Shown here one piece after another: positions 1-64,000 of a stretch of 64,000 bases of DNA. This DNA is from Candidatus Hydrogenedentota bacterium. GTDB lineage: Bacteria > Hydrogenedentota > Hydrogenedentia > Hydrogenedentales > JAEUWI01. A program made the position numbers and the translations under genes. The DNA is taken from assembly GCA_019637335.1 (NCBI GenBank), contig JAHBVV010000001.1, positions 377,440 to 441,439 on the forward strand. The letters are read 5' to 3'. The notes beneath the pieces were generated by a model. It was given only the letters and a program-made list of their open reading frames with translations, searched no databases and was not told where the DNA came from. Within the stretch, counting starts at the first letter, position 1; every line of letters begins with the position of its first letter.

Positions 1-123
1 GGCGCGGAGATGGTCGCGGCGCTGGACCGGCTTTATGCGCGCTTCCTGGACGGCGATCCAGACCGGCTTCCGCCCGATATGACAGGCCCGGAACAGATCG
101 CGAAGTTTGTCACCGGCGGCTGA
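1..123 (+). CDS. 3' end of an upstream gene, partial; the 40-aa tail reads GAEMVAALDRLYARFLDGDPDRLPPDMTGPEQIAKFVTGG
   Basis: Open frame from the window edge to TGA at 121-123. No family is recognisable from this short tail. Confidence 0.3.
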   Translation, partial: GAEMVAALDRLYARFLDGDPDRLPPDMTGPEQIAKFVTGG

Positions 124-338
124 TGGAAGCTATTGATAGTGGAGATTTCAGGACCCGAGCGAACTTCCATTATGGGTTACGCGCCGTCGGCGCGATGCAG
201 GCGGGCCGTCCGCCACGGCGTATCTTCGACCTGCGCTCCCATTGGTCCGCGCTTCCATGGCGGCGCCGGATTGTGTTGATAAGGAAGTAGCTGAACGTCA
301 AATGTCCGCATTTCACGTGTTTCGTTAGCGAGGCTCCG

Positions 339-3300
339 ATGGCATTGACCGAGTTCGTCCAGATGGCGGGAATCACGCACCGGCGCGGCGCGGCGGTGGG
401 CGCGGCGACCCTGGCCGCGGCGGGTCTCGCCGCCGTGCTGGCGATCGCCCTCGATCTGCCCTGGACACAGGCCGGCGGCCTTCCGCTGCTGGTGCTTGGC
501 CTGTATCTCGTGGCCTTCCACACCCACGCGGCGCTTTGCTTCATCGCGTTCGCCATCACCCCGTTCTGCGTCGTGCAGGCGGAGGTGCTGGGCGTCACGC
601 TGAACCTGCCGGAAGTGCTGATCCTCGCCCTGGCCGCAAAGGAGGGCGTCCGCCTGCTGCGCGACGGATTCACCCTGCCCGAGGCCCTGCCCCACCGCAC
701 GCTCGCGGCGTTCGTGGCCGCGTCGGTTATCGCAATCGCCACGGGGTTCCACCACCAGAACGGCGCGGTCCGCACCCTCCAGGATTTTCGCCAGTTCGTG
801 GAGTTTCTGCTGCTGTTCGGCCTGGTGTTGCGCTGTGTTTCCGGGCGGGACGAGGCCATCCGCATCGCGTTCTGCTTCGCACTCGGCGGATCGCTGATCG
901 CGCTGCACGGGATCATGCAGCAGGTAGCGCCGCTGGGGGTCTCCCCCACCCAAATGTCCAGCGATTTGCGGCTCTACGGCGCCGTGCGCAGCGCGTCCTT
1001 CTACGGGCCCACACCGCTCGGCGGGCTCATGGTGCTCGCCATCGGACCGGCGGCGGGGGTGCTGCTGGCCTCGAAGCGCCGCTCCATTCAATGGATCATG
1101 GCGGCCTGCATCCTCCTCTGCCTGGTCACCATTGTGCTGACCCGGACGCGCGGATCCTGGCTGGGGCTTGCGGTGGCCCTGGCGCTCATCGCGGTGTCCA
1201 TCCGCCCCTCGGGCAAAACCCTGTTCGCCGCGGCGGGCGCGGGTATAGTGCTGGCCTTTCTGCTCGGGCCGGTGGTGCTCCAGCGGCTGTACACGCTGGC
1301 GGATCCCGTGCAGGACGTCTCGCTCATGGCGCGCGCCCAATATTACGCGGCGGCGGCGCACATCGGGCGCGCGCACCCCGTGCTCGGGCTGGGTTGGGGC
1401 TGTTTCTACGATATCGACACCATCCTGAACGCCGAGCGGTATGTGCCGGTAACCATGGAGGAGGTGGCCGCCCGGGAAGCCGAGGAGGCCGCCGAACGGC
1501 GCGCGTTCAGCGATCCCGGCGAAGACGCCCCGCCCGAACCGGCAGAGGTGGAGGAGGCGACGGTCCACAGCGCCTACCTTCAGCTGTTCGTAAAGACCGG
1601 GCTGCTCGGCGTGCTGACCTTTCTCGCGATCATTGTCGTCTGGGTGGAACGCATCTGGCGCGGCCGGAACACGCGCTTCCAGAGCGATTCGGGCCACGCC
1701 CTGTTCATCGGGATCACGGCCAGCGTCGCGGGCTATCTCTTTCACAGCACTTTCGAGAACTTTTTCCAGTGGCCCGTGATGGCGCAATCCTTCTGGCTGC
1801 TTTTCGGGCTGTCGTTCATGCTGGCCCCACGCCCGGAAGGCGTGCGCCCGGGTTATGGCGTCCCCCTGGCCTTCGTGTGCAGCGCCTCCGCCGTCTTTCT
1901 CCTGTTCATGGCGGCCTGCCTGCGCATGGAGACCCTGCACCCCGGGCACTACGAGCGCAACGTGACCAATGCCCTCGATGAAGGCGACTTGGAGAAGGCG
2001 ATCCGCATTGCGCGCCGCGCGACGGAAGTGGGGCCCCGCGAGCCGATGCCCTACACGGTGCACGCGCGCCTGCTGTTCCTGCGCGGTGATGACGAGGCGG
2101 CGCTTGCGGAGCTGGACAAGGCCTTCGGCCCGAAGATCTACCCCAACAAGCCCCGCTTCGAGTACACCACGGCCCGATATTACTTCGCGCCGGCCCGGCT
2201 CCTCCTGGGGCGCCACCACGCCGAGCGGGACGATTGGGACGAGGCGAGGCAACAGTTTGAACTGGCCCGGGCCTATGCGGACCTGCGCGCGGACGAATTC
2301 GCCGAGTTTCACCCGCTTCTATACCAGGCCTATGCATCCGCCGGGAACTGGTTCCGCGCGCTCGACTTCGGCGCGCCGGACGCGGACGAACTTGCGGGCC
2401 TGGACGGGGCCAGTCTCGTGAACCTCGCGCGGGCCGCGGAAACGCGGGGCGCGTGGGCGCTTCTCGAGCGCGTGGCGTCCGCGATCCAGACGCGCGACGG
2501 GCTCGCCGAGCAGGCCGGGTACTTCCTCGGCCGCGCGCGCCTGGCCCAGGGCAAGCCGGCGGAGGCGGTCGAACCCCTGAAGGAAGCCGCAGACGCCGGT
2601 CTTCCGGACGCGCACTACCACCTGGGACGGGCGCTCGCCGAAACCGGCCAGACCGAAGCCGCCGTGGCCGCATTCCGCGCCACGCCGCCGCACGATATCC
2701 ACCACGCGGTGGCCCTGGCCGAAGCGTGGGGCCTGCTCCCGGAAAACGACGCGGCGGCGGCGGAACTGCGCGCCGGGCTGATGGAAGCCGTGCGGCGGAT
2801 GCGGCAACTCCCGCCTGCCCCCGGCGAGGATGCAGCCACCCCGGCCTTGCTCGCGTACGTGCTGCCCGGCGGCGGCATGCTGCCGGAGCGCTTCCCGATG
2901 TTGCTGCTCTGGGGCGATTCTTCCGGCGCGCTCGACCGCCTGACCGGTGTGTCCGTGGCGCGCGATGCGGACGGGTGTACCGTGCAACTCGAAGGGACCG
3001 GATTGCTGCTGGAAGTCCGGACGGTGGAGAACCTCGCCGTCTGGGCCGCCATCGAGCACGCCGGGGAAACGGACGAAATCCCCGCCGGCTGGATCGACAC
3101 CGCCCGGGAATGGTTCGCGCTCACCGACCGTCCCGCCGGAGCGGTCACACGCGAGCCCGATGGCAACCTGGCCATGGACGTGAACGGGACGGCGTGGATC
3201 TACAGCGCGCCCGCCCGGATTCCCGAAGGCGCGCTGTGCCTCGTGTCCGCGCGCCTCCGCGATCCCGCCGGCGCGGCCCGCTACGGTCTCCAGCAGATCG

Positions 3301-3506
3301 ACGCTGCCAGCCGGGTCATCGGCGGCGCGGCGCTTGCCGCGTGGGAGCCGATCCCGGCATGGTCTGAACGATCGGTCGCGGCCCCGGCCAGCCCCGCATG
3401 CGAGGCGGTCCGCTTCGCCATCGAGACCAATCATCCGGACGCGCGCGCCGCCCTGGACGATCCCGTGATCATCGCCATCCCTCCTCCGCCCGGCGGCGCG
3501 GATTAG
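339..3506 (+). CDS. Polytopic membrane protein with an O-antigen ligase/polymerase (Wzy_C-like) domain fused to a long C-terminal TPR/Sel1-like repeat domain
   Basis: About 12 predicted TM helices in the N-terminal 480 aa. The TRTRGSWLGLAVALALIAV motif is typical of the O-antigen ligase family. The C-terminal ~550 aa is rich in helical Ala/Leu/Arg repeats. The ORF track gives a 1055-aa frame. Confidence 0.6.
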   Translation: MALTEFVQMAGITHRRGAAVGAATLAAAGLAAVLAIALDLPWTQAGGLPLLVLGLYLVAFHTHAALCFIAFAITPFCVVQAEVLGVTLNLPEVLILALAAKEGVRLLRDGFTLPEALPHRTLAAFVAASVIAIATGFHHQNGAVRTLQDFRQFVEFLLLFGLVLRCVSGRDEAIRIAFCFALGGSLIALHGIMQQVAPLGVSPTQMSSDLRLYGAVRSASFYGPTPLGGLMVLAIGPAAGVLLASKRRSIQWIMAACILLCLVTIVLTRTRGSWLGLAVALALIAVSIRPSGKTLFAAAGAGIVLAFLLGPVVLQRLYTLADPVQDVSLMARAQYYAAAAHIGRAHPVLGLGWGCFYDIDTILNAERYVPVTMEEVAAREAEEAAERRAFSDPGEDAPPEPAEVEEATVHSAYLQLFVKTGLLGVLTFLAIIVVWVERIWRGRNTRFQSDSGHALFIGITASVAGYLFHSTFENFFQWPVMAQSFWLLFGLSFMLAPRPEGVRPGYGVPLAFVCSASAVFLLFMAACLRMETLHPGHYERNVTNALDEGDLEKAIRIARRATEVGPREPMPYTVHARLLFLRGDDEAALAELDKAFGPKIYPNKPRFEYTTARYYFAPARLLLGRHHAERDDWDEARQQFELARAYADLRADEFAEFHPLLYQAYASAGNWFRALDFGAPDADELAGLDGASLVNLARAAETRGAWALLERVASAIQTRDGLAEQAGYFLGRARLAQGKPAEAVEPLKEAADAGLPDAHYHLGRALAETGQTEAAVAAFRATPPHDIHHAVALAEAWGLLPENDAAAAELRAGLMEAVRRMRQLPPAPGEDAATPALLAYVLPGGGMLPERFPMLLLWGDSSGALDRLTGVSVARDADGCTVQLEGTGLLLEVRTVENLAVWAAIEHAGETDEIPAGWIDTAREWFALTDRPAGAVTREPDGNLAMDVNGTAWIYSAPARIPEGALCLVSARLRDPAGAARYGLQQIDAASRVIGGAALAAWEPIPAWSERSVAAPASPACEAVRFAIETNHPDARAALDDPVIIAIPPPPGGAD

Positions 3507-3574
3507 TTTTGGGGTAATTCTTTGGCCGTACGAAGTAGCGTCAAGTCTTAGAAGTAGCGCCAAGTCTTAATTGC

Positions 3575-3800
3575 CATCCCGCGATACTACGACGAGCGTT
3601 TACAAGGCTGGGAGCGCAAGCGCGTGCACCGGAGGTGCATGGAGCGTTCGTAATATCAGCACATTTGATCGGGAGGAAGACTGGACCCGGAGCACCGCCG
3701 TTGATCAGATTCGCGCCTCCGGCGCGATGCGGGCGGGCCGCCCGCGCTCCCATTCGTCCGCACTTCCGTTGCGGCGCGGGATTGTATCGTCGAGGAATCG
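3575..3800. repeat. Family-A ~230-bp dispersed element with conserved hairpins (copies also at 170-290 and 61030-61270)
   Basis: Shared core is gatactacgacgag...ggctgggagcgca.gcg...tgcaccggaggtgcatgg...gactggacccgga...attcgcgcc(tcc/ttc/gtc)ggcgcgatgcgggcgggccgcccgcgctcccatt.gtccgcacttccgttg. Hairpins tgcacc-gga-ggtgca and cgcgcc-NNN-ggcgcg are conserved, with loop-only variation. Confidence 0.7.
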
Positions 3801-3834
3801 AGCCAGCTTCATTCGGCTATAGAATTACCAAACT

Positions 3835-3965
3835 TCCAGCCCGAGCCGAGCGCCATCCGAGCCACAGGGAATATTGAAAAGGGCGCGTGTTGGATCGCTG
3901 GCGTTTCGCCCGCGGGCGAATCCCGGATCTTGGCGGCAGAGATGCCGGCGCTCCATCACGATCAC
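3835..3965. repeat. Family-B dispersed repeat (aaaagggcgcgtgttggatcgctgg..tttcgcccgcgggcgaatcccgga.cttg.cggcagagatgccggcgctcca), second copy at 25842-25965
   Basis: Direct comparison of the two loci shows about 85% identity over ~120 bp. Both copies lie upstream of + strand genes (acs and the ABC ATPase). Confidence 0.7.
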
Positions 3966-4225
3966 GCACATTGATTCAAGGCTCCAAATCAACTCAAGTT
4001 TACGCCCCAATGCCGGGATCGGGTTTAAATGCGAAGAGGCCCTGGTCCCCCGCGCTCCCGACATTGAATCCGCCCGCAAATTGTGTACAATAAACGGCTT
4101 AGTATCAGGCAAACACCCCGGCGCACCGTTTCCACATCATCCCGATTGATGCATCATGCGCCGGGCCGGAACGAGACCGCCCGCGCACCGCCCTTCCGGC
4201 GCCGCGCGGCGCACGGAGGAGAAGT

Positions 4226-6181
<1,956 letters not shown>

Positions 6182-6477
6182 TACCGTACGAAAACAAAAT
6201 CGGCGTGGCCGCCCCGATGTCCTCGGGGCGGCCACGCCGTCTTTTTATTGTCAGGATCCACTGGCCTTTCGCGGCCTGTGGGTTTCGGAATACCGCGACC
6301 CTGTTCCGTGAATTTCACGACCCGGTATTTCCAAATCTGCCTTATCCAAACCAAGTTGCCACCAGTCCAGGTAAGGAAGCGTCAAAGGCTGGGAGCGCAG
6401 GTCGAAGACGCGCCGTGGTGGGCGTCCCCGCCTGCCAGGCGGCGAAGCCGCCGTCCGTTATCATCCGTAATGGGTCG

Positions 6478-6900
6478 GGGGTACAGACGTCTGCGATTTT
6501 GGGGTGGTTGGTTGCCTGGCGCGCGACGGGACAGCCGCGCCGGTTGGCGGTGTTGTGGGTTGGTTGGGCTCGCTTTCGGTCGCGTGCGGGCTGTTGCTAC
6601 CTGAGGTGATGGGGCGCCGCAGTCCCTGGGGCGGGTGCGTGTTGCGCGGGGGGCGTTTTTCTGCGGGTACAGGCACCCGCGATTCTGGGGTGGTTTGGGG
6701 CGCTTTCGCGGCTGGGGTGGTTTTTGTCGCGGGCTCCAGTCCCCCTGGGGCACCCGCGATTCTGGGGTGGTTTGGGGCACTTTCGCGGCGTGGGTGGTTT
6801 TTGTCGCGGGCTCCAGTCCCCCTGGGGCACCCGCGATTTGGGGGGGGTGGGGCGCTTTCGCGGCTGGGGTGGTTGGCGTCGCGGGAGCCAGTCCCCATGG
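6478..6900. repeat. Tandem array of a ~77-bp unit (family C: cacccgcgattctggggtggtttggggcgctttcgcggctggggtggtttttgtcgcgggctccagtccccctgggg), 3 clean units plus 1-2 degenerate units
   Basis: Direct read. Related copies lie at 44262-44300, 45215-45400 (2 units), 45520-45590, 45738-45815 and 53111-53195. Confidence 0.85.
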
Positions 6901-7137
6901 TTGCAGTTGTGGTTTTAGAAAGTTGTCCGGCGCCGGACTTGTGCGGGTGATTGGCGGTTTTAACCTTGGGTCAGACAATCGACGCGCGGGGGTGTCTGGC
7001 AGTATCGTGGTGCGGAATAGCCGGCATACGCCCAGTGGTAATCCGCCAGTACAGAGCCCGCGTCTGAACGTTGAAAGGGGACGAGGTGGCAAACGCGATC
7101 GAAGTTTCCCCGTCAATCACCTACTTATAGGGATGGG

Positions 7138-7560
7138 GCGTTGCACTTTTTTAGGCTTTAGGCTTTAGGCTTTAGGCTGGAGGCTGGAGGCTTTAGGCTT
7201 TAGGCTGGAGGCTTTAGGCTTTAGGCTGGAGGCTTTAGGCTTTAGGCTGGAGGCTTTAGGGCACGGTCAAGCTACCGCGCGGCTGGGGCCGCGCCGCTTG
7301 GCCGTGGCACACCTGGAGGGGGCGGGGGCAGTTGACAGTTGACAGTTGACAGTTGACAGTTGACAGTTGACGGTTGACGGTTGACGAGTCACGGTTGACG
7401 GTTGACGGTTGACGGCTGGGACGGCTGGGACGGCTGGTAGGGCTGGGACGGCTGGTAGGGGAAGGACCTGTGGGACGGACCAAAAGGACGGCGGGGAGGG
7501 CGGGAGGGCGGGGAGGGCGGGAGGGCGGGGAGGGCGGGACGGCAGGGAGGTGGATGAGGA
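7138..7560. repeat. Cluster of four different microsatellites: the ggctttagg/ggctggagg 9-mer, the cagttga/cggttga 7-mer, the ggctgggac/ggctggtag 9-mer, and the ggcgggga/gggcggga array
   Basis: Direct read. 7141-7260 carries about 13 units, 7332-7418 about 12 units, 7418-7464 5 units, and 7490-7548 about 8 units. Confidence 0.9.
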
Positions 7561-8010
7561 GGCGATCGTGTTTCAGATCCGCTGGCAGCGGGAGCGCTGA
7601 TGTCTCCAGGAAGTGAATTGGCGGCGCCGGCGTTCATGACGCGTAGCGTCACCCGTTAGGGATGAAAAGCCGGCGGCTTCGCGACCGGTGCACAGCCGGG
7701 ACGGCTGTGCAACGTTCTTTGCACGCTTCACCTTGGTTTTTAAGAGTACCTTTAAAGGAATGTGGCGCAGGGGTCCCGCCTGTGTGTTTTCGGAGCAGCC
7801 ACCCCACATAACCCGCCTCCCTCTCTCCCACCACCGCCTCAGAAAAAATCCTTCAGATTCGTCGCATTCTCGATCGTCTCCCGTTTCGTGCGCAGAAACG
7901 CCAGAATAACCGCGCTCGCCGTCTGCGGCGTCTTGCTGACCGGGGAAATATGTTTCATGGATTGGCCTTTCCAGGGGCGCTGCCCCGCTGTCTCCTGTGG
8001 TTCCCGGGTA

Positions 8011-8388
8011 TTATGGGTCGTCACGCCGGACCGTTGCAATCGGCGCGCGCGCTTCGATCTCGTTCACCTTGGGCCTGCTGGCTTCCCGTATGGCGTCCAG
8101 CCGCGCCGACTTCCTTTCCCGGAGCTTGCGGCGGCGGCGGGGAAGCGCGAAAGCCGTAACCGCGCTCGCGGACAGTACAGTCAACCAGTAGGGCGATCCG
8201 GGAAAGGGGCTTAGAACAGTCACCAGGTAAGGGGGAGCAACCTGTTCCGCGGATGTCAACATTTGCGGCTCTCCCGTGAGGAACGCGATAGCCAGCAGCG
8301 TCAGCACGGGCAGCGTGACCGCCGCCGCCACGAAACAGATCAGGCGCACGGCCACCGCCGATACCACGGTCTCCCAGAATTTCGTCAT
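8011..8388 (-). CDS. Small hypothetical membrane protein, 125 aa with 2-3 TM helices
   Basis: ATG at 8386-8388 is preceded by GGAGG. The sequence MTKFWETVVSAVAVRLICFVAAAVTL is hydrophobic with a basic C-terminal tail. It is divergent from the NRAMP-like gene, with no family recognised. Confidence 0.3.
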   Translation of the reverse strand: MTKFWETVVSAVAVRLICFVAAAVTLPVLTLLAIAFLTGEPQMLTSAEQVAPPYLVTVLSPFPGSPYWLTVLSASAVTAFALPRRRRKLRERKSARLDAIREASRPKVNEIEARAPIATVRRDDP

Positions 8389-8503
8389 GTTGCCGCCTCC
8401 CGCCGGAATTTGGATACCTGCCAGAGCTTCCGATAAGCTTAGCACGTTTTTCGCGCGGCGCGCCCGCGCATGGGTCCAACCCGGGCAGGGAGAGAGCGCC
8501 AGT

Positions 8504-9916
8504 ATGGAAAACGAACAACACAAGACGCCCGCCGTCGCGGCGGCGCCGAAGGGGTGGATGCTCCTGCTGGCGCTGGGGCCGGGGCTGATGTGGTGTGGCG
8601 AGTATATCGGTTCGGGCGAGGTTATCCTCTCGACCCGCTCCGGGGCGATCTTTGGCGTGGCGGTGCTCTGGGTGCCGGTCATGGCCATCTTCGCGAAGTT
8701 TTGGATCGGCCTGGCGGGGGCGCACTACACCGTGACCACGGGCGAGGGCATGATCGACATGCTCGGGCGCATGCCCGGCCCGCGCAACTGGGTGCTCTGG
8801 CCGGTGTTCGCCGGGCAGGTCTGCGCCAGTATGATTTCCACCGCCGCGCTGGCCAGCGCATCGGGCGCCTTCGCGGCGTACTTCGTGCCCTGGGTCCGCC
8901 AGGAGATCTTCGCCTGGCTCTCGGTGCTTCTCGTTATCGCGGTGGTCTGGCGCGGGGGCTTCGAGCCGCTCAAACGCTTCATGTCGGTATTGGTGCTCAT
9001 GATTGTGGCTGGAACGGTTGCCGTGGCGCTGGCCACGTGGCCGGGCTTCAGCGCGATCGTCCACGGGCTCTTCGGTTTCGAGCTGCCCGAGACGCCGGCC
9101 TGGGCCAGCGGCGATGGCGGGTCCCCCTCGCCCTGGCTCGAAGTGCTCCCGCTGCTCGGCTGGGCGGCCGGTGGATTCGCCAGCCAGGTCTGGTACACCT
9201 ACTGGGTCCTCGGCGCGGGCTATGGCATGGCGCACGGGCGCGGCTACGGCAAGCCGCTGGACCCGGTACAGCTCCAGACCCTGGGCGCGGACGATGTGCG
9301 CCGAATCCGCGCCTGGCGCCGCGTGGTGACGCTCGATGCTTCCACGGCGCTGGTGGTGGGCACGTTGGTGACCATGGCCTTCATGATCGCGGGGGCGGGG
9401 GTACTCGGGCCGAAGCAACTCGCGCCCGATGGCGCCGAGGTCGCCCTCCAGCTCTCGCACCTCTTCAGCGAGCAGTGGGGGCGGGCCGGGGCGCATCTGT
9501 TTGTCCTGGCGGGCCTGGCGGGGATGCTGAGCACGATGATGGGCCAATTCGCCGGCTGGCCGCGGCTCCTGGCCGATTGCGCGCGGATCCTCTTCCCGGC
9601 GGTGAACCGTTGGGAGTGGAAGGTCCAGTTCCGATTCGCGCTTTTGTTCATCGCCGCATCCAACATGGTGATCGTCTACCAGTTGGGCCTCAAGCCGGTC
9701 TTCCTCGTAAAGATCGGCGCGGTTCTGGACGGCCTCCTGCTGACGCCGATCCAGGCCCTCGCCGTCGGCTGGGTGCTCTACAAGGTAATGCCGAAGTTCT
9801 TCGCGGAGGATCTCCGGCCGCTGGTCAAGCCCAGCCCCGTGCTGGCCGCAGGCCTTGCGCTGGCCTTCGTCTTGTTCAGTTTCGTGTGCGTATTTAAGTT
9901 GCGGGAATATTTTTAG
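8504..9916 (+). CDS. NRAMP/MntH-family-like divalent metal cation transporter, a distant member
   Basis: 470 aa and polytopic. The N-terminal LGPGLMWCGEYIGSGEVI resembles the NRAMP GPG...DPGN region, and the MLSTMMGQFAGW motif is present. An internal ATG at 8504 with a GGAGAG Shine-Dalgarno was chosen over the 8276 ORF start. Confidence 0.5.
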   Translation: MENEQHKTPAVAAAPKGWMLLLALGPGLMWCGEYIGSGEVILSTRSGAIFGVAVLWVPVMAIFAKFWIGLAGAHYTVTTGEGMIDMLGRMPGPRNWVLWPVFAGQVCASMISTAALASASGAFAAYFVPWVRQEIFAWLSVLLVIAVVWRGGFEPLKRFMSVLVLMIVAGTVAVALATWPGFSAIVHGLFGFELPETPAWASGDGGSPSPWLEVLPLLGWAAGGFASQVWYTYWVLGAGYGMAHGRGYGKPLDPVQLQTLGADDVRRIRAWRRVVTLDASTALVVGTLVTMAFMIAGAGVLGPKQLAPDGAEVALQLSHLFSEQWGRAGAHLFVLAGLAGMLSTMMGQFAGWPRLLADCARILFPAVNRWEWKVQFRFALLFIAASNMVIVYQLGLKPVFLVKIGAVLDGLLLTPIQALAVGWVLYKVMPKFFAEDLRPLVKPSPVLAAGLALAFVLFSFVCVFKLREYF

Positions 9917-10059
9917 GATCATCCGGTTTGAAGGTGCATCAGTAACGATGACCTCAAATTTGAGTTGATTGCTCGGTTCTCATTTCCGGGCGGCGACGCT
10001 ATGACCGGATACGTGATTCCCTGGACCTTGTCTGTAGTGCAGACGGTATATTCGGCGGC

Positions 10060-10315
10060 AGAACCGGGTGCCAATGCACTCTTTCGGCCCGAAGGGCCAA
10101 CGCAGTTTTCAGCCCTGGGCAACGCCCAGGGATTGAGCGGTGGGTTTCTTGTGCGCCCTGAAAGGGCAGCGCAGTTTAACTTCGGAAACGCTGGACTGGC
10201 ATAGCACTGCGCTGCCCTTTCAGGGCGGGGAAGGTGGCGTCCCCGTATTCCCCGGGCGTTGCCCGGGGCTGGGAGCTGCACTGGCCCTTCGGGCCGAAAG
10301 AGCAGTCGATACGAT
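10060..10315. repeat. Nested triple inverted-repeat (complex palindromic) element, possible structured RNA or MITE
   Basis: Three arm pairs are nested around a centre near 10190. Outer pair: ctctttcggcccgaagggcca (10080-10100) pairs with tggcccttcgggccgaaagag (10283-10303). Middle pair: gccctgggcaacgcccaggg pairs with ccccgggcgttgcccgggg. Inner pair: cgccctgaaagggcagcgcag pairs with ctgcgctgccctttcagggcg. Each arm is itself a local hairpin. Confidence 0.7.
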
Positions 10316-10471
10316 TTCACCAACAGAGGCCTAAACCGGCATACATTGGCGGTTCCGGATAATTGGGACACGGAGAAACGGCTATGAAAAATCCCGTACG
10401 CTCCAACCGGATGAGCCTATTTTTAGGCTGGTGGCTTGAGGCAGGTGGCTGCCGTCCCTGAGAGAAAAACC

Positions 10472-11512
10472 ATGAAAGCCCTGATCCTCGAAGACTACCG
10501 CCGTTTTGCCTACGCCACCGCGCCCGATCCCGCGCCCGGTCCGGGCGAAGTCCTCATCGCCGTGCAGGCCTGTGGCATCTGCGGCAGCGACGTCCACGGC
10601 ATGGACGGCAGCACCGGACGCCGCCGCCCGCCCATCATCATGGGCCACGAAGCCGCGGGAACCATCGCCGCCGTTGGGTCGGGCGTCGCCGCCTGGAAAC
10701 CCGGCGACCGCGTCACCTTCGACTCCACGATCTACTGCGGGACTTGCGCCTATTGCCGCCGCGGCCAGATCAACCTCTGCGACAACCGCCGCGTGTTGGG
10801 GGTCTCCTGTGAAGACTACCGGCAGCACGGCGCCTTCGCCGAATACGTCGCGGTCCCGCAGCACATTCTCTACCGGCTCCCCGGCGACCTGTCCTTCGAT
10901 CAGGCCGCCCTGGTCGAGCCGGTGTCCATCGCCTTCCACGCGATCAACCGCACGTCGATTTCGCTGAACGATTCGGCGATCGTCTTCGGCGCCGGCATGA
11001 TCGGACTCCTTGTTATCCAGGCGCTCCGGCTGGCCGGATGCGGCGTCATCATCGCCGTGGATCTGGAGGACAGCAAGCTGGCCCTCGCGAAACAGCTCGG
11101 CGCGGACCACGCTTTCAACGCCGCCGACCCGCAGTTGTCCGCGCGCGTGCTCGATCTCACCGGCGGCCAGGGCGCGGACCACGCTCTCGAATGCGTCGGT
11201 ATCGGCGCGACCGTGTCCGCCGCCTTTCAGTGCGTGCGCAAGGGCGGGTCGATAACGCTCGTCGGCAACCTGTCCCCCCGCATCGACTTCCCCCTGCAGG
11301 CCGCTGTTACGCGCGAAATCACCCTCAACGGCGTCTGCGCGTCCCAGGGCGAATACCCCGCCTGCCTCGACATGATCGCGCGCGGCGCCATCGACGTGAA
11401 ACCCCTGATGAGCGCCGTCGCGCCGCTGTCCGAAGGCGCCGCCTGGTTCGAACGCCTCTACAACAAGGAGCCGGGTTTGATGAAGGTGGTGCTGGCGCCG
11501 GATGGCGCTTGA
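10472..11512 (+). CDS. Zn-dependent medium-chain alcohol, sorbitol or threonine dehydrogenase family oxidoreductase
   Basis: The GHEAAG catalytic-Zn motif is present, with a CGTCAYC structural Zn Cys cluster and a GAGMIGLLVIQ Rossmann motif. Start is at MKALILEDY. Confidence 0.8.
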   Translation: MKALILEDYRRFAYATAPDPAPGPGEVLIAVQACGICGSDVHGMDGSTGRRRPPIIMGHEAAGTIAAVGSGVAAWKPGDRVTFDSTIYCGTCAYCRRGQINLCDNRRVLGVSCEDYRQHGAFAEYVAVPQHILYRLPGDLSFDQAALVEPVSIAFHAINRTSISLNDSAIVFGAGMIGLLVIQALRLAGCGVIIAVDLEDSKLALAKQLGADHAFNAADPQLSARVLDLTGGQGADHALECVGIGATVSAAFQCVRKGGSITLVGNLSPRIDFPLQAAVTREITLNGVCASQGEYPACLDMIARGAIDVKPLMSAVAPLSEGAAWFERLYNKEPGLMKVVLAPDGA

Positions 11513-12290
11513 CGAGGATTTGAATCGCGAATGGACGCGAATGGACACAGGGCAGCCTCTGGCCGCAACCAAAGAAATGATCACCACGAAGGGCACGAAG
11601 GGCACGAAGAAAAACAGAGAATAGCTTTAACCGCAGAGAACGCAGAGAGCGCATAGGGTGATTTCTGTTACGCAGATGGATTGGGTCGATGATCGAGAGC
11701 GCATTCTTAACCACGAATGAACACCAATGCACACGAATGCATCGGGAGCAGCCGCGGGCGGTGATCAAGAATTGTGCCCACGGATTGCACTGATGACACG
11801 GATTGAAAATAGAAGATGATTTCGGTTGTTGGGGTGTGCAGGCGACTGCGTGCTCTTTCCAAGGCAGCCTGATCGGATTGTTCAGCATCGGAATTGTAGC
11901 GGGGTTGATCGGGTGGCGGGCTACTTCTTCTCGTCTGGTTCGGGTGTCGCTTCAATCCGTGTCATCGGTGTAATCCGTGGGCAAGAAAAGAATTTCGACC
12001 ACGACACTGAACGGCCCGGAGATTCTCCCTGGGTTTTTCGCTTCGTAAATGCTTTTACAACAAACGTTTATATGGATTTTGAGCGAAAGAACTTGCAGAA
12101 AAAACAAGAAGTTGACGGATAGTAGTACGAAGGCCACGAAGAAAAGAAGTTGGAGAAGGAGTGCTATTAGCGCATAGGCGCAATTACGCAGATGAATTGG
12201 CGCACGCTTCAAAACTGCTTGAAGAGAGTGAACCACGAATTCACACGAATGGACACGAATGAAGATCTGAATTGAACGACGGCAATCCGG
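11513..12290. repeat. Modular word-repeat element, locus 1 (words CACGAAGG, CACGAATG, CGCAGAGAACGCAGAGAGCGCA, CACGGATTACAC)
   Basis: Shares long blocks with loci at 23.1, 33.2, 48.9 and 60.6 kb. An example block is gatcaccacgaagggcacgaaggccacgaaga...ttaaccgcagagaacgcagagagcgca. There is no ORF with protein-like composition. Confidence 0.75.
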
Positions 12291-12802
12291 GCCGTCAATG
12301 ACGTATGGCAGGCATCTTCGGTCCGAAGGGCCAGCGCGGCATAACCCTACTCATCACCATGGGAGAAATGGCTGTTGACACGGATGGGGAGGGGCGCCTG
12401 GGGGCTTTTCGAGGTATCGCAGAGAACGCAAAGAGATTGCTGGCGGGCACGGTGACGGTGACGGCGCCCGAGGCACTCTTTGAATTCTCGAAGCAGGCAC
12501 ACGAACGCGCTGTTGCGCGATCGCGTGGCACGGGATCTGGGAGCTCGATGAATGCGGTGTGTGTTGATTAGCGGCAATTCTTTGGCCGTCAGAAGTAGTC
12601 ACCCCCGTCGCACCCAACCGTGGCGGCTTTCGGTGATCGAAAACCGTCATCCCCACGAAAGTGGGGATCCAGAGATCATGCAACGTTAACCTCGCAAACC
12701 CTCTGGATTCCCGCCTTCGCGGGAATGACGAATACATCCAGTGCAAGTAAGGGGCATCTCGTATCGGCGAACGCCTTACTTCAGACGGCTAAAGTATTAC
12801 GA

Positions 12803-14233
12803 TCAGCGGAATTGCAGGGCGTAGAGGTGGGCGTCTTTCATGATGAAGCGCAGGCGCACGGGCTTTCCGGAGAGCGCGCTGATGTCCTTGCTCTCGTTCC
12901 AGGTTACGGCGCGGGAGACTTCGTTGCCGATGATCTCGAAGCAGGCGTCCGCCTCGTAGCCGGGAATTACCACGCCGTCTCCGTCGAGGAGCTCGACCTT
13001 GATGCTGCCGGCGGCGGAGGTGGCGTAGTTCAGGTAGAGCGAGGTCCCTGAGAAGGTCAGGGTTTTTGTGATGAGCTCCCCGCCTTCATAGGGCGCCTCT
13101 ACGGCCGCGAAGCCGTCGGGCCGGAGGGAATAGCGCTGGAGTCCGGCGGTGGGCTGTCCGTAGTTTTTCTGGACGTAGAGCGAGATTTCGCGTTCGCCGG
13201 TGGGGACGATGCCCCAGGCGGGGTAGTTGGTGCGGGAGGTCCAGTTTTCGTAGCCGATGCCGGGCTTCAGGAAGCCGCCCATGAACTGGCGGTCGTAGGC
13301 GTAGCCGCCCCGGCTGGTCAGCAGGACGCTGTCGGAGCAGTCGCCGGAGTAGCGCGCTTCCACGCCGAACTCGGCGGCTTCCTGTTCGCTGACCACGCGG
13401 CGTCCGGGCATGAAGCGGGCAGCGACGGCCAGGTAGATGTGCGGGGCGCGGAAATAGGGGAGGGTCTGGTTGGTGTAGAGGTGTTCGCGGGGGGTGTGGC
13501 CGAAATCCATTTCTTTCGGCTCCGACCAGGTGACGAAATCGGGGGAGGTGGCGCGGCTCACGCTGCGGAAGCCCTTGAAGCCGCCCTGGTGCCAGGTGCG
13601 GAAATAGCAGACGTACTGCTGCTCGGTTTCCGACCAGAAGGCGACGTTCTGCGAGTCGAAGGCGCCGGCGGTGATCATGGGCTGATCCTGCAGCGTCCAG
13701 TGAATTCCGTCGGCGCTGTAGAACGCGTGCAGCCCGGTTTCGCTCGTGCCCGCGACCGCCTTGTATTGCTGATCCGCCGGGACGCCGGGGCGCGTATCGC
13801 GAAACGGCGCGAAATTGTGGGAGAAGGGGGCCTGATTGGCGATGATGATGTTGTTTTCCGAGGAGCCTTCGTATTCGTGCAGGCCGAGGGCGGGCTTCGT
13901 GAAGGACAGGCCGTCCGCGCTCTCCGCGTAGCAGGTCACTTCCCAGTCCGAGCCGTCCTTTCCGGCGAGCGGATTGCCCCGGTAGTACATCCGATATTTT
14001 CCGGCGTCCTCGAAGACGGTCACGTAGCCGCAGTAGCGTCCTTCCCAGGCGTCGTCGTAAGCGATGACGATCTCGCGGGGCTGCGGGGGCTGGAGTGCGA
14101 GGCGTGTATTGGCGAGGGTCTCGACGAGGTAGCCGTCCACGAAGAGTTCGAGGCGGTTTTCGAGGGGCAGGGGCTCGGCCGCGTGGGTGTGGAAGGCGGT
14201 CAGGAGGACGGCGAGTGCCAGGCAGTTGCGCAT
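12803..14233 (-). CDS. Secreted beta-propeller glycoside-hydrolase-like protein, family uncertain (GH43, GH32 or BNR-like)
   Basis: Signal peptide MRNCLALAVLLTAFHTHAAEP. The protein is 476 aa, Trp/Tyr/Gly-rich, with repeated blade-like segments. The family assignment was made by eye. Confidence 0.45.
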   Translation of the reverse strand: MRNCLALAVLLTAFHTHAAEPLPLENRLELFVDGYLVETLANTRLALQPPQPREIVIAYDDAWEGRYCGYVTVFEDAGKYRMYYRGNPLAGKDGSDWEVTCYAESADGLSFTKPALGLHEYEGSSENNIIIANQAPFSHNFAPFRDTRPGVPADQQYKAVAGTSETGLHAFYSADGIHWTLQDQPMITAGAFDSQNVAFWSETEQQYVCYFRTWHQGGFKGFRSVSRATSPDFVTWSEPKEMDFGHTPREHLYTNQTLPYFRAPHIYLAVAARFMPGRRVVSEQEAAEFGVEARYSGDCSDSVLLTSRGGYAYDRQFMGGFLKPGIGYENWTSRTNYPAWGIVPTGEREISLYVQKNYGQPTAGLQRYSLRPDGFAAVEAPYEGGELITKTLTFSGTSLYLNYATSAAGSIKVELLDGDGVVIPGYEADACFEIIGNEVSRAVTWNESKDISALSGKPVRLRFIMKDAHLYALQFR

Positions 14234-14326
14234 GGGAGGGCTCCAGAAGTTTTGCGGTTGTTATAACCAATTATACGGTCTGGGGCGGGGCGATACAAGG
14301 CAGGGGTGGCGTAGCCCTGGACAGCC

Positions 14327-14400
14327 GGGACGGCAGAGACAACAGGGACAACAGGGACAACAGGGACAACAGGGACAACAGGGACAACAGGGACCCGCCT
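14327..14400. repeat. Tandem 9-mer microsatellite (gacaacagg) with about 7 units
   Basis: Direct read of the sequence: gacaacagggacaacagggacaacagg... Confidence 0.9.
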
Positions 14401-14677
14401 GCGGCGGGCAGGCCTCGGGACGGCAGGGACGACTCCGCCGCCCTGGACAGCCGGGACGGCTATCCTACATTTTCGCGAATTGTTGCTTCCGCAGGCTGCC
14501 GTGTTGTGAATTCTGGTAGTGCGGAAAAGGTGCCATTGGGCAGGGGGCTGGGGTATGATCGGTGGCCTGGGGGATGTGGGCGGGATCGCCCCTCGGCGGG
14601 CGGCAGGCCCCGATCCGTACGTTTTTCTGGTTCTTGACGTGTGTCTATTTGCCGTAGCAGTACATTCAGGAGGTTTC

Positions 14678-15670
14678 ATGAAAAAGATTACTACCATCGC
14701 GGTGTCCGGACTTGGTTTTTGCCTGTTGTTTCCCGCCGCGGCGTCGGATTCGTTGCCGGCGCCGGCGAACCAGGTCATCGACTACCACACGGACATCGCG
14801 CCGCTGCTTCAGGAGCACTGCATCGATTGCCACGGTGCGGAGAAGCAGAAGTCGGACTACCGTCTGGACAACCGGGCGGACGCGATTGGCAGCGGTTCGG
14901 AGGGGGGCGCGATTGCGGTGGGGGACAGCGCGGGCAGCCTGCTGGTGCGGCTGATCACGGGGACGGACGACAACTTTGACATCATGCCGCCGAAGGGCGA
15001 CCCGTTGACGGCGGAGCAGGTGGGGCTGATTCGCGCGTGGATCGATCAGGGCGCGGTTTGGGAGGGTTCGGGCGACTCGGCGGCGGCTCCGATGGAGGAG
15101 CGCAACGACCGGGCGGCCTTTTCGGTGGCTGGTGGCGCTTGGGTTATCGAGGCGACGGCGCAGAAGGGGCCTCTGGCGGTGTGGGAAGCGGTTTCGGAGC
15201 AGGGGCCGGCGGGAGAGGCGTGCGTTGCGCTGACGAATCCGAACCACACGAGCGACGGGACGTTTAATCTGCTGTGGAACCCGGAGGCGGGGTTCAGGAA
15301 CGGCCGTATTGAGACGAGCCTGAAGGCCGTGTCCGGGGAGACGGATCAGGGCGGCGGGCTTATCTGGCGGGCGCGCGACAAGAACAACCACTACATCGCG
15401 CGGTATAACCCGGCCGAGAAGAACCTGCGGTTGTACGAATTGGTGGACGGGAAGCGGACGCAGCTGGCGAGCGCGGAAGTGGAGAAGCCGGAAGGTTCGT
15501 GGGCGGCGCTGGCGGTGGAGCACCAGGACAACCACATCACGGTGAGCCTGGATGGCAAGGTGCTGCTGGAGCACGATTCCAACACCTTCGGAGAAGCCGG
15601 GGGCGTCGGGCTGTGGACCAAGGCCGACGCGGCGACGGTGTTTACGCAGCCGGTTGTGCGGGCGGACTGA
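14678..15670 (+). CDS. Secreted Planctomycete-cytochrome-c (PSCyt1) domain protein with a C-terminal LamG/concanavalin-like domain
   Basis: AGGAGG lies 8 nt upstream of the ATG. Signal peptide MKKITTIAVSGLGFCLLFPAAA. Heme motif HCIDCHG. The C-terminal region looks like a beta-sandwich. Confidence 0.6.
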   Translation: MKKITTIAVSGLGFCLLFPAAASDSLPAPANQVIDYHTDIAPLLQEHCIDCHGAEKQKSDYRLDNRADAIGSGSEGGAIAVGDSAGSLLVRLITGTDDNFDIMPPKGDPLTAEQVGLIRAWIDQGAVWEGSGDSAAAPMEERNDRAAFSVAGGAWVIEATAQKGPLAVWEAVSEQGPAGEACVALTNPNHTSDGTFNLLWNPEAGFRNGRIETSLKAVSGETDQGGGLIWRARDKNNHYIARYNPAEKNLRLYELVDGKRTQLASAEVEKPEGSWAALAVEHQDNHITVSLDGKVLLEHDSNTFGEAGGVGLWTKADAATVFTQPVVRAD

Positions 15671-15723
15671 TCGCGCACAAAGAAGCGGAAATCGCGGGCG
15701 TCCCGGTGCGGGGCGCCCGCGCG

Positions 15724-16356
15724 TTATTTACCGGCGCGGGCGAGCGGATTTCGGGTTGCCTGGCGGGCGTCGTAATCGGGGTAGATCCCGGTCATTTCGT
15801 GGTAGAACGCGCGGATTCGGCCGAAGTCCGCCTCCACATCGCCACTGAGGTGGATGGGGTCGCCGAGTCCGATGCGGCGGCGGTCGTGGTTGATGTATCC
15901 GGGGACGACAGGGACGCCGGCCCCGAGGGCCATCCAGTAGAATCCGAGCTTCCAGTGCGCCACGGCCTTGCGCGTGCCCTCCGGGGCGATCAGCAGGGCG
16001 AGGTCGTCGTTGCGGTTGAATACGTCGACCATCTGGCGGACGACACTGGCGGCGGCGCGGCGGTTAACAGGAATGCCGCCGAGTTTGCGCCAGACGGCGC
16101 CGAGGGGCCAGAAGAATGCGGTGTCCTTCATCATCCAGGTGACGGGAATGCGCATCGCCATGGAGGCGAAGAGCATGTAGAAGAGGTCCATGTTGGTGGT
16201 GTGTGGGGCGGCGATGAGGACGTATTTTCGGATAGGGGGGGCCAGGCTGGCTTCGCGCCATCCCATCAGGCGGAGGCAGGCCTGGCCGATGAAGCGGCTT
16301 AACGGGCCGGTTCGGCCGCGCCGCAGGGGCGACTTATTCACAGTGGAGTTATCCAT
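15724..16356 (-). CDS. 1-acyl-sn-glycerol-3-phosphate (lysophospholipid) acyltransferase, PlsC family
   Basis: HxxxxD motif at PHTTNMD and acyl-acceptor motif IAPEGTR. Start chosen at MDNSTVNK. The 502-aa ORF extends upstream through low-complexity Arg/Pro sequence and is probably not translated. Confidence 0.6.
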   Translation of the reverse strand: MDNSTVNKSPLRRGRTGPLSRFIGQACLRLMGWREASLAPPIRKYVLIAAPHTTNMDLFYMLFASMAMRIPVTWMMKDTAFFWPLGAVWRKLGGIPVNRRAAASVVRQMVDVFNRNDDLALLIAPEGTRKAVAHWKLGFYWMALGAGVPVVPGYINHDRRRIGLGDPIHLSGDVEADFGRIRAFYHEMTGIYPDYDARQATRNPLARAGK

Positions 16357-16629
16357 CCATTGGACCTGTTCAGGGTGGTAAGAACGGTGTGAACGTAAAG
16401 GTGGGAATGATAGCGCCCGGGGGCCCGTTGAGACAAGCGCGCTTTGCAATTTTTCACTTTGCGCGATATACTTCGAGATGGGTTGGGCGACAAAGATCTT
16501 CCCCGGTTTGCTGCGGGTAGTATTCGTGTTGTCCGGTGTTTGCAAGGCGAGGTGGTGCCTTCGGGCGCCGCGTTGTATTGGGTTTGGGGTGGCGCGCCGC
16601 GGGGGCGCGCCCTCGAAAGGCCAAGGCAG

Positions 16630-18354
16630 ATGGACGCAGTACGGCATGAGGCGGCCCTCGCTAAGGTCCTGACCGGCGTGGCCGGTCTCGACGATGTGCT
16701 TCGCGGCGGATTTCCGGCTGGCCGCACGACGGTAATTGCGGGCGGTCCGGGGTCCGGGAAGACGGTGCTTTCGTTGCAGTCGCTGGCGTATGCCGCGCGG
16801 GAATTGGGGGAGCCGGGCATTTTCGTGACGTATGAGGAGTCCGCGCCGCACATTCTTGCGAACGCGGCGGGGTTCGACTGGGATCTGGCCTCCATCGCGG
16901 GCCGGGGTCTTGAGATACTGGATGCGGGGATTGGCGTTGACACGATTCAGAGTGGCGCCTTTGATCTTGGGGGACTGCTTGCGATGCTGGACGCGAAGGC
17001 GCGCTCGACGGGTGCGCGGCGAATCGTGTTTGACGCGCTGGACGTGCTTCTTTCGGCGTTTCGGTCCGGCGCGGACGCTCGGCGCGAGGCGCACCGTCTT
17101 GCGCAGTGGCTTTCTGGCCGGGGCATGACGGCGGCGATAACGTGCAAGCTTGGCGGCCCGTCCACCGCCGCGCCATCGGGGAACCTCGATTTTCTTCAAT
17201 ACCTGTGCGACTGCGTAGTCGTTCTGGAGCACGCGCTCGACGAGGGGATTTCACAGCGCAGCCTGTATGTTTTGAAATACCGGGGATCCGCGTTCGACGA
17301 GAACCGGATCCCGTTTTTGATCGGGGAATCGGGGATCGAGACCGCGCTCGCGCGGGCCGGGGAGGAGGCGCTGGCGCCGGTGACGGACGAGCGGGTGTCG
17401 AGCGGCGTAGCGCGTCTGGACACGATGCTCGGGGGCGGCTATCACCGTGGCGCGAGTGTGTTGATTACCGGTGCGCCGGGAACGGCGAAGACGACGCTCA
17501 GCGGGGCGTTTGCGCGCGCGGCGTGTTCGCGCGGGGAGCGGACGCTGTTTGTAAGCTTTGATTCCCACGGGGCTGAGATCGTCCGGAATTTGAAATCCGT
17601 CGGGATTGACCTGGCTCCCCATGTTGAATCGGGCATGCTCCGGCTGGTTTCGGCGCGATCGATCCGGGGGAGCGCGGAGACGCACTTAATCGGCCTGATA
17701 CGCCGCGCGCGGGAGCACGGGGCGCGCTGCCTGGTGGTGGATCCGATCTCGGCGATCGCGCAACCGGGCAACGCGGAGTGGGCGCACAGCACGGTGGCGC
17801 GGCTGATCGACTGGACGAAGGAGGCGGGCCTCACGCTGGTGTGCACGAGCCTTCTCGACAGTTCCGAGCCAACACTGGAGGGGACGCCGCTCCAGATATC
17901 GACCATAGCGGACACCTGGATGCATCTGACGTATCAGGTTCGCGCCGGGGAGCGGAACCGGGGGATCAGCATTGTGAAATCGCGCGGCACGGCGCACTCG
18001 AACCAGGTCCGGGAGCTGGTGCTGCGGCGCGAGGGCGTGGATCTGGCGGACGTCTACCTGGCGGGCGGAGAGGTTCTGATGGGATCGCTCCGGCTGGAGA
18101 AGGAGCAGGAGGCGGAGCGCGCGCGGCTCCGGGCGGAGGAGGAATCGGCGCGGGCGCTGGTCCGGCTGGACGAGGAGGCGGCGGATCTTGAATCTCGGAT
18201 AGCGCAGCTTTCGCGGGAACTGGCGCGGGCACGTACGGCGCGCGCGACGCTTGCGGCGGGCGAGGCGGGTGCGGCGCGCGCGCGGGCCTCGCATCGGGAG
18301 GTACTGCGGGAGACTCGCGGGGCGGATCGCGCTGGCGAGGGGAACTTCACATGA
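16630..18354 (+). CDS. kaiC: KaiC-family circadian-clock-like double RecA ATPase
   Basis: Two Walker A sites, GGPGSGKT and GAPGTAKT, with the KaiC-like GLDDVLRGGFPAGRTTVIAGGPG and FVTYEESA motifs. Start chosen at MDAVRHEA. The stop overlaps the kaiB start in ATGA. Confidence 0.85.
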   Translation: MDAVRHEAALAKVLTGVAGLDDVLRGGFPAGRTTVIAGGPGSGKTVLSLQSLAYAARELGEPGIFVTYEESAPHILANAAGFDWDLASIAGRGLEILDAGIGVDTIQSGAFDLGGLLAMLDAKARSTGARRIVFDALDVLLSAFRSGADARREAHRLAQWLSGRGMTAAITCKLGGPSTAAPSGNLDFLQYLCDCVVVLEHALDEGISQRSLYVLKYRGSAFDENRIPFLIGESGIETALARAGEEALAPVTDERVSSGVARLDTMLGGGYHRGASVLITGAPGTAKTTLSGAFARAACSRGERTLFVSFDSHGAEIVRNLKSVGIDLAPHVESGMLRLVSARSIRGSAETHLIGLIRRAREHGARCLVVDPISAIAQPGNAEWAHSTVARLIDWTKEAGLTLVCTSLLDSSEPTLEGTPLQISTIADTWMHLTYQVRAGERNRGISIVKSRGTAHSNQVRELVLRREGVDLADVYLAGGEVLMGSLRLEKEQEAERARLRAEEESARALVRLDEEAADLESRIAQLSRELARARTARATLAAGEAGAARARASHREVLRETRGADRAGEGNFT

Positions 18355-18626
18355 ACGCATCCAGTCATCGCGTTTGTCTCTATGTGGCCGGAGATAGCCC
18401 GAATTCGCGGCTTGCGCGGGCGAATCTGGCGGCGATCGCGGGCGAATCGTTTCCGGCGGGCTGGGAAGTGGAGGTGGTGGATGTGTTCGAGCACCCGGAC
18501 CGCGCATTGGCGGACGGGGTGCTGCTGACGCCGATGCTGGTGGCCGACCCCGGAAGCCGGGTCATTGGCACGCTGGCGGAAACCGCGGCGGTGCTTGCGG
18601 CGCTCGGGCTTGAGGGCTCCCGGTGA
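18351..18626 (+). CDS. kaiB: KaiB-like thioredoxin-fold protein
   Basis: 91 aa, with the KaiB signature LYVAGDSPNSRLARANL...LTPML. It is translationally coupled to kaiC and to the downstream kinase. Confidence 0.8.
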   Translation: MNASSHRVCLYVAGDSPNSRLARANLAAIAGESFPAGWEVEVVDVFEHPDRALADGVLLTPMLVADPGSRVIGTLAETAAVLAALGLEGSR

Positions 18627-21600
18627 TGGGCGGCGGCCCCGCGGGAGAAGATCGCGCCCTGGGCGAGGAACTCGCGCGGCTGGTTCAAACGCTGAGCGAG
18701 GCGCAGGCCCGCATTGTGGAGCTTGCGGGCGGCGAGCTGGACGGTGTGCTGGACGCGGCGGGCGCGCTGCACCTGCTTCCGGGTGCGCAGCGGCAGTTGC
18801 GGGAGAGCGAGCGCGCGGAGCGCGAATTCGCCGAGCAGCGGGCGGCGATCTTGAACGCGCTTCCCGCGCACATCGCGCTGCTGGACGCCGAGGGGCGCAT
18901 TATTGCGGTAAACCAATCCTGGAACCGATTTGCCGTGGCCAACGTACTGGCGGACGAGAATTTCTGCGTTGGGAAGAATTACCTTGAGGTATGCGAAGCG
19001 GCGCGGGGCGACTGCGCGGAGGAGGCGGCGGAGGCGGCGGCGGGGATCCGGGCGGTGCTTGCGGGGGACCTGGCGGAGTTTGCGCTGGAGTACCCGTGCC
19101 ATTCGCCGGATCAGAAGCGCTGGTTCCGCCTTATGGTGACGCCGATCCATCCGGGGGATCGGGCGGGCGTGGTGGTGATGCATGTGGACATCACGACGCG
19201 CAAGATGGCCGAGGAGGAATTGCGCGAGAGCGAGCGGCACTACCGGGAGTTGTTTGAGAGCAACCCGCAGCCGATGTGGGTTTTTGATCTCGACTCGCTT
19301 TGCTTCCTGGCCGTCAACGACGCCGCGATCGGGCATTACGGATATGCGCGGGACGAATTCCTGGCCATGACAATCGCGGATATTCGACCGGAGGAGGATG
19401 TGCCCGCATTGCGGGAAGTAGTTGAGACCGTCGGAAACGGTTTGAGCCGTGTCGGGATCTGGCGGCACCGCCTTCGGGACGGTCGGACGATCCTGGCGGA
19501 GGTTTCGGCGCACTCGCTCGTATTCGATGGGCGGCGGGCGGCGATGGTGCTGGCGATCGATATGACCGAGCGGATCCGGACGGAGGAGGCGCTTCGGGAA
19601 CGCGAGGCGTTGTTACGCCAGAGCGAGTCCATGCTGCGCATGGCCTCGTCGCTCAGCCGCCTGGGGGCCTGGGCGGTTGATCTGCCGGAATATAAACTAA
19701 CCTGGTCCGACGAGGTATGTGACATCCACGAAGTCCCCCGTGGCTACCAGGCACGGCTCGAGGAAGCGATCGACTTCTACGCGCCCGAGTACCACGAGGC
19801 AATCAGCCGTGCCTTCGTCCGCTGCGCGGAAACCGGGGCGCCCTTCGACCTCGAACTGGAGATCATCACCGCACGGGGCAACCGCGTATGGATCCGCACC
19901 ATCGGGGAGGCCGTGCGCGACGAGAACGGCCGCATTCAGCGCGTCCAGGGCGCGTTTCAGGACATTTCCGCCCGCAAGGCCGAAGAGCAGCGCAAGCGAA
20001 GCCTGGAAGAGCGCCTCGCGCGGACGCTGGAGAGCATCTCGGACGCATTTTTCGCGCTGGACCGGGAATGGCGCTTTACCTACTTGAACCAGGAGGCCGA
20101 GCGCGTATTGGAGCGTCCGCGGGAGGACTTGCTTGGCCGGGTCGTCTGGGACGAATTTCCCGAGGCCGTGGGAATGCGTTTTGAGCGGGAATACCGGCGC
20201 GCCGTGGATGAGCGGGTCTCCGTCTCTTTTGAAGAGTACTACCCGCCCCTCGAATGCTGGTTCAATGTTCGGGCGCACCCCTATGACGGCGGCCTTGCGG
20301 TGTACTTTGGCGACATTACGGAGGTGAAGGTCGCTCGGGAGCGGATCGAATTGGCGGAGCGGCGTTTCCGGGAGCTCGTGGCGCATGTTCACGATATTTT
20401 TTATGTTTACGAGCCGGACAGCGATGCGCTGCTTTACGTGAGCCCGGCGTTTGAGGACGTTTGGGGGGTTCCGTGCGCGCGGGCCTACGAGGCGCCCCGG
20501 GAGACGTATCTTGCGGCGATTCACGAGGATGATCGCGCTTTTGTGGAGGAAGTTTTTCCTAAGCAGATGCGGGGCGAGGCGCCCGAGGTGGAGTTTCGGA
20601 TCCGCCGGCCCGATGGCGATGTGCGCTGGATCCAGGAGTTTACGTACCCGGTGTATGGCGAGGGGGGCGCCATTGAGCGGGTAGTGGGGACGATGCGCGA
20701 CATCACGGAGCGCAAGCGCGCGGAACTTGATTTGCAGACGAGCGAGGAGCGGTTTCGGTTGCTTTCGCGGGCGACGAACGACGCCATCTGGGATTGGAAC
20801 CTGCTGACCAACGCGTTGTGGTGGAACGAAGGTTTCGAGGTGCTATTCGGGTTCAGCCGCGACGAAGTGGAGTCGACGATTGAATCGTGGACGAGCCGGA
20901 TCCACCCGGACGACCGGGACGCGATTGTAGGGCAGGTGGATAACGTGATTGCGGGCGCGGACGACTATTGGGACGGCGAGTACCGGTTTCTCCGAAAGGA
21001 TGGCAGTTACGCGCATGTGCTGGACCGGGGGTATATCATCCGGGATGATTCCGGACAGGGCGTTCGGATGATCGGCGGCATCACGGATCTTACGGAGCGG
21101 AAGGAGGCGGAACTGCGGCTTGCCGAACAGGCGGCGCTGCTGGACGAGGCGAGCGACGCGATTCTGGTGCGGGATTTGCACAACCGGGTGCTGTTCTGGA
21201 ACCGGCGTGCGGAGGAAATGTACGGCTGGTTCGAAGAAGAGGTGCTCGGGCGGAATGTCGGGGAGATTCTCGACAGCGATCCCGCGCTGCTTGAAGCGGC
21301 TACGGAGGCGGTGTTGCGGGATGGGGAATGGAGCGGGGAAGTTGAGCATAGGACAAAGGGGGGCAAAACGATCACCGTGCTTGCGCGGTGGACGCTGCTG
21401 CGGAATCCGGACGGGTCGCCGCGGTCGATCCTGGCGCTGAACGCGGACATCACGGAGCGGAAGCGGATGGAGGCACAGTTTCTGCGTAGCCAGCGGATGG
21501 AGAGCATCGGCACGCTGGCGGGCGGGATCGCGCACGATCTGAACAATATTCTGGCTCCCATTCTCATGTCGATCGAGATGTTGAAGGAGCAGGCGAGCGA

Positions 21601-23074
21601 CCCGGAGGCGCTGGGCGTGATCGAGACGCTTCAGGGCAGCGCGCAGCGGGGGGCGGATCTGGTGCGCCAGATTCTGGGCGTCGCGCGGGGTCTGGAGGGG
21701 CGGCGCATCCCGATCACCCCCGCGGCGATTGCGGAGGATGTCCGCCGTATTGCGCGGGATACGTTTCCGAGGAATATTGACTTCCGGCTGAACGTTCAGC
21801 CGGATCTCTGGCTGGTGCACGCGGATCCGACGCAGCTCCACCAGGTGATGATGAATTTGTGTGTGAACGCGCGGGATGCGATGCCGGAGGGGGGGCGGCT
21901 GAACCTGATTCTGAAGAACGCGATCGTGGACGAGGTGTTCGCGGGTATGAACAAGGAGTCGAAGCCGGGCCCGTACGTGATCGTGCGGGTCGAGGACAGC
22001 GGGTCCGGGATGACGCCGGAGGTGCAGGAGAAGATCTTTGAGCCCTTTTTCACGACGAAGGACATCGGGCGCGGTACGGGGCTCGGGCTTTCGACGACGT
22101 TTACGATCGTGAAGAATCACGGCGGTTTTATCCATCTGTACAGCGAGGTGGGGAAGGGTTCCCGGTTCAAGGTTTACCTGCCGGCGGTCACCACGGCGGA
22201 GACGCTCACGGAGGAAATTGTTGCGGCCAAGCCGGACCTCCCGCGGGGCAACGGAGAGCTTATTCTGCTGGTGGACGACGAGGAGAACATCCGTGATATC
22301 ACGCGGCGGGCGCTGGAGCGCTTCGGCTACCGGGTGATACTGGCGGAGAACGGGGCGGAGGGCGTATCGCTTTACGCGCAGCACCGGGGCGAGATCGCGG
22401 TGGTGCTTACGGACATGAGCATGCCGGTGATGGATGGTCCGGCGATGATCGTGGCCTTGAAGTCGATCGATCCGGCGGTCCGTATTATCGGGTCGAGCGG
22501 GCTCAACGCGAACGGGCACGTGGCGAAGGCGGCGGGCGCGGGGTTGGAGTATTTTGTGCCGAAGCCGTACACGGCGGAGGTTTTGCTTTCCACACTTCGG
22601 GCGGTGCTCCGGGGCGAAGGCGCGCCATCGCCGCCGACATTGCGGCCGGCCACGCCCGCGGCGCCGGTGGTGGCGGTCCGGCCCCGGGACGCGGCGGAGG
22701 ATCCGGCGGTATCCGCACGGATCCTGGTGGTTGAGGACGAGGGTCCGCTCGGGCTACTTGCGGTGCGGATATTGATGAAGGCGGGCCACGAGGCGGTGCA
22801 TGTGGAGTCGGGTGAATCGGCGCTGGATCTGCTTGCGGCGCGCGGGGGGGGCTTTGACATTGCGCTTACGGATATTCACATGCCGGGCATGGGCGGGGAA
22901 GCGTTTTACCGCGCGGCGGCGGAGCGTTACCCGGACTTGCGGTTCATCTTTGTGACGGGGGAAGGGCGGCTTCCCGAGGGGCTTGCGGGCGAGGGCGACG
23001 ACGCGCGGCTGCTGTCGAAGCCGTATACCGCGCAGCGGCTGAAGGACGCGATCCATGCGGCGATCCGGGGGTAG
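18623..23074 (+). CDS. Multi-PAS/PAC sensor hybrid histidine kinase with two receiver domains
   Basis: About 7 PAS/PAC repeats. HisKA H-box HDLNNILAPI and HATPase motifs DSGSGM and GTGLGL. Two REC domains are present (DDEENIR...DMSMP and VEDEG...DIHMPGM). The start is GTG 18623 or ATG 18626, overlapping the kaiB stop. Confidence 0.85.
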   Translation: MMGGGPAGEDRALGEELARLVQTLSEAQARIVELAGGELDGVLDAAGALHLLPGAQRQLRESERAEREFAEQRAAILNALPAHIALLDAEGRIIAVNQSWNRFAVANVLADENFCVGKNYLEVCEAARGDCAEEAAEAAAGIRAVLAGDLAEFALEYPCHSPDQKRWFRLMVTPIHPGDRAGVVVMHVDITTRKMAEEELRESERHYRELFESNPQPMWVFDLDSLCFLAVNDAAIGHYGYARDEFLAMTIADIRPEEDVPALREVVETVGNGLSRVGIWRHRLRDGRTILAEVSAHSLVFDGRRAAMVLAIDMTERIRTEEALREREALLRQSESMLRMASSLSRLGAWAVDLPEYKLTWSDEVCDIHEVPRGYQARLEEAIDFYAPEYHEAISRAFVRCAETGAPFDLELEIITARGNRVWIRTIGEAVRDENGRIQRVQGAFQDISARKAEEQRKRSLEERLARTLESISDAFFALDREWRFTYLNQEAERVLERPREDLLGRVVWDEFPEAVGMRFEREYRRAVDERVSVSFEEYYPPLECWFNVRAHPYDGGLAVYFGDITEVKVARERIELAERRFRELVAHVHDIFYVYEPDSDALLYVSPAFEDVWGVPCARAYEAPRETYLAAIHEDDRAFVEEVFPKQMRGEAPEVEFRIRRPDGDVRWIQEFTYPVYGEGGAIERVVGTMRDITERKRAELDLQTSEERFRLLSRATNDAIWDWNLLTNALWWNEGFEVLFGFSRDEVESTIESWTSRIHPDDRDAIVGQVDNVIAGADDYWDGEYRFLRKDGSYAHVLDRGYIIRDDSGQGVRMIGGITDLTERKEAELRLAEQAALLDEASDAILVRDLHNRVLFWNRRAEEMYGWFEEEVLGRNVGEILDSDPALLEAATEAVLRDGEWSGEVEHRTKGGKTITVLARWTLLRNPDGSPRSILALNADITERKRMEAQFLRSQRMESIGTLAGGIAHDLNNILAPILMSIEMLKEQASDPEALGVIETLQGSAQRGADLVRQILGVARGLEGRRIPITPAAIAEDVRRIARDTFPRNIDFRLNVQPDLWLVHADPTQLHQVMMNLCVNARDAMPEGGRLNLILKNAIVDEVFAGMNKESKPGPYVIVRVEDSGSGMTPEVQEKIFEPFFTTKDIGRGTGLGLSTTFTIVKNHGGFIHLYSEVGKGSRFKVYLPAVTTAETLTEEIVAAKPDLPRGNGELILLVDDEENIRDITRRALERFGYRVILAENGAEGVSLYAQHRGEIAVVLTDMSMPVMDGPAMIVALKSIDPAVRIIGSSGLNANGHVAKAAGAGLEYFVPKPYTAEVLLSTLRAVLRGEGAPSPPTLRPATPAAPVVAVRPRDAAEDPAVSARILVVEDEGPLGLLAVRILMKAGHEAVHVESGESALDLLAARGGGFDIALTDIHMPGMGGEAFYRAAAERYPDLRFIFVTGEGRLPEGLAGEGDDARLLSKPYTAQRLKDAIHAAIRG

Positions 23075-23900
23075 GGCGCGGGGCAGCCTGGGGCGCAACC
23101 AGGGAATTGATCACCACGAAGGGCACGAAGCCCACGAAGAAAAGCCGAGAGGAATTTTAACCGCAGAGAACGCAGAGAGCGCATACGTGGTGGGTGGGGG
23201 TACGCGGACGGATTGGGGTAATTGAATGGGGGCGCTTTTTAACCGCGAATGAACACGAATCAACGCGAATGCGCTGGGGGCAGCCTCTGGCCGGGGTCAG
23301 GAATTTTGACCACGGATTACACTGATGACACGGATAAAGGATCGAGCGGGTGGTTGTGGATTGCCGGGCGGCAGCGTGCGATTTTCGGGGCGGCCTGTTT
23401 GGGTTTTTCATCATCAGCATTGTAGCGGGGTTGATCGGTCGGCGGGCGGGAGCGGGACGCGGGGTTGCTGTGCGCGGGGGATTGAATTGGGAGCCACAGA
23501 GAGCACAGAGAACACAAAGAAAATGGAGCAGCAGCCGTTGGCCGCAATCGAAGAGGGTTCACCACGAAGGGGGCGAAGGGGGCGAAGGGAAACAGGGAAG
23601 AGTCGTTAACCGCAAAGAACGTAGAGAGCGCATAGGTGGTGGGTGGGGGTACGCGGACGGATTGGGGTGGTTGAATGGTGACGTTTTTTAACCGCGAATG
23701 AACACGAATCAATGCGAATGCGCTTGGAGCAGCCTCTGGCTGCGGTCGGGAATTTTGACCACGGATTACACTGATGACACGGATAAGAGAGGAATCGGGT
23801 CGTTGCGGGCGCCGGCGGCAGCGCGCGATTTTTTGAGTGATCTACTTGTTTTTTCACCATCAGCATTGTAGCGGGGTTAATCGGTCGGCGAGCGGCATCA
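23075..23900. repeat. Modular word-repeat element, locus 2, with an internal ~190-bp duplication (23160-23345 and 23606-23790)
   Basis: Same word modules as locus 1, for example ccgcagagaacgcagagagcgcata...ttttgaccacggattacactgatgacacggata. Confidence 0.75.
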
Positions 23901-25679
23901 GGAGGCGTTTTGTTGTTCCGCGGCCCGTTTCTTTTCGCAGAGGGCGATGATCTCCTCGGCGTGGATTGTGTTCTCCAGGACATAGGGCGCGGGCGCGCGG
24001 GCGAGAAAGGCGTTTGCCGCCGCAATGCCGTCGTCCCAGCGTTTCTGGTGGTAGTTCAGCCAGCCCTCGGTCATCAGGGCGGGGAGGTAATCGGGATCGA
24101 CGGATCGCGCGTGCTCCAGGTGGGTGCGGGCCTGTTCGTAGTCCTTTGACGCCATGAGACGCGCCGCCTCGGCGAGGCGGACGAGGGCGTTGTCCGGCGC
24201 GAGGTCCAGGGCCTCGGCGAGCAGGCGTTCTACATCCGGCTTGCCCTGTAAGCCAGGGTTGTGCGAGCGCGCGGCGAGCGCCATTGCGCGCAGGAGATCG
24301 TAGTCGTAGGGTTCTTCGAGGTCGGCGGTCACGAAGAAGGCGCCGGGATCGCGCTCGAAGAAGACGCGGGTCTGCGCGTCGTCCCGTGCGCGGGCAAGGT
24401 AGGCCAGGTACATGCCATTGATGAAGGGGTTGTCGGCCTGGATGGCGCGGGCCAGGTCGAGGAGTTCCTTTTCGCGGGGCGTTCCGATGATGCCGGGGTC
24501 GTCCGAATGCTCGACAAAGGCGTAGACGCGCCACCAGTGGTAGGTGTAGACGTTGATAAATCCCCGCACGCTTGGATGGCGCATACCGAGGCGCTCGAAA
24601 CAGTCGACCGCCATGGCCAGGTCGTCCACGTCCAGGGCGAAGCGCGCGGCGCGACCGAGGAGATAGGGCTCGTCCGGGTTCAGCATCAACTGCGCTCTCA
24701 AGCCCTCGACCAGCCGTTGCCGTATTGGGTCGCTATCGGGGCCTTCCTCATAATCGGGGCCCCGGTCGCGCATCCAGCGCGCCGCGTCTCGGAGGAGCGT
24801 CAACAGATAGGGAAAGTCCCCGGCGGCCTGCTCAAATTCGGCCACGAGCGCATCGACCTTCTTCCAGTCGCCGAACCACTGGGGCAGGGAGTAGTTCAAG
24901 AGTGTGTTGCGCACGTGGAGGTGGTGCGGGTTCAGCGCCAGGGTCTCGTCGTGGTATTTCTGAATCGCGGCGAGTTTCTTGCCGACGCCGGCGGCGGCCC
25001 GGGCCATGGACGCTGGAATCTCCGGGTCTTCCTGGTTCAGTTTGCGCGCGGCGTTGAGGTCGGCCCAGGCGAGTTTGTGGTACTTTCGGTACCCTTCCCA
25101 CCCCTCCTCGGTAACTTTGTGGGCGAAGTCCGTTCCACGGTATTTCCAGGCGATGGAAACGTAAACGCGACCCCGCACCAGCAGCGGAAGGTAGGATCCC
25201 GACGATGCCGCTATCCATTCATCGAGCACGGAGAGCAGCTGCGGGTATTCTTCGTCCTTGAGAACGCGACCCAGGCTGTTGATCAGGCTACTGTAGCGGT
25301 AGCGGTCGAAGGGGGTGTCCTGTTTCGCGCGGAGGGCTGCGATGTCTTCCTCGACGGCGGCGAAGTCTTTTTCGTAGTACAGGCGGTTGCGCGTGTCCGG
25401 CAGCAGATATACGGTCTCGTAGTGGTCATGCAGGCCGAGTTTTGCGGTCAGGGCTTCTTGCTCGCGCCGGCCCTCCTCGCGTTTCCTTTCGCGGCGTTCG
25501 GCCTCGGCGGCGTCTTCTTCCGCGTCCTCGGGGGAGTCTTCGGCGCCCCAGCTCGGGTGATCGTTTATTTCACTCAGGAGCGTGGTGAATGCGAAGTAGC
25601 TGGCGGCGCCCATGAGCACCAGGGAAAAAAGAGCCCCCGCGAGGCCCGCGATCAACCATTTGATGCTTATTGGATTCAT
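23898..25679 (-). CDS. Membrane-anchored hypothetical protein with a helical-repeat (TPR-like) body, possibly of the DUF4034 type
   Basis: N-terminal TM helix IKWLIAGLAGALFSLVLMGAASYF followed by an acidic ED-rich linker. The body is 593 aa and alpha-helical. No catalytic motif was recognised. Confidence 0.45.
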   Translation of the reverse strand: MNPISIKWLIAGLAGALFSLVLMGAASYFAFTTLLSEINDHPSWGAEDSPEDAEEDAAEAERRERKREEGRREQEALTAKLGLHDHYETVYLLPDTRNRLYYEKDFAAVEEDIAALRAKQDTPFDRYRYSSLINSLGRVLKDEEYPQLLSVLDEWIAASSGSYLPLLVRGRVYVSIAWKYRGTDFAHKVTEEGWEGYRKYHKLAWADLNAARKLNQEDPEIPASMARAAAGVGKKLAAIQKYHDETLALNPHHLHVRNTLLNYSLPQWFGDWKKVDALVAEFEQAAGDFPYLLTLLRDAARWMRDRGPDYEEGPDSDPIRQRLVEGLRAQLMLNPDEPYLLGRAARFALDVDDLAMAVDCFERLGMRHPSVRGFINVYTYHWWRVYAFVEHSDDPGIIGTPREKELLDLARAIQADNPFINGMYLAYLARARDDAQTRVFFERDPGAFFVTADLEEPYDYDLLRAMALAARSHNPGLQGKPDVERLLAEALDLAPDNALVRLAEAARLMASKDYEQARTHLEHARSVDPDYLPALMTEGWLNYHQKRWDDGIAAANAFLARAPAPYVLENTIHAEEIIALCEKKRAAEQQNAS

Positions 25680-26274
25680 GAGAAGGGCTCCCTCGTTTTG
25701 CCTTGTCTGCTGCTCCGGCGCGTAGCCGACCGCCCGGATACAGGATAGCCCATTTCGGGGGATCCCGCAAGGGGGGGGGCTGGCCAGGGCAATCGCATTT
25801 AGACTTCCTACTCCAGCCGAGCGCCCTATGAAGCGCCTTGAATGTTAAAAAAGGGCGCGTGTTGGATCGCTGGAATTTCGCCCGCGGCGAATCCCGGACC
25901 TTGCCGGCAGAGATGCCGGCGCTCCAAAACGCTCACTTTCGTTGCATCAAGGTTCCAAATCGATTCGAGATTGCGCCCATATTCCCAGATCGAGTTTCAA
26001 TCCGATTGCCCTGGTGGGGCTGACGCAAAACGGGCAGGGGGAACCCAAAACGGGCAGGCGCGGCGTCATTGAGGCGTCTTCAGGCCGCGTGCTACACTCG
26101 GGATTTCCCGAGAAAACGGCATCATTGCGGCGCGCGGCTGTGCGGCGCGGGGGTGGTATGGATTTTGCTTGTCGTTGCAGTGACTGCCAAGTTGGGGGCA
26201 GTCCATCGGGGAAAGCGCCCGGCGCGCCGAGCGACGCGGGCCGAACCACGCGGAGTTAAGGAGATGAGCGCACG

Positions 26275-27222
26275 ATGATCAAGGCAAATGGACTGACGAT
26301 GCATTACGGGCCGGTGCGGGCCTTGCATGATGTGTCGTTCGAAGTGAACCGCGGCGAGGTGGTGGGCCTGTTGGGCCCGAACGGCGCGGGCAAGTCAACG
26401 ACCATGAAGATCCTGACGACGTATCTCTACCCTTCTTCGGGGTCCGCCATTGTGGCGGGGGTGGATGTGCTGAAGGACCCGGTGGAGGTGCGGAAGAAGA
26501 TCGGCTACCTCCCGGAGGTGCTTCCGCTGTATATGGATATGGAGGTGCGGACGTACCTCGATTTTGTGGGGAGCGCGCGGGGTCTTTCGGGTGCTCGGTT
26601 GAAGGAGCGGACGGACGCGGTGCTGGACGTGACGGGGCTTCGCCCGATGTACCGGAAGGTGATCCGGGAGCTTTCGAAGGGCTACAAGCAGCGTACGGGT
26701 ATTGCGCAGGCGCTGATCCACGATCCGGAGGTGGTGATTCTGGACGAGCCGACTTCGGGGCTGGACCCGCACCAGATCCTCGAGATCCGGGCGCTGATCA
26801 ACGATCTGGCGAAGGAGAAGACGGTTATCCTCTCCACGCATATTCTCCACGAGGTGGAGACGACGGCGGACCGTATCGTGATCATCAACCGGGGCGAGAT
26901 CGTGGGCGATGGCACGCTGGACGAACTGCGCCACCAGGCGAAGGACAGCGAGCGGACGTCGTTTGCGGTCGAGGCGGCGCGCGGCGATGTGGAGCCGAAG
27001 CTGAAGCAGATCAAGGATGTCACGCATGTGGAGTGCGCGGGCGAGGACAACGGCTGCGCGAGCTTCCTGCTGTTTTCGCGTACGGGGACGAGCCCGTGGC
27101 GCGAGGTCAGCGATCTGGCGCAGGCGCAGCAGTGGAAGGTGAAGCAGCTGGGCGACAAGCCGTTGACGCTGGAGGAGACCTTTCTCACCCTGACCGAAAA
27201 AGCCGCCCAGGCAGCCTCTTAA
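26275..27222 (+). CDS. ABC transporter ATP-binding protein, GldA/CcmA-like
   Basis: Walker A GPNGAGKST, signature LSKGYKQR, Walker B VVILDEPTSGLD and H-loop. AAGGAG Shine-Dalgarno is present. Confidence 0.9.
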   Translation: MIKANGLTMHYGPVRALHDVSFEVNRGEVVGLLGPNGAGKSTTMKILTTYLYPSSGSAIVAGVDVLKDPVEVRKKIGYLPEVLPLYMDMEVRTYLDFVGSARGLSGARLKERTDAVLDVTGLRPMYRKVIRELSKGYKQRTGIAQALIHDPEVVILDEPTSGLDPHQILEIRALINDLAKEKTVILSTHILHEVETTADRIVIINRGEIVGDGTLDELRHQAKDSERTSFAVEAARGDVEPKLKQIKDVTHVECAGEDNGCASFLLFSRTGTSPWREVSDLAQAQQWKVKQLGDKPLTLEETFLTLTEKAAQAAS

Positions 27223-27235
27223 AGGATTTCGACGC

Positions 27236-29746
27236 ATGAACAACATTAAAGCGATTATGCGCCGCGATCTCGGCGCCTACTTCACCTCGCCCGTCGGCTA
27301 CATTTTCATGATGGTTTTCGTGACCATCAGCGTCGGGCTTTATATTACGTCCTTCTTTGCGTTTCCCGTGGCGGACATGCGGCCGTACTTCGACAATCTG
27401 CCGATTCTGCTGTGCGTGTTCATGCCGGCGGTAACGATGCGGATTTGGGCGGAGGAGCGGAAGGAGAATACGTGGGAGATGCTCCTCACCTTCCCGATGG
27501 AGGCGCGGGAGCTGGTGCTGGGCAAGTTCCTGGCGGCGCTGATTTTCTTCGGGCTTACACTGCTGAGCACGGTGACGGTTCCGGTGATGCTGATGTCGCT
27601 GGGCGAGCCGGACACGGGCGCGATCTTCACGGGCTACTTCGGCACGTTGCTGCTGGGGGCTTTTTTCCTGGCGCTCGGCATATTGTTTTCGGGTTTCTTC
27701 AAAGACCAGATTGTCGCGTTCGCGGTGACGCTGCTGACCTGCTTCGGTTTTTTTCTTATCGGCACGAACTTCATCGCGGCGTACATTGATGATCGCATTC
27801 CGGGGCTGGGATCGCTGCTTTCGGATCTGCTGGGGCTTTTCGGGCACTACGGGGCCTTTACGCGCGGGGTGATTGACCTTGCCGACGTGGTGTACTTCCT
27901 GGTGTGGACGGCGGTGTTCCTGGTGTTGAACGTGATGTACATCGACGGGCGGAACCGGCCGAAGGCGCGGACGATCTTTGCGGCGGCGGCGGCGATGAGC
28001 GTGGTGATCGGCCTGCTGTTCAACTACGTGATGGCCGGGTCGAGCCTGATCCGCATTGACATGACGGAGGGGAGGATCTACACGATTTCCCAGGCGACGA
28101 AGAACATGCTTGCGGAGCTGGACACGCCGGTTCAGGTGAAGGTGTATATCACGCCGCGCACGAGCATGCCGACGGGGATGAAGGATCTCGAGCAGAATAT
28201 TACCGACAAGCTTGAGGAAATGCGGGTTGCTTCGCGTGGGATGATCGAGTACCGGACCATACCGATGGACGTGGCGAACGTGTACGCGAATCCGGACGAG
28301 GAGGATGGCGAAGCCGAGAATGGGAAGGAGGCGGCGATCGAGCGGCGCATGCTGGAGAAGGGCGTGCAGCCGTTCAGTGTTCAGGCGATGAGCAAGGACG
28401 AGGTGACGAACAAGCTGGTGTATTCGAGCATCGGCATCGGCTACAAGGACAAGGCGGAGGAGATCATTCCGCAGGTGGTTCCGGACCGGCTGCCCGAGCT
28501 GGAGTACCGCCTTGTGAGCACGATCCACAAGATGACGCGCGAGCGGGAGCCCGTGGTCGCGCTTGTGGCCCCGATGGAGGCCATTAATATAGACCCGCAG
28601 ATGCGGCAGATCCTGATGCAGATGGGCCAGCCGGTTCCCGAGAGCGACGATCCGTACGAGTACCTCCAGCAGATCCTGGAGATTGAGAAGTACCACGTCG
28701 AGCGGGTTGAGTTAACGAAGGACAGCCCATTGCCGGAGGAGTACGACACGCTGGCGGTGATCAACCCGCGCAACCTGAACGAGCGCCAGCGCTGGGAGAT
28801 CAACCGGGCGTTGCGCAGCGGCAAATCGGTGATTATGGCCGTGCAGAATTACGAGTGGGATTACCGGCCCTCGCCGCAGGGTTACAACATCAGCCGCCGC
28901 GACGAGAATCCGGGCGTGAACGAGCTGCTGGAGGCCTACGGCCTCGGCGTGAGCACGGACATATTGATGGACGTGAACAAGGTTCCGTTGACGATCCAGT
29001 CGGGGGGCGGTTCGCTTGCGGACCTGCTCCGCCCGCAGCAGGTGAACCTGCCGATGCATATCCTGGTTAACAGCAGTTCGATGTCGGAAGACACGGCGAT
29101 TACGAACCGGCTCGCGTCGATATTCTACCTCTGGGGCACGGCGCTGGATATCGACGAAAGCACGTTGCAGCGGCATGGCCTGACGGCGAACGTAGTCATG
29201 ACGACGAGCGCGCGCGCCTGGACCGTCCCGGCGACGGATACGATGACCGGGGCGTCCTTTGAGGAGCCGGTGGACGGGGAGCGGCGGGCGTACCCGCTGA
29301 TGGCGGTGGTGAAGGGCCAGTTCCCGGACGCGTTTGCGGACGGGGAGCGTCCCGCGTGGCCGGCTCCGGCGCCGCAGCCGGGGCAGCCGCCGATGCCGCA
29401 GGACGACGAAGCGGAGGCTCCGGCGTCGCCTGTCGAGGCGAGGCCGGGCCAGCTGATTCTGCTGGGCTGCTCGGAGACCTTCCGGAAGAATTTCCTTCAG
29501 GACGCGAACCTCGACCTGTTTTTGAACAGCGTGGACGCGGTGACGCTGAACGAAAACCTGGCGCTGGTGCGCGGGAAGAAGCCGATCAACCGGTTCATCG
29601 ATCGCCCCTCGGATGACCAGAAGTTTTTCTGGCGCGCCGTGAACTACGGGCTTGCGAACACGGTGATCGCGGGGGTTGGCATTGTCTTCCTGCTGAACCG
29701 CCGCCGCGCCCGCAACGCCTACACGATGTCGCACGTGAACGCCTGA
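27236..29746 (+). CDS. Fusion of an ABC-2 permease (GldF-like) with a GldG-like auxiliary domain
   Basis: The N-terminal ~240 aa have 6 TM helices. A large extracytoplasmic domain follows, and a C-terminal TM helix GLANTVIAGVGIVFLLNRRRARN closes the protein. This organisation matches the ABC-type uncharacterised transport system of the gliding-motility type. Confidence 0.65.
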   Translation: MNNIKAIMRRDLGAYFTSPVGYIFMMVFVTISVGLYITSFFAFPVADMRPYFDNLPILLCVFMPAVTMRIWAEERKENTWEMLLTFPMEARELVLGKFLAALIFFGLTLLSTVTVPVMLMSLGEPDTGAIFTGYFGTLLLGAFFLALGILFSGFFKDQIVAFAVTLLTCFGFFLIGTNFIAAYIDDRIPGLGSLLSDLLGLFGHYGAFTRGVIDLADVVYFLVWTAVFLVLNVMYIDGRNRPKARTIFAAAAAMSVVIGLLFNYVMAGSSLIRIDMTEGRIYTISQATKNMLAELDTPVQVKVYITPRTSMPTGMKDLEQNITDKLEEMRVASRGMIEYRTIPMDVANVYANPDEEDGEAENGKEAAIERRMLEKGVQPFSVQAMSKDEVTNKLVYSSIGIGYKDKAEEIIPQVVPDRLPELEYRLVSTIHKMTREREPVVALVAPMEAINIDPQMRQILMQMGQPVPESDDPYEYLQQILEIEKYHVERVELTKDSPLPEEYDTLAVINPRNLNERQRWEINRALRSGKSVIMAVQNYEWDYRPSPQGYNISRRDENPGVNELLEAYGLGVSTDILMDVNKVPLTIQSGGGSLADLLRPQQVNLPMHILVNSSSMSEDTAITNRLASIFYLWGTALDIDESTLQRHGLTANVVMTTSARAWTVPATDTMTGASFEEPVDGERRAYPLMAVVKGQFPDAFADGERPAWPAPAPQPGQPPMPQDDEAEAPASPVEARPGQLILLGCSETFRKNFLQDANLDLFLNSVDAVTLNENLALVRGKKPINRFIDRPSDDQKFFWRAVNYGLANTVIAGVGIVFLLNRRRARNAYTMSHVNA

Positions 29747-29793
29747 TCGCATACCGGCGGCTGGGGACAGCCCGCAGGTGGAGATAGATTACG

Positions 29794-32046
29794 ATGAGTT
29801 TCAAGAAACTGTTGCCTTTTCTCGCGGTGCTGGTTGTGCTCCTGCTGCTTGTTCTTATGAAGCGGGGCCTCCAGCGAACGCCTTCCCTGGAGACCCAGGC
29901 GAACCTGCAGCCACTCGTGGCGGCGGATCTGGGCGCGGCGGACATTGCGAAGCTGGAGCTCTACGCCGGGGCCGCGCCGGACGAGAAGGTGGTGTTGGAG
30001 AAGGCGGGCGATGCGTGGGTGGCCCGGAGCCATTTCGGCGCGCCCGTCAATGCGGACACGATCCAGGGGTATCTGGACAAGATCGAGAATCTGCAGGGCG
30101 AGTTCCGCGCCACGGCGCAGGGCGACGCCCAGCTGGCCAGCTATGATCTGAAGGAGGATCAGGCGTTCCGCGTGGTCGCGTACGCGGCGGGGAAGAACGA
30201 GCCCGCCGCGGATCTGCTCTTCGGGAAGGCGCCGAGCCACAGTTCGGTTTTTGTGCGGAAGGCGGGCGACACGACGGTGTATGTTGAGTCGAACAACCTG
30301 CGCCGCGAGGCGGGGCTCTTCGGCGAGGATCTTACGGAGGCCCCCAAGGCGGACAAGTGGCTCGACAAGACCGCGCTGTCGGTGGAGAAGGACACCCTGG
30401 CGAAGGTGAGCATCACGACGCCGGACAAGTCGCTGGTGTTTGAGAAGCGCGTGACGGAGGTTCCGCAGCCGGAACCGGCCGAGGGCGAAGAAGCGCCCGA
30501 AGCGCCCGCGGCGCCCCAGGTGGAAGAGGAATGGATTCTTACGGCCGGCGGCGCGGAGAAGACCTACAAGGACAACGCGCTGCAGGGCGTGTTCAATCGG
30601 CTCGCCTCGCTTACGGCGTCGAATATTGTCGACCCGTCGAAAAAGGCGGAGTGGGGGCTGGAGACGCCGGGCTTCACGCTCGCCGCGGCGCCCGCGGAAG
30701 GTGACGAGATCGTCATCGAGGGGGGGCGTCCCGATCTCGCCGGCGTGGGGTACATCCGCGTGGCCAGCAACGAGCGGGACGTGGTGTATGAGCTGAGCGC
30801 CTACAACTTCGATCAGCTTTTCCCGAAGGGGTCTTCGCTGATGGATCTTCCGAAGTGGGACGTGCCTCAGGAGGAAATTACGGGGATTACCATCGATCAG
30901 CCCGAGGGCCGGATTGTGCTGGCGAAGCAGGGCGAGAAGTGGTCTGTGGTGGAACCCGCTAGCAGCCTGAAGGTGCAGCAGCCGGCGATCGATGGACTCG
31001 TCAGCGCGGTGTCGGCGTGGACGCCCGGCGACTATGCGGACGGGGCCGCGGAAACCGGCGCGTTTAACCGGTCGGTGCAGGTGACGGCGGGCGGTTCCGT
31101 GCGGAGTTTCTCGATCGCGGACGACGCGCGGGGGTCCGAGGGCGTGTATGCGCGCATGGACAGCGACAGCGAGATTTATGTGATGAAGACCGCGGACAAG
31201 TCGAAGGTTTTCCTCAAGCCGCGCGACGTGTTCCAGCTGGCGCTGTTTGACCTGACCGCGGGCGACGTCACGCGGCTCGACGCGCGGGCGGAAGGGCAGG
31301 CCGTTTCGCTGCGCCAGGGCGAGGCGGGCGCGTGGACCATCGAGATGGACGGCGCGACCTTTGAATCGCCCGGTGACGAGGCGGCCAACCTGCTTTCGGT
31401 GCTGCTGGACCTTGAAGCGGCCGACGTGAACTTTGGCGGCGCGCCATCGGGCGTGACGGAAGCGGGGGCCTTCACGATCACCACCCGCAACGGCGCGTCG
31501 CGCCTGCTGGTCTACGGCGAAGAGAACGAAGGCGTACACCCGGTGTCGGTGAGCGGGATGCAGAACACGTTTACGGTCGCCGCCGCCGATCTGGACCGTC
31601 TCCTCACGGCGCTGAACGCGGTGAAGGACGCCCGGGGCGAAGCCGCGCCCGCCGCAGCGCCTGCAGCGGAAGCGCCCGCTACGGAAGCGCCTGTGACGGA
31701 AGCGCCCGCTACGGAAGCGCCTGCGACCGAAGTCCCCGCAGCGGAGGCGCCGGCGGTGGAAGAACCCGCAGCGGAAGCGCCTGTGACTGAAGCGCCTGCT
31801 GCCGAAGTCCCCGCAGCGGAAACGCCTGTGACTGAAGCGCCTGCTGCCGAAGCGCCTGCCACGCAGGAACCCGCAGCCGAAGCGCCCGCAGCGGAAGCGC
31901 CCGCAGTGGAGGCCCCCGCAGTGGAGGCCCCCGCAGCGGAAGCGCCTGCCGCCGAAGCGCCTGCCGCCGAAGCGCCTGCCGCCGAAGCGCCGGCGGTGGA
32001 AGAACCCGCGGCGGACGCATCAACACCGGAGACGCCGGCGGAGTAA
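29794..32046 (+). CDS. DUF4340-like periplasmic protein with an N-terminal TM anchor and a C-terminal E-A-P-A-T pentapeptide tandem array
   Basis: TM helix LLPFLAVLVVLLLLVLM. The gene follows the GldG-like gene, as DUF4340 proteins typically do. About 27 units of a 15-nt repeat encode EAPAT, EAPVT or EAPAA at 31630-32040. Confidence 0.55.
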   Translation: MSFKKLLPFLAVLVVLLLLVLMKRGLQRTPSLETQANLQPLVAADLGAADIAKLELYAGAAPDEKVVLEKAGDAWVARSHFGAPVNADTIQGYLDKIENLQGEFRATAQGDAQLASYDLKEDQAFRVVAYAAGKNEPAADLLFGKAPSHSSVFVRKAGDTTVYVESNNLRREAGLFGEDLTEAPKADKWLDKTALSVEKDTLAKVSITTPDKSLVFEKRVTEVPQPEPAEGEEAPEAPAAPQVEEEWILTAGGAEKTYKDNALQGVFNRLASLTASNIVDPSKKAEWGLETPGFTLAAAPAEGDEIVIEGGRPDLAGVGYIRVASNERDVVYELSAYNFDQLFPKGSSLMDLPKWDVPQEEITGITIDQPEGRIVLAKQGEKWSVVEPASSLKVQQPAIDGLVSAVSAWTPGDYADGAAETGAFNRSVQVTAGGSVRSFSIADDARGSEGVYARMDSDSEIYVMKTADKSKVFLKPRDVFQLALFDLTAGDVTRLDARAEGQAVSLRQGEAGAWTIEMDGATFESPGDEAANLLSVLLDLEAADVNFGGAPSGVTEAGAFTITTRNGASRLLVYGEENEGVHPVSVSGMQNTFTVAAADLDRLLTALNAVKDARGEAAPAAAPAAEAPATEAPVTEAPATEAPATEVPAAEAPAVEEPAAEAPVTEAPAAEVPAAETPVTEAPAAEAPATQEPAAEAPAAEAPAVEAPAVEAPAAEAPAAEAPAAEAPAAEAPAVEEPAADASTPETPAE
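31630..32040 (+). repeat. In-frame 15-nt tandem repeat array (gaagcgcctgc[ct]gcc variants) inside the DUF4340-like CDS
   Basis: Direct read; near-identical units encode a PAxEA-type low-complexity tail. Confidence 0.85.
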
Positions 32047-32056
32047 TCCTTACGCC

Positions 32057-33157
32057 ATGCGCGCCTTTTGCTTCACACCCATCCTCCTTCTTGGCGCGGC
32101 CCTGGCCACCCCCGTGGTGGCCGGGGCTGACGCCGTTTCCAGCAGCCGCCGCACGGCGATCGTCACGGCGATCGAGAAGGTTTCGCCGGCGGTTGTCACG
32201 CTCAATGTCGTCGCGTATGAGCGCGAGCGCGTGATAGACCGCGACTTCTGGGGCCTCTTCGGGCCACGCTTCTTCACCCGGAGCCGTCCGGTGGAGGGCA
32301 TCGGCACCGGGTTCATCTTCGACCCGCGCGGCTACATCCTCACCAACTACCACGTCATCCAGGGGGCCGACGCGATCACGTCCGTTTCCCTGCCGGGCGG
32401 GCGCCAGCTCGAAGTCGAGTTTATCGGGGCCGACGAGCGCGCCGACCTGGCGGTCCTCAAGGCGAGCGGGGATCGGCTGCCCCACGTGAAGCTGGGGACC
32501 TCCAAGGATTTGATGATTGGCGAGTGGGTCATCGCGATCGGCAATCCCTTCGGGACCATGATGGCCGATCAGCAGCCCAGTGTGAGCGTGGGGGTGATCT
32601 CGGCGAACCACCGGCGCGTCAGCCGCAGCGTCGGCGGCGGGGAGCGCCTCTACCAGGACCTCATCCAGACCGACGCCGCCATCAACCCCGGCAACAGCGG
32701 CGGTCCGCTGGTGAACGCGGCCGGCGACGTGGTCGGCGTGAACACCATGATTTTCTCCAGCAGCGGCGGCCACCAGGGGCTCGGCTTCGCCATTCCGGCT
32801 GATCGGGCGCGCCGCGTCGCCGAGGAACTGATTGAGTTCGGGCGGCGCCGGAACCCGTGGATCGGCATCCACGGCGAGGCGGTGGCCGATCTTTCGCCGC
32901 CGGCAATCCGGCAGTTCGGTCTGAAGGCCACCCGCGGGGTGCTCGTCACGGAGATCTACCGCAACGCCCCCGCCTTTCGGGCCGGGCTCGAACTCGGCGA
33001 CGTCATCCAGAAGATGAACGGCATCCCGGTGGCGCATCCGTCGGAGATGGACTTCATCAACTGGGACCTCTTCATCGGCGACGACGTGACGCTGGAGGTT
33101 GATCGCTACGGCGCGCCCCGGACGATACGTTTCAAGGTGGAAGAGCTGGACCGGTGA
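32057..33157 (+). CDS. HtrA/DegP-family periplasmic serine protease (S1C) with one PDZ domain
   Basis: Catalytic triad context with NYHVI, DLAVLK and GNSGGPLVN. C-terminal PDZ domain at LGDVIQKMNGIPV. Signal peptide present. Confidence 0.85.
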   Translation: MRAFCFTPILLLGAALATPVVAGADAVSSSRRTAIVTAIEKVSPAVVTLNVVAYERERVIDRDFWGLFGPRFFTRSRPVEGIGTGFIFDPRGYILTNYHVIQGADAITSVSLPGGRQLEVEFIGADERADLAVLKASGDRLPHVKLGTSKDLMIGEWVIAIGNPFGTMMADQQPSVSVGVISANHRRVSRSVGGGERLYQDLIQTDAAINPGNSGGPLVNAAGDVVGVNTMIFSSSGGHQGLGFAIPADRARRVAEELIEFGRRRNPWIGIHGEAVADLSPPAIRQFGLKATRGVLVTEIYRNAPAFRAGLELGDVIQKMNGIPVAHPSEMDFINWDLFIGDDVTLEVDRYGAPRTIRFKVEELDR

Positions 33158-33164
33158 TTGCGGG

Positions 33165-34360
33165 GTCACACGGTTATTTCACCGGCGCAGCGATCGCATG
33201 ACGTCTTGCGCTCCTTGTGCCGCGAGCAGGAATGAGTGAAAGTCCGCAGGGCAGCCTTGGTCCGCAAGCAAAGAAATGATCACCACGAAGGGCACGAAGG
33301 CCACGAAGGAAAGAAGTTGACGAAGGATTGATACGCACGCGAAGGCGCAAAGGAGATGATCGGGGGCGCGACGCGCGGTCAGGGCGGGCGGGGGACTGGA
33401 TTTGGAGCCACAAAGAGCGCAAAGAACACAAAGTACACGGGAGCGCCTCTGGGCGGAACCAAGGAATTGATCAGCGCAAGGGCACGAGGGATACGAAGAG
33501 GAAGAGAGACGAAGCTTTGACCGCAGAGACCGCAGAGACCGCAGAGACCGCAGAGACCGCATAGGGTGATTTCTTGTACGCAGATGGATTGGGTGGATGA
33601 TCGAGAGAGTGCATTCTTAACCACGAATAAACACCAATGCACACGAATGCATCGGGAGAAGCGGCTGGCCGCGATCAGGATTTTTGACCACGGATTACAC
33701 GGATTACACGGATAGAGAATGATTTCGGTCGTTGGGGTGTGCAGGCGGCTGCGTGTTGCTTCCAAGGTGGCCTGTTCGGATTGTTCAGCATCGGAATTGT
33801 AGCGGGGTTTATCGGGTGGGCGGGGGATTGGATTTGGAGCCACAAAGAGCGCAAAGAACACAAAGAACACGAGAGCGCCTCTGGGCGGAACCAGGGAATT
33901 GATCAGCGCAAGGGCGCGAGGGATAAGAAGAGGACGAGAGACGAAGCTTTGACCGCAGAGAACGCAGAGAGCGCATAGGGTGATTTCTGGTACGCAGATG
34001 GATTGGGCGGATGATCGAGAGAGTGCATTCTTAACCACGAATGGACACCAATGCACACAAATGCGCCCGGAGAAGCGGCTGGCCGCGATCAGGATTTTTG
34101 ACCACGGATTACACGGATTACACGGATAGAAAATGATTCCGGTCGTTGGGGTGTGCAGGCGGCTGCGTGCTGATTCCAAGGTGGCCTGTTCGGATTGTTC
34201 CGTATCGGAATTGTAGCGGGGTTAATCGGGTGGGCGGGGGATTGGATTTGGAGCCACAAAGAGCGCAAAGAACACGAAGAATACGGGAGCGCCTCTGGGC
34301 GGAACCAAGGAATTGATCAGCGCAAGGGCACAGGGCGGCCGTTGGCCGGAACCAAACAAA
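33165..34360. repeat. Modular word-repeat element, locus 3, with three copies of a ~300-bp unit
   Basis: Units at about 33400-33720, 33830-34110 and 34240-34340 share gggggattggatttggagccacaaagagcgcaaagaaca...gaattgatcagcgcaagggc. A tandem ccgcagaga x4 lies at 33520-33560. Confidence 0.75.
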
Positions 34361-35097
34361 GTTGAACCGCGAATTAACGCGAAAGGACACGAATGAAGAA
34401 AGGATGGTCTCGCTTTGGGAATTCGCGGCGGTATTCACGGCATCAATGGGCCGTTCGAACCCGGCGCTCACGCTGTCTCGGGCTGGAAGCCCAAGCCACG
34501 TTGGCGCGGGTGGAACGATTTGGGTTGTTTGTGGCGGCGCGACGGCTGTGTCGAAAATGGGCCGGAGCATTGTGTGGCGTGGGTTGGGTTGGGGCTTGAC
34601 GTGTGTGGAATCCGGGGTTGCGACAGGGGGAGTATGGGCTTTTGGGAACCTGGGGTTGATTTGCCGCAGACAGGAATGTCCGCGATCCTCGCCTGCGGCG
34701 CTTGGACAGCCGGGACGCCTATCCTACATTTGCGCCTGGCGGCGCTGAACACAGCCGGGACGGCTGTGCCACTTTCTTTTCGAGGTGGTTTTGGTGGGGT
34801 CAGGGGGAACTTTTTGGAGGCGGGCTCACTTTGCCGCAGACAGGAATGTCCGCGATCCATTGCGCCTGCGGCGCTTGGACAGCCGAGGCATGCATTCACA
34901 ACGGGGGGGCTCATTCCACTCGGGTGTTATGTTTTTTCAGAGGCGCCTATGCGGCTTTTCGCGCGCAGTAACCGTAAAGCCGTAAAAAATCAACGGAATA
35001 AATTTGTACTTGCATAATTATTCAATCTGCGCTACCATGGATTAACGAACAGTCAGGGCTGCGGCATTACAACGGGCGAGCGGGTATCGCCCCGGCT

Positions 35098-38000
35098 ATG
35101 GGAGGCAACATGGCCAGTGTACATTTTTCTCCGCGCGCGCTTGTGGCGCGCGCCCTTTACCTCGGGGTTCTGGGCCTATGTGGCGCGATCCAGCCGGCGC
35201 AGGGGGCGGTGTTTTTCGTGAATTCGTTTGGGGACGAGGGGGATGCGGTGCCGGGGGACGGCGTGGCCGAGACCATGCCCGGGACGGGGATTACAACGCT
35301 GCGCGCTGCGATCGAGGAAGCGAACGCCTTTCCGGGGCCCGACACGATCCGCTGGTCCCTGGTGTATAATCAGACTTGTAGAGATTGTCCAACTCACTGC
35401 GTAATCTCGATTAATGTGACCCGGCCCTTGCCGCCCCTCGCCGACCCGACGGGCGGCACGACCATCGAGGGATTCTCGGGCCACTTGATTGGCACGACTA
35501 TGGATCCGTCGCTCGGGGAGCCCGGGTTCAATGCCGCGCTGGTTATCCAGAGCGCCAACAACGTGGTCAGCGGAGTCCGCTTCCGAGACTTTCCTCAGGA
35601 TGGTATTGTGATTTCCGGCCCCAATGCGACGGGAAATCTAATTCAAGGTGTCACGATCGGGAAGGATGCTTGCACCCTGGTAACCGGCGTGCGCCGCCAT
35701 GGAATTGTCATCGAGAACGGCGCCTCTGGCAACGTAATCCGCGGCGTAAACGTGGTCCGCTCCGGCGGCTATGGGATTGTCATGACCGGCGAGGGGACGG
35801 AGGGCAATACCGTCGTTAGCAGCCATTTGGGCCAGGATCCGGAAGCCAATCTTCCTGTTTGCGGAATCATTCCGGACGACATTGAAGGGTCCTATGTCCC
35901 GATCGTGCCAAATCATGATCCGTGCGACTGGGATCACATGAACGCCTGGCATTTGAAGTATGTCACTTCGAGTCATAAGCCCAATACCCTGGGTAACATT
36001 CTGATCGAGGCGGGCGCGTCCAACAACACGATTGGGGGGGCGGGCCGGGAGAACCGCAATTATTTTGGCGGGGCGATCTGGACCTCCAGGCATACCCTCA
36101 ACGACCCGTTCGAATTCTGTGATCGGGATCTGCTGAGCGACCGCCCGTTACCGGCTTCGGGCCAGACGCCGGGGGAGACGCCGCTGTTTTCGAACGGGGA
36201 CGATACGGGGATCACGATACAGGGTGCGGGTACGAGCGGTAACCGGGTGATCAACAGCGACATCGGCTACCGGAATGTTCCGGTGCTCGATCGGGTAATA
36301 GATGGCGATTTTAACGGCTTTCACCTGTATCCGGGGCGCGATATGAACGGCAATGGCCGCTTCAGCATCTGGATCCGGGATGGTGCCACCGGCAATATTA
36401 TCGGGGATCCGGAGGACCCGGAATTGGGCAACCGGATCAGTTTCAGCTACCGGGACGCGATCCGGATTGAAGGGGAGAACACCCGCTTCAACGGGGTGTA
36501 CAACAACTTCATTTCGGCGGAGGATCACGGGGTCAACATACTGAACGGGGCGAAGGAGAACCATATCGGCGGCCCGGGCGCGGAGAACCATATCCGGGCG
36601 CGCGATTTCGGTGTTGTGCTTCAGGGCGCGGGCACCGAGAACAATATCGTGCAGGGGAATCGATTCGACTCGAATGGCTTCTCGGGCATGGCGGTGTTTG
36701 GGGGCGCGAGCAACAACCTGATCGGCGGCGCCGGGCCGGGCGAGGGGAACCGCTTCATACTCAATTGCAGCGATGGGGTGGTGCTGTATGAGGCGGATAC
36801 CCGCGAGAACAGGATCTTCGGCAACGAAATCAGCCGCAGCGGGGAGATCGGCGTATTTGTCGTCGGGGGCGCGTCGGACAACTTCATCGGGGGTCCGGAG
36901 CCGGGCCAGGGCAACGATATTCACAGTAATTTTGTCACGGGCGTGGAAATCCATGACGTTTCCAGCACGAACAACCGGATTCTGGGGAACGACATTCACA
37001 ATAACGAGACGCGGGGCGTGTTCATGGTGGACGGGACGTCCGGGAATATTGTGGGGGGGGAGAGCCTGCCGGAGCGGAACCGCATTTTCGAGAACGGGCG
37101 GGCGGGCATCGAGATCAACGGCGCGGCGACGGAGCGCAACCAGATCCGGATCAATTCCATATTTAACAACGACGAGAAGGGTATATTGCTTTCCTTTGGT
37201 GCGAACCAGGGCATTACCCCGCCGGTGATCGATCGATTTATTCCCTTTTCCGGGAGCGCGGCGCCGAACAGCCTGGTGGACATTTTTGCGGACGACGCGG
37301 AAGAGGGCCGGGACTATATTGGGGGGACGATGGCGGACGCGGAGGGCAGCTACACGATAGCCCTGGATCTGCTTCCGTATTTGAACCGGAACCTGACGAC
37401 CACGGCCACGGACGTGGACGGCAACACGTCGGAGTTCAGCTTGCCGATCAGCATCATCCCGCCTGTTTTCACGGACGAGCCGGGCGATGTGGTGATTGTT
37501 GAGGGGGACGATCTTCTGCTTCCGATGGTGGTGGAGGGGGCGCCCGAGATTGCCTTATCGTGGCGTTTCCGCGCGCCGGGCGGCGGCTACGAGCCGGTTA
37601 TCGCGAACGATTTTTTCAGCGGCGTCGACACGGAGGCGCTGCTGCTGGAGAACGGGCAGTTCGGCCACGAAGGACACTACCAGTGCATTGCGGACAACGG
37701 GCTGGGCGAGGTCTTTTCCCGCGAGGTTTATGTGCGCGTGGTTGTCGCCACGTTGGATACGCTGGACGTCAATACGCTGAATGACGTGGCCGACGGCAAT
37801 ACGTCCTCTATAGCGCGTTTGCTTGCATCGCCGGGCGAGGACGGCCTGGTTTCACTGCGTGAGGCGATCCTGGCGGCGAACTCGATGCCGGGGCGGAACA
37901 CGGTGCGCTTCGGTGTGGAGGGAGCGATCCAGTTGGAAACGCCCCTGCCCGCCATTGGGGATGGCTCCGGCGGCCTCGTTCTCGACGGCGGCGGCACGGT

Positions 38001-41000
38001 TGCGCTGGACGGCGGCCTGCTGGAAGGTTCGGGATCCGGCCTTACGATCGAGAGTGCGGAGAATACCATTCGGAATCTATCGATTTACGGCTTCCCCGAG
38101 CACGGTATTCTGATCGAGGGGCCGAACGCCTTCGACAACGCGGTCGTGGCGTGCCGCATCGGCAATGATGGGGCCGAGCCTCTGCCCAACCGGGGCCACG
38201 GCATCGCGCTGTCGGGCGGCGCGCGCGACAACGCAATCGGCGGGGCACACCGTAACGCGGCCAACCTTATCGCGGGCAACGCGAACGCGGGGGTCGCCAT
38301 TTCCGGGGCGGGGACGACGGGCAACCGTGTGATCGGGAATACGATTGGCGAGCCCGGCGACGGCACGCTCGGGGGCGGCAACGGCATCGCCGGGGTGTAT
38401 GTATTTGAGCGCGCCTCGGAGAACTGGATCGGCGGCGGGCTGCCCGAAGAGGGCAACCACATCGGGGGGAACACCGGAATCGGCGTCTATGTCGCCGGCG
38501 TGGGGACGTCGGGCAACACGATCCGCAACAATTCGATACACGACAATGGGGATCTGGGGATCCGCCTTTTTGAGGGGGGCAACGACATGATCGCGCGCCC
38601 AGCCATTACGGGCATCGATCCGATCGTTGGAACCGCGCCGCCTGGCTGCACGGTCGATTTCTACTCCGATCTTGAGGACGAAGGCCGGACCCCGTTGTTT
38701 TCCATCGTTGCCGGGGAGGGGGGCACATTTGAAGCGCCCGCCGACCTGACGAATCAGGAGGGCACGTATCTCACGGCGACGGCGACGGACGCCAGCGGGA
38801 ACACCTCGGCATTCAGCGCGCCGGTCCCGATTGATTTTACGCCGCCGGTACTTGCCCTGAACGGCCCGGATCGCGACACGCAGGAGTGCGGAACGCCCCA
38901 CACCGACCCCGGCGTTACCGCGACGGACAATTTCGATGGCGACCTCGGGAGCGCGGTAGTGGTGGAGATTACCGATGGCGCGGGCGCGCCCGTTGAGACG
39001 CTGTCGGAGGCCGCGCCCGGCGAATACACCGTTCGCTATACGGTCTCGGACCGCGCCGGGCTTGCCGCGACGCCGGTGAGCCGCCGCGTGCGCGTTGAGG
39101 ACACGATCCCGCCCGTTGTGGCGATGAATGGCCCGGATGTTATCGAGGTGGCGTGCACCGGCGTTTGGGAGGATCCGGGGGCGACCGCGACCGACAGTTG
39201 CGGCGCCGCGGAATGGACTGTTTCGGGCTCCGTCGACACGAACACGCCGGGTTCGTACGAGTTGATCTATCGCGCGACGGACGAGGCGGGGAATGTTTCG
39301 GAGCCGGCCGTCCGCACGGTTGTGGTGACGGATTCGACCAGCCCGGTCATCACACTGATTGGCGAGGCCACGTTGGACGCAGAATGTGGCGCGCCCTGGG
39401 ACGATCCGGGCGCAGTCGCCGTTGATGATTGTGGCGGCGAGATCACCGTGCGCCGAAGCGGCTCCGTGAACACCAGCCGCCCGGGCGTCTATACGCTGAC
39501 GTACAATGCGACGGACCTTTCTGGCAATGCGGCGGAGGCGGTGACGCGCACGGTGACGGTGGCGGATCGCACACCGCCGGCGCTTGTGCTCAACGGGGAC
39601 GCGGAGGTGACGATTACCTGCGGAGCGGGGTACGCGGAGCGGGGCGCGACGCTGACCGACGCCTGCGAACCGGGGACGGAAGTGCGGGTTTCGGGCGACC
39701 TGAACCCGAACGTGGCCGGCGTCTATACGATTTTCTATGACGCGACCGACGCGGCGGGGAACGCGGCGGAAACGATCATTCGGACGGTGACGGTGATCGG
39801 GGCGCGCGCCCCGGAGATCTTCCTTACCGGGGAGGCGCGGGTGATTATCCCCTGCGAGGCGCCCTACGCCGATGCCGGGGCGCGCGCCTATGACGGGTGC
39901 GACACCGACATCACCGCCTCCATCGAGGTGGATGGCCTGGTGTATACCACGGCGCCCGGCGAGTACACGTTGACCTATCGCGTGCGCGATGGCGCGGGCG
40001 TTCCGGCCGAGCCGGTTTCTCGGACGGTGACGGTGCTGCCTTGCGTGGAGCCGTGCGACGCGCAGTGCAACGGCGATCCCGACGACGCTATCGACGAAGA
40101 CGGCGACGGGCTTTCGCGCTGCCGCGAGGCCTGCATCGGGACGAGCGACCGAAACCCGGACTCGGACGGCGACGGGATGCCCGATGGCTTCGAATACCGC
40201 TACCGGCTCGACCCGGGACGGGACGACAGCGGGCAGGACCCGGACGCCGACGGATCGACCAATATCGAGGAGTTCCTCGAAGGCGGTTCCCCGCGCGATC
40301 CCGCGTCACCGCGGCGGATCTATTTCGTAAGCCCCGGCGGATCCGATCGGGCGGAGGCGGGTACACGGGCCAATCCCTGGAAAACGGTGGCGTACGCCAT
40401 AGGCCGGGTGAGCCCCAGCGCGGATCGCCCCGTGCGAATCTTCCTGGAGGCTGGCGTGTACGAAGAGCGCGTGACCGTTAAGCCGCACACCGAGCTGCGC
40501 AGCAACCCGGGCGCATCGGTGGAAATAGTCGGCTCCGTTGTGCTCCGGGAGGCATCCGCGTTGCAGGGTATCACGTTGTCGTCACTGGAATCCGACGCCG
40601 GGATAGTGTTTGTCGAGGGGACGGGCGCCGCCGTGCGCGACAGCGTGATTTCGGGCGAACGGGCCCCGGGCCAGGCCGGCGTTGTGATTGAGGCGGGGGC
40701 GGGTGCGGAGAGCGAGATCGAGGGTGTTTTGTTCGATGGCCTGGATACGGGCATTGATGTGTTCGGAACGCTGCCCGCCGTGCGCCACTGCCGCTTCACC
40801 AATATCGCCACCGCCGCGATCAGGATTCGGGCCGGGGCCGGGCTGCCGCGCACCGGGGCCGCGATGGGGCAGGGCCTGAACGGCTGGAACGAATTCGGCG
40901 TGACCGGCGGCGGCCTTGCAATCCAGAACGAGACGGGGACCGTTGTCTCCGCCCAGTGGAACGATTGGGGCACAACCAGCGCGAGCGGTCGGCAGGCGCT

Positions 41001-41469
41001 TGTGAGCGGGACGGTTAACCAGGCCAAGCCGCTGACGCCGGGCGCGGCTCCGGAAGTCGCCGCGCTCGATGTCGTCGTGTTTTCCGGCGCGAACCAGGCC
41101 CGGATCCCCGGCGCGCGCGTCACGATCTCGGGCGCGGGCATTTCGCTGGAGGGGACTACGAACCCGCAGGGGCACGCGGCGTTTCCGGCGCTGGCGCCGG
41201 GAAGCTGGGAGATTGTGGTGTCCGCTGGCGGGTATCCCGAGCACGCCTACAGCGCGAGCCTGCCCGCGGGCGAGCGCCATGTGGTCAGTGCGCCGCTCCT
41301 CCGGGACGAGCCCGCGCCCGCTCCGGGGAGCTGTCCCCCGCCGGCGGCCGCGAGCGCGCCGGCGGGCGCGCGGGGTGATTTCCTGCTGCTGGGGTTGATC
41401 GTGGGCGGGCTGTTTATTGGCCGGCGCCTGCGGTGGCGTTCCTCGGCTCGGGGCTTCGGAGATGCTTGA
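35098..41469 (+). CDS. Giant secreted surface protein (2123 aa) with parallel beta-helix repeats, five Ig-like (DUF5011/HYR-type) domains, thrombospondin-type-3-like Ca-binding motifs and a C-terminal hydrophobic anchor
   Basis: Signal peptide present. Many NxxGxxG and IxGN beta-helix rungs are visible. Five repeats of the form PPV(I/L)xLNG...CG...DPGATATD span 38850-40020. The acidic motif DPDSDGDGMPDGFE is present. C-terminus ...GDFLLLGLIVGGLFIGRRLRWRSS. Confidence 0.8.
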   Translation: MGGNMASVHFSPRALVARALYLGVLGLCGAIQPAQGAVFFVNSFGDEGDAVPGDGVAETMPGTGITTLRAAIEEANAFPGPDTIRWSLVYNQTCRDCPTHCVISINVTRPLPPLADPTGGTTIEGFSGHLIGTTMDPSLGEPGFNAALVIQSANNVVSGVRFRDFPQDGIVISGPNATGNLIQGVTIGKDACTLVTGVRRHGIVIENGASGNVIRGVNVVRSGGYGIVMTGEGTEGNTVVSSHLGQDPEANLPVCGIIPDDIEGSYVPIVPNHDPCDWDHMNAWHLKYVTSSHKPNTLGNILIEAGASNNTIGGAGRENRNYFGGAIWTSRHTLNDPFEFCDRDLLSDRPLPASGQTPGETPLFSNGDDTGITIQGAGTSGNRVINSDIGYRNVPVLDRVIDGDFNGFHLYPGRDMNGNGRFSIWIRDGATGNIIGDPEDPELGNRISFSYRDAIRIEGENTRFNGVYNNFISAEDHGVNILNGAKENHIGGPGAENHIRARDFGVVLQGAGTENNIVQGNRFDSNGFSGMAVFGGASNNLIGGAGPGEGNRFILNCSDGVVLYEADTRENRIFGNEISRSGEIGVFVVGGASDNFIGGPEPGQGNDIHSNFVTGVEIHDVSSTNNRILGNDIHNNETRGVFMVDGTSGNIVGGESLPERNRIFENGRAGIEINGAATERNQIRINSIFNNDEKGILLSFGANQGITPPVIDRFIPFSGSAAPNSLVDIFADDAEEGRDYIGGTMADAEGSYTIALDLLPYLNRNLTTTATDVDGNTSEFSLPISIIPPVFTDEPGDVVIVEGDDLLLPMVVEGAPEIALSWRFRAPGGGYEPVIANDFFSGVDTEALLLENGQFGHEGHYQCIADNGLGEVFSREVYVRVVVATLDTLDVNTLNDVADGNTSSIARLLASPGEDGLVSLREAILAANSMPGRNTVRFGVEGAIQLETPLPAIGDGSGGLVLDGGGTVALDGGLLEGSGSGLTIESAENTIRNLSIYGFPEHGILIEGPNAFDNAVVACRIGNDGAEPLPNRGHGIALSGGARDNAIGGAHRNAANLIAGNANAGVAISGAGTTGNRVIGNTIGEPGDGTLGGGNGIAGVYVFERASENWIGGGLPEEGNHIGGNTGIGVYVAGVGTSGNTIRNNSIHDNGDLGIRLFEGGNDMIARPAITGIDPIVGTAPPGCTVDFYSDLEDEGRTPLFSIVAGEGGTFEAPADLTNQEGTYLTATATDASGNTSAFSAPVPIDFTPPVLALNGPDRDTQECGTPHTDPGVTATDNFDGDLGSAVVVEITDGAGAPVETLSEAAPGEYTVRYTVSDRAGLAATPVSRRVRVEDTIPPVVAMNGPDVIEVACTGVWEDPGATATDSCGAAEWTVSGSVDTNTPGSYELIYRATDEAGNVSEPAVRTVVVTDSTSPVITLIGEATLDAECGAPWDDPGAVAVDDCGGEITVRRSGSVNTSRPGVYTLTYNATDLSGNAAEAVTRTVTVADRTPPALVLNGDAEVTITCGAGYAERGATLTDACEPGTEVRVSGDLNPNVAGVYTIFYDATDAAGNAAETIIRTVTVIGARAPEIFLTGEARVIIPCEAPYADAGARAYDGCDTDITASIEVDGLVYTTAPGEYTLTYRVRDGAGVPAEPVSRTVTVLPCVEPCDAQCNGDPDDAIDEDGDGLSRCREACIGTSDRNPDSDGDGMPDGFEYRYRLDPGRDDSGQDPDADGSTNIEEFLEGGSPRDPASPRRIYFVSPGGSDRAEAGTRANPWKTVAYAIGRVSPSADRPVRIFLEAGVYEERVTVKPHTELRSNPGASVEIVGSVVLREASALQGITLSSLESDAGIVFVEGTGAAVRDSVISGERAPGQAGVVIEAGAGAESEIEGVLFDGLDTGIDVFGTLPAVRHCRFTNIATAAIRIRAGAGLPRTGAAMGQGLNGWNEFGVTGGGLAIQNETGTVVSAQWNDWGTTSASGRQALVSGTVNQAKPLTPGAAPEVAALDVVVFSGANQARIPGARVTISGAGISLEGTTNPQGHAAFPALAPGSWEIVVSAGGYPEHAYSASLPAGERHVVSAPLLRDEPAPAPGSCPPPAAASAPAGARGDFLLLGLIVGGLFIGRRLRWRSSARGFGDA

Positions 41470-41728
41470 GTTTCCGGGCGGGGCGCGACGGGATCACGCT
41501 TGCCGATCACTTGCATGCGAGAAAAGTTTGGGTGGTCGGGGGCATTGGCGTACACTACGGTGTGATGCGCCCGCGCTACATCGGGCGCGGAGGGTCGGCG
41601 TATGCCAAATGAATTTGGACGGCGGACGTTTCTGGGGGCTACGGCGGGCGCGGCGCACTGCAAGGCTATGTTGGGGCTTATGCCTGGAGGGGCTTTGAGG
41701 CGGATATCGATCGGGGCGCTCAAACGTT

Positions 41729-41962
41729 GAGAAGCTGAGTAGCATCCAAGACGACACCCGAGCAACGCGCCAAGGTAGAAGAATGCGCCCAGGGCGTCCT
41801 CGACGCCCGGCAACCCCACCTCGACAACGGCGCCACCCTCGCTTACCTCGACGACCCCCACTACCTGCCAGCACCACTCCTGAAGTCCCACCAGAAACCT
41901 GACCGTGCTGTAGATCGCTGCTACCCGAAGGAGAAGCTTGAGACGGAACGGGTGGAGTTTTT
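41729..41962 (+). pseudogene. C-terminal remnant (~77 aa) of a YeeA/MmeI-like (type IIL/IIG) N6-adenine DNA methyltransferase
   Basis: Frame translation gives TTPEQRAKVEECAQGVLDARQPHLDNGATLAYLDDPHYLPAPLLKSHQKPDRAVDRCY. This matches, from recall, the conserved C-terminal motif of this methyltransferase family (...EQRAKIEE.AQ.ILDAR...LADLYDP..MPPEL.KAHQ.LDRAV..AY). A stop lies immediately upstream (TGA at 41726-41728), so there is no N-terminal part. Confidence 0.45.
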
Positions 41963-42118
41963 GTCTGGGTAGTATGAGGAGATGTCGTGCTCACCGCAAC
42001 GTTGATCGCGTTTTCTTGCCAGAAGTCTGGATTTGACACCACCAGTCAATGGTATTAGAGTTAAGAGCATCCCCTCTCGGGGTTTGGGCGGACAAGGGAT
42101 AACTCGGAATACACGGTC

Positions 42119-43183
42119 ATGAATTCTAACGCGGCTGAAGTTCAGCTCCTACTTCGCATTGAAGGCACCGAATCCAAGCGCTCCACCGTCGATGCCCCTA
42201 CGCTTGTTGCCACAATGGACGCCCTACAACGTGCAATCTACTATGTGGCGATGGACTGCTCGGGCCGGGACGTCCGGGAACGGGCGCGTGTACCCAATGA
42301 CATCGCTCGCCGGTTCGCCCTGGACTGCACAATCGCACAGCCTGGTAGCTTTGCCCAGCCAATGACACTTGGCGCGTTTGCCATGGACACAGAAGATAGC
42401 ACCCTCATACCCAAAGTCGTATCCGTGTTGAATGAGTGTATCCGTGCCATGTCGGAACAGAACATCCAGCATCTTCGCGGAGTGCTCTCCCATGAAGCGC
42501 TGCGAACTCGAATGCTCAAGACGCTTTCCGAGTTGGTCCCAAAGGCGGATAGTAATCACAAACTTCATCTTACTGTGGGGGACAATCCAGAGTTCAGTAT
42601 AACGCATATCACTTCCACGGTATTTACGAACCTGAAGAAACAAGTCGAACACGAGGAATCTTATCTTACTGTGACAGGGCGACTTCACAGCATCGATTTC
42701 TCCGAAAACAAGATTCGAATACACTATCCGGGCAATCAGAAAGAGCTGGAGTGTATTTATGACCCATCCGTAGAAGACCTCTTGCTCGACAATCCTCGGG
42801 ACTGGATTCAGGTCTCTGGAACGGTCGTTATGGACGATGACGGCGAACCGAAGAAAATCATCGGTGTTGACAATATCTGTGAACTGGATGTATCGGAAAT
42901 CGTAATACGCGAGATCGTCGCGGACGGGCAACCGCTCTATTTCCGGCCTGCCTTGCGCTTCTCGCCTCAGTCAACAGAGTCCAGGCAATTGATGTATGTG
43001 GTGGACGAGACGCTTGGCATTGATGTCTATGCTACGACACGGGAAGAATTGGTCGAATTGATCTGTGCAGAACTGGAACTTCTTTGGCGGGAACAGAAGG
43101 CGGAAGATGATGAACGTCTGTCGGACTTTGCCATGCGCCGACGCAAAGCCCTGCGAGACGCCGTCAATTGCAAGAGTGCTTAA
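42119..43183 (+). CDS. Hypothetical protein, 354 aa, soluble, no recognisable domain; first gene of the low-GC islet
   Basis: Long clean ORF in a ~50% GC region, with protein-like composition (balanced charge, no Arg/Ala/Pro bias) unlike the surrounding spurious ORFs. No TM helix or signal peptide. Confidence 0.5.
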   Translation: MNSNAAEVQLLLRIEGTESKRSTVDAPTLVATMDALQRAIYYVAMDCSGRDVRERARVPNDIARRFALDCTIAQPGSFAQPMTLGAFAMDTEDSTLIPKVVSVLNECIRAMSEQNIQHLRGVLSHEALRTRMLKTLSELVPKADSNHKLHLTVGDNPEFSITHITSTVFTNLKKQVEHEESYLTVTGRLHSIDFSENKIRIHYPGNQKELECIYDPSVEDLLLDNPRDWIQVSGTVVMDDDGEPKKIIGVDNICELDVSEIVIREIVADGQPLYFRPALRFSPQSTESRQLMYVVDETLGIDVYATTREELVELICAELELLWREQKAEDDERLSDFAMRRRKALRDAVNCKSA

Positions 43184-43198
43184 GAAGCGCGAGGGAGC

Positions 43199-43483
43199 GT
43201 GCTGTTGAAAGCGGCAGAGATTGAAAAAGGGCTTTTAAATAAAGGGTTTCAGAAGGCCCTGAGTAAGCACAGGTTCTTCAAGTACTACAGCAATAGCGGT
43301 GTCGATAGCGGCGTCAAGACCATGCTCAGCCACGGAGCTCGAAGCAAGACCTTGAGTGCCGATTTGATCGGCCAGATGGCAAGGCAATGCGGATTGTCGA
43401 GGGCGGAGTTTGAAGACCTGATCAATTGTCCCCTCAGCCGGGATAAGTACGAGGAGAAGCTCCGTCAAGCGGGGCGGCTGTAG
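43199..43483 (+). CDS. Hypothetical small protein, 94 aa (or 92 aa from TTG 43205); second gene of the low-GC islet
   Basis: Starts 16 nt after gene 1 with a GAGGGAG Shine-Dalgarno. Lys-rich and helical, with no recognisable motif. Confidence 0.4.
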   Translation: MLLKAAEIEKGLLNKGFQKALSKHRFFKYYSNSGVDSGVKTMLSHGARSKTLSADLIGQMARQCGLSRAEFEDLINCPLSRDKYEEKLRQAGRL

Positions 43484-43885
43484 ACGGCTCTGACATGGGC
43501 TCCAGCCACAATCCTCGCTGCTGCAGATGACGGTGAAGTTCCCGCCAGGTAGTTCCTCGGAATCAACCCGTCCGATATAGGAGGGTAGATACCGCCCCAA
43601 CGTCCGACAACTGATTTTATCCGGCCTTTTCCGTCCCGGCGATGTACCACAAGAACCCAAAACAGGTGTGTGCGCTACACCGAAACAAATGGCCTACCCG
43701 TACCGAAATGTGCATCGAACCCAGGCCCGACAGATCGCAAGGTCTATCGGGCTTTTCATCTCCCCCCACAACGCCCCGCCACTCACCACAAAACCGCTGA
43801 AATTGTGAACATCAACGTCCTTTTCCAGTAGTCTCGCCCGTCCGGGCTTGTGGCGGTAAACCCATGTAACGAGGGCACAAAAAAA

Positions 43886-43962
43886 TGGCGCGCCAGGAGG
43901 GATTCGAACCCGCGACCTACGGCTTAGAAGGCCGTTGCTCTATCCGACTGAGCTACTGGCGC
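43886..43962 (-). tRNA. tRNA-Arg (anticodon UCU) with encoded CCA
   Basis: The reverse complement reads GCGCCAGTAGCTCAGTCGGATAGAGCAACGGCCTTCTAAGCCGTAGGTCGCGGGTTCGAATCCCTCCTGGCGCGCCA. The D-loop, anticodon arm (CU-UCU-AA) and T-loop resemble E. coli argU closely. The 7-bp acceptor stem pairs, and the T-stem carries one C50-U64 mismatch. Confidence 0.85.
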
Positions 43963-44323
43963 GCATGGGAAGGCGTGGCGCGGGGGTGGTGGGCCCCGGG
44001 TCGCGCCGGGGGTGATTATTCCATATGGGCCCTGGCCGGGTAAAGTGGCGGGCTGGACTGGCGGGTACAGCGTTTCATGACGCTTCGGGTCACGTCACCC
44101 ATTAAGAATGAAAATGGACGGCGGCTTCGCCGCCTGGCAGGCGGGGACGCCCACCACGGCGCGTCTTCGACCTGCGCTCCCAGCCTTTGCCGCTTCCTTG
44201 GGAGAGATGCTGTAATCTGGTTTGTATGAGGCGGTTGTAGTGATGCCGAGGTTTTTTCAGAGCAGGCTCCCGCGATTTTGAGGTGGTTGGCGGCGCCTTT
44301 GCGCTCCGCCTGTTGTATCGGGA

Positions 44324-45079
44324 TTAAAAGCCGCCTTGTTGTCGCATGGCGTCTTCCATGGCGCGCATTATGGCGGGGTCCATGCCTTCCATCATGTTCT
44401 GGAGCTCGCCGAGGATGGCTTCGGGGTTTTCGAAGTCGAGGGTCATGCTCATTCCGGGGGCGGGGAGCATGCGGAGGGCGTGTACGCGCCATTGGCCGGC
44501 TTCGTGGCGGAGGAGGACTTCGTTGGGCATGCTGTGGCCGAATTGGGTTACGTTGAGGGCGACGCGCGCGCTGTTTTCGCTGGTTGTGGCGGCGCCGACG
44601 GTGAAGTTTTCGAATTGCTGGAGCGCGAAGTGCATCTGGTTGAAGTGTTGCCAGGAGGCTTCGGTGAGGTAGGGGCGACAGGCTTCGGGGCCGCCGGTGT
44701 TGAGGGCGTCCATGAACTGTTGGGTGATTTGCTCGGGCGCGGGTTTGCTGAAACCCGAAAGCGGGAGTTGGGTGGCGGCGAGGGCGACGATGGCGATGAT
44801 CGCGGCGACTCCGAGGAGGATGGCGGCGGGCTTGAGGAGGGGCTGGAGTGTGTCGCCGAGGCCGGGTGTGGCGACGACGGGGCGGGGGCGCTGGTTTTCG
44901 CGGGAGAGGCTGGCTTCGAGGGCGCTGGCGAGATCGGCCGGGAGCGAGGCGGGTCCGGCGTTGGCGGCGGCGGGCACGACGATGCGCGCACCGCATTTGC
45001 GGCATGCGCCGGCTTGTCCGGCATACTGATCGGGGATGTCGAGTGTCTCGTTACAGTGCGGGCAGGTCATCTGGATCAT
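44324..45079 (-). CDS. Hypothetical protein with an N-terminal zinc ribbon (CPHC...CRKC), one TM helix and a C-terminal periplasmic domain
   Basis: The sequence MIQMTCPHCNETLDIPDQYAGQAGACRKCGARIVV is followed by TM helix AAILLGVAAIIAIVALAA. GAGGGAG Shine-Dalgarno present. The longer 447-aa ORF upstream runs through repeat DNA and was rejected. Confidence 0.5.
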   Translation of the reverse strand: MIQMTCPHCNETLDIPDQYAGQAGACRKCGARIVVPAAANAGPASLPADLASALEASLSRENQRPRPVVATPGLGDTLQPLLKPAAILLGVAAIIAIVALAATQLPLSGFSKPAPEQITQQFMDALNTGGPEACRPYLTEASWQHFNQMHFALQQFENFTVGAATTSENSARVALNVTQFGHSMPNEVLLRHEAGQWRVHALRMLPAPGMSMTLDFENPEAILGELQNMMEGMDPAIMRAMEDAMRQQGGF

Positions 45080-45859
45080 GGTGGTTTCTCCCTCGTTGGC
45101 CCCCCTGTACCGGGCCGGTTGATCGCGTGGGTGCGTGGGTACCGCTTGTTTGTCAGTATATGGCTTTAATACGCTTGATACCAGCGTTTTATTCGTGATC
45201 TGTGGCGGGGGGTGGGGGCGGGTACAGCCACCCGCGAATTTGGGGTGGTTGGCGGCGCTTTCGCGGCTGGGGTGGTTGTTGTCGCGGGAGGCAGTCCCCT
45301 TGTTGGGGGTACAGCCACCCGCGAAATTGGGGTGGTTGGCGGCGCTTTCGCGGCTGGGGTGGATGTCGTCGCGGGATGCAGTCCCCTTGTTGGCGGGGAG
45401 AGGCGCACTGGGGAAAATCGCTACAGTGGTGTTGTGTTGGAGGTGTGGGGTAGTTGGTGCTCCGGGCACACGAACGGGCGTTGCCCGATCGCGCGGCACG
45501 GTGTGTGTCGCGGCGGTTTGGTACGCCTTCGCGGCTGGGGTGGTTGTTGTCGCGGGAGGGAGTCTCCTTTTTAGCGGGTACAGCCTTTCATGACGCGTTG
45601 CGTCACCCGTTAAGGTTGAAATACTGCTCGTGACTGTTGGCGCTCTTCTGGAGTCTCGCACGCTCAAGCCTTCGCGGCGGAGCCGCGGAGCTTGAACGTG
45701 GCACCCGCGGCTCGTTTTGAAATTTCGGAGCAGCCACCCGCGAGTTTGGTGTGTTTGGGGCGCTTTCGCGGCTGGGGTGGTTGTTGTCGCGGGAGGCAGT
45801 CCCCTCGGGGGCGGCGCGCGTCACGGCAGGTTGCCGCCGGTAGTCGCGGAATCTATAGT

Positions 45860-45889
45860 TTGCATGAAATTCCGGTTTTACTTTATAAT
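45860..45889 (+). promoter_or_regulatory. Sigma-70-like promoter candidate upstream of ppdK (TTGCAT - 18 nt - TATAAT)
   Basis: TTGCAT at 45860-45865 and TATAAT at 45884-45889, in an AT-rich patch of an otherwise GC-rich intergenic region. The hairpin gtccggaccccggac at 45901-45915 follows. Confidence 0.4.
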
Positions 45890-46032
45890 CTTGAAGTTTT
45901 GTCCGGACCCCGGACAAGGAGAGCCCCCTTACGATCGAAGACCGGCGCCTCAGCGAGCAGGACCGTGTTCCGCTCCCCCCTGACGCATTCGGCCGGCTCA
46001 CCCTACAAGCAACGTGAAGGAGAATGGTTACT

Positions 46033-48801
46033 ATGGCCAAGAAAAGTGTTTACTTTTTTGGCGGCGGCAAGGCCGACGGCACGCTGAAGATGAAGAATCT
46101 GCTGGGCGGCAAGGGCGCCAACCTGGCGGACATGGCGAGCATCGGCATTCCGGTGCCGGCCGGTTTCACGATCACGACGGAGGTCTGCACCGAGTACTAC
46201 GACAACAAGGGGCGCATCCCGAAGCACGTGACCGACGAGTACCTGAAAGCCCTGAAGAAGGTGGAAAAGGTGATGGGCAAGAAGTACGGGGCGAAGAAGA
46301 ACCCCCTGCTCCTTTCGGTCCGCTCGGGCGCGCGCATGTCGATGCCGGGCATGATGGACACGGTGCTGAACATCGGCCTGTGCGCGGAGACGATCCCGGG
46401 GCTTATCGAGGCGAGCGGCGGCGACGAGCGGTTCGTGTATGACGCGTACCGCCGGTTGATCACGATGTACGCGGACGTGGTGATGGAGAAGGCGCAGGGA
46501 GTGGAGCCGGCGGACGGGGAGAGCATCCGCCACAAGCTCGAGCACGCGTACGACGCGCTGAAGGCGAAGCGGGGCGTGACGGAGGACACGGATCTGACGG
46601 CGGAGGACTTGAAGCCGCTTTGCGAAGAGTTCAAGGCGACGGTGAAGAAGTCGCTTGGCGTGCCTTTCCCGGACGACGCGTACAAGCAGCTGGAAGGCGG
46701 CATCAAGGCGGTGTTCCAGTCGTGGATGGGCAAGCGCGCGATCGCGTACCGCAATATTGAGGGGATCCCGCACGACTGGGGCACGGCGGTGAACGTTCAG
46801 GCGATGGTGTTTGGGAACATGGGCGATACGTCGGCGACGGGCGTGGCGTTTACGCGCAACCCGGCCAATGGCGAGGACGCGTTCTACGGCGAGTGGCTGA
46901 TCAACGCGCAGGGCGAGGACGTGGTGGCGGGCACCCGCACGCCGCTTCCGGTCAACAAGGCTTCCAAGACGCCGGACCAGAAGAACGTGCAGTCGCTTGA
47001 GGAGATGTGGCCGAAGACGTACAAGCAGCTCTTCGCGATCCGGAACAAGCTTGAGAAGCACTACACGGACATGCAGGACATCGAGTTCACGATCGAGGAT
47101 AAGGAACTCTGGATGCTGCAGACGCGTACGGGCAAGCGCACGGGTCCGGCGGCGATCCGCATGGCGGTGGAGATGGCCGAGCAGAAGCTGATCAGCAAGG
47201 AAACGGCGATCATGCGGGTGAACCCGGAGCAGATCAACGAGTTGCTTCACCCGATGGTTGATCCGGCTGCCGAGAAAAGGGCCAATGTGCTTGCGAAGGG
47301 CCTTCCGGCGGGCCCCGGCGGCGGCGTGGGCCAGGTGGTGTTCAATTCGGACGACGCGGCGGAGTGGGCCAAGGACGGCAAGAAGGTCATTCTGGTGCGC
47401 AACGAGACGTCGCCCGAGGACGTGCACGGGATGCACGCGTCGGCCGGTATTCTGACGGCGAAGGGCGGCATGACGAGCCACGCGGCGCTTGTGGCGCGCG
47501 GCTGGGGCAAGTGCTGCATCGTTGGCTGCGGCGCGCTGAACATTGACGCGAAGGGCAAGAAGGTCACGATTGGCGACAAGGTGGTGAAGGAGGGCGACTG
47601 GGTGTCGATGAACGGCACGACGGGCGTCCTTTACGAGGGCCAGCTGGACGTGCTTCCGGCCCAGCCGGATCGCAACCCGTGGTACAAGAAGCTCATGGGC
47701 TGGGCGGACGCCACGCGGCAGATCAACGTGCGCACGAACTGCGAGACGCCGGAAGACGCGGCGCAGGCGATCGCGTTTGGCGCGGAGGGCATTGGCCTGG
47801 CGCGTACGGAGCATATGTTCTTCGAGCCGGAGCGCATCATTCACGTTCGCGAGATGATCCTGGCGAGCAGCGAAGCCGACCGGCGCGCGGCGGTGATGAA
47901 ACTGCTGCCGTTCCAGAAGAAGGACTTCCTGGGCATCTTCAAGGCGATGGCCGGGAAGCCGGTGACGGTGCGGCTGCTGGATCCGCCGCTTCACGAGTTT
48001 GTGACGCTGGACGAGAGCCAGGTGAAGGAACTCGCCAAGCACATGGGTCTGAAGCCGGAGCAGGTGCAGGCCCGGATCGCGCAGCTCCACGAGCTGAACC
48101 CGATGCTCGGCCACCGCGGCTGCCGCCTGGGCATCGCGTATCCGGAGATCACGGAGATGCAGGCGACGGCCATCCTGAGCGCGGCGGCGGAGCTTGCGAC
48201 GAAGAAGATCAAGGTGCTTCCGGAGATCATGATCCCGCTGGTCGGCCACCAGAACGAATACAAGAATCAGGCGGCCATCATCCGCGCGGTTGCGGAAGAC
48301 GTCAAGAAGAAGTACAAGCTCAAGACGCTCGACTTCCTGGTTGGCACCATGATCGAAATCCCGCGGGCCTGCCTCGTGGCCGACAAGATCGCCGAGGAAG
48401 CGGAGTTCTTCAGCTTCGGCACCAACGACCTCACGCAGATGGGCTTCGGCTTCTCGCGCGACGACATCGGCGGATTCCTTCCGCACTACCTGAAGGAAGA
48501 GATCCTGCCGGTCGACCCGTTCCAGGTGCTGGACCAGGAAGGCATCGGCCAGCTCGTCGAGATGGGCGTAGCCCGCGGTCGCAGCACCCGGCCCGACCTC
48601 AAGGTCGGTATCTGCGGCGAACACGGCGGCGAGCCGAAGTCGGTTAAGTTCTGCCACCGCAGCGGCCTGAACTACGTCAGCTGCAGCCCGTTCCGCGTGC
48701 CGATCGCGCGTCTTGCGGCGGCGCAGGCGGCGCTTGAGACGCCGCGTAAGGTGGAGAAGAAGGCCGCGAAGAAGAAGGCGGCGAAGCGCGGTAAGAAGTA
48801 A
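46033..48801 (+). CDS. ppdK: Pyruvate, phosphate dikinase
   Basis: N-terminus MAKKSVYFFGGGKADG...LLGGKGANLADM. Catalytic His region GGMTSHAALVARGWGKCCIVG. PEP-utiliser C-terminal region NDLTQMGFGFSRDD present. GAAGGAG Shine-Dalgarno lies 11 nt upstream. An alternative start is ATG 46024. Confidence 0.95.
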   Translation: MAKKSVYFFGGGKADGTLKMKNLLGGKGANLADMASIGIPVPAGFTITTEVCTEYYDNKGRIPKHVTDEYLKALKKVEKVMGKKYGAKKNPLLLSVRSGARMSMPGMMDTVLNIGLCAETIPGLIEASGGDERFVYDAYRRLITMYADVVMEKAQGVEPADGESIRHKLEHAYDALKAKRGVTEDTDLTAEDLKPLCEEFKATVKKSLGVPFPDDAYKQLEGGIKAVFQSWMGKRAIAYRNIEGIPHDWGTAVNVQAMVFGNMGDTSATGVAFTRNPANGEDAFYGEWLINAQGEDVVAGTRTPLPVNKASKTPDQKNVQSLEEMWPKTYKQLFAIRNKLEKHYTDMQDIEFTIEDKELWMLQTRTGKRTGPAAIRMAVEMAEQKLISKETAIMRVNPEQINELLHPMVDPAAEKRANVLAKGLPAGPGGGVGQVVFNSDDAAEWAKDGKKVILVRNETSPEDVHGMHASAGILTAKGGMTSHAALVARGWGKCCIVGCGALNIDAKGKKVTIGDKVVKEGDWVSMNGTTGVLYEGQLDVLPAQPDRNPWYKKLMGWADATRQINVRTNCETPEDAAQAIAFGAEGIGLARTEHMFFEPERIIHVREMILASSEADRRAAVMKLLPFQKKDFLGIFKAMAGKPVTVRLLDPPLHEFVTLDESQVKELAKHMGLKPEQVQARIAQLHELNPMLGHRGCRLGIAYPEITEMQATAILSAAAELATKKIKVLPEIMIPLVGHQNEYKNQAAIIRAVAEDVKKKYKLKTLDFLVGTMIEIPRACLVADKIAEEAEFFSFGTNDLTQMGFGFSRDDIGGFLPHYLKEEILPVDPFQVLDQEGIGQLVEMGVARGRSTRPDLKVGICGEHGGEPKSVKFCHRSGLNYVSCSPFRVPIARLAAAQAALETPRKVEKKAAKKKAAKRGKK

Positions 48802-48859
48802 CCGCGAATCGATAAAAGGTGCACGCCCCCGGGCCGCTGGCCCGGGGGTTTTTGTTTAG

Positions 48860-50120
48860 AAAATCGGTAACAGTTTAGCCGTCTGAAGCAAGGAAGAATT
48901 TCAACCACGAATGCACACAGGGCAGCCGCTGGCCGTAACCGAGGAAGGGACCACCACGAAGGTCACGAAGGTCATGAAGAAAAACAGAGAAGAGCTTTGA
49001 CCGCAGAGAGCGCAGAGGGTGTTGTTGTGCGCGTACGGACCGGTGCGGTTGAATGAGGGCGAGTTTTTTGACCACGAATGGACACCAATGCACACGAATG
49101 CGCCGGGAGCAGCAGCTGGCCGCGATCAGGAGTTGTGACCACGGATTACACAGGGCAGCCTTGGGCCGCAACCCAAGAAAATGATCACCACGAAGTGCAC
49201 GAAGGTCACGAAGAAAAACAGAGAATAGCTCTAACCGCAGAGAACGCAGAGAGCGCAGAGGATCGCTCTTGTACGCAGATGAAGTAGTTGGTTGAATGAG
49301 GGTGCGTTCTTGACCACGAATGGACACCATTGCACACGAATGCGCCGGGAGCGGCGGCCGCCGCGATCAGGAGTTGTGACCACGGATTACACTGGGCAGC
49401 CTCTGGCCGCAACCAAGGAATTGATCACCACGAAGGGCACGAAGGCCACGAAGAGAAAGAGAGACGAAGTTTTGACCGCAGAGAACGCAAAGAGCGCAAA
49501 GGGTGATTTCTTGTACGCGGATGGATTGGGTGGATTATCGAGAGCGCATTCTTAACCACGAATGAACACCAATGCACACGAATGCATCGGGAGCAGCCGC
49601 GGGCAGCGATCAGGATTTGTGACCACGGATTACACGGATGACACGGATTGCAATTGGTTCCGGTCGTTGAGGCGTGCCGTCGGCGGCGTGCGATTTTCGA
49701 CGTAGCCCGTTCGGATTGTTCAGCATCGGAATTGTAGCGGGGTGGAATGGGTGGCGGGCTGCTCGGTCTCATATTGTTCAAGCGCCGCGGCAATCCGTGT
49801 CATCGGTGTAATCCGTGGTCAATAGAAGAATACCGGCCACGACATTCATGGGACGGTCCGGAAATTCTCCTTGGAGTTTCCAATTCGTAAATGCTTTTAC
49901 AACAGATTGTTATGGAGGTATTGCGCGCAAGAACTTGCAGAAAAAACAAGAAAATGACGGATAGTAGTACGGATGACACGGATAGAAAATGATCTCGGTC
50001 GTTGGGGTGTGCAGGCGGCTGCGTGCGATTTTCGATGTGGCCTGTTCGGATAGTTCAGAAAATCGGTAAATCTTTGGCCGTATGAAGTTGAGTAGCAGTT
50101 TAACCACGAATGGACACGAA
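48860..50120. repeat. Modular word-repeat element, locus 4
   Basis: Four consecutive units each contain ...accacgaaggtcacgaagg...ccgcagagaacgcagagagcgca...aaccacgaatggacacc(a/t)(a/t)tgcacacgaatgc... Confidence 0.75.
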
Positions 50121-50551
50121 CGGACACGAATAAGAAGCCGAAATTCAGTTCAAGCAGCCTTTTCCCAGGCCCGCAGCCAGGCATCCAAGCAACGAGAAAC
50201 CTGATTGGCCGCGGAGAACATAGATCAACCTTTCGCCGCAACGAAGGAGTTGTTCCAGGAATCCACGCAGACACCAACTGGCGCCCGCCTTCCGGCCTCT
50301 ACTTTTTATCTGTGGGGTTCTCTGCAAACCTGTGGGAATATTCTGCTCTTCAAGAGATCAAAGGCGGACCTGTTATCGTTCCATTTGAGTCCTCGAACCC
50401 GGTCAATAGTCTCTCTTATTCGTGTGAATTCGTGTTCATTCGTGGTTGATAAGCTTCTTTGCCTCAGACGGCCAAACTGTTACGAAAATCGATAAAATCT
50501 CGATTTATGGCGCAAAATTTGCCAAATTACGGATTTTTCTGAATAATAGAG

Positions 50552-52198
50552 GTGGGGTTGCCGATCAGACGGCGAATCTGGCAGCGGATTGCGTGTGCGT
50601 CGAAGAGCAGGAATTCCGGATTGACAACCTACCGCATCAAAATCCAGCGCAGTGGACAGCCGACGAAGCTGGGCGTTCTGGAAGACCAGCCTTGTGTAAT
50701 CGGTCGGGCGTCCGACGCGGACATTGTGTTGAAGGAGGATTCGGTCAGCCGCCGGCATGCGCGCCTCTCTGTTGACGGGAGCGAGGTGCATATCGAGGAT
50801 CTCGATTCGAGCAATGGCGTGTATCTCAATGGCGCGCGCGTGCGGCGCGCGGCGGTCACTCCGGGCGATCGAATCCGCGTGGGGAATTACACGATTCGCG
50901 TGGAGCCGATGACGTCCGCGGGCGTGCCGGTAAACGGGCGCACGGAACTCGACCATGCGGATGTGGGCACGCTTCATGCGCAGCTGGTTGACCAGGATCA
51001 TTCGCAGCTTGCGTTTCTATACCGGCTTTCGCAACGGATGGCGGCGCAGCGGCAGTTGCGGCCGCTTCTGGACCTGGTGCTGGAGGAGGTTATGGGGGTG
51101 TTTCCGGCGGCGCGTGGTTTCATTCGTGCGGGAGCGGCGCAGGACGGCGCGCCTCCGGTTTACGCTTCCCGGACGCGGCGGGGGCAGAATCCGGCGCCGC
51201 CGATCAGCGAGACGCTGTTGCACCATGTGCAGCACACGCGCAGCAGCGTGCTTACGCGAGACGCGGCGGCGGATGAACGCTTCGACAATGCGGACTCCAT
51301 TGCGGCGCACCAGATCCAGGCGGCGTTGTGCGTTCCGCTGATCAGCCACGACACGGTTCACGGGGCGATCTATCTGGACGCGGATTCGACATCCGAGCCC
51401 TTTACGCCGACGCACCTGCAACTGCTCTCGGTGGTGGGTCAGGTGGCGGGTGTGGCGGTGGAGAATATCTATCTCTTCGAGAAGCAGCTGCACCAGGAGC
51501 GGCTTGCGGCAATCGGGCAGGCTGTCTCGGCCACGAGCCACGATATGCGGAACATTCTTACAGGCATTTCCGGGGGCACGGAGCTCATCGAGCTGGCGCG
51601 GGAGAGCGGGAGCTGGGAGCGTGCGGCGGGGGGGCTGAATATTCTTCGCAAGTCGCTGACGCGCTTCGAGAACCTCGTTAACAGCCTGCTGGACTTCTCC
51701 CGGAAGACGGAGATCTGCGCGGGGGAGACGGATATCGGGGCGCTCGTCTCGGAGGTTATTGAGACGCTGGCGCCGGCGGCGTCGAAGGTTGGCGTGACGT
51801 TTGCGTTTGAGAACCGGCTGCGGGATACGGTGTTGCTGGACGCGCAACAGGTGCACCGGGTGCTGGTGAACCTGGCGCGGAACGCGATGGATGCGATGAA
51901 CGGGGGCGGTGGGGTGGTCCAGTTTATGGCGGAAGCGGATGACGCCGAGCATATCATTCGCGTTCGGGACAGCGGCGCGGGCATTCCCACGGAATCGCTG
52001 TCGCGCCTGGGGCAGGCGTTTTTCACGACGAAGGAGGGGGCGGGGACGGGGCTGGGCCTGGCGCTTTGTTACCGGATCATGGAACAGCACGGCGGGCGCA
52101 TCGAGGTGGAAAGCGAGCCGGGCCGTGGCACGACATTCAGCCTGGTGTTTCCGGATCCGTGCCGCACCACGGCGCGTATGCGCCCGGCCGGCGTGTGA
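50552..52198 (+). CDS. FHA-GAF sensor histidine kinase
   Basis: FHA domain at CVIGRASDADIVLKEDSVSRRHARL...SSNGVYLNG. A central GAF-like region follows. HisKA H-box ATSHDMRN and HATPase motifs RDSGAGI and GTGLGL are present. The start could also be TTG near 50620. Confidence 0.75.
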   Translation: MGLPIRRRIWQRIACASKSRNSGLTTYRIKIQRSGQPTKLGVLEDQPCVIGRASDADIVLKEDSVSRRHARLSVDGSEVHIEDLDSSNGVYLNGARVRRAAVTPGDRIRVGNYTIRVEPMTSAGVPVNGRTELDHADVGTLHAQLVDQDHSQLAFLYRLSQRMAAQRQLRPLLDLVLEEVMGVFPAARGFIRAGAAQDGAPPVYASRTRRGQNPAPPISETLLHHVQHTRSSVLTRDAAADERFDNADSIAAHQIQAALCVPLISHDTVHGAIYLDADSTSEPFTPTHLQLLSVVGQVAGVAVENIYLFEKQLHQERLAAIGQAVSATSHDMRNILTGISGGTELIELARESGSWERAAGGLNILRKSLTRFENLVNSLLDFSRKTEICAGETDIGALVSEVIETLAPAASKVGVTFAFENRLRDTVLLDAQQVHRVLVNLARNAMDAMNGGGGVVQFMAEADDAEHIIRVRDSGAGIPTESLSRLGQAFFTTKEGAGTGLGLALCYRIMEQHGGRIEVESEPGRGTTFSLVFPDPCRTTARMRPAGV

Positions 52199-52207
52199 GG
52201 GCGGGGA

Positions 52208-52825
52208 TCAGGCCTTTCGCGGCAATTCGGGGTAGAGTTTGTCCCGGCACTCGGGGCAAATCCCGTGGCTGAATTCGGCCTCGGTGTGCTGGCTGATGTA
52301 CTGCTCGACGGTGGCCCAGTAGCCCTGGTCGTCGCGAATACGCTTGCAATTGGCGCAGATGGGGAGGAGGCCGCTGAGCTGTTTGACTTCCGCCAGTGCG
52401 TTGCGAAGCTCTGCAATGAGGCGCGCGCGTTCGTCTTCCAGGCGGGTGCGCTCGGTAACGTCGCGGAGGGAATAGAGGAGGGCCGGCTGGCCGTCCCAGG
52501 GGATCACGGCCACGGCGACGTCGGTGCTGCGGGTGGTTCCGCTGGCGCAGCACATGCGGACGGGCCCGTAGACGCCGTCGACCAGTTGGGCCTCGTTCAG
52601 GGCCCCGGGATCGTCCTCCATCAGGAGACTTTTTAGATCGCGGCCCAGGATTTCTTCGGGGTGGTAGCCGAGGAGTCCGAGCACCTGGTTGTTTGCGTGC
52701 AGGATTCGCTGCGTGTCGGCATCAAGTACGAGGATCGCGTCGTGGATGGCGTTGAAAATGATCTCGAAGTGGCGCTGCGACAGCGGGGCTGCGCCGGGGT
52801 GCGCTCCGGTCCTTTTTGAATCCAT
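52208..52825 (-). CDS. PAS-domain protein with a C-terminal Cys4 zinc-finger-like motif (CANCKRIRDD...HGICPEC)
   Basis: PAS motifs FEIIFNAIHDAILVLD and ILGRDLKSL. The C-terminal module LPICANCKRIR...W..VEQYISQHTEAEFSHGICPEC is a recurrent sensor C-terminal module. The stop lies 9 nt from the stop of the convergent kinase. Confidence 0.65.
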   Translation of the reverse strand: MDSKRTGAHPGAAPLSQRHFEIIFNAIHDAILVLDADTQRILHANNQVLGLLGYHPEEILGRDLKSLLMEDDPGALNEAQLVDGVYGPVRMCCASGTTRSTDVAVAVIPWDGQPALLYSLRDVTERTRLEDERARLIAELRNALAEVKQLSGLLPICANCKRIRDDQGYWATVEQYISQHTEAEFSHGICPECRDKLYPELPRKA

Positions 52826-53192
52826 CCCACTTCCTTCAAACCCCGCAAAAAGGGCGCGTTGGGCAACGTGCGGGGAACCGCGGCGGCGTACCCGAGTGTT
52901 TGTTAGAAGTTTACCCGGCGGACCACTTGTGCTGTCAAGGGAGGGCGGAAGTTTGCGGGGGTGTTGGGGGCGTTGCGGTTACGGGCGTTCGTGGCGTCTT
53001 GCGCCAGCCGTTGGGGATGAAAATGGACGGCGGCTTCGCCGCCTGGCAGGCGGGGACGCCTGCGCTCCCAGCCTTTGCAGCTTCCTTGGGAGAGATGCTG
53101 TGGGCCTTGCGGGTACAGGCACCCGCGATATGGAGGCAGGCTTGGACGCTTTCGCGGCCGGGGTGGTTCTTGTCGCGGGAGGGAGTCCCCCG

Positions 53193-54746
53193 TCAGCGTT
53201 TTCGGGCGCGGCGGGTGAGGCGTCCGATGAGGGCGAGGTCTTCGGAGCGGAGGAGGCGGCAGGCGGCGGGGTAGGTCAGGAGGCCGGCGAGTACGGGGAT
53301 GAGAACGCGGGCAAGTTCGGCTCCGTGGGCGGTTGCGGGCCAGGCGTTTGCGGTTGCATTGTGGGTGAGGAAGACGGCGCAGCCCATGGCGGTGGAGGCC
53401 AACAGGATTTTGATCAGGCCGCGGGCGAAATCGGGGGTGAGCAGGTTGCCGTAGCGGCGGCAGAGTAGCAGGTAGAGGCCGGTAGCGTTGGCGGCGTAGG
53501 AGATGGTGGTGGCGAGGGCGAGGCCCTGGTAGCCCATGGGTCCGACGAGCGCGAGGTTGAGGGCGATGTTGAGCCCCATGCTCAGGGAGGCGACGATGAC
53601 GGGGGTTGCGGTATTGTGCACGGCGTAGAAGCCCTGAACGCCGACCTTGACCCAGGAGAAGAAGAGGAGGCCCCAAGCGAGGTAGAAGAGGGCGTTTGCG
53701 GCGTGCCGGGCTTCTTCGGGGGAGAAGGCGCCGCCTTCGTGGGCGAAGAGCAACTGCATGATCGGCTCGCGAAGTATCAGGAGGCCGGCCAGGGCGGGCA
53801 TGACGAGAAACGCGGACTGCCGGAAGCCGTGGGCGAGGGTGGCGCGGATTTCGCCATAGTCCTCGCGGGCTCCGGCCGCGGAAATGGACGGCAGGATGGC
53901 GACGGCGACGGCGAGCCCGAATACGGACAGGGGGAGCTGCACGAGGCGGTTTGCGTAGTAGAGGTACGAGACTGCTTCCAGTTTGAAGGCGAAGAAGGCG
54001 TCGACGACTTTATTCACCTCGCCCGTGGCCTGTCCGAGGACGATGGGGACGAGCAGCAGCATGGCCTTGCGGACACCGGGGTGCCTTAACTCGAGCGAGG
54101 GCAGGCCGAAGCCGGCGTGGCGTTTCATGGCGACGAGCAGTACGGCGGCCTGGGCGATGCCGCCGAGCCAGACGCCGGCGACCAGGGCCCAGACGGGGTC
54201 GGGAAAGTAGTCGCTGGCGAGGAGACATGCGGCTATCAGGGCGACATTGAGCAGTGCGGGCGACCAGGAGGCCGTGCTGTATCGTTGCATGACGAATAGC
54301 GGGCCCATCGCGAAGACACCGGCTCCGATGAGGAAGAAATACGGCATGAGCCAGGGCGTCACGGCCAGGGCCAGCCCCAGGTGGTCGTCGCCGGGCATGG
54401 CGGTTCCGGTGAAGGGTTGGAGGAGGCGCAGGGCCGCGGGAATGAAGGGGACGAGGAGCACACCCGCGAGGGTCAGCAGCGCGAAGAGCAGCAGGGTGGC
54501 GCCGAAACAGGCGCGCGCGACGCGGCGGAAGGCGTCGTCGCCCTCGGTTTCGCGGGTGCGGGAGAAGAGCGGCACGTAGGCGGCGTTGACGGCGCCCTCG
54601 CCGAGCATGTCGCGCAGCATATTGGGGAAGCGGAAGGCGAAGAGGAATACCTCGCGCGAGACGAAGGGGATCGTGTCGGCGATCACGATGTCCCGCGCGA
54701 GTCCGAGCAGGCGGCTGATGAGGGTGCCGCCCGCGAACACGGCCAT
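53193..54746 (-). CDS. murJ: Lipid II flippase MurJ (MviN)
   Basis: N-terminus MAVFAGGTLISRLLGLARDIVIADT...FRFPNMLRDMLGEGAVNAAYVPLF matches MurJ. About 14 TM helices. The long upstream ORF extension (Arg/Pro-rich) was rejected. Confidence 0.8.
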   Translation of the reverse strand: MAVFAGGTLISRLLGLARDIVIADTIPFVSREVFLFAFRFPNMLRDMLGEGAVNAAYVPLFSRTRETEGDDAFRRVARACFGATLLLFALLTLAGVLLVPFIPAALRLLQPFTGTAMPGDDHLGLALAVTPWLMPYFFLIGAGVFAMGPLFVMQRYSTASWSPALLNVALIAACLLASDYFPDPVWALVAGVWLGGIAQAAVLLVAMKRHAGFGLPSLELRHPGVRKAMLLLVPIVLGQATGEVNKVVDAFFAFKLEAVSYLYYANRLVQLPLSVFGLAVAVAILPSISAAGAREDYGEIRATLAHGFRQSAFLVMPALAGLLILREPIMQLLFAHEGGAFSPEEARHAANALFYLAWGLLFFSWVKVGVQGFYAVHNTATPVIVASLSMGLNIALNLALVGPMGYQGLALATTISYAANATGLYLLLCRRYGNLLTPDFARGLIKILLASTAMGCAVFLTHNATANAWPATAHGAELARVLIPVLAGLLTYPAACRLLRSEDLALIGRLTRRARKR

Positions 54747-54775
54747 GAAGCGGGTGAGGCTTCTTCCCGGCTTGC

Positions 54776-56368
54776 TCACGGGCTTTTTTCGGGCGCCGGT
54801 TCGGGCGCGTTGGCGGGTGCGCTGGTCCCGCGCTTTCCGGCGAGGAGGATCGCGACGCCGGCGAGGGCGAGGATGGGAACGATGCGACCGAACCAGTCCA
54901 CGGAACCGGGCAGGAGCATGGCGGCGGGAGGCGGTACTGGCATGGCGGCGGCGCGGCGTTGGAGCATGGCGTCCGCGGGCGCCGGTTTGCCCTCGCGCCA
55001 GGTGACGTAGCCCTGTCTTCCGACGAAGCCATCGATGACGTCGATTCGTCCGTAGGGGTCGATGACGGCGGAAACGCCGGTGTTTGCGCATTGGACGAGC
55101 GGGAGCCGGTTCTCGATCGCGCGAAAGCGGGCAATTTCCAATTCCTGGCCCAGGATGTTGCTCTGTCCGAACCAGGCGAGGTTGGTGATTACGACGAGGA
55201 AGTCGGCTCCGAGGGCGCGGCATTCGGAGGCTTGCGGGGCGAAGAGGACTTCGAAGCAGATCAGGGGCCCGAAGCGGCGTCCGCCAGCTTCCATGACCAC
55301 CTGTTCCGCGCCCGCCGAGAGGCCGCCCTGCGCGCCGAAGGCTCGCGCGAAGGAGAGGCGCTCCTCGAAGGGGATGTACTCTCCGAAGGGGGCGAGGTGG
55401 ACTTTGTCGTAGGTTTCGGTGGCGCCATCAGGCCGGACGAGGACGCTGCTGTTGTAGGCGGCGCCGCTGGCGTTGTCGCGGCGCACGGCTCCGGTGAAGA
55501 GGGGGGTGTCTGTGGAGGCGGCAAAGGACTGGAGCTGTTCCAGCACGCGGGGCACGCGGAAATCGCTCATGACGAGGGCCTCGGGCCACACGAAGAGCTG
55601 GGTTGGCTCCGCGCTGGCCACCGCATGGGACTGGACCACGGCCATCTCCAGCATTTCCTCCTGGAAATCGGGGTCCCATTTCATGTGCTGCGGGTAATTG
55701 CTCTGGTAGAGTCCGACCATGTAGGGGGGATCGGCGGATTCGGGCGCGCGGTAGAGGGCGAGGCCGATGAGGTGCGCGAGGAGGACTGTGGCCAGGGCGC
55801 GGGCGGCGGGTATCCAGCGCTGGTCCGGGGCGAGGATTGCCTGGGCGAGGGAGGCGTTGACGCTGGCCAGTATGCCGGAGAGCAGGATCACGCCGCCCAG
55901 CGAGGCGAGTTGGGCGAACCAGGCGTCGGGGCCCTGGCTGTAGCCCAGGGCGGCCCAGCAGAATCCGGTGAAGGCGCGGGCCTGGACCCATTCCATGGTG
56001 ATCCAGAGCGCGGCGAAGAGGAGGGCGGCGCGGCCGCCGGGCCAGCGGCGGTGCAGGCGGCTCCAGAGGGCTCCGAGTGCGGCCCAGAATGCGGCGAGGA
56101 CGAGGCAGAGGCCCTGCTGGCCGAGAATGGCCCAGCCGCCCGCCCAGAAGATGTTTGCGTTGAGCCATTGGAGCGTGATGGAGTAGAAGATCCAGCCGGC
56201 GGCGAGGAACTGGAACGCGGCCTCGCGGGGCGCGCACCGGGCGGCGCGCACGAGGAGGGGTACGAGCGCGACCCACGCCAGGGGGTACCAGTGGAAGGTC
56301 GGAAAGGCCCACGCCAGGAGCACGCCGGATAGTAGCGCCCAGGCATAGCGCCGCAGAAAAACGAGCAT
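54776..56368 (-). CDS. lnt: Apolipoprotein N-acyltransferase
   Basis: N-terminal polytopic domain plus a CN-hydrolase domain (GPLICFEVLFAPQ, NLAWFGQS). 530 aa. Confidence 0.85.
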   Translation of the reverse strand: MLVFLRRYAWALLSGVLLAWAFPTFHWYPLAWVALVPLLVRAARCAPREAAFQFLAAGWIFYSITLQWLNANIFWAGGWAILGQQGLCLVLAAFWAALGALWSRLHRRWPGGRAALLFAALWITMEWVQARAFTGFCWAALGYSQGPDAWFAQLASLGGVILLSGILASVNASLAQAILAPDQRWIPAARALATVLLAHLIGLALYRAPESADPPYMVGLYQSNYPQHMKWDPDFQEEMLEMAVVQSHAVASAEPTQLFVWPEALVMSDFRVPRVLEQLQSFAASTDTPLFTGAVRRDNASGAAYNSSVLVRPDGATETYDKVHLAPFGEYIPFEERLSFARAFGAQGGLSAGAEQVVMEAGGRRFGPLICFEVLFAPQASECRALGADFLVVITNLAWFGQSNILGQELEIARFRAIENRLPLVQCANTGVSAVIDPYGRIDVIDGFVGRQGYVTWREGKPAPADAMLQRRAAAMPVPPPAAMLLPGSVDWFGRIVPILALAGVAILLAGKRGTSAPANAPEPAPEKSP

Positions 56369-56472
56369 TGTCGCACAAACTCCGCGGGGTGTGACTTGGG
56401 GAAAGGCCGCGGCGAACTGGCGGCCCGAGAGGATTGTGCGCGACGGCGCGCGGCGCGATCAAGCCGGGGCTG

Positions 56473-57573
56473 CTAGAAGTTCATTGCGTCCACTTCCGCG
56501 GAGATGCGGCGCTCGTGATCCCAGGTTCCGTTCTTCCAGAATTCGAGCGCGCGCTGGCTGTCCGGCGTGAGGTTTCGCAGATCGACGACGGTGGGCGTCA
56601 CGAAAATCAGCAGGGTGGTCTGTTGCGATTCGGAGACGCGGCTGCGGAACGGGAAACCGATAACGGGCAGGTCGCCGATAATGGGGACGCGGCGCTCCGA
56701 CTGGCGGACGAGGTTTGACGTGAGTCCGCCGGTGACGAGGGTTTGCCCGTCTGGAACGTAGACGGTGCCGGTTTGCGAGCGCTGGGAGAACACGGGCAGG
56801 TCGATTCCGCGGACGTTGTCGATCCGGAGGGTATCGGTCACGTCGAGCTTTTCGATCTGGAGCTTGACCATGTTGTTTGGCTGGATGGTTGGGGTCAGGG
56901 CCAGGTTCACGCCGATGGTCTTGAATTCCACCTTGAGCTGGGGAATGGCATTGTTCTTGTACTCGACGCTCTGGAAGGGGACTTCGCCGCCCGCGTTGAT
57001 TTCGGCGCGCATGCCGTTGATGACGAGGAGTTCGGGGCGGGAAACGGTATCCGAATCGCGCCCTCCCTCGACACCGCGAAAGACCGCGTCGATCGTGCCG
57101 TGGTCGGAATCGATAAGCGTGGCCGTCAGCCCGCCGCCTTCGCGCGTCTGAATGCCGTTCACGTTGCTGCTGTCTTCGTCGGGGCGCAAGGGCGTGCCGA
57201 CACCGGGTACCGGGAGGGTGACGCGATTGAAGTCGCCGACGGTGTCGACAACGTTGGTCGTAACCTGCTGGAGCGATCCGCTCTGTTCGACGCCCCGGAG
57301 AATCCGGGTATAGTTCAGATTGGCGCCGAGTTCGCGGAGGCCGCGTTCATTGGTCTCGACAATGCGGACCTTGATCTGTACCTGGCGAATGTCCTCCGGC
57401 CCGGTGGGGCCTTCGGGCGGGGCTTCGGCGGGCGGGGCCTCCTCGGCGGCCTCGGCGGGCGGGGCTTCTTCGGCGGGCGGGGCTTCCGCGGGGGCCTCAT
57501 CCTGGCCATGCGACAGACCGGGCATCGCCGCGAAGAGAAGAATCAGTCCGGCAATCCAGCAATGGCGTCTCAT
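56473..57573 (-). CDS. Secretin-family outer-membrane protein (short GspD/PilQ-like)
   Basis: Signal peptide present. The C-terminal secretin domain contains GQTLVTGGL...PIIGDLPVIGFPF...TLLIFVTPTV. The start overlaps the stop of the upstream secretin-like gene by 4 nt. Confidence 0.7.
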   Translation of the reverse strand: MRRHCWIAGLILLFAAMPGLSHGQDEAPAEAPPAEEAPPAEAAEEAPPAEAPPEGPTGPEDIRQVQIKVRIVETNERGLRELGANLNYTRILRGVEQSGSLQQVTTNVVDTVGDFNRVTLPVPGVGTPLRPDEDSSNVNGIQTREGGGLTATLIDSDHGTIDAVFRGVEGGRDSDTVSRPELLVINGMRAEINAGGEVPFQSVEYKNNAIPQLKVEFKTIGVNLALTPTIQPNNMVKLQIEKLDVTDTLRIDNVRGIDLPVFSQRSQTGTVYVPDGQTLVTGGLTSNLVRQSERRVPIIGDLPVIGFPFRSRVSESQQTTLLIFVTPTVVDLRNLTPDSQRALEFWKNGTWDHERRISAEVDAMNF

Positions 57574-58823
57574 GGCTTCGCCTCATCCACGGCGGGCGGG
57601 GTTTCCGCCGCGGGCTCCTCATCGGCGGGTGGAGCCGCCTCCGAATCGCCCACTTCGGGCGCTTCCTCGACGAGCGGGGGCGCACTCGGCCTATCGCCGT
57701 CGGCGGGAATCATGGACTCGTCGCCGGGAATGCCGCGTGTAATTTCGGACTGGAAGCTTTGGCCGGTGACTTCCTCGGCCAGGCCTTGCGGGATATCGGC
57801 CAGGCCACGGATAACTCCTCCGACGACCTCCGTCGGCCGCATGAGGATGCTCCGCCTGTCGACGTTGTCCACGCCGATGTCGAATATCGGGGGCGGGACG
57901 TCCGCCTTGATGAGGAACGCGAGTTCCCGGCGGGAACGGGAGAACTGGTTGTTCCCGATGCTGCTGCTGATGGGAACGGGTTCGACGGCGAATGGCACGA
58001 TGCGCTGCACGAGGCCGTTCAGGACGCGGTCTCCCTGCGCCAGCCAGGGCAGGGTGGCGAGGTCCTTGTCTTCGGTATTGCGGTAGAGTCCGCCGAGCAT
58101 GAGCACCTGGCCGTGACGCACCCAGACATCCGTCATGATCTGCCGGCTGACAAACTCCGGCACGCGTATCTCGTTGGCGGGCCGCTCGAAGAGATTGCCC
58201 GTGCCGGCGAGGGAGTCGTCCAGCGCGACGGTGATGCGCTGCCCCTCTTCCTTCACCGAGGCGTTCAGATTAAGCTGGATGTAGGTGTCATCCCGGGTTT
58301 CCGGGTTTCCGTCGTCGTCGACGATGCGGGTCGCTTTTACATCCAGGCTCACGCCGGTCGGTTTGAAATTCGTGATCTGTACGGCGGTCGAGCCGACGAC
58401 GACGGTGTCCTCGTAGGGGACATCCTGGGTGGTCTTGATGGTGGTGGGGGTTTCCTCGCCCACGGGTACCAGGGCGGTGGGCTCGGAGAGGATGAAGGCG
58501 CGGCCTTCGTCGACGAGGGCCTGCAAGACGATCTCGATATCGCCGTACTTGGTCACGAGGCGATCGAGGAAGACGGTGATGCCGGCGGTGGTGCGGTTCG
58601 GAAAGGTGATATCGGCGGTATTGATGGAACCATTTCCGCTGGATACCCGCCCGTAGGGCCGGGGTTCGGCGCGCTGCTGGAAATAGGCGCTGAGCCCGGT
58701 TTCCGTGCTCTTGCTGGTCTGGAATTCGATCACCTTCACCGAGACCTGGACCTGATCCTGGCCCGGGGCCGCGAGCGGGGCCGCCAGCACCAGGGCGGCG
58801 GCTATGGCCGTATAAACTCGCAT
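57570..58823 (-). CDS. Second secretin-like protein, a paralogous short secretin
   Basis: Signal peptide MRVYTAIAAALVLAAPLAAP. Secretin-like C-terminus at GQVLMLGGLYRN...LPWLAQGDRVLNGL...LAFLIKADV. ATG at 58821-58823 was chosen over TTG 58877. Confidence 0.55.
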   Translation of the reverse strand: MRVYTAIAAALVLAAPLAAPGQDQVQVSVKVIEFQTSKSTETGLSAYFQQRAEPRPYGRVSSGNGSINTADITFPNRTTAGITVFLDRLVTKYGDIEIVLQALVDEGRAFILSEPTALVPVGEETPTTIKTTQDVPYEDTVVVGSTAVQITNFKPTGVSLDVKATRIVDDDGNPETRDDTYIQLNLNASVKEEGQRITVALDDSLAGTGNLFERPANEIRVPEFVSRQIMTDVWVRHGQVLMLGGLYRNTEDKDLATLPWLAQGDRVLNGLVQRIVPFAVEPVPISSSIGNNQFSRSRRELAFLIKADVPPPIFDIGVDNVDRRSILMRPTEVVGGVIRGLADIPQGLAEEVTGQSFQSEITRGIPGDESMIPADGDRPSAPPLVEEAPEVGDSEAAPPADEEPAAETPPAVDEAKP

Positions 58824-58830
58824 AGAGACC

Positions 58831-59844
58831 TTATCGGAGGTACGTGCCGACGCATTCGTAGCGGTGCACGTTCTCAATGTTGTCGAAATTGGTGAAACGC
58901 AGGCTGAATGCGCGCGTATCTCCGGGGTTCAATCGGCCGATAGCGTAGCGCTGGCTGTCGTAGACGCGCCCCGCGAAGCCATATATGGTAACGATGACGG
59001 CGACGTCTCGCAGGGGGTAGTCCGCACGGTTCACCACCTGGCCGGAAACGTTATAGTGCTGGTTGGAGTAATCGTACTGGTCGGCGCGGTAGCGGCCGCT
59101 TCTCCAGGATTGTGTGTTGAAAATCGCCAGCGGCTCCGCGTCCGCGTAGCGCCGCTCCACCTCGTCGGGAGTGAGCACGACATATTCGCCGTCCGGTCCG
59201 AGTTCCATGCGCTGGCGGATGACCGCGTCGTCTTTCAGCGATGGCCAGATGGAAAGTATTCTCCGGTAGAGGAATGCGGCCTTGTTGTAGTCGGTATTAT
59301 TCCAGTAAACGTTGGCCAGTTCCAAATGGGCGGCGAGCTCCTGCGGTTCGGCGACGCCATCGAAGCTTGCCACGCGGGCTTCCAGTGCGGCCGTGTCGAC
59401 GGCCTGCGCCAGTGTTGCGGCCTCGATGCCCGCCACGTATTCGCGCGTGAGGCCGGCGTATTTTCCTTCGGGGGCCAGTTCCAGATACTTCCTGAAACTC
59501 CGATCGGCGTTGTAGAGGCCGTTAATCTTGTAATAGGTCAGCCCGAGGAAGTACCACCCTTCTTTTCCCGCGTCCGTGTCCGGGTATTGTGCGACGAGCG
59601 AGGTGAGGCGGGGTATGACGACGGAATATTCCCCGGCGCGCATCATACGCTGGGCTTCGGCGAGGTCCTGCCGGGCGCTTGCGCTGATGAGTGCGGCGTT
59701 GTTTGACGCAAATGGGCCGCTATTGTCGCGAATCAGCCTGGGTTGCTGGGTGTTCTGGCAACCCGCCAACAGCGCAAGCAGGAGGAACCCGCTCAGCGCG
59801 CATGCCCCCCCTTGGAACAGCCTGGGCATAGACAACACCCGCAT
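58831..59844 (-). CDS. TPR-repeat lipoprotein, a possible pilotin or assembly factor for the secretins
   Basis: Lipobox LLAGC. TPR-like Tyr/Leu/Ala repeats. Co-oriented and tightly spaced with the secretin genes. Confidence 0.5.
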   Translation of the reverse strand: MRVLSMPRLFQGGACALSGFLLLALLAGCQNTQQPRLIRDNSGPFASNNAALISASARQDLAEAQRMMRAGEYSVVIPRLTSLVAQYPDTDAGKEGWYFLGLTYYKINGLYNADRSFRKYLELAPEGKYAGLTREYVAGIEAATLAQAVDTAALEARVASFDGVAEPQELAAHLELANVYWNNTDYNKAAFLYRRILSIWPSLKDDAVIRQRMELGPDGEYVVLTPDEVERRYADAEPLAIFNTQSWRSGRYRADQYDYSNQHYNVSGQVVNRADYPLRDVAVIVTIYGFAGRVYDSQRYAIGRLNPGDTRAFSLRFTNFDNIENVHRYECVGTYLR

Positions 59845-59874
59845 GGATTGAAAGGACCGGTGGTGGTGAAGGGA

Positions 59875-60273
59875 CTACTTGAGCTTTTCGAGCACCAGCT
59901 CGGTGACGTCTTCAGCCTGAATCGCCGGCTCCAGGGATTCGAGGTAGCCGTCCGCCACGATCAGGTCAAAAGCCGTTTCTTCGCCCACTTCCTTAATGAG
60001 TTTCTGGGCCCGCTCGCTGGCCTTGCTGATCAGGATCCAGTATTTGGCGGAACCGCTGACAATTTTTTTCTTCTTGATGGAGGAATACTCCGGGGTCGCC
60101 TTCACAATGTCCTGATAGTTGACGCGGGCCGGTTTTTCGAAGGACTCGGGGGCCCCATAGAAGATTTTTTGCACGTCCTGCTTGTCGGCGGGAATGGAGA
60201 GGCCGGAGACGGGCATGGCCACGCTGCACAGGGCGACGGCGAGGAATAGAATGGTGTAGTTTCGAAGTCCCAT
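59875..60273 (-). CDS. OmpH/Skp-like periplasmic chaperone, small
   Basis: Signal peptide MGLRNYTILFLAVALCSVAMP. 132 aa, Lys-rich and helical. C-terminus ...AFDLIVADGYLE resembles Skp. Confidence 0.4.
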   Translation of the reverse strand: MGLRNYTILFLAVALCSVAMPVSGLSIPADKQDVQKIFYGAPESFEKPARVNYQDIVKATPEYSSIKKKKIVSGSAKYWILISKASERAQKLIKEVGEETAFDLIVADGYLESLEPAIQAEDVTELVLEKLK

Positions 60274-60589
60274 TTTGGAACGCCTTTTTCTACCCGGAGC
60301 GAATTGGGAATCACTCCTCGGGAGTTTTGTTCGTTCAAAAACGTACGAATTGTACGCTTGGATTCGCATAGGTGTCAATTAATTACCGGCGCCCCGGCCC
60401 GTTCGGATTCCCACCGATCCGCCTCCATCACAGCGGGTTTTGCTCCGGTCTTGAGTCTATAATGCCGTCGGTTCCCGAAAAGTTCCCGGCAACGGGGCAG
60501 TCGCGGCAATTTTTTTCCGCGGGAGGGCTACCCGATGGGCGCGTGTGCTCTCCCGGGTACTATACCATGTGGTTGGTGGCGCGTTACGG

Positions 60590-61450
60590 GTCGGGGGAAC
60601 CTCGAAGGGACGTGATAGAAATGATCACCACGAAGGGCGCGAAGGACAAGAAGGGAAACAGAGAAGAGTTTTAACCGCAGAGAACGCAGAGAGCGCATTC
60701 TTAACCACGAATGAACACCAATGCACACGAATGCACGAATACATCGGGAGCAGCCGCGGGCGGCGATCAAGAATTGCGCCCACGGATTGCACTGATGACA
60801 CGGATAGAAAATGATTTCGGTCGTTGGGGCCTGCCGGCGGCTGCGTGCGATTTCCGAGGCAGCCTGTTCGGATTGTTCAGTATCAGGAGTGTAGAGGCGT
60901 TGATCGGGTGGAGGGCGGCTTTTTCTCGTTTGGTTCGAGCGTCGCTGCAATCCGTGTCATCGGTGTAATCCGTGGGCAATAAGAAATACCGTAACACGTC
61001 AGCCATACGAAGCAGCCCCAATTCATTCTTGTCATGCCGAGATACTACGACGAGAGCGCGCCAGGCTGGGAGCGCAGGCGTCCCCGCCTGCAATGCACCG
61101 GAGGTGCATGGCGTGTTTGCAGTATCGGCGCCTTTGAGCGGGGAGACGACTGGACCCGGATCACAGCCGTCTATCCGATTCGCGCCTTCGGCGCGATGCG
61201 GGCGGGCCGCCCGCGCTCCCATTGGTCCGCACTTCCGTTGTGGCGCAGGTTTGTGTCGTCGAGAAATCAAGCCAACTTCACTCCGCTAAAGTGTTACGAA
61301 ATACCGACTACGAAATGCACGGCCCGGCCCGGAGATTCCCACTGGGGTTTCTGCTTTGCAAATACCTTTACACCAGATGGTTATGGGGCTCCTGGTCGCA
61401 CGAACCTTCAGAAAAAACAGGAAGGTGACGGGTAGTAGCATGAAGAGCGC
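60590..61450. repeat. Modular word-repeat element, locus 5, containing a family-A hairpin element at 61030-61270
   Basis: ...atgatcaccacgaagggcgcgaaggacaagaag...ttaaccgcagagaacgcagagagcgcattcttaaccacgaatgaacaccaatgcacacgaatgcac... The family-A copy that follows is atactacgacgag...ggcgcgatgcgggcgggccgcccgcgctcccattggtccgcacttccgttg. Confidence 0.75.
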
Positions 61451-61620
61451 AAAAAACAAAGAGATTATTGGGGTGACGGCGGCCCGGACCGCCTGGAGGG
61501 TCTTAATTTGAACGCCGTGGTCCGTTGATTCATTGCATCGATCCAGACCGGATGGGTACTATAGCGGGGCAGAAACCGCGCGTGGGCCGTTGGCTGCGTG
61601 CGCTCCGAAGGAAGGCTCGC

Positions 61621-64000
61621 ATGAAATCTCCCTTGATGAACTGGCTTGGTCTTGTCTTTTGCGCCGTGTTGCTTATGGCGCCGGCGGGGCGGGCGATTGC
61701 CGAGGCGGACGGATCTGATCAGGCGTGGCTCTGGGTTGTCCCGGGCGCGAACGCAGGCGGCCGCCACCTCGAATTGGCGGTTGACTGGGAGGAGACCGGT
61801 GCTGGCGGGGCGGAGATGCGTTTCACGTGTGTGCTCCAGAGTGACTTTTCCTTTTTGCGGGCGCAGGTCTACCTGAATGTGGTGGATGCGCTTGGGGCTC
61901 CCGTGGTATCGGGGGCATTGCCGCTGGACATCGACGCGGGCTCGAACACGTGCCAGATTACGCTGGATGCGGCGGCGCTTCCGGTTGGGGAGTATCGGGG
62001 GACAATCACGGTCGGCCACACCCTGCTTCTGGACACGCCGTCGCAGGCGTTCATATTGCGCAAGGTCAGCGCGGACCGGATGCTTTCGGATCTGGAGCAG
62101 TATGAGGAGCAGGCGTCGGAATTGAACCGGTCTCTGGGGGCGATGGAGGCGGCGGGATCCGCGCAGCCGTACCTGCGCCTGAAAACGAATATATTGACGG
62201 ATGTGCTGCGTATGGCCCGCGGCGACGCCGCCGGCGAGGCGTGGGAGTCGCTTTCAAACCGGCTCCGTTATGCGAAGGATCGGATCGATGCGGTTCGGGC
62301 GGGAATCGTCTTCGGGACGACGCAGCCCGAGCAGTCGCCGGCGATTCCCCCGGTCAATCCTGGAGAGATCGGCGTATCGCGGGGCGGCTTTACTTCGGGT
62401 GGCAGGCCGCTGTTTCTTCTTGGGGGCGCGCTGCCGGCGCGGGATCCGGAGATGCTGGCGCAGTTGCGGCGGTATCAGTTCAACGCGGCGACGCTGGTCC
62501 TGGGGGCGGGGGATGTTCGGGAAGGGGCGGGGCCGGGAACGCTCCAGCCGTTTTTTGAATCGGCGGTGGATCACAATATCGCGGTTGCGGTACAGCTTGC
62601 GCCGCACGACATACCGCCGGGGTTGCTTGAACAGCACCCGGAGTTGCGGCGCGGCGGCCAGACGAACCTGGCCGAGCCCGCGGCGCGCGCATACTGGGAG
62701 GGGTATGTTCGCGCGGCCGGCCCGATGCTTTCCGGGCGCCCGATGTTGTTTGGGGTGAGCCTGTCGGACGATGCGTATTTCCAATTCGATGGCGAGGATG
62801 TGAAGACGGGGTTCCTGGATTTTCTTCGGGCCAATTACTCGGACCGGCTGACGTTGAACCGTTCGTGGCGGGCGCACCTGGCCAGCCTGGACGATATCAC
62901 GCCGTGGAGCACGAATCCTTACGACACGTACCAGCAACACCGCCCGTACCAGTTTGACTGGCAGACCTATCACCAGGCCCTGGGGCACAGCTACTTTCGC
63001 TGGTCGCGCGATCTGGTGGCGTCGGCCCTGCCTGGCACGCCGCTGATGGCGACGCTGCCGGATAGTGTGTTTGCGGCGGGGGAAACCCGGCACGGTGTCA
63101 ACCGGGAGCGCCTTTCCGAGTTGCTGGATTATTCCGGCTGTTCGGCGCGATCGGTCCGGGCGAACGAGGTGTTCGCCCTGGATTATCCCCGGGAGTCGGC
63201 GTATTACACATTGCTGAAGTCGTTCCAGGCGGAGCGGCCTGTGTTCAACCTGCGGCTGGAGCTGGACGCGGGCGCGAACACGACGGGTGAACTTGCGTAC
63301 CGGTATGTGCACAGCGCGCTGTGGGAAGGGGCGATGTCCGGGCTGGGCGGGGCGACGGTTCCGATGGATTCGCTGGTATTTCAGGATCCGTATATGGTTG
63401 AAGCGCTGGCGACGGCGTCGCTCGATCTGAACCGGCTGGCTCCGATTGTGCATGCGTTTCAGACCGCGCCGGCGGACGTGGGTATACTTTTCAGCTATGC
63501 CTCGAAGGTGTTCGACGATGGGGACCCGCACTTGCGATCGGCGCTGAACGCTTACGAAGGGACCTCGTTTGGCGGGTACAAGGTGCGATTCATTTCGGAG
63601 GACCAGTGCGAGGCGGGGATCCTGGACGCGCTCAAGATTCTTGTGATTCCGGATACGCCGGCGCTGGGCGAGGCGGCGTTCCGCGAGATCAGCGAATACG
63701 TGGAGGCGGGGGGCACGGTGGCCCGGACGGGGGCGCCGATCCCGTATAACGAGCGGGGCTACTCGCGCGGGGACCTGATCCGGAACACGGGCAATACGGT
63801 GCTTGTGCGGGGGTTGAACCTGCCGACGGAGTACCTGCACGCGATGGACGCCGCGACGGTGCTTGGGGTGTTGCCGCAGATACCGCGGCCCATCACGCGC
63901 CAGGGGTATCCGGTTGAGGGGTTGAAGTCGCGGTATGTGGAGATTGACGGGGAGGGCTATCTTTATCTGTTGAATCTGCGCAAGGAGCCGGCGTACTGCA
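61621..64000 (+). CDS. Secreted hypothetical protein, 5' portion (extends beyond the window); possibly a TIM-barrel glycoside-hydrolase-like protein
   Basis: Open frame from ATG 61621 to the window end, at least 793 aa, absent from the supplied ORF track because it is truncated. Signal peptide MKSPLMNWLGLVFCAVLLMAPAGRAIA. Protein-like composition with Trp/Tyr-rich segments. Confidence 0.5.
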   Translation, partial: MKSPLMNWLGLVFCAVLLMAPAGRAIAEADGSDQAWLWVVPGANAGGRHLELAVDWEETGAGGAEMRFTCVLQSDFSFLRAQVYLNVVDALGAPVVSGALPLDIDAGSNTCQITLDAAALPVGEYRGTITVGHTLLLDTPSQAFILRKVSADRMLSDLEQYEEQASELNRSLGAMEAAGSAQPYLRLKTNILTDVLRMARGDAAGEAWESLSNRLRYAKDRIDAVRAGIVFGTTQPEQSPAIPPVNPGEIGVSRGGFTSGGRPLFLLGGALPARDPEMLAQLRRYQFNAATLVLGAGDVREGAGPGTLQPFFESAVDHNIAVAVQLAPHDIPPGLLEQHPELRRGGQTNLAEPAARAYWEGYVRAAGPMLSGRPMLFGVSLSDDAYFQFDGEDVKTGFLDFLRANYSDRLTLNRSWRAHLASLDDITPWSTNPYDTYQQHRPYQFDWQTYHQALGHSYFRWSRDLVASALPGTPLMATLPDSVFAAGETRHGVNRERLSELLDYSGCSARSVRANEVFALDYPRESAYYTLLKSFQAERPVFNLRLELDAGANTTGELAYRYVHSALWEGAMSGLGGATVPMDSLVFQDPYMVEALATASLDLNRLAPIVHAFQTAPADVGILFSYASKVFDDGDPHLRSALNAYEGTSFGGYKVRFISEDQCEAGILDALKILVIPDTPALGEAAFREISEYVEAGGTVARTGAPIPYNERGYSRGDLIRNTGNTVLVRGLNLPTEYLHAMDAATVLGVLPQIPRPITRQGYPVEGLKSRYVEIDGEGYLYLLNLRKEPAYC

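Follow-up and report, generated by a model that had tools for sequence, protein, structure and literature searches.

The window, that is, the whole 64-kb stretch of DNA analysed here, contains a short variable segment located between a giant adhesin gene and a tRNA-Arg(TCT) gene. The order of elements is adhesin, a spacer of ~270 bp, the remnant of a restriction-modification gene, a promoter-like site, a gene for a 354-residue protein, a gene for a 94-residue protein, a spacer of 400 bp, tRNA-Arg(TCT), a repeat-rich ORF and the PPDK gene. Their positions in the window are as follows.

35098-41469: giant β-helix/Ig adhesin gene, placed from the local gene order
41470-43882: 2.4-kb genome-specific variable segment, from the adhesin stop codon to the tRNA 3′ end (blastn against L057 and L058)
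41736-41738, plus strand: in-frame TGA directly upstream of the remnant
41751-42002, plus strand: 3′ remnant of an MmeI-family restriction-modification gene, ~80 codons, a pseudogene piece (Pfam, 5hr4, tblastn)
41945-41946, plus strand: point at which 6 bp (two codons) present in the family are deleted
41970-41972, plus strand: nonsense TAG
42033-42061, plus strand: predicted sigma-70-like promoter, TTGACA-17-TAGAGT, between the remnant and hicB
42119-43183, plus strand: hicB-like gene encoding a long antitoxin of 354 aa with three domains, of the Class 8 hicBA type, assigned by family comparison
43199-43483, plus strand: hicA-like gene for a 94-aa toxin, starting with GTG and separated from hicB by 15 bp, assigned from the HicA_toxin match of its homologues
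43886-43962, minus strand: tRNA-Arg(TCT), with its 3′ end facing the islet (ARAGORN; Rfam tRNA, 70 bits)
46024-48801: PPDK gene

The product of the PPDK gene is identical to a protein of the Candidatus Hydrogenedentes metagenome-assembled genome (MAG) that also encodes the 354-residue protein, and its orthologues were used to recover the two related Hydrogenedentes loci compared here. In L058 (PPDK gene 81% identical at the nucleotide level) the order is adhesin, a 750-aa gene, a lactonase, a 260-aa gene, tRNA-Arg and PPDK, while in L057 (PPDK 87%) a sigma-70/DUF6596 gene and a long palindromic repeat precede tRNA-Arg and PPDK. Homology between the window and both loci ends 3-6 bp past the tRNA-Arg 3′ end (43880-43883), beyond which lies unrelated DNA, and adhesin homology is last detected by blastn against these loci at 41120. 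The deletion or replacement at a defence locus put forward in the original prediction agrees with this picture. An intact methyltransferase, which the same prediction had proposed to look for at the orthologous tRNA-Arg locus, is present in neither of the two relatives; neither an MmeI gene nor hicBA occurs there, and the gene may have been lost in situ or may have come in already truncated.

Base composition changes sharply within the segment. The G+C content is 0.64-0.74 in the left flank, 0.59-0.67 in the remnant and 0.66-0.69 to the right of the tRNA; across the two hicBA genes it is mostly 0.43-0.58, and over the greater part of the pair 0.43-0.55, compared with 0.62-0.74 in the flanks. 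It falls to 0.48-0.53 at about 41960-42140, which sets a compositional break at the end of the remnant. With respect to a tRNA-linked, integrase-borne island, the position at a tRNA 3′ end and the variable content were found, and the att-type repeat and the integrase were not. Nowhere else in the 64 kb does the tRNA 3′ end recur (up to 3 mismatches in 25 nt), and there is no direct repeat in 41300-44000 and no repeat that bounds the 2.4-kb segment, whose contents are the remnant and hicBA, with no integrase-sized ORF. Searches of the non-coding flanks (41470-41762 and 43484-43885) against the loci compared here by tblastx gave nothing convincing, no phage relative was found among 2.9 million viral contigs, and besides the tRNA no RNA gene reached the Rfam threshold. 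Taken from the sequence comparisons, these data support the locus as a small islet of defence genes, eroded and situated in a hotspot of replacement, and the remnant would flag the tRNA-Arg(TCT) flank as such a hotspot in a poorly known phylum.

The hicBA-like pair

The hicBA pair next to the remnant is intact and compositionally foreign. The 354-residue HicB-like protein is 100% identical to KF886_01555 of the Candidatus Hydrogenedentes MAG, and only four homologues were retrieved from a collection of 5.8 billion proteins. The two-gene unit recurs on L051 and L052, as pairs of 356 and 94 aa and of 357 and 94 aa, at 35-46% identity; in both, the hicB and hicA homologues overlap, the neighbouring genes differ and no MmeI_C piece is present, and in L052 the unit adjoins AbiEi/AbiEii. 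The proposal that the pair is island cargo is upheld by its G+C content below that of the flanks, by the same unit elsewhere and by the family comparison described below. A cargo common to other MmeI_C loci was also considered and rejected, as the 354-aa protein has no similarity to the cargo of L001. The predicted promoter matches the consensus at 10 of 12 positions and is a consensus match only: the region scanned contains two such sites, where 1.1 would be expected.

Class 8 hicBA modules encode a HicB of 342-356 aa with a lysyl-tRNA-synthetase-like middle domain (aa 175-253) and a C-terminal HicB fold, together with a HicA of ~95 aa that carries two extra helices (Gerdes, mBio 2024, PMC10865869). 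The pair in the window shares with these modules the order hicB then hicA and their close linkage, a HicB of 354 aa, within the published range, and a HicA of 94 aa with extra C-terminal sequence (PMC10865869). In the HicB model the best structural matches are OB folds, including tRNA-synthetase N-domains, and a five-strand, one-helix unit predicted at about 182-255 would correspond to the published 175-253 domain (PMC10865869). A weak match of the cargo to the PADLOC candidate PDC-M32A (E 4e-4) points to hicBA as well. In contrast with the published class, the 94-aa protein of the window obtains no Pfam HicA_toxin score itself; its homologues L051B and L052B (43-46% identical to it) match HicA_toxin with E values of 3e-4 and 7e-4 over the full profile length, at 20-21 bits, below the curated cut-off of 27. 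Alignment of the 94-aa family with an approximate E. coli HicA sequence by hhalign gave a probability of 3.9%, and a PDB profile search with the family returned nothing useful. No NCBIfam model matched the remnant peptide or the downstream cargo. Thus, the two genes fit the published Class 8 toxin-antitoxin module by family membership, and toxicity, neutralisation and a role in defence remain putative. The locus points to an intact pair of a module that is so far known from sequence analysis alone.

The MmeI-type remnant

The plus-strand frame 41739-41969 comprises 77 codons and translates as VASKTTPEQRAKVEECAQGVLDARQPHLDNGATLAYLDDPHYLPAPLLKSHQKPDRAVDRCYPKEKLETERVEFLSG, an exact match to the peptide that the original prediction had quoted at 41729-41962. 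The predicted limits agree with this frame to within ~10 bases at each end, but they do not describe the extent of homology, which starts at ~41751-41763 and continues past the TAG to 41999-42002. By tblastn, the span is 41745/41763 to 41999; relatives with a TRD tail (YNNYPWP...) align from 41751 onward only, and at the TGA family homology is already gone.

Assignment to the C-terminus of MmeI-like, type IIL enzymes, as originally proposed, was confirmed by Pfam and by sequence comparison with the enzyme of known structure. The peptide matches MmeI_C (PF20467) with 60.4 bits (cut-off of 27, E 2e-16), collinear with profile positions 3-71 (69 of 83 positions), and reaches 62.7 bits when the TAG is read through. 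It aligns with residues 828-888 of 919 of the MmeI structure (PDB code 5hr4, chain C; E 6e-6). Related proteins find a single place in the 64 kb by tblastn, with E values down to 5e-36, and the similarity is well above what chance or low complexity would give. The evidence points to an ancestral gene of MmeI-type architecture, of ~920 aa and with the MmeI_N domain present in full-length relatives.

Of the ~845 codons that should precede the remnant, none is left in the window. An 815-aa MmeI body (from L002) has no tblastn match to the entire window, the three plus frames of 41471-41738 contain nothing MmeI-like in Pfam, and the nuclease (MmeI_N), helical, methyltransferase and TRD domains are absent upstream in the same frame. 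The remnant is preceded by the in-frame stop, ~270 bp of DNA and the adhesin stop codon at 41469, and the predicted lack of a body therefore stands. No ATG, GTG or TTG occurs in the remnant frame save a GTG six codons before its end.

The remaining coding sequence has itself decayed. In alignment A1, which comprises 18 sequences, the window and 17 others, the TAG replaces a leucine found in all 17 (column L82), and homology goes on beyond it: the window reads ...FLSG*YEEMSCSPQR where the family has ...FLFGLYEEMTSSLQSR, with YEEMSCSPQR aligned to ...LYEEMTSSLQSR. The 6-bp deletion, seen in alignments A1 and A2, affects the ERER motif and converts ETERERVEF into ETERVEF. The window copy is the lone deviant at five near-invariant columns of A1 (D38Y, Y40D, L56P, R65P and F69L) and retains 13 of 13 invariant ones. 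Its MmeI_C score is 60-63 bits, compared with 78-103 bits in intact relatives, and the 11 synonymous and 11 non-synonymous private codon changes on its branch are the highest number among the copies compared. Since it lacks a start codon and combines a TAG inside the homologous span with a deletion and radical changes at five conserved columns, the remnant is, judged from its sequence, a non-functional piece and cannot be an enzyme. It represents the last domain only, and falls short of a working enzyme in its upstream domains, in its start and open frame and in its conserved residues. An annotation should record it as part of a pseudogene and not list it among the genes.

Directly 5′ of the remnant, a plus-strand ORF of 42 codons (41602-41730) starts with MPNEFGRRTFLGATAGAA, a motif resembling a twin-arginine signal. 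It is maybe the stranded 5′ end of another gene, and its sole Pfam match is a faint one to DUF1501 (E 0.09).

Copies of the MmeI 3′ end in related genomes

Full-length MmeI-type genes occur in Hydrogenedentota (L005, L006, L008 and L009) and elsewhere (L007 and L026-L030). Those within the phylum encode MmeI_N, MmeI_hel, MmeI_Mtase and MmeI_TRD followed by MmeI_C. Identity between the C-termini of the full-length genes and P0001, which among intact sequences is closest to the window peptide, is 72-80%. The closest relatives of the remnant at the DNA level (78-81% identity) are, however, copies that lack the body of the gene, located on other Hydrogenedentota contigs. Mini-genes and C-only copies recur at the following places.

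L001: 10001-12800
L004: 8001-8249
L053: 2611-2822 and 5545-5814
L054: 960-1208 and 2062-2160
L055: 2159-2428
the P0001 contig

In the mini-genes, of 89 aa, the first 13 MmeI codons (MPSLSWNEIRQRA) are fused in frame to the last 76. The same junction is found on at least six contigs (P0001-P0007; L001, L004, L053 and L055). Three of the four mini-genes read as DNA (L001a, L004 and L055/L056) have ~95 bp of upstream sequence in common, which L053a does not have (upstream identity 0.45-0.55). Other body-less copies are C-only and their left ends vary (QRAKVEEC, VEE, DARQ and YLNDG). Decayed mini copies also exist, at L053 2611-2822 and as the frameshifted L001b.

Several of these copies are arranged in rows with unrelated small genes. 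The L001 row comprises a mini-gene, a 365-aa gene, a copy, a 244-aa gene and a further copy; the P0001 contig has a mini-gene, Abi_C and a copy; L054 has a 273-aa gene, a copy, a 195-aa gene and a copy; and in L053 two minis surround an IS3 element. In L011, a gene (gene X) lies between direct repeats of the MmeI 3′ end plus flank, and the right-hand repeat shares 92% identity with the terminal part of the full-length gene at L005, which belongs to the same MAG. Small genes on related contigs lie between direct repeats of ~220 bp with no mobility gene alongside, and within rows the next gene begins about 45-60 bp past the MmeI_C copy. Most neighbours have no family match, the exceptions including Abi_C, YLATT-pYEATS, an HNH-type protein (PDC-M68A) and proteins with a weak resemblance to DUF6082. 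A copy together with the weakly DUF6082-like gene is collinear between L001 and L054 (81% over 908 bp). Copies within one row are ~84% alike, compared with up to 89% between genomes.

A neighbour-joining tree placed the nine body-less copies analysed, including that of the window, in one clade (bootstrap 90%) with no full-length gene inside. L011 and L014 pair with full-length genes in the same tree and are, on this placement, independent truncations. The sub-clade of the window has the signature HLDNGATLADLYDPLYMPAPLLKAHQNLDRAVDRCYRKEKFETERERVEFLFGLYEEM, and no full-length member of it was found among the sampled sequences. All 34 of the first peptide-search hits are only 63-135 aa long, and when 1.84 billion representatives were searched exhaustively, the 150 top-ranking MmeI_C hits were mostly shorter than 300 aa, only a small minority of them exceeding ~770 aa. 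The shortness of the 34 hits was rejected as evidence in its own right, because metagenome hits are mostly short, some represent split genes and full-length relatives exist.

Other genomes provide examples of how MmeI-family genes are inactivated. At L002 4430-8387, an IS630-type (DDE_3) insertion interrupts such a gene 128 codons before its end; at L003 5540-8378, frameshifts break another into three pieces. In L005, an IS200-like Y1 transposase gene lies just 3′ of the full-length MmeI gene, between repeats of ~290 bp. A hairpin, TTCCCAAGC-N(3-13)-GCTTGGGAA, occurs at L001 12531-12551 and 12840-12870 and at L054 9-29, flanking one MmeI_C copy and also standing before another cargo gene. The 19-nt perfect repeat around copy L001c was considered as a target-site duplication and rejected, as it is this hairpin and is found at the third, unrelated site in L054.

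Origin of the remnant

When the window copy is paired with each of the other body-less copies, dN/dS is 0.14-0.23. These values are not neutral and would fit divergence inside working genes, and also selection on the fragments themselves. Among fragments in general dN/dS is 0.14-0.42, and among full-length C-termini 0.05-0.23 (where dS could be estimated). The frameshifted L001b still gives 0.2-0.3, so much of the constraint predates fragmentation. The private changes of individual copies give ratios of 0.4-0.8, and differences between the L001a and L004 mini-genes are spread near evenly over codon positions (14/12/13); together with the dN/dS comparison, these results speak for relics. On the other side, in the four mini-genes pN/pS is 0.37-0.54, compared with 0.84-0.90 in neutral simulations (P 0.002-0.064), the pairs not being independent and the copies having been found via a protein database, which favours open frames. 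An 8-nt match, CAACGCGC, is present in both the N-terminal (IRQRA) and C-terminal (AQRA) coding regions and could let the same in-frame deletion recur. Descent of the window copy from a mini-gene was rejected, as a profile of the mini-gene upstream and N-terminal sequence had no match in 41300-42200 (nhmmer --max). Counted from the Q of QRAKVEEC, the residue at -3 is T in the window, like in full-length relatives. From this retained T, and from the lack of anything in common with the mini-gene upstream region, the window copy was probably cut from a full-length gene.

Very probably, the remnant is a relic without function that comprises the final ~80 codons of a gene of MmeI type, a type IIL-like gene for a single-chain nuclease/methyltransferase. 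This reading follows from the MmeI_C family match, the loss of body, start and promoter, the later decay and the variable 2.4 kb at the tRNA-Arg(TCT) 3′ end. A full-length gene of the Hydrogenedentota MmeI type would once have read towards the tRNA, either in the hotspot or in a DNA donor, with the low-G+C hicBA pair present or inserted directly past its stop codon. A deletion or replacement would then have taken ~2.5 kb of the MmeI gene and whatever lay upstream, and the left-over tail would have drifted since. The tail may have survived because a deletion extending further to the right would hit hicB and its promoter, freeing the HicA toxin. Wherever defence genes are gained and lost, left-behind fragments of restriction-modification genes are to be expected. 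We read the body-less rows of other contigs as old scars of repeated insertion and replacement at the tail of an MmeI gene, a history that resembles the 'insertion with long target duplication' discussed below.

Other origins of the remnant deserve lower probabilities. That the match arose by chance or low complexity, the real gene being one of the minus-strand ORFs at 41247-41891 (214 aa) and 41494-42042 (182 aa) that overlap the region, merits next to no credence: the Pfam E value, the tblastn matches, the collinearity over most of the profile and the DNA identity to copies of other genomes rule it out, and these ORFs have no Pfam match and are Arg/Pro/Gly-rich like spurious frames in G+C-rich DNA. 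A small independent protein as the present or former product of the MmeI_C segment, with its own function beside defence genes and with a recently inactivated mini-gene copy in the window, is very improbable. The mini-genes of identical junction, the upstream sequence that L001a, L004 and L055/L056 have in common (and L053a does not) and the reduced pN/pS of four mini-genes favour such a protein, but the window copy has a stop, and neither the 13 N-terminal codons nor a start nor the common upstream region is found with it. Against a protein function of the mini-genes themselves stand the even spread of their differences over codon positions, the ratios of private changes, the decayed copies in L053 and L001b, the database bias towards open frames and the recurrent identical deletion that the 8-nt match allows; short MmeI_C-only ORFs are, moreover, very common in metagenome sets for trivial causes (IS splits and frameshifts).

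The remnant is also unlikely to be a copy of a dispersed MmeI 3′-end repeat that serves as a homology anchor, or long target duplication, for the exchange of accessory and defence cassettes, with the window as one junction. Body-less copies alternating with unrelated small genes in L001, the P0001 contig, L054 and L011 are consistent with such a repeat, as are the collinear copy and DUF6082-like block of L001 and L054, neighbours such as Abi_C, YLATT-pYEATS and PDC-M68A, the close spacing to the next gene and the single clade without a full-length member. Yet the window has one copy and none on the tRNA side of hicBA, homologues of hicBA occur elsewhere without an MmeI_C piece, and the differing left ends imply no fixed site. 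That copies of one row are no closer to each other than to copies of other genomes shows that the rows are old and are neither homogenised nor actively exchanged. No consistent recombinase lies nearby, and the 19-nt repeat, being the hairpin TTCCCAAGC-N-GCTTGGGAA found also at L054 9-29, is not a target duplication. A wider proposal carries a small probability, namely that the last ~225 bp of an MmeI-type gene multiplied without the body in one Hydrogenedentota lineage, giving the 89-aa mini-genes and shorter copies, as a homology block, small protein or leader flanking cassettes without an integrase, the window holding a dead member before hicBA. Similarly, the chance that the MmeI_C segment has a role of its own is low.

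As a relic, the remnant can be compared with known routes of restriction-modification turnover, which include allelic substitution, insertion or deletion, and 'insertion with long target duplication' (Furuta et al., Nucleic Acids Res 2010, PMC2853133). Similar to the cases described there, it stands at a tRNA-adjacent site whose content differs among related genomes, and on related contigs small genes lie between direct repeats with no mobility gene alongside (PMC2853133). However, in the published long-target-duplication cases it is a restriction-modification system that was inserted, into a target that forms the repeat, whereas here the repeat is the tail of a restriction-modification gene and the inserts are other small genes (PMC2853133). 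Judged by inserts between direct repeats of >30 bp that match a single-copy target in a related genome, the window, with one copy, does not show this type of insertion; the pattern is seen in L001, L054 and L011 relative to L005, and is not informative on the window site.

Displaced 3′ gene ends are known at integration sites, an example being icd′ next to the E. coli prophage e14, and rhs and cdiA genes are followed by 'orphan' C-terminal modules. In common with these, a stranded or duplicated 3′ coding end is found near imported genes, and a conserved segment in rows of variable genes. In contrast with icd′ and e14, integrase and att-type repeat were not found at the window locus; unlike in the rhs and cdiA orphans, no variable toxin tip follows the MmeI piece, such that recombination between copies makes no new protein. 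The remnant itself is of little import. The part meriting further attention is the recurrence of body-less MmeI tails in the phylum, as their rows, for which no full-length parent was sampled, could inform how defence islands are rebuilt without dedicated recombinases.

Further repeats were observed in the window. An 87-nt repeat present four times (68-95% identical) lies, together with related pieces of 41 nt, at 45220-45811 and 44263-44303, in and around a 447-codon minus-strand ORF between tRNA-Arg and PPDK, and this 2-kb repeat stretch is missing between the two genes in L057 and L058. Upstream of the adhesin, 33382-34392 contains three tandem copies of ~414-432 nt (73-94% identical), and 34660-34885 contains a 29-nt and a 23-nt direct repeat, both perfect, ~170 nt apart. 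A long imperfect palindrome at 10079-10302, with 97-nt arms that are 79% complementary and a 30-nt loop, is not in Rfam and recurs at 73-80% identity at L001 17177-17400, L004 16050-16199 and L057 3877-4109. The L057 copy directly adjoins tRNA-Arg(TCT) on its 3′ side, and the palindrome could represent a MITE-like or structured repeat.

Follow-up and report, generated by a model that had tools for sequence, protein, structure and literature searches.

A 64,000-nt stretch of DNA from a Candidatus Hydrogenedentota bacterium (GCA_019637335.1 JAHBVV010000001.1:377440-441439), referred to as the window, was analyzed. At 56473-60273 it carries four tightly packed ORFs on the minus strand that encode, in this order, a mini-Skp-like protein, a TPR lipoprotein and the secretins A and B, followed by Lnt and MurJ (Table 1). 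Reading of the sequence bore out a preliminary description of this locus with regard to the four ORFs, the lengths of A and B and their ATGA overlap. In the sequence ...GAGGCGAAGCCATGAGACGC... the TGA stop codon of A (57572-57570) overlaps the ATG start codon of B (57573-57571), and 7 nt separate the stop codon of the TPR gene from the ATG of secretin A. The longest ORF for secretin A begins with a TTG codon at 58877 and would yield a protein of 435 aa. The cassette is chromosomal and has a host-like composition. A long version of the MurJ ORF reaches 55223 and overlaps Lnt; it is probably over-extended.

Table 1. Coordinates of the cassette, its candidate promoter and the two genes that follow it in the window.
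Feature	Coordinates	Strand	Description
Sigma-70-like promoter candidate	60349..60378	-	TTGACA-18-TACAAT, 11/12 matches, consensus match only; ~75 nt upstream of the ATG of the small gene
Mini-Skp-like periplasmic protein	59875..60273	-	132 aa; signal peptide; mature protein ~110 aa
TPR outer-membrane lipoprotein	58831..59844	-	337 aa; lipobox LLAGC; TPR ~55-205; C-terminal FxLYD beta-domain 265-324
Secretin A	57570..58823	-	417 aa from ATG; signal peptide; one N3-like module; divergent secretin core
Secretin B	56473..57573	-	366 aa; signal peptide; one N3-like module; canonical secretin core
Lnt (apolipoprotein N-acyltransferase)	54776..56368	-	LNT_N + CN_hydrolase; 104 nt downstream of the cassette
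MurJ (lipid II flippase)	53193..54743	-	Pfam-confirmed neighbour, outside the conserved core

T2SS, T3SS, type IV pili, Tad pili and filamentous phages all use secretins as large gated pores, and both A and B are real secretins by Pfam and fold search. The Pfam model Secretin (PF00263, cut-off 27.5 bits) was matched with 126.3 bits by B and with 57.0 bits by A, in the latter case over model positions 1-138 of 169. AF2 monomer models of the two proteins, with a mean pLDDT of only ~60, contain six long strands and a beta-alpha-beta-beta N3-like start, and the barrel strands of A reach a pLDDT of 70-90. Foldseek searches against the PDB returned secretins at every rank above the first non-secretin, namely ranks 1-30 for A (probability 0.97-1.00) and ranks 1-40 for B (probability 1.00), with low global TM-scores (0.2-0.38), as expected for monomer models. 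The concern that one of the two proteins might lack a secretin fold was thereby removed. The GspD model TIGR02517 (cut-off 351.35 bits) was matched below its cut-off, with 120.7 bits by B and 46.7 bits by A, and solely over positions 336-591 of 600. Scores for the PilQ model TIGR02515 (130.6 bits for B and 46.7 bits for A) were also below the cut-off of 284.35 bits. A and B align with no more than the C-terminal portion of the GspD and PilQ models and so lack the N0-N2 domains, and a Pfam scan of both proteins detected neither an AMIN or N0 domain nor, at E<=0.1, the domain PF13629 (T2SS-T3SS_pil_N). As the preliminary description had proposed, long N0-N3 regions are lacking, and each protein consists of one N3-like module and a secretin core. 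Its emphasis on unusual shortness held only in that both proteins are minimal, while shortness itself is common, with RcpA, pIV and HofQ measuring ~400-430 aa.

Secretin A has two insertions in its core and a conserved C-terminal motif, ends in an acidic, Pro/Ala-rich long tail and lacks the canonical VPxLGDxPxLGxLF motif. Secretin B has a Pro/Ala/Glu-rich linker before its N3-like module and two C-terminal helices. BLASTP aligned A with B at E=0.009, and hhalign of A against the B family gave a probability of 97.9% with 22% identity over 208 columns. The secretin A family is tight (28 representatives at E<=1e-30). Judged from these alignments, A and B are ancient, strongly diverged paralogues, each well conserved, and not recent copies. 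Profile matches of A in the PDB reached only 5e-7, whereas B matched GspD/XcpQ best (E=2e-30), followed by RcpA (6e-21) and pIV (1.9e-15).

Comparison with characterized systems did not place the pair in any of four secretin classes. The best matches of B, over N3 and core, are to the T2SS secretins GspD/PulD/XcpQ (pilotins PulS/AspS), with which the cassette proteins share the double-barrel fold. GspD, however, is a homo-15-mer of 650-750 aa with N0-N1-N2-N3 and an S-domain, encoded in a gsp operon, whereas the cassette holds two paralogues that score one third of the family cut-off; this class was rejected on the sub-threshold score, the absent N0-N2 domains and the failure to find gsp genes nearby. 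Tad RcpA with TadD of P. aeruginosa (PDB 8ODN) is similar as a ~420-aa secretin with few N-domains that is paired with a TPR outer-membrane lipoprotein pilotin, and RcpA was among the confident sequence and fold matches of the cassette secretins. It differs in being a single secretin gene inside a tad locus with the CpaF/TadA ATPase; RcpA/CpaC carry N-terminal PF13629, unlike A and B, and TadD has no FxLYD domain, unlike the cassette lipoprotein. A T2SSE motif scan found no ATPase of the CpaF/TadA type near the cassette and B is closer to GspD than to RcpA, and the RcpA/CpaC class was also set aside. PilQ likewise combines a secretin with a TPR lipoprotein (pilotin PilF/PilW/Tgl, plus a TsaP ring), and the phylum has PilT-like ATPases, but PilQ carries AMIN and N0 domains and belongs to pilMNOPQ. 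With scores under the PilQ cut-off, no such domains and no pilMNOP genes found next to the cassette, this class was discarded. Phage pIV (PDB 7OFH) is a minimal secretin of ~405-426 aa that is matched by both A and B and works without a machine operon of its own. Its N0 + N3 arrangement and phage location contrast with a chromosomal cassette that lacks N0 and is syntenic across the phylum (80 species), and with only a weaker match to B the pIV class was rejected as well.

The conservation of the cassette was followed in 80 species-level Hydrogenedentota loci with flanks of up to 10 kb on each side. The four-gene cassette is kept throughout this candidate phylum. B follows A in 69/69 loci, neither gene being solitary in any of them, the TPR gene adjoins the secretins in 70/72 loci and the small gene lies beside the TPR gene in 67/68, so that the block noticed in the window proved to be co-conserved. 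The stop codon of A overlaps the start codon of B in 68 of 73 loci (43 ATGA, 9 GTGA, 1 TTGA and 15 one-base overlaps). Mean divergence is near-equal for A and B (0.692 and 0.690), and their pairwise distances correlate with r=0.93. With the Lnt/MurJ background removed, a partial correlation of 0.86 remains, as against 0.44-0.56 for other pairs of the block; these values carry no significance test because species pairs are non-independent. The conserved stop-start overlap and the rate covariation strengthen the earlier idea of a two-paralogue secretin.

The cassette is not confined to Hydrogenedentota. The TPR-A-B triad was found in the same order in Candidatus Sumerlaeota and further lineages, which places it in at least one other candidate phylum, and Candidatus Calescamantes carries a TPR gene and a mini-Skp gene with a single secretin; the proposal of a channel specific to one lineage was accordingly abandoned. 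Homologues of the TPR gene precede the secretin pair in loci L087, L088, L090, L092, L093 and L094, and the mini-Skp-like gene recurs in L087 and in L091 of Calescamantes. The A/B overlap is again ATGA in L094 and is otherwise looser outside Hydrogenedentota, with a gap of 207 nt in L093 and small gaps in L087 and L088 that depend on the start-codon call. In a neighbour-joining tree the first genes of the pairs cluster with A and the second genes with B, and long secretins are placed between the A clade and the B clade. A-like proteins outside Hydrogenedentota retain the canonical C-terminal motif. Across phyla the TPR gene stays beside the secretins while all other neighbours change. The single secretin with accessory genes in Calescamantes fits a duplication followed by subfunctionalisation.

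Lnt and MurJ had been taken as a hint of function. Within Hydrogenedentota Lnt adjoins the cassette in 41/63 loci and MurJ in 33/57, and outside the core family the Lnt-MurJ pair never lies directly downstream. Lnt is probably co-transcribed with the cassette, yet it lies outside the conserved core, and the Lnt-MurJ adjacency is lineage-specific synteny and not evidence of function. Nor did the idea of an envelope-spanning channel stand, because A and B have just one periplasmic ring and cannot by themselves bridge the envelope. A MurJ gene does occur in L094, ~4 kb downstream and on the other strand.

Pfam scans of 18 large ORFs, a prepilin motif scan and a T2SSE Walker-A scan, the motif scans alone covering small ORFs in the low-GC gaps, found no T2SS or T4P ATPase, platform or prepilin gene in the window, in agreement with the preliminary description. 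Within ~10 kb of the cassette in the 80 related loci, no secretion ATPase, T2SSE Walker-A motif or prepilin motif was detected, with two exceptions: a PilT-like gene that stands alone after ftsZ in L002, and a DUF1559 prepilin in L071. With a T2SSE-family ATPase in 1/80 loci, a conventional T2SS or T4P locus split around the window is not what was found. PilT-like ATPases and a DUF1559 prepilin do show that parts of type IV filament machines exist in the phylum. The cassette could instead encode a stand-alone outer-membrane channel, independent of such machines, that takes up or exports envelope components or large substrates and is tied to the envelope-biogenesis neighbours. We consider this highly improbable. 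It draws on the failure to find ATPase, platform or pilin genes within ~10 kb in ~85 loci, on the missing N0, the usual contact for inner-membrane partners of the GspC/PilP type, on the lnt, murJ, murC, ftsQ and ftsZ genes beside many Hydrogenedentota cassettes and on the BamD-like and Skp-like genes in the same operon. It conflicts with the loss of the Lnt-MurJ adjacency in at least one third of Hydrogenedentota loci, as well as outside the core family, and with the PilT and prepilin genes of the phylum. Moreover, we know of no secretin other than phage pIV that functions without a filament or needle machine.

The TPR repeats of the lipoprotein were confirmed by Pfam, with a weak YfiO match. 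The FxLYD model NF038353 matched residues 265-324 above its cut-off (27.7 versus 23 bits) and was found in 33/33 members of the family (best 1.8e-10). The BamD model TIGR03302 gave 32 bits against a cut-off of 81.4 and covered model positions 6-106 of 239 only; the BamD, YbgF and PilW models all remained below cut-off. The pilotin models TIGR02521 and NF033762 did not match the window lipoprotein at E<=0.1, and among its homologues PilW (21/33) and Tgl (6/33) were matched at E<=0.01, no better than other TPR models. As YbgF, PrsT, PilW and MamA models match about equally well, the signal, including the PilW and Tgl scores, appears to be that of generic TPR. For the small protein, the OmpH/Skp model PF03938 scored 22.2 bits, below its cut-off of 32.4 bits, and only positions 93-141 of the 141 in the model aligned, with the C-terminal 50 residues of the protein; OmpH was matched at E<=0.01 by 20/34 family members (best 9.4e-6), and Skp chains in the PDB (1SG2, 1U2M) by the window protein at E ~1.2 only. 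A C-terminal strand and a DIT-x-x-V-L helix motif align with the end of the OmpH model, while the cassette lacks the bamA-skp-lpxD context. The small protein thus resembles the Skp C-terminus but falls short of demonstrated Skp/OmpH membership by these profiles, and with ~110 mature residues its helical arms would be roughly half the length of those in Skp.

The two accessory proteins might simply be the BamD and Skp of this lineage, general BAM-pathway factors that lie beside the secretins by chance. TIGR03302 is matched by 32/33 lipoproteins, BamD-like chains (E ~1e-7 to 1e-8) are its closest relatives among natural TPR lipoproteins of the PDB and OmpH matches recur among the small proteins, and still this is the least probable reading considered here, given scores far below the cut-offs, a TPR signal that is generic, and a TPR gene tied to the secretins across phyla. 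The extra FxLYD domain is foreign to BamD and, with the low, partial match, led to the rejection of a BamD/YfiO identity (TIGR03302, PF13525). From sub-threshold similarity, the TPR-FxLYD lipoprotein may be a pilotin and/or peripheral belt, and the mini-Skp-like protein may be a chaperone. TPR lipoproteins as pilotins and lipoproteins as belts around secretins have precedents in RcpA-TadD (PDB 8ODN) and in GspP of D. radiodurans (PMC10828601). The D. radiodurans T2SS secretin complex, made of GspD DR_0774, the lipoprotein belt GspP and the cap GspT and termed a hetero-oligomer, resembles the cassette in having lipoprotein subunits of an unconventional kind that are encoded away from the machine genes, one of them with an Ig-like beta fold; it differs in that the extra subunits are not secretin paralogues and the secretin ring is one protein (PMC10828601).

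The cassette suggests that two different secretin subunits together build one outer-membrane pore, a kind of pore not described to date. We give an even chance to a self-contained outer-membrane module with a probably mixed A/B ring, its own lipoprotein pilotin or belt and its own chaperone, which would work for a type IV filament machine with genes elsewhere in the genome. A single promoter would drive the small, TPR, A and B genes, and A and B would be made in a fixed proportion because the start codon of B sits inside the stop codon of A. After Sec export each would fold as a secretin subunit that carries a single N3 ring module in the periplasm, and the two may assemble into one pore, most likely as a mixed and possibly alternating ring. 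The mini-Skp-like protein would keep unassembled subunits soluble in the periplasm and the TPR-FxLYD lipoprotein, sorted to the outer membrane, would act on the pore as pilotin and/or belt. We infer both the mixed ring and the partner machine, which would be T2SS-like or T4P-like. The pair itself may go back to the duplication of one short secretin, such as Calescamantes still has. A stricter version, put forward tentatively at slightly less than even chance, holds that the A/B ring is obligate, for example alternating in an even-numbered barrel, that the duplication preceded the Hydrogenedentota-Sumerlaeota split, that the mini-Skp and TPR-FxLYD belt are dedicated to it and that it is a general portal for the type IV filament machines of these phyla.

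To our knowledge, all secretins with a solved structure are homo-oligomers with a single kind of secretin subunit, and the prior for a mixed ring is low for that reason. A and B may form two separate homo-oligomeric pores, either in two machines (e.g. a T2SS-like exporter and a type IVa pilus) or as stacked or alternative rings, with the TPR lipoprotein and mini-Skp common to both. This reading is unlikely but deserves serious weight: A and B differ as much as secretins from distinct systems do, long secretins fall between their clades and both keep the complete barrel topology. Covariation and gene coupling would also be expected from two rings in one machine or from shared assembly factors. 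The constant pairing of the genes, the conserved stop-start overlap, the nearly identical and tightly covarying rates and the finding that neither gene lies beside a machine of its own in any of ~85 loci argue against two pores. It is quite improbable that B alone is the pore and A a degenerate accessory derived from a secretin, acting as scaffold, cap, assembly template or periplasmic ring without lining the channel itself. Although A is far more divergent in both Pfam and PDB scores, has lost a canonical motif and gained insertions and a long tail, and the D. radiodurans complex offers an example of separate cap and belt subunits, A retains all long barrel hairpins in an AF2 model that matches secretins only, its conservation equals that of B, and its relatives outside Hydrogenedentota keep the C-terminal motif.

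If the mixed A/B ring is real, it would be the first secretin pore made of two different secretin subunits and a new architecture, offering a natural case of a homomeric barrel turned heteromeric with the single-secretin relative in Calescamantes for comparison, and it would raise direct questions on how such a ring is gated, what symmetry it has and how it copes with a symmetry mismatch to the inner-membrane machine. The cassette also defines two uncharacterized accessory families, the half-size Skp-like protein and the TPR-FxLYD lipoprotein, both of which may help to explain how lineages distant from Proteobacteria chaperone and insert their secretins. Secretin A is often labelled 'hypothetical protein' in public records, and secretin counts in these phyla are therefore probably too low.

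Analysis of the ORFs, Pfam searches and related loci from other genomes and metagenomes confirmed, and considerably extended, the preliminary observation of two co-oriented secretin genes accompanied by a TPR lipoprotein gene and a Skp-like gene. The four ORFs are closely packed on the minus strand (56473-60273) and Pfam identified Lnt, then MurJ, 3' of this cassette. Only 7 nt separate the TPR stop codon from the ATG of the first secretin gene (A). The junction with the second secretin gene (B) reads ...GAGGCGAAGCCATGAGACGC... and is therefore a four-base overlap of the B ATG with the A TGA; GAGG is located 7 nt 5' of the B start codon. A near-consensus promoter-like site (TTGACA-18-TACAAT) is found about 75 nt 5' of the small gene, which is the first gene of the cassette. 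Rfam and tRNA scans returned no match near the locus. The window derives from a member of the candidate phylum Hydrogenedentota, to which the closest homologues also all belong; an exact-sequence look-up yielded no record for B.

Positions of the cassette genes and of other features discussed, in the window and in related loci (L numbers)
Feature	Sequence	Position	Strand	Remarks
Small Skp-like protein (mini-Skp)	window	59875-60273	-	ORF; 132 aa; signal peptide
TPR lipoprotein	window	58831-59844	-	ORF; 337 aa; lipobox LLAGC
Secretin A	window	57570-58823	-	ORF; 417 aa
Secretin B	window	56473-57573	-	ORF; 366 aa
Lnt	window	54776-56368
MurJ, longest ORF	window	53193-55223	-	676 aa
Divergent secreted protein	window	61621-64000	+	~850 aa; runs off window end
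Non-coding gap	window	60380-61620		~1.24 kb
Inverted repeat in gap	window	60778-60805 / 60950-60977		28 nt; 93% complementary; 144 nt apart
Planctomycete cytochrome c domain (PSCyt1) protein	window	14519-15670	+
Wzy_C + TPR protein	window	339-3506		1055 aa
Wzy_C (O-antigen-ligase-like) protein	L091	7301-8950		faint TPR matches
DUF1559 (SBP_bac_10) protein	L071	5103-6053	-	prepilin leader
PilT-like ATPase gene	L002	20554-21131
PilT-like ATPase gene	L084	7747-8757
PilT-like ATPase gene	L085	1914-2924

Both A and B are secretins. The Pfam Secretin model (cut-off 27.5 bits) was matched by B with 126.3 bits and by A with 57.0 bits. AlphaFold2 monomer models of the two proteins had mean pLDDT values of 62 and 60, a modest confidence overall, with 70-90 for the long barrel hairpins, and Foldseek searches of the PDB placed only secretins above the first non-secretin match: the top 30 for A, at probability 0.97-1.00, and the top 40 for B, all at probability 1.00. 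By sequence, B is nearest to GspD/XcpQ (2e-30), followed by PilQ, RcpA (6e-21) and pIV; A is much more divergent and its best PDB profile match reached 5e-7. A prophage pIV was rejected as an identity for these genes, as the synteny of the cassette is chromosomal and phylum-wide. The curated GspD, PilQ, MshL and SctC models were matched by A and B in their C-terminal part only (GspD positions 336-591 of 600), at scores of one third or less of the cut-offs. Each protein therefore consists of one N3-like module and the secretin core, and model searches detected no N0-N2, AMIN or PF13629 domain, in line with the initial view that both are short and lack a long N-terminal domain array. The envelope-spanning channel also proposed at that stage is not supported, because with a single N-domain in each protein the pore alone cannot span the periplasm.

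The kinship of A and B is barely recognisable by BLASTP (E=0.009), and an alignment of the two family profiles spans 208 columns with 22% identity (probability 97.9%). A recent tandem duplication was rejected on the basis of this low identity. Relative to B, secretin A carries two insertions, an extra conserved C-terminal motif and an acidic Pro/Ala-rich tail, and the VPxLGDxPxLG motif is replaced by a modified C-terminal loop. In B, a Pro/Ala/Glu-rich linker lies ahead of the N3 module; it can be speculated that the Pro/Ala-rich linkers of both proteins are candidates for contact with an inner-membrane platform. In one A-type secretin (P0373, 576 aa) the C-terminus is extended by ~200 aa, in which the motif '...ALE(V/I)(L/I)(R/K)KLP(D/N)IP...' recurs. 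This motif is similar to the 'IPQG' motif conserved at the C-terminus of A, and repeated docking is a possible role for it.

The two genes are tightly coupled. The A stop and B start codons overlap in 68 of 73 loci (43 ATGA, 9 GTGA, 1 TTGA and 15 one-base overlaps). A mirror-tree test with 31 species, each possessing all six genes (the cassette, Lnt and MurJ), gave an A-B distance correlation of r=0.93 at equal mean divergence (A 0.692, B 0.690). After the Lnt/MurJ background was regressed out, the partial A-B correlation was 0.86 and all other pairs within the block ranged from 0.44 to 0.56, an informative ranking, though without formal significance since species pairs are not independent. 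The most economical reading of the cassette is a self-contained outer-membrane secretin module, in which A and B, as co-translated and co-evolving paralogues, would form one pore and most likely a mixed ring. Its main rival is a pair of separate homo-oligomeric rings that have assembly factors in common. Variants of one secretin are able to form mixed multimers in vitro (PMC4604470), and a natural ring built from two secretin paralogues was not described in the literature searched. This literature also contained nothing relevant on Hydrogenedentes/Hydrogenedentota secretins or pili, on heteromeric or two-paralogue secretins, or on T2SS or T4P of Sumerlaeota. A secretin with a pilotin is a known kind of system; what makes this case of interest is the likely heteromeric ring, together with two uncharacterised accessory families.

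Conservation was assessed by scanning a single genome for each species, which yielded 80 loci, nearly all labelled Hydrogenedentota, and genes were counted over those loci whose contigs reach far enough. The few others look like mislabelled MAGs. Public records list many MAGs with a Hydrogenedentota-type cassette as 'uncultured Nitrospirales/Nitrospiraceae', 'Eubacteriales' or even 'Bathyarchaeia archaeon' (L014, L017, L019-L021 and other loci, and P0106), which are probably taxonomic mislabels. Complete or near-complete genomes with the cassette include OW818658.1 (7.9 Mb), OY782877.1 (5.1 Mb), ERZ21873832 ctg9770l (3.6 Mb) and GCA_015075175.1. Secretin B follows A in 69/69 loci, the TPR gene is present in 70/72 and the small gene in 67/68, compared with 41/63 for Lnt and 33/57 for MurJ. 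These counts define the four genes as a conserved core and Lnt-MurJ as frequent synteny only. A functional operon link to Lnt-MurJ as a defining feature was thus rejected, and in no locus outside the core family do these genes lie directly downstream of the cassette. As to MurJ itself, ~150 aa at the N-terminus of its longest ORF form an Arg-rich extension, which overlaps the lnt 3' end by ~450 nt; the Pfam match begins at residue 191, and translation probably starts near 54743.

A search of 1.84 billion representative proteins with the A profile gave a tight A family (28 matches at E<=1e-30), followed by a second tier of short secretins of 290-390 aa. Among the latter contexts, TPR, A-like and B-like genes occur together in three metagenome loci (L088, L090, L093), in a Candidatus Sumerlaeota MAG (L092) and, again with an ATGA overlap, on a 1.28-Mb contig of an unclassified MAG (L094); a further metagenome locus (L087) also has the small gene. 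The Candidatus Calescamantes locus (L091) comprises TPR, a 71-aa ORF, mini-Skp and one secretin. In a neighbour-joining tree without bootstrap, the first gene of each pair clusters with A of Hydrogenedentota and the second with B, and the lone Calescamantes secretin branches close to the base on the B side. Grouping and contexts together indicate that the A/B duplication predates the Hydrogenedentota-Sumerlaeota split and that a one-secretin form of the module persists. A lineage-specific invention of the cassette was consequently rejected. The preliminary interpretation is thus partly supported: the two-paralogue pairing is conserved, and neither lineage specificity nor the Lnt-MurJ neighbourhood as a pointer to function was upheld. 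Directly after the single Calescamantes secretin lies a Wzy_C gene; the Wzy_C and TPR protein of the window is encoded 53 kb from the cassette.

The TPR region of the lipoprotein shows weak likeness to BamD, YbgF and PilW, with every score under the cut-off, which by sequence would be a generic TPR signal. Its C-terminal FxLYD domain exceeded the cut-off, and all homologues (33/33) have it. The protein would be a dedicated outer-membrane lipoprotein that acts as a pilotin or belt. TPR lipoprotein pilotins are known from RcpA-TadD (PDB 8ODN) and PilF/PilW, and the D. radiodurans secretin is surrounded by unconventional lipoprotein belts and caps (PMC10828601). In the small protein, the OmpH/Skp model was matched over its last 50 positions only and under the cut-off, as in 20/34 homologues. 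The mature protein (~110 residues) would amount to a half-size Skp by resemblance, rather than by demonstrated membership, and might serve as a periplasmic chaperone.

The system served by this pore would be a type IV filament machine whose genes lie elsewhere. Pfam searches of the 18 large ORFs and scans for prepilin and Walker-A motifs detected no T2SS or T4P gene in the window and no cognate ATPase, platform or pseudopilin, as initially described. Across the window and all loci, the prepilin scan found a single DUF1559 prepilin, in a Hydrogenedentota MAG (L071) ~4 kb from a cassette that lacks the TPR gene. The DUF1559 family is typical of Planctomycetota and Verrucomicrobiota; the PSCyt1 protein of the window is another trait common with PVC-type phyla. 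With the T2SSE Walker-A scan, a single PilT-like gene was detected, ~10 kb away in L002. In L002, L084 and L085 this gene lies immediately after murC-ftsQ-ftsZ and is not accompanied by further pilus genes, and its homologues occur as murC-ftsQ-ftsZ-pilT or alone, with no pil cluster nearby. The scans of the window and related loci, with coverage of this genome ending at position 64000, therefore make it unlikely that this is a conventional split locus with a full T2SS or T4P cluster close to the window edge. The prepilin and PilT-like matches show that type IV filament components exist in the phylum.

The non-coding gap that separates the cassette from the divergent gene upstream is unusually long (~0.5 kb in related loci). 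It contains an inverted repeat and several GC-rich hairpin-like repeats, gave no Rfam match, and may represent either a structured RNA or a small inserted element. The divergent secreted protein is found at this position in 36/44 Hydrogenedentota loci with enough flank. It had no Pfam match in the window, and the L001 homologue carries the annotation Glyco_hydro_42.
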